Below are positions 1-1,200 of a stretch of DNA of 1,200 bases, piece by piece. Every line of letters starts with the position of its first letter. The stretch's first letter is position 1. The position numbers were made by a program, and so were the translations under genes. The stretch lies in sequence record MN525562.1; one strand, written 5' to 3'. The stretch is from a phage. The notes below the pieces were generated by a model, which saw only the letters and a list, made by a program, of their open reading frames with translations, had not been told where the DNA came from and did not search any database.

Positions 1-1200
1 ATGCTTAATTATAATGCTCCTATTGATGGTCAGAAATCTTCTATTGATGGTGCTGGTTCTGATCAGATGAATACTTATTATTGGCTTAAAAAAGCTATTA
101 TTCAGTCTCGTAAAGATCAGTATTTTATGCCTCTTGCTAATACTATTAATATGCCTAAAAATTATGGTAAAACTGTTAAAGTTTATGAGTATGTTCCTCT
201 TCTTGATGATAAAAATATTAATGATCAGGGTATTGATGCTAATGGTGCTACTATTGTTAATGGTAATCTTTATGGTTCTTCTCGTGATGTTGGTAATATT
301 ACTTCTAAACTTCCTCTTCTTACTGAGAATGGTGGTCGTGTTAATCGTGTTGGTTTTACTCGTCTTTCTCGTGAGGGTTCTATTCATAAATTTGGTTTTT
401 TTTATGAGTTTACTCAGGAGTCTCTTGATTTTGATTCTGATGATCAGCTTAAAGAGCATCTTTCTCGTGAGCTTATGAATGGTGCTGTTCAGCTTACTGA
501 GGCTGTTCTTCAGAAAGATCTTCTTGCTGCTGCTGGTACTGTTCTTTATGCTGGTGCTGCTACTTCTGATGCTACTATTACTGGTGAGGGTGCTACTCCT
601 TCTGTTGTTTCTTATAAAAATCTTATGCGTCTTGATCAGATTCTTACTGAGAATCGTACTCCTACTCAGACTACTATTATTACTGGTTCTAAACTTACTG
701 ATACTAAAGTTCTTGGTGGTACTCGTGTTATGTATGTTGGTTCTGAGCTTGTTCCTGAGCTTAAAGCTATGAAAGATCTTTTTGGTAATAAAGCTTTTAT
801 TGAGGTTCAGCATTATGCTGATGCTGGTACTCTTATGAATGGTGAGATTGGTTGCATTGATAAATTTCGTATTATTCAGGTTCCTGAGATGCTTCATTGG
901 GCTGGTGCTGGTGCTCAGGTTTCTACTAATCCTGGTTATCGTTCTTCTATGGTTTCTGGTGAGGAGCATTATGATGTTTTTCCTATGCTTGTTGTTGGTG
1001 ATGATTCTTTTTCTACTATTGGTTTTCAGACTGATGGTAAATCTGTTAAATTTTCTATTATGACTAAAATGCCTGGTCGTGAGACTGCTGATCGTAATGA
1101 TCCTTATGGTGAGACTGGTTTTTCTTCTATTAAATGGTATTATGGTATTCTTGTTAAACGTCCTGAGCGTCTTGCTCTTATTAAAACTGTTGCTCCTCTT
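1..1200 (+). CDS. Putative phage major capsid protein (HK97-fold, N4 gp56-like size class suspected); 3'-partial, no stop codon in window; sequence appears synthetically back-translated
   Basis: Seen directly: ATG at 1-3 followed by 399 further sense codons in frame +1 with no stop, in a sequence of roughly mid-30s % GC by eye, where an open frame of this length is very unlikely by chance. Translation: [400 protein letters not shown]. It is globular-looking, has a single Cys, and is rich in Gly/Thr/Ser/Ala/Asp/Asn. Product call is from recollection only: the C-terminal '[10 protein letters not shown]' resembles the 'RPE/RPT + hydrophobic' motif near the C-termini of T7 gp10 (LRPEAAG), P22 coat (TRPEAIG) and HK97 gp5 (YRPTAIIKG). 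Confidence that this is the coding frame is high; confidence in the capsid assignment is about 0.5-0.6. The opposite strand and frames +2/+3 show no credible coding potential. Confidence 0.75.

Follow-up and report, generated by a model that had tools for sequence, protein, structure and literature searches.

The window, that is, the whole stretch of 1,200 nucleotides analysed here, is best read as a deterministic reverse translation of the gp56 protein of Escherichia phage vB_EcoP_G7C, in which a single codon was used for each amino acid and the codons were the most frequent ones of phage phiX174. We put the probability of this reading at about 95%. The preliminary description of this DNA had proposed, from the letters alone, either a reverse translation of a protein or a deliberately recoded synthetic gene. 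This proposal was supported by the identity of the translation with a natural protein at 400 of 400 residues, by 188 differences from the natural gene that are all synonymous, by regeneration of the window at 1200 of 1200 positions, and by the exact DNA not being found in the collections searched.

According to this reading, the source would be the 400-residue gp56 protein record of vB_EcoP_G7C, and each amino acid would have been replaced by one fixed codon, the most frequent one in the phiX174 genes. The tie between TGT and TGC for Cys would have been settled in favor of the alphabetically first codon, and a stop codon would not have been appended. It appears more likely that the sequence was made in silico, either by a script or by back-translation software, than as a physical construct. 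The recoding rule is a textbook one and introduces no new biological feature; the unusual codon usage arose as an artefact from the way in which the sequence was produced. The main feature of the window is as follows.

1..1200, plus strand: complete gp56 coding sequence, recoded, codons 1-400, no stop codon; 20 codons used, 400/400 amino acids identical, 1200/1200 nucleotides reconstructed

Codon usage of the window

Frame +1 of the window was tabulated codon by codon. It consists of 400 codons with no stop, and only 20 distinct codons were observed, one for each amino acid: CTT for Leu (34 occurrences), TCT for Ser (27), CGT for Arg (16), GGT for Gly (38), GCT for Ala (26), ACT for Thr (31), GTT for Val (26), CCT for Pro (15), ATT for Ile (24), AAT for Asn (21), GAT for Asp (26), TAT for Tyr (18), TTT for Phe (15), CAT for His (5), CAG for Gln (15), AAA for Lys (25), GAG for Glu (20), TGC for Cys (1), ATG for Met (14) and TGG for Trp (3). 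The pattern is T-ending throughout, with CAG, AAA, GAG and TGC in addition, and it suggested phiX174 as a possible origin of the table. Frame -1 mirrors frame +1 with 20 distinct codons, and the remaining frames of the window contain 32 and 41. The value of Wright's Nc was 20.0 for the window, which is the theoretical minimum, compared with 35.4 for the natural gp56 gene of G7C.

The preliminary description had listed the same codon table and claimed that one codon per amino acid was used across the window, which was reproduced here both in the codon count (20 in 400) and in the Nc of 20.0. Its claim that a second codon is never used even for Leu, Ser and Arg also held, over the 34, 27 and 16 occurrences counted here. 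The check that it had suggested, a search for any in-frame synonymous alternative codon, was run, and none was present among all 400 codons of the window.

Natural genes gave very different values. In 28 non-overlapping natural blocks of 400 codons taken from the larger G7C genes, 48-61 distinct codons were counted in each, and 51 distinct codons were found in 400 codons of phiX174 gene F, with an Nc of 37.9. The natural gp56 gene of G7C uses 50 distinct codons and that of a 99%-identical relative uses 47. The earlier statement that natural genes always show some synonymous variation thus agrees with the range of 47-61 codons per 400 in natural genes as compared with 20 in the window. When the gp56 protein was encoded by simulation (n = 20,000 for each usage), 39-50 distinct codons were obtained with the natural gp56 usage and 49-60 with the phiX174 usage. 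Use of the top codon at every place had a probability of 10^-67.5 under the gp56 usage and 10^-101.8 under the phiX174 usage, and even a hypothetical preference of 95% for one codon would give only 0.95^383 = 3e-9. The strict usage of 20 codons exceeds both chance and natural bias.

The encoded protein and its natural DNA

The translation of the window is identical at 400 of 400 amino acids to gp56 of Escherichia phage vB_EcoP_G7C (YP_004782186.1), an N4-like phage of the genus Gamaleyavirus in the Schitoviridae. A tblastn search against 50,697 phage records returned 100% identity over residues 1-400 to G7C gp56 (HQ259105.1 / NC_015933.1), and homologues of the capsid protein were detected in about 480 of these phage records. 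An exact look-up of the protein returned no record other than the G7C genome, where the natural DNA encodes it. The gene lies at 54291-55493 on the minus strand of NC_015933.1 and its product is named 'major head protein' in the RefSeq record. Upstream of it lie the portal gene, gp58 and gp57, and downstream gp55 and gp54.

The profile matches are consistent with this name. The translation scored 339 bits with TIGR04387 (N4-gp56 family major capsid protein; curated cutoff 60). Its residues 21-398 aligned to profile positions 7-324 of 324, so that the cutoff of this equivalog model was passed over the full length. It also matched phrog_1357 (major head protein, E = 6.6e-151) and Pfam PF25209 (Phage_capsid_4). 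Solved capsid structures of close relatives are available, namely 9d7z_A (E = 9e-247), 9e99_A, 9d82_A and 9bgn_C. From established knowledge of N4-type capsids, we take the gp56 protein to have an HK97-like fold. The protein encoded by the window is an ordinary, already catalogued capsid protein of the N4 type and adds no new member to the family.

Two annotations were noted among the relatives. In OR067834.1 (Escherichia phage KKP 3715), the major capsid gene at 1001-2203, whose product is identical to G7C gp56 at 397 of 400 residues, carries no annotation beyond 'hypothetical protein', and the same holds for the neighbouring genes of this record. In OY979416.1 (Klebsiella phage vB_Kpl_K57alpha1.2), a capsid protein of 97.8% identity is encoded at 18686-19885 on the minus strand, and the annotation under this match reads 'immunity to superinfection | dCTP deaminase | unknown function', which looks misplaced or assigned to the wrong strand.

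The window was compared with the natural gp56 gene of G7C position by position. The two share 1012 of 1200 nucleotides (84.3%), and the 188 differences are distributed over codon positions 1, 2 and 3 as 5, 3 and 180. As read from the codon tables, positions 1 and 2 changed exactly where AGT or AGC had to become TCT and TTA or TTG had to become CTT. Codons coincide at 218 of 400 places, and the longest stretch of identity spans 26 bases. The window departs from the favourite codon of natural gp56 for nine amino acids; for example, the natural preferences for CTG (25:5), GAC (17:9) and TTC (12:3) were replaced by CTT, GAT and TTT. GGT, CGT, GCT and ACT are strongly preferred in natural gp56. The GC content is 35.9% in the window compared with 46.1% in the natural gene, and T makes up 41.6% of the window overall and 80.5% of its third positions, compared with 43.2% of those in natural gp56. 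The window begins with ATG at 1-3 and ends with CTT (Leu400) at 1198-1200, and its length is exactly three times that of the protein. The TAA that ends the natural gene is absent. Since the window starts at the initiation codon, ends at the last sense codon and lacks the stop, it probably derives from a protein record and not from a slice of a genome.

Several collections were searched for the DNA itself. With megablast against the phage collection, the only matches were natural Gamaleyavirus genes over the full length at 83-85% identity, the best at 85.0%, and Sinorhizobium phage ort11 at 74.8% (records OR067834.1, OP312987.1, MT682708.1 and MN228696.1 among the matches, for window positions 1-1199). 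Neither the 72,556 plasmids nor the 5,426 complete E. coli genomes searched gave a megablast match to the window. A diagnostic 36-mer (positions 955-990 of the window), to which the natural genes show 11 mismatches, was looked for in the viral contigs of IMG/VR, the metagenome contigs of JGI and the GTDB species genomes, and none of them contained it exactly. These results agree with the earlier expectation that no near-identical natural DNA would be found, as nothing above 85% was seen in phages, plasmids or E. coli genomes and the 36-mer was absent from the contigs. The preliminary description had also suggested that TBLASTN or BLASTP with the translation might reveal natural homologues with different DNA. 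The homologues were found, but 'different' applies only in a relative sense, because the BLASTN matches reach 83-85% over the full length. This level is explained by the two thirds of the positions that are fixed by the protein and by the natural gene being rich in T at third positions. A literature search for a G7C gp56 construct or for a back-translation with the phiX174 table found nothing relevant, and this silence neither supports nor refutes a reverse translation.

G7C itself, the true source at 84.3% identity, was missing from the megablast list, probably because it shares no exact word of 28 bases with the window, the longest identical run being 26. Nucleotide matches of back-translated sequences can mislead about the nearest relative.

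Source of the codon table

In order to compare possible sources of the table, fit was defined as the number of degenerate amino acids, out of 18, whose unique top codon is the codon of the window. For phiX174, the 11 annotated CDS of the reference NC_001422.1 were counted. The following values were obtained.

phiX174: 17/18, plus a tie at Cys
alpha3: 17/18, Cys differs
M13: 15/18
G7C genome: 12/18
G4: 10/18
natural gp56: 8/18
E. coli K-12, 27 highly expressed genes (ribosomal, EF-Tu, EF-G, rpoA): 8/18
E. coli, 20 other genes: 7/18

The probability that a random one-codon table reaches 17 unique top codons is 5.9e-9. The tie of phiX174 at Cys is exact, with TGT and TGC used 15:15 when A* is included and 13:13 when it is not. 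When G7C gp56 was back-translated with the top codons of phiX174 and ties were broken alphabetically, the window was regenerated at 1200 of 1200 positions. The opposite choice at Cys, the alphabetically last codon, gave 1199 of 1200. The position concerned is in the only Cys codon.

853..855, plus strand: sole Cys codon TGC, the only C-ending codon in the window; TGT in the natural gene

This TGC matches a tie in the source table that was resolved alphabetically or by the first maximum, and is a small fingerprint of the code that generated the sequence.

Other sources for the table were considered and set aside. A table taken from natural gp56 or from the G7C genome reaches only 8/18 and 12/18, and a table optimised for the E. 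coli host only 8/18 and 7/18. Among T-rich single-stranded DNA phages, G4 (10/18) and M13 (15/18) were rejected as sources. The alpha3 table fails on the single Cys codon only and is disfavoured, though not strongly. Taken together, phiX174 is strongly supported as the origin of the table but is not the sole candidate, since alpha3 misses by one codon and a table with the same 18 preferences would be an alternative. Close relatives of phiX174 such as S13, or further T-rich genomes, could give the same table.

Consequences of the recoding, alternatives and known systems

Several features of the DNA were produced by the recoding. Two homopolymer runs and an open antisense frame were found at the following positions.

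396..403, plus strand: T8 homopolymer (GGT TTT TTT TAT), made by recoding
88-93, plus strand: A6 homopolymer (AAA AAA), made by recoding
1..1200, minus strand: open antisense frame -1, 0 stops in 400 codons; the natural gene has 2 stops

Homopolymers of at least 6 bases do not occur in the natural gene. Frame -1 encodes a pseudo-protein rich in Ile, Ser, Thr, Asn and Lys, and it could be mistaken for an antisense gene. It is open because reverse complementing the 20 codons in use never yields a stop. In frame +2 (2-1198) there are 5 stops, compared with 20 in the natural gene, and Leu makes up 40% of the translation, in which Val, Ile, Phe and Met are also abundant. Its hydrophobic character results from the roughly 80% of codons that end in T, since this T becomes the middle base in frame +2. 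As a side observation, this frame mimics a hydrophobic overlapping ORF. No Rfam families were found in the window, and promoter-like and terminator-like sites occurred there at the frequency expected from shuffled sequences. The view put forward earlier, that the nucleotide-level features have no evolutionary signal and only the protein is informative, agrees with these observations, since the T and GC skew and the properties of frames -1 and +2 all follow from the table. The nucleotide-level properties of the window carry no evolutionary or regulatory meaning.

The homopolymer runs also bear on whether the DNA could be a physically synthesised expression construct. A designed gene might well obey the one-codon rule, as the window does. 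However, the table is unlike that of an E. coli host (8/18 and 7/18), which prefers CTG, CCG, GAA, AAC and ACC, and the window contains no stop codon, tag, cloning site, ribosome binding site or flanks. Synthesis design normally avoids homopolymer runs such as T8 and A6, which were created here by the recoding and are absent from the natural gene, and the plasmid collection gave no match. With a table that is not that of E. coli, no stop or cloning context and the two runs, the sequence makes little sense as a design for expression in E. coli, and we consider such a construct very unlikely.

A gene that was physically built in a codon-compression or recoding experiment, for example an N4-like capsid gene reduced to 20 sense codons, appears a shade more doubtful again. 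If it were real, such a gene would serve to probe how much synonymous freedom a phage can lose. A codon-compressed synthetic phage or genome-recoding project that uses 20 sense codons, or the output of a generative model, is extremely improbable. Strict use of 20 codons is what a maximal compression design would look like, but the codon choice is the simple phiX174 maximum, including the alphabetical tie-break, and nothing suggests tuning to a set of tRNAs. Moreover, the window includes no flanking genome, and no such project was found in the literature. We would not expect a generative model to return a natural protein at 400 of 400 residues under a strictly deterministic codon rule.

The remaining explanation, an extreme codon bias that translational selection or mutation produced in a natural Gamaleyavirus capsid gene, can draw on the high expression of capsid genes and on the fair bias of gp56 itself (Nc 35.4, 43% T at third positions, GGT, CGT, GCT and ACT preferred), but it is effectively refuted by the baselines and probabilities: relatives with 99-100% identical protein use 47-50 codons, all 28 of the 28 natural blocks use at least 48, strict usage has P <= 10^-67, nine amino acids carry a codon that the natural gene does not prefer, an identical protein with 180 one-directional synonymous differences has no evolutionary explanation, and the exact DNA was absent from all collections searched.

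A deterministic reverse translation thus remains the preferred reading, and it matters for data hygiene rather than for biology. A scan that treats the window as genomic DNA would report spurious signals, among them an extreme T skew, a low GC content, an antisense frame open over 400 codons and an almost open +2 frame rich in Leu, Val and Ile, and the 75-85% 'nucleotide homology' to natural phage genes reflects the shared protein only. The check can be reused on similar windows by counting the codons, computing Nc, finding the source protein and regenerating the DNA from a candidate table.

Compared with the natural gp56 gene of G7C, the window has the same 400 residues, the same length and the same ATG start. 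The two differ in the number of codons used (50 in the natural gene, 20 in the window), in GC content (46.1% and 35.9%) and in the terminal TAA, which only the natural gene has. With respect to the N4-gp56 family (TIGR04387; PHROG 1357; PF25209), no difference was observed at the protein level. For phiX174, the top codon is the codon of the window for all 17 amino acids that have a unique top codon, but the phiX174 genes are not themselves limited to one codon per amino acid, and the window shares with them only the table and no sequence homology. In gene design of the kind called 'one amino acid-one codon', all occurrences of an amino acid are written with the single codon that is most abundant for it in a set of reference genes (PMC3056764). 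The window obeys this rule, with the protein unchanged and all DNA differences synonymous, but its reference set fits phiX174 and not an expression host. With neither a stop codon nor a cloning context, it looks less like a completed construct than like a plain back-translation made by computer.

Follow-up and report, generated by a model that had tools for sequence, protein, structure and literature searches.

Which reading frame encodes a protein, and how the DNA came by its composition, are the questions raised by a stretch of 1,200 nucleotides from the phage sequence record MN525562.1, which was analysed over its full length and is referred to as the window. An ORF listing of the window contains only the intervals 134-478, 479-772 and 839-1063, whose starts are all 2 mod 3 and thus fall in frame +2. 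Frame +1 is missing from this listing, yet it is open across all 1,200 bases, with no stop among its 400 codons, as the original prediction had stated. The base composition of the window (T.416, A.225, G.205, C.154) leads to an expected stop fraction of about 5.9% in a random frame, and simple arithmetic from the same composition gives a chance of about 2e-11 for 400 open codons in such a frame. The translation of frame +1 is that of a compositionally normal protein, with an amino-acid entropy of 4.12 bits vs 2.84 bits for frame +2, which bears out the protein-like character ascribed to it earlier. Its absence from the ORF track is due to the lack of a stop codon in the window, because the lister omits any ORF extending past either end; the suspicion that a stop codon is required by the ORF finder was therefore justified. 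Both composition and homology support frame +1 as the coding frame, and the resulting feature is as follows.

1-1200, plus strand: complete coding sequence from Met1 to Leu400, without a stop codon, for the major coat protein gp56 of G7C, in which a single codon stands for each amino acid (tblastn identity of 100%, 20 codons, PHROG 1357, PF25209).

As revealed by a tblastn search of phage records, the frame +1 protein is identical in 400 of 400 residues (100%) to the gp56 major coat protein of Escherichia phage vB_EcoP_G7C, the match being located at 54294-55493 on the minus strand of HQ259105.1. The corresponding gene (AEL79667.1; HQ259105.1 54291-55493, minus strand) is annotated as gp56, similar to N4 gp56, and resides in a structural gene block of G7C between gp57 (upstream) and gp55 (downstream). 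In the same search, the query coverage reaches 80% or more in 477 phage records, which all stem from N4-like phages, and 56 records show a protein identity of at least 95%. The assignment to the major capsid proteins of N4-like phages (Schitoviridae) is indicated by the identity to G7C gp56 as well as by the family profiles, since PHROG 1357 (phrog_1357, "major head protein") matches residues 1-399 with E=6.6e-151 and Pfam PF25209 (Phage_capsid_4) exceeds its cut-off of 27 bits with a score of 37. Among solved structures, the "major capsid protein" chain 9d7z and the "B2 Capsid" chain 9d82 are matched with E values of 9e-247 and 4e-148, respectively. The study on the phages Moo19 and B2 describes the major capsid proteins of the N4-like family as possessing an HK97-like fold and forming capsids of T=9 geometry; in it, the genus Gamaleyavirus has G7C as its type (PMC11654681). 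From these data and the near-identical solved chains (9d7z), the window protein may be expected to adopt an HK97-like fold and to assemble into a T=9 capsid. As judged from its amino acid sequence, it is an ordinary and already deposited capsid subunit of an N4-like phage (Schitoviridae).

While the protein is ordinary, its encoding is not. Exactly 20 distinct codons are used in the 400 positions of frame +1, one for each amino acid, as listed here in one-letter code.

A GCT, C TGC, D GAT, E GAG, F TTT
G GGT, H CAT, I ATT, K AAA, L CTT
M ATG, N AAT, P CCT, Q CAG, R CGT
S TCT, T ACT, V GTT, W TGG, Y TAT

The several synonymous codons per degenerate amino acid that would be expected in a natural gene are absent from the window, and the pattern observed is precisely that of a single-codon reverse translation. 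The log10 probability of obtaining a single codon per amino acid amounts to -67 with the codon frequencies of the natural G7C gene and to -110 with those of the entire G7C genome. The original prediction was right in regarding frame +1 as real and the listed ORFs as artefacts, but it took the bias toward T-ending codons for a natural property, whereas the DNA follows a strict encoding with one codon per amino acid; it was also incomplete, in that the usage of only 20 codons and the stop-free frame -1 were overlooked.

A codon-by-codon alignment of the window with the natural G7C gp56 gene shows 84.3% identical DNA, with 188 nucleotide differences and no amino-acid difference. Most of the nucleotide differences (180 of 188) reside at third codon positions, and the 182 codons out of 400 that differ are all synonymous; the natural gene employs 50 codons, the window 20. 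The natural gene is itself fairly biased, using GGT for 33 of 38 Gly, CGT for 14 of 16 Arg and CTG for 25 of 34 Leu residues, and because of this pre-existing bias a DNA identity of 84% is retained on back-translation. The limits of the window coincide with the ends of the database protein, extending from the initiator ATG (1-3) to the last sense codon, that of Leu400 (1198-1200), and the natural TAA stop would fall just past the window at 1201-1203. The window contains neither a stop codon nor a ribosome-binding site or flanking sequence, and such an exact match of its edges to the protein ends is not expected when a stretch is excised from a real genome.

The window DNA also stands apart from public sequences. 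The closest DNA among 50,697 phage records is 85.0% identical, even where the encoded proteins are 99-100% identical, so the DNA divergence is out of proportion to that of the protein (188 vs 0 differences from the G7C gene). The exact protein is recorded on one contig only, which is the G7C genome (2 samples) with its natural DNA. No match to the window was obtained among plasmid records, and viral, genome and metagenome collections contain no exact copy of the 50 nucleotides at 243-292. The DNA was thus not recovered by these searches, which did not extend to the patent and synthetic-construct divisions, although a natural gene would be expected to occur in public genomes, metagenomes or plasmids. 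Taken together, the 20 codons, the identical protein, the divergent DNA, its absence from public DNA and the exact edges lead us to conclude with very high confidence that the window represents an artificial reverse translation of G7C gp56, designed in silico and possibly synthesised as well, with one fixed codon per amino acid and a codon table coinciding with the top codons of phiX174. The act of back-translation itself is what we infer from these features: each amino acid of the 400-residue G7C gp56 would have been swapped for one fixed codon, and this table mechanically generates the T-rich third positions, the pseudo-ORFs in frame +2 and the open frame -1.

Among the other explanations, the one that survives best is a physically synthesised, codon-compressed gene of the "one amino acid-one codon" type, made for expressing the G7C coat protein and deposited as a construct. 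Genes are known to be designed with a single codon for each amino acid, and the window is indeed a clean full-length coding sequence starting from ATG. Against this, it carries no stop codon, tag, vector or cloning site, no matching plasmid record was found, and its codons follow phiX174 rather than the preferences of highly expressed E. coli genes, as seen from Leu, for which the window uses CTT in place of the CTG favoured by both the natural gene and the G7C genome. We consider this explanation unlikely, and it is a special case of artificial design, not a genuine competitor to it. Slightly less probable still is the more specific proposal that a 20-codon capsid gene was physically built for testing a minimal codon set or a phiX174-style usage in a phage structural gene. 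A synthesised gene and an in silico design cannot be separated by the sequence alone.

A natural capsid gene from an unsequenced G7C-like phage, driven to T-ending codons by an extreme translational or mutational bias, would at first sight be compatible with the existing preferences of the natural G7C gene, which has T-ending codons at 173 of 400 positions and shares its commonest codon with the window for 11 amino acids, and with the abundance of close relatives among the phage records noted above. It would have to account, however, for zero synonymous variation in 400 codons (probability of about 1e-67 to 1e-110), for some 180 synonymous changes relative to G7C without any amino-acid change, when even relatives with 99-100% identical proteins reach at most 85% in their DNA, for the use of CTT at every Leu codon where the natural gene has CTG in 25 of 34, and for window edges falling exactly on the protein ends. 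This explanation was rejected on the grounds of probability, of DNA vs protein divergence and of absence from public DNA; we regard it as exceedingly improbable, and a natural origin of the window DNA is effectively excluded.

Assuming that the window arose by artificial reverse translation, one may seek the source of its codon table among known genomes, and five were compared (phiX174, M13, G4, T7 and G7C). The window codons are top or tied-top in phiX174 for 18 of the 18 degenerate amino acids, 17 of them outright and Cys by a tie of TGT and TGC (13:13), from which the window uses TGC. The corresponding values are 15 of 18 for M13, 12 of 18 each for G4 and the G7C genome, and 11 of 18 for T7. 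Tables from M13, G4 or T7 were discarded for their poorer fit, as was that of the preferred codons of the G7C genome, which agrees for only 12 of the 18. The natural gene's own usage was likewise dismissed as the source, since the window codon is not the commonest one for 9 amino acids, including Leu. The codon set thus agrees with the most frequent codons of one reference genome, phiX174, if perhaps not of this genome exclusively. A derivation from phiX174, for which EMBOSS supplies a codon table, appears somewhat more likely than not, in the sense of a match and not a proof; the same 20 codons could also come from a different T-rich genome or from a table made by hand.

The consequences of such a table for the remaining frames are apparent from the following features.

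134-478, plus strand: artefact ORF in frame +2, 114 amino acids, rich in Leu, Val, Ile, Phe and Met, ending with TGA at ATG-AAT (Met-Asn).
479-772, plus strand: artefact ORF in frame +2, 97 amino acids, ending with TGA at ATG-AAA (Met-Lys).
839-1063, plus strand: artefact ORF in frame +2, 74 amino acids, ending with TGA at ATG-ACT (Met-Thr).
1-1200, minus strand: antisense frame -1, a stop-free artefact rich in Ile, Ser, Thr, Asn, Lys and Arg, with no stops in 400 codons and an entropy of 3.18 bits.

T occupies the third position in 322 of the 400 codons of frame +1 (about 80%), which places T at the middle base of the frame +2 codons, and frame +2 consequently reads as Leu, Val, Ile, Phe and Met (160, 54, 40, 37 and 30 residues, respectively, of about 399 codons). 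The earlier proposal that T-ending codons read out of register produce a frame rich in Leu, Val, Phe and Ile is confirmed by these counts. Because no codon of the table ends with TA and only ATG ends with TG, a stop in frame +2 can arise only as TGA at the junction of ATG with a codon whose first base is A. There are only five such junctions in the window (three Met-Asn, one Met-Lys and one Met-Thr), corresponding to the five frame +2 stops, all TGA, at 68-70, 476-478, 770-772, 836-838 and 1061-1063; their scarcity gives rise to long pseudo-ORFs and sets the ends of the three listed ones. Frame -1 is necessarily open, since the table lacks TTA, CTA and TCA and reverse-complementing the codons of the window never yields a stop. 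The codon boundaries of this frame coincide with those of the coding frame, and the ORF track omits it as well.

In the natural G7C gene the same frames are closed. Frame +2 contains 20 stops in total, of which 4 fall into the span 134-478 (at 320, 350, 449 and 473), 6 into 479-772 and 1 into 839-1063 (at 992), while frame -1 contains 2, and these ORFs are accordingly nonexistent in the real phage. Searches with the products of frame +2 and of frame -1 gave nothing in PHROG at E<=0.01 or in Pfam at E<=1, in contrast to the frame +1 protein, so that the view of the three listed ORFs as off-frame artefacts holds up against homology searches as well as against the natural gene; neither PHROG or Pfam homologues nor open frames in the natural G7C gene, as would be expected of membrane proteins, were observed for the frame +2 ORFs. 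That they, or frame -1, might represent real small hydrophobic or overlapping proteins inside the capsid gene is suggested by their lengths (up to 400 amino acids in frame -1) and a hydrophobicity like that of membrane peptides, but this idea was rejected and is the most improbable of all, given the missing family matches, the stops in the natural gene for the identical capsid protein, the low entropies and the fact that the codon table fully predicts the existence and the limits of these ORFs.

Other types of features were rejected as well, none of them exceeding threshold or background. No Rfam family reached its threshold in the window, no inverted repeats of at least 15 nt were found in it, and its promoter-like and terminator-like sites remain at the level of shuffled sequences, which leaves no structured RNA, repeat, promoter or terminator to be recorded. 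Families of direct repeats are weak (60-94% identity) and mostly spaced by multiples of 3; their presence and the absence of inverted repeats result from the T-rich third positions and the vocabulary of 20 codons.

Biologically, the window offers nothing new, because its protein is the already deposited major coat protein of G7C, and its significance lies mainly in quality control. ORF lists that drop edge-running frames can hide the only real frame and display off-frame artefacts in its place. In DNA with a strong bias to T at third positions, or with a single codon per amino acid, long hydrophobic pseudo-ORFs appear in frame +2 and the antisense frame stays open throughout, and an annotation could mistake these for membrane or overlapping genes. 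The occurrence of exactly 20 codons may serve as a quick flag for back-translated or designed DNA in a scan.

A comparison with known systems places the window protein and the window DNA in different categories. As far as the protein is concerned, the major capsid proteins of N4-like phages (Schitoviridae) represented by the solved chains 9d7z, 9e99, 9d82 and 9bgn match the window protein over the full length, and no difference sets it apart from them. The natural G7C gp56 gene encodes the same 400 residues, but it possesses a stop codon and is flanked by gp57 and gp55, all of which the window lacks. The DNA itself most closely resembles a most-frequent-codon reverse translation with a phiX174-like table, with which it shares 20 codons that are each top or tied-top in phiX174, the only looser correspondence being the Cys codon TGC, which is merely tied there.

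Follow-up and report, generated by a model that had tools for sequence, protein, structure and literature searches.

Capsids of N4-like phages have a triangulation number of T = 9, whereas those of T7 and P22 are T = 7 (PMC11654681). The N4 capsid, solved at 2.45 Å, is a T = 9 shell with 535 copies of gp56, and it carries the Ig-like protein gp17 as a decoration (PMC11768535). For Moo19 and B2, each major capsid protein has been described as adopting an 'HK97-like fold' within a T = 9 capsid (PMC11654681), and gp77 of phage DEV (PDB 9BGN) as adopting a 'classic HK97 fold' in a T = 9 head (PMC11445570). By cryo-EM and mass spectrometry, the main shell component was shown to be gp56 in N4, gp77 in DEV, gp73 in Moo19 and gp36 in B2 (PMC11768535, PMC11445570, PMC11654681). 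An N-arm comprising residues 1–46 has been delimited both in N4 gp56 (PMC11768535) and in DEV (PMC11445570), and residues 358–373 of N4 gp56 form an extended P-domain loop (PMC11768535).

Here we describe a stretch of 1,200 nucleotides from a phage sequence record (MN525562.1), analyzed over its whole length and referred to below as the window. The window is almost certainly a synthetic, fully synonymous back-translation that encodes the complete gp56 major capsid protein of Escherichia phage vB_EcoP_G7C (G7C), by homology an HK97-fold shell subunit. The features discussed below are collected in Table 1.

Table 1. Features of the window and the capsid protein C termini with which it was compared
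Feature	Position	Strand	Residues after RP(E/T)	Basis
Complete CDS, 400-aa N4-gp56-family major capsid protein, stop codon excluded	1..1200	+		G7C gp56 protein match
Predicted long N-arm as in HK97-fold proteins, residues 1–46	1..138	+		Homology; gap-free relative to N4 gp56 here
Predicted extended P-domain loop, residues 357–372 (N4 gp56 358–373)	1069..1116	+		Homology
Conserved C-terminal segment, RPE at residues 387–389 (nt 1159–1167)	1132..1200	+		Homolog alignment
Window protein C terminus			11 (after RPE)	
T7 gp10A C terminus, ...GLRPEAAGAVVFKVE	L003 968-2005		10	
P22 gp5 C terminus, ...TRPEAIGVGLPGQTA	L005 4804-6096		11	
HK97 gp5 C terminus, ...YRPTAIIKGTFSSGS	L004 4028-5185		11	

Identity and family of the encoded protein

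Translation of the + strand of the window (1-1200) gives a 400-codon open frame in frame +1 that begins with ATG and contains no stop. The most frequent residues are Gly (38), Leu (34), Thr (31), Ser (27), Ala, Asp and Val (26 each), Lys (25), Ile (24) and Asn (21), and there is a single Cys. The Kyte–Doolittle maximum, taken as a 19-residue mean, is 1.09, so the translation has no transmembrane-like segment. The initial annotation of this DNA had described at least 400 residues without a stop and no obvious transmembrane segment, both of which hold, and the C-terminal string of 23 residues that it quoted is exact. Its description of the protein as rich in Gly, Thr, Ala, Ser, Asn and Asp with one Cys is right in general, except that Leu is the second commonest residue and Asn is not notably enriched.

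In a tblastn search of phage records, all 400 residues are identical to gp56 of G7C (100%; HQ259105 / NC_015933), and the two proteins begin and end alike. G7C is an N4-like coliphage (Schitoviridae, Enquatrovirinae, Gamaleyavirus) whose 72.9-kb genome is about as large as the genomes of related phages, and its gp56 (YP_004782186.1; NC_015933 54291-55493) is annotated as a major coat or major head protein. The window protein is this already known protein, and there is nothing new in it. The same search matched 480 records, nearly all of them at full length; 56 are at least 95% identical, with 10 at 99% or above and 46 between 95 and 99%.

When the two genes are compared codon by codon, the natural G7C CDS (1203 nt) has a TAA directly 3′ of codon 400, and the protein is therefore complete in the window at 400 residues. 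The natural gene differs from the window in possessing this stop and flanking sequence, both of which the window lacks. The initial annotation had expected the stop a few tens of nucleotides past position 1200 and a length of 405–415 residues, which is too long. It had also named a frame continuing for hundreds more codons past the window as evidence against its reading; the natural gene stops after codon 400.

Every test that we ran places the protein in the N4-gp56 family. The NCBIfam equivalog model TIGR04387, 'N4-gp56 family major capsid protein', is matched with 339 bits, its curated cutoff being 60 bits (E = 2.9e-101), over model positions 7–324 of 324, and PHROG 1357, 'major head protein', is matched with E = 6.6e-151. 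Pfam PF25209 (Phage_capsid_4), which has a cutoff of 27 bits, scores 37 bits and was the sole match in the Pfam scan, in which no HK97-type Pfam capsid family was found. A large protein database contains at least 7957 relatives, several of which carry the name 'N4-gp56 family major capsid protein' from their source. The three family models, together with the complete identity to G7C gp56, bear out the initial annotation, which had compared the expected length with that of N4 gp56-type capsid proteins. The biological weight of the assignment is small, in that the phage has been sequenced, its capsid protein is already catalogued, and structures of near-identical relatives are available at up to 2.45 Å.

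Recoding of the DNA and the likely source of its codon table

The 400 positions of the window are written with only 20 distinct codons, one for each amino acid (GCT, TGC, GAT, GAG, TTT, GGT, CAT, ATT, AAA, CTT, ATG, AAT, CCT, CAG, CGT, TCT, ACT, GTT, TGG and TAT), compared with 50 in the natural gp56 gene. T occupies the third position in 322 of the 400 codons (80%), and the GC content is 35.9% as opposed to 46.0% in the natural gene. Relative to the G7C gene, 188 of 1200 nucleotides differ, 180 of them at third positions, for a DNA identity of 84.3%; 182 codons are recoded, and the protein is unaltered. The top DNA match by blastn among 50,697 phage records is 85.0% identical, a 60-mer taken from the window had no exact counterpart in a viral contig collection, and a megablast search against plasmids returned no match to the window DNA. 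In addition, the window opens precisely at the ATG and closes precisely at the last sense codon. The use of 20 codons, the DNA matches of at most 85% and the exact CDS ends together lead us to conclude that the window is a back-translation made with a fixed table. They point to a recoding by machine that is neither natural nor conventionally codon-optimised.

The recoding is a matter of provenance and not a biological feature. Signals at the DNA level, including codon bias, GC content, third-position T, the antisense frame, repeats, promoters and RNA structures, are to be read as artefacts of it. An Rfam search of both strands of the window found nothing. The initial annotation, which was read from the sequence only, overlooked both the 20-codon usage and the non-natural character of the DNA.

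To characterize the table, we compared the window codons with five reference codon usages, those of phiX174, a 17-kb region of G7C, T7, P22 and HK97. Among the 18 degenerate amino acids, the window codon is the one most used by phiX174 in 17 cases, and for Cys, the remaining one, phiX174 has a tie (TGT 13, TGC 13). The same agreement is 12/18 for the G7C region, 10/18 for T7, 7/18 for P22 and 6/18 for HK97. The table likely derives from phiX174 or from a closely similar T-rich usage, which is to be read as a match among five usages and not as proof. We also considered the codon preference of natural gp56 as the source and rejected it, the window codon being the top codon of the natural gene for 11 of 20 amino acids.

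It is less likely, although still a serious alternative, that the recoding followed another table, either a generic rule of T in the third position or the usage of another T-rich genome, and that the match to phiX174 is a coincidence. A T-ending codon is enough to explain 14 of the 18 degenerate choices, and the comparison covered five references only, but the choices that do not end in T (GAG, CAG, AAA and TGC) are each the top or tied-top codon of phiX174. Moreover, with approximately 3.4e8 one-codon tables possible, phiX174 agrees at all non-tied positions, whereas the other four references agree at 6–12 of 18. We therefore retain phiX174, or a table much like it, as the likely source.

That the window is instead a natural fragment of a Gamaleyavirus or N4-like genome with extreme codon bias is very improbable. 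The encoded protein is certainly natural, and N4-like capsid genes favour T-ending codons, with GCT, GGT, CGT, ACT, GTT and TCT on top in the G7C gene; yet that gene encodes the identical protein with its 50 codons, while the window shows zero synonymous variation over 400. For 9 amino acids the window codon differs from the one preferred by the natural gene, and the ceiling of 85% on natural DNA identity, the lack of an exact match in viral contigs and the boundaries of the window all speak for synthesis.

Frame 1 of the minus strand is also open throughout the window (1-1200), for 400 codons, because none of the codons TTA, CTA and TCA occurs in the sense frame. Since the two frames are equally open, the length of the ORF alone proves nothing, and the + frame is set apart from chance by its homology (E = 9e-247), the antisense frame being without a Pfam or PDB homolog. 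We rejected the antisense ORF as a gene. Its lack of a stop across the entire window is the one point in favour of frame -1 as the real gene, and this openness arises by construction, no codon in use having a stop as its reverse complement; the K/R/S/N/T/I-rich translation matches no Pfam family and nothing in the PDB better than E = 0.2, so the chance that the gene lies on this strand is negligible. The back-translated G7C gp56 on the + strand is the reading that we carry forward.

Solved homologs, fold and the C-terminal segment

The window protein aligns end to end and collinearly with four solved subunits. The closest are the 401-residue major capsid protein in PDB 9D7Z (E = 9e-247; 89.0% global identity) and the 401-residue N4 gp56 in 9E99 / 9LBZ / 9LD7 (E = 3e-245; 88.3% for 9E99), followed by 9D82, 'B2 Capsid' (E = 4e-148), and 9BGN, 'gp77 major coat protein' of Pseudomonas phage DEV (E = 2.5e-140). 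To reach other HK97-fold families, we searched the PDB with a profile of our homolog alignment (A1) at E values up to 10, which brought up these four Schitoviridae entries and no others. Judging from neighbouring deposition numbers and the paper, 9D7Z is probably gp73 of Shigella phage Moo19.

N4 gp56 matches the same family model, TIGR04387, and is collinear with the window protein from residue 1 to the C terminus. The alignment with 9E99 covers 401 columns with one gap, and phmmer pairs residues 1–400 with 1–401; the differences are one extra residue near position 308 of the N4 protein and 46 substitutions. N4 itself is an Enquatrovirus, whereas G7C is a Gamaleyavirus. The capsid proteins of 9D7Z, B2 and DEV are likewise full-length homologs and share the C-terminal pattern IKWYYG...RPE...KTVA, although those of B2 (389 residues) and DEV (399 residues) are more divergent and have RPEW where the window protein has RPER.

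Identity of 88–89% to solved subunits argues for the same fold in the window protein, and it is from these published structures that we take the HK97 fold to apply. The assignment rests on the solved homologs because an AlphaFold2 model, calculated from an input of 24 sequences of low diversity (85–92% identity), had a mean pLDDT of 29.7 and a pTM of 0.19 and was unusable. As the solved relatives (9E99, 9D7Z and 9BGN) are HK97-fold proteins, the initial reading of an HK97-fold major capsid protein is supported.

By analogy with N4, DEV, B2 and Moo19, gp56 would serve as the HK97-fold shell subunit of the G7C virion, with 535 copies, grouped into hexamers and pentamers, almost certainly forming a T = 9 icosahedral head in which the portal would take one vertex. 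The long N-terminal arm (residues 1–46) and the extended P-domain loop would lace adjacent subunits together. The T = 9 geometry given here for G7C is extrapolated from those four phages, and the number of copies and the limits of the domains likewise come from homologs.

The HK97 fold, with its N-arm, E-loop, P-domain and A-domain, also occurs in encapsulins and gene transfer agents. It is nevertheless scarcely conceivable that the window encodes the shell protein of a non-viral or domesticated system (a defective prophage, an encapsulin or a gene transfer agent) in place of a virion capsid, given that the identical gene lies in a lytic N4-like phage, with the portal gene to one side and genes for virion structural proteins to the other, that the N4-gp56 equivalog model is matched, that 480/480 tblastn matches are in phage records and that relatives of 88–89% identity were built directly into cryo-EM maps of virions (PMC11654681, PMC11768535). 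A virion capsid protein remains our reading.

Toward the C terminus, residues K386, R387, P388, E389 and R390 are invariant across 24 homologs. The ending WYYG...RPE...VA, or in its longer form IKWYYG...RPE...VA, is kept in the solved capsid proteins of N4, 9D7Z, DEV and B2, all of which end 11 residues past RPE. For comparison of the C termini, we fetched and translated the capsid genes of T7, P22 and HK97 (Table 1). The RP dipeptide occurs once per protein in T7 gp10A, P22 gp5, HK97 gp5 and the window protein. The C termini that the initial annotation gave for the three reference proteins agree letter for letter with the real genes. The motif that it drew from them, RP(E/T) followed by a hydrophobic residue some 10–15 residues before the end, is real and lies 10–11 residues from the end in T7, P22, HK97 and the window protein, although it does not formally define the HK97-fold class. 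Because RPE at 387–389 plus 11 residues gives 400, the motif rule predicts an end at the very edge of the window. The accuracy of this sequence-only reading on the family, the fold class and three C termini bears on how reliable such readings are.

The window protein shares the HK97 fold class and lies outside the HK97 gp5 sequence family, the HK97-type capsid proteins characterized by a delta domain and covalent cross-linking. According to the literature, HK97 gp5, T7 gp10A and P22 gp5 have the fold in common with it, and each carries a single RP(E/T) plus hydrophobic motif near its end, but none has significant overall sequence similarity to it. When A1 was compared by hhalign with the single sequences, the probabilities were 0.4% for T7 gp10A, 0.1% for HK97 gp5 (E = 0.56) and 1.6% for P22 gp5, none of them significant. 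The best local match of P22 gp5 is the C-terminal stretch, where 17 window residues align with IALWYGVNATRPEAIGV. We put forward tentatively, and with the balance tipping slightly against it, that the arrangement of an aromatic residue and Gly, a short spacer of a few residues, RP(E/T) plus a hydrophobic residue, then 10–11 further residues may be an ancestral remnant shared across the HK97, T7, P22 and N4-like lineages, whose sequences are otherwise unrelated. If so, this C-terminal signature could be a cheap marker for the ends of capsid genes. A WYG a few residues upstream of RP(E/T) is common to P22 and the N4-like proteins.

The natural gene and its neighbours in G7C

The gene order in G7C runs from the lysis genes (gp63-gp60) through the portal gene (gp59), gp58, gp57, gp56 and gp55 to the structural genes gp54-gp51 and the virion RNA polymerase (gp50). 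These genes make up the N4-like virion module, in which natural gp56 has the portal gene and the gene for the giant virion RNA polymerase in its vicinity; the window has no flanks. The small genes that flank the capsid module, gp58 (L001 6400-6744) and gp55 (L001 9271-9912), fall into PHROG groups of unknown function, 2346 and 2130, respectively, and show conservation among N4-like phages.

The gene directly upstream of gp56, gp57 (L001 6764-7984), carries the RefSeq name 'tail length tape measure protein' and matches PHROG 2120 (E = 7e-147), which is labelled likewise. G7C, a podovirus, has a short tail, and its gp57 sits between the portal and major capsid genes. Scaffolding proteins usually occupy the position between these two genes. 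The tape-measure name seems questionable, and gp57 is a possible candidate for the scaffold; in N4, no scaffolding protein has been identified (PMC11445570, the DEV paper).

Among the close relatives, the record of Klebsiella phage vB_Kpl_K57alpha1.2 (OY979416.1) contains a capsid gene at 18686-19885 that is 97.8% identical. The match is annotated there as 'immunity to superinfection | dCTP deaminase | unknown function', which suggests that the annotation is misplaced or on the wrong strand.
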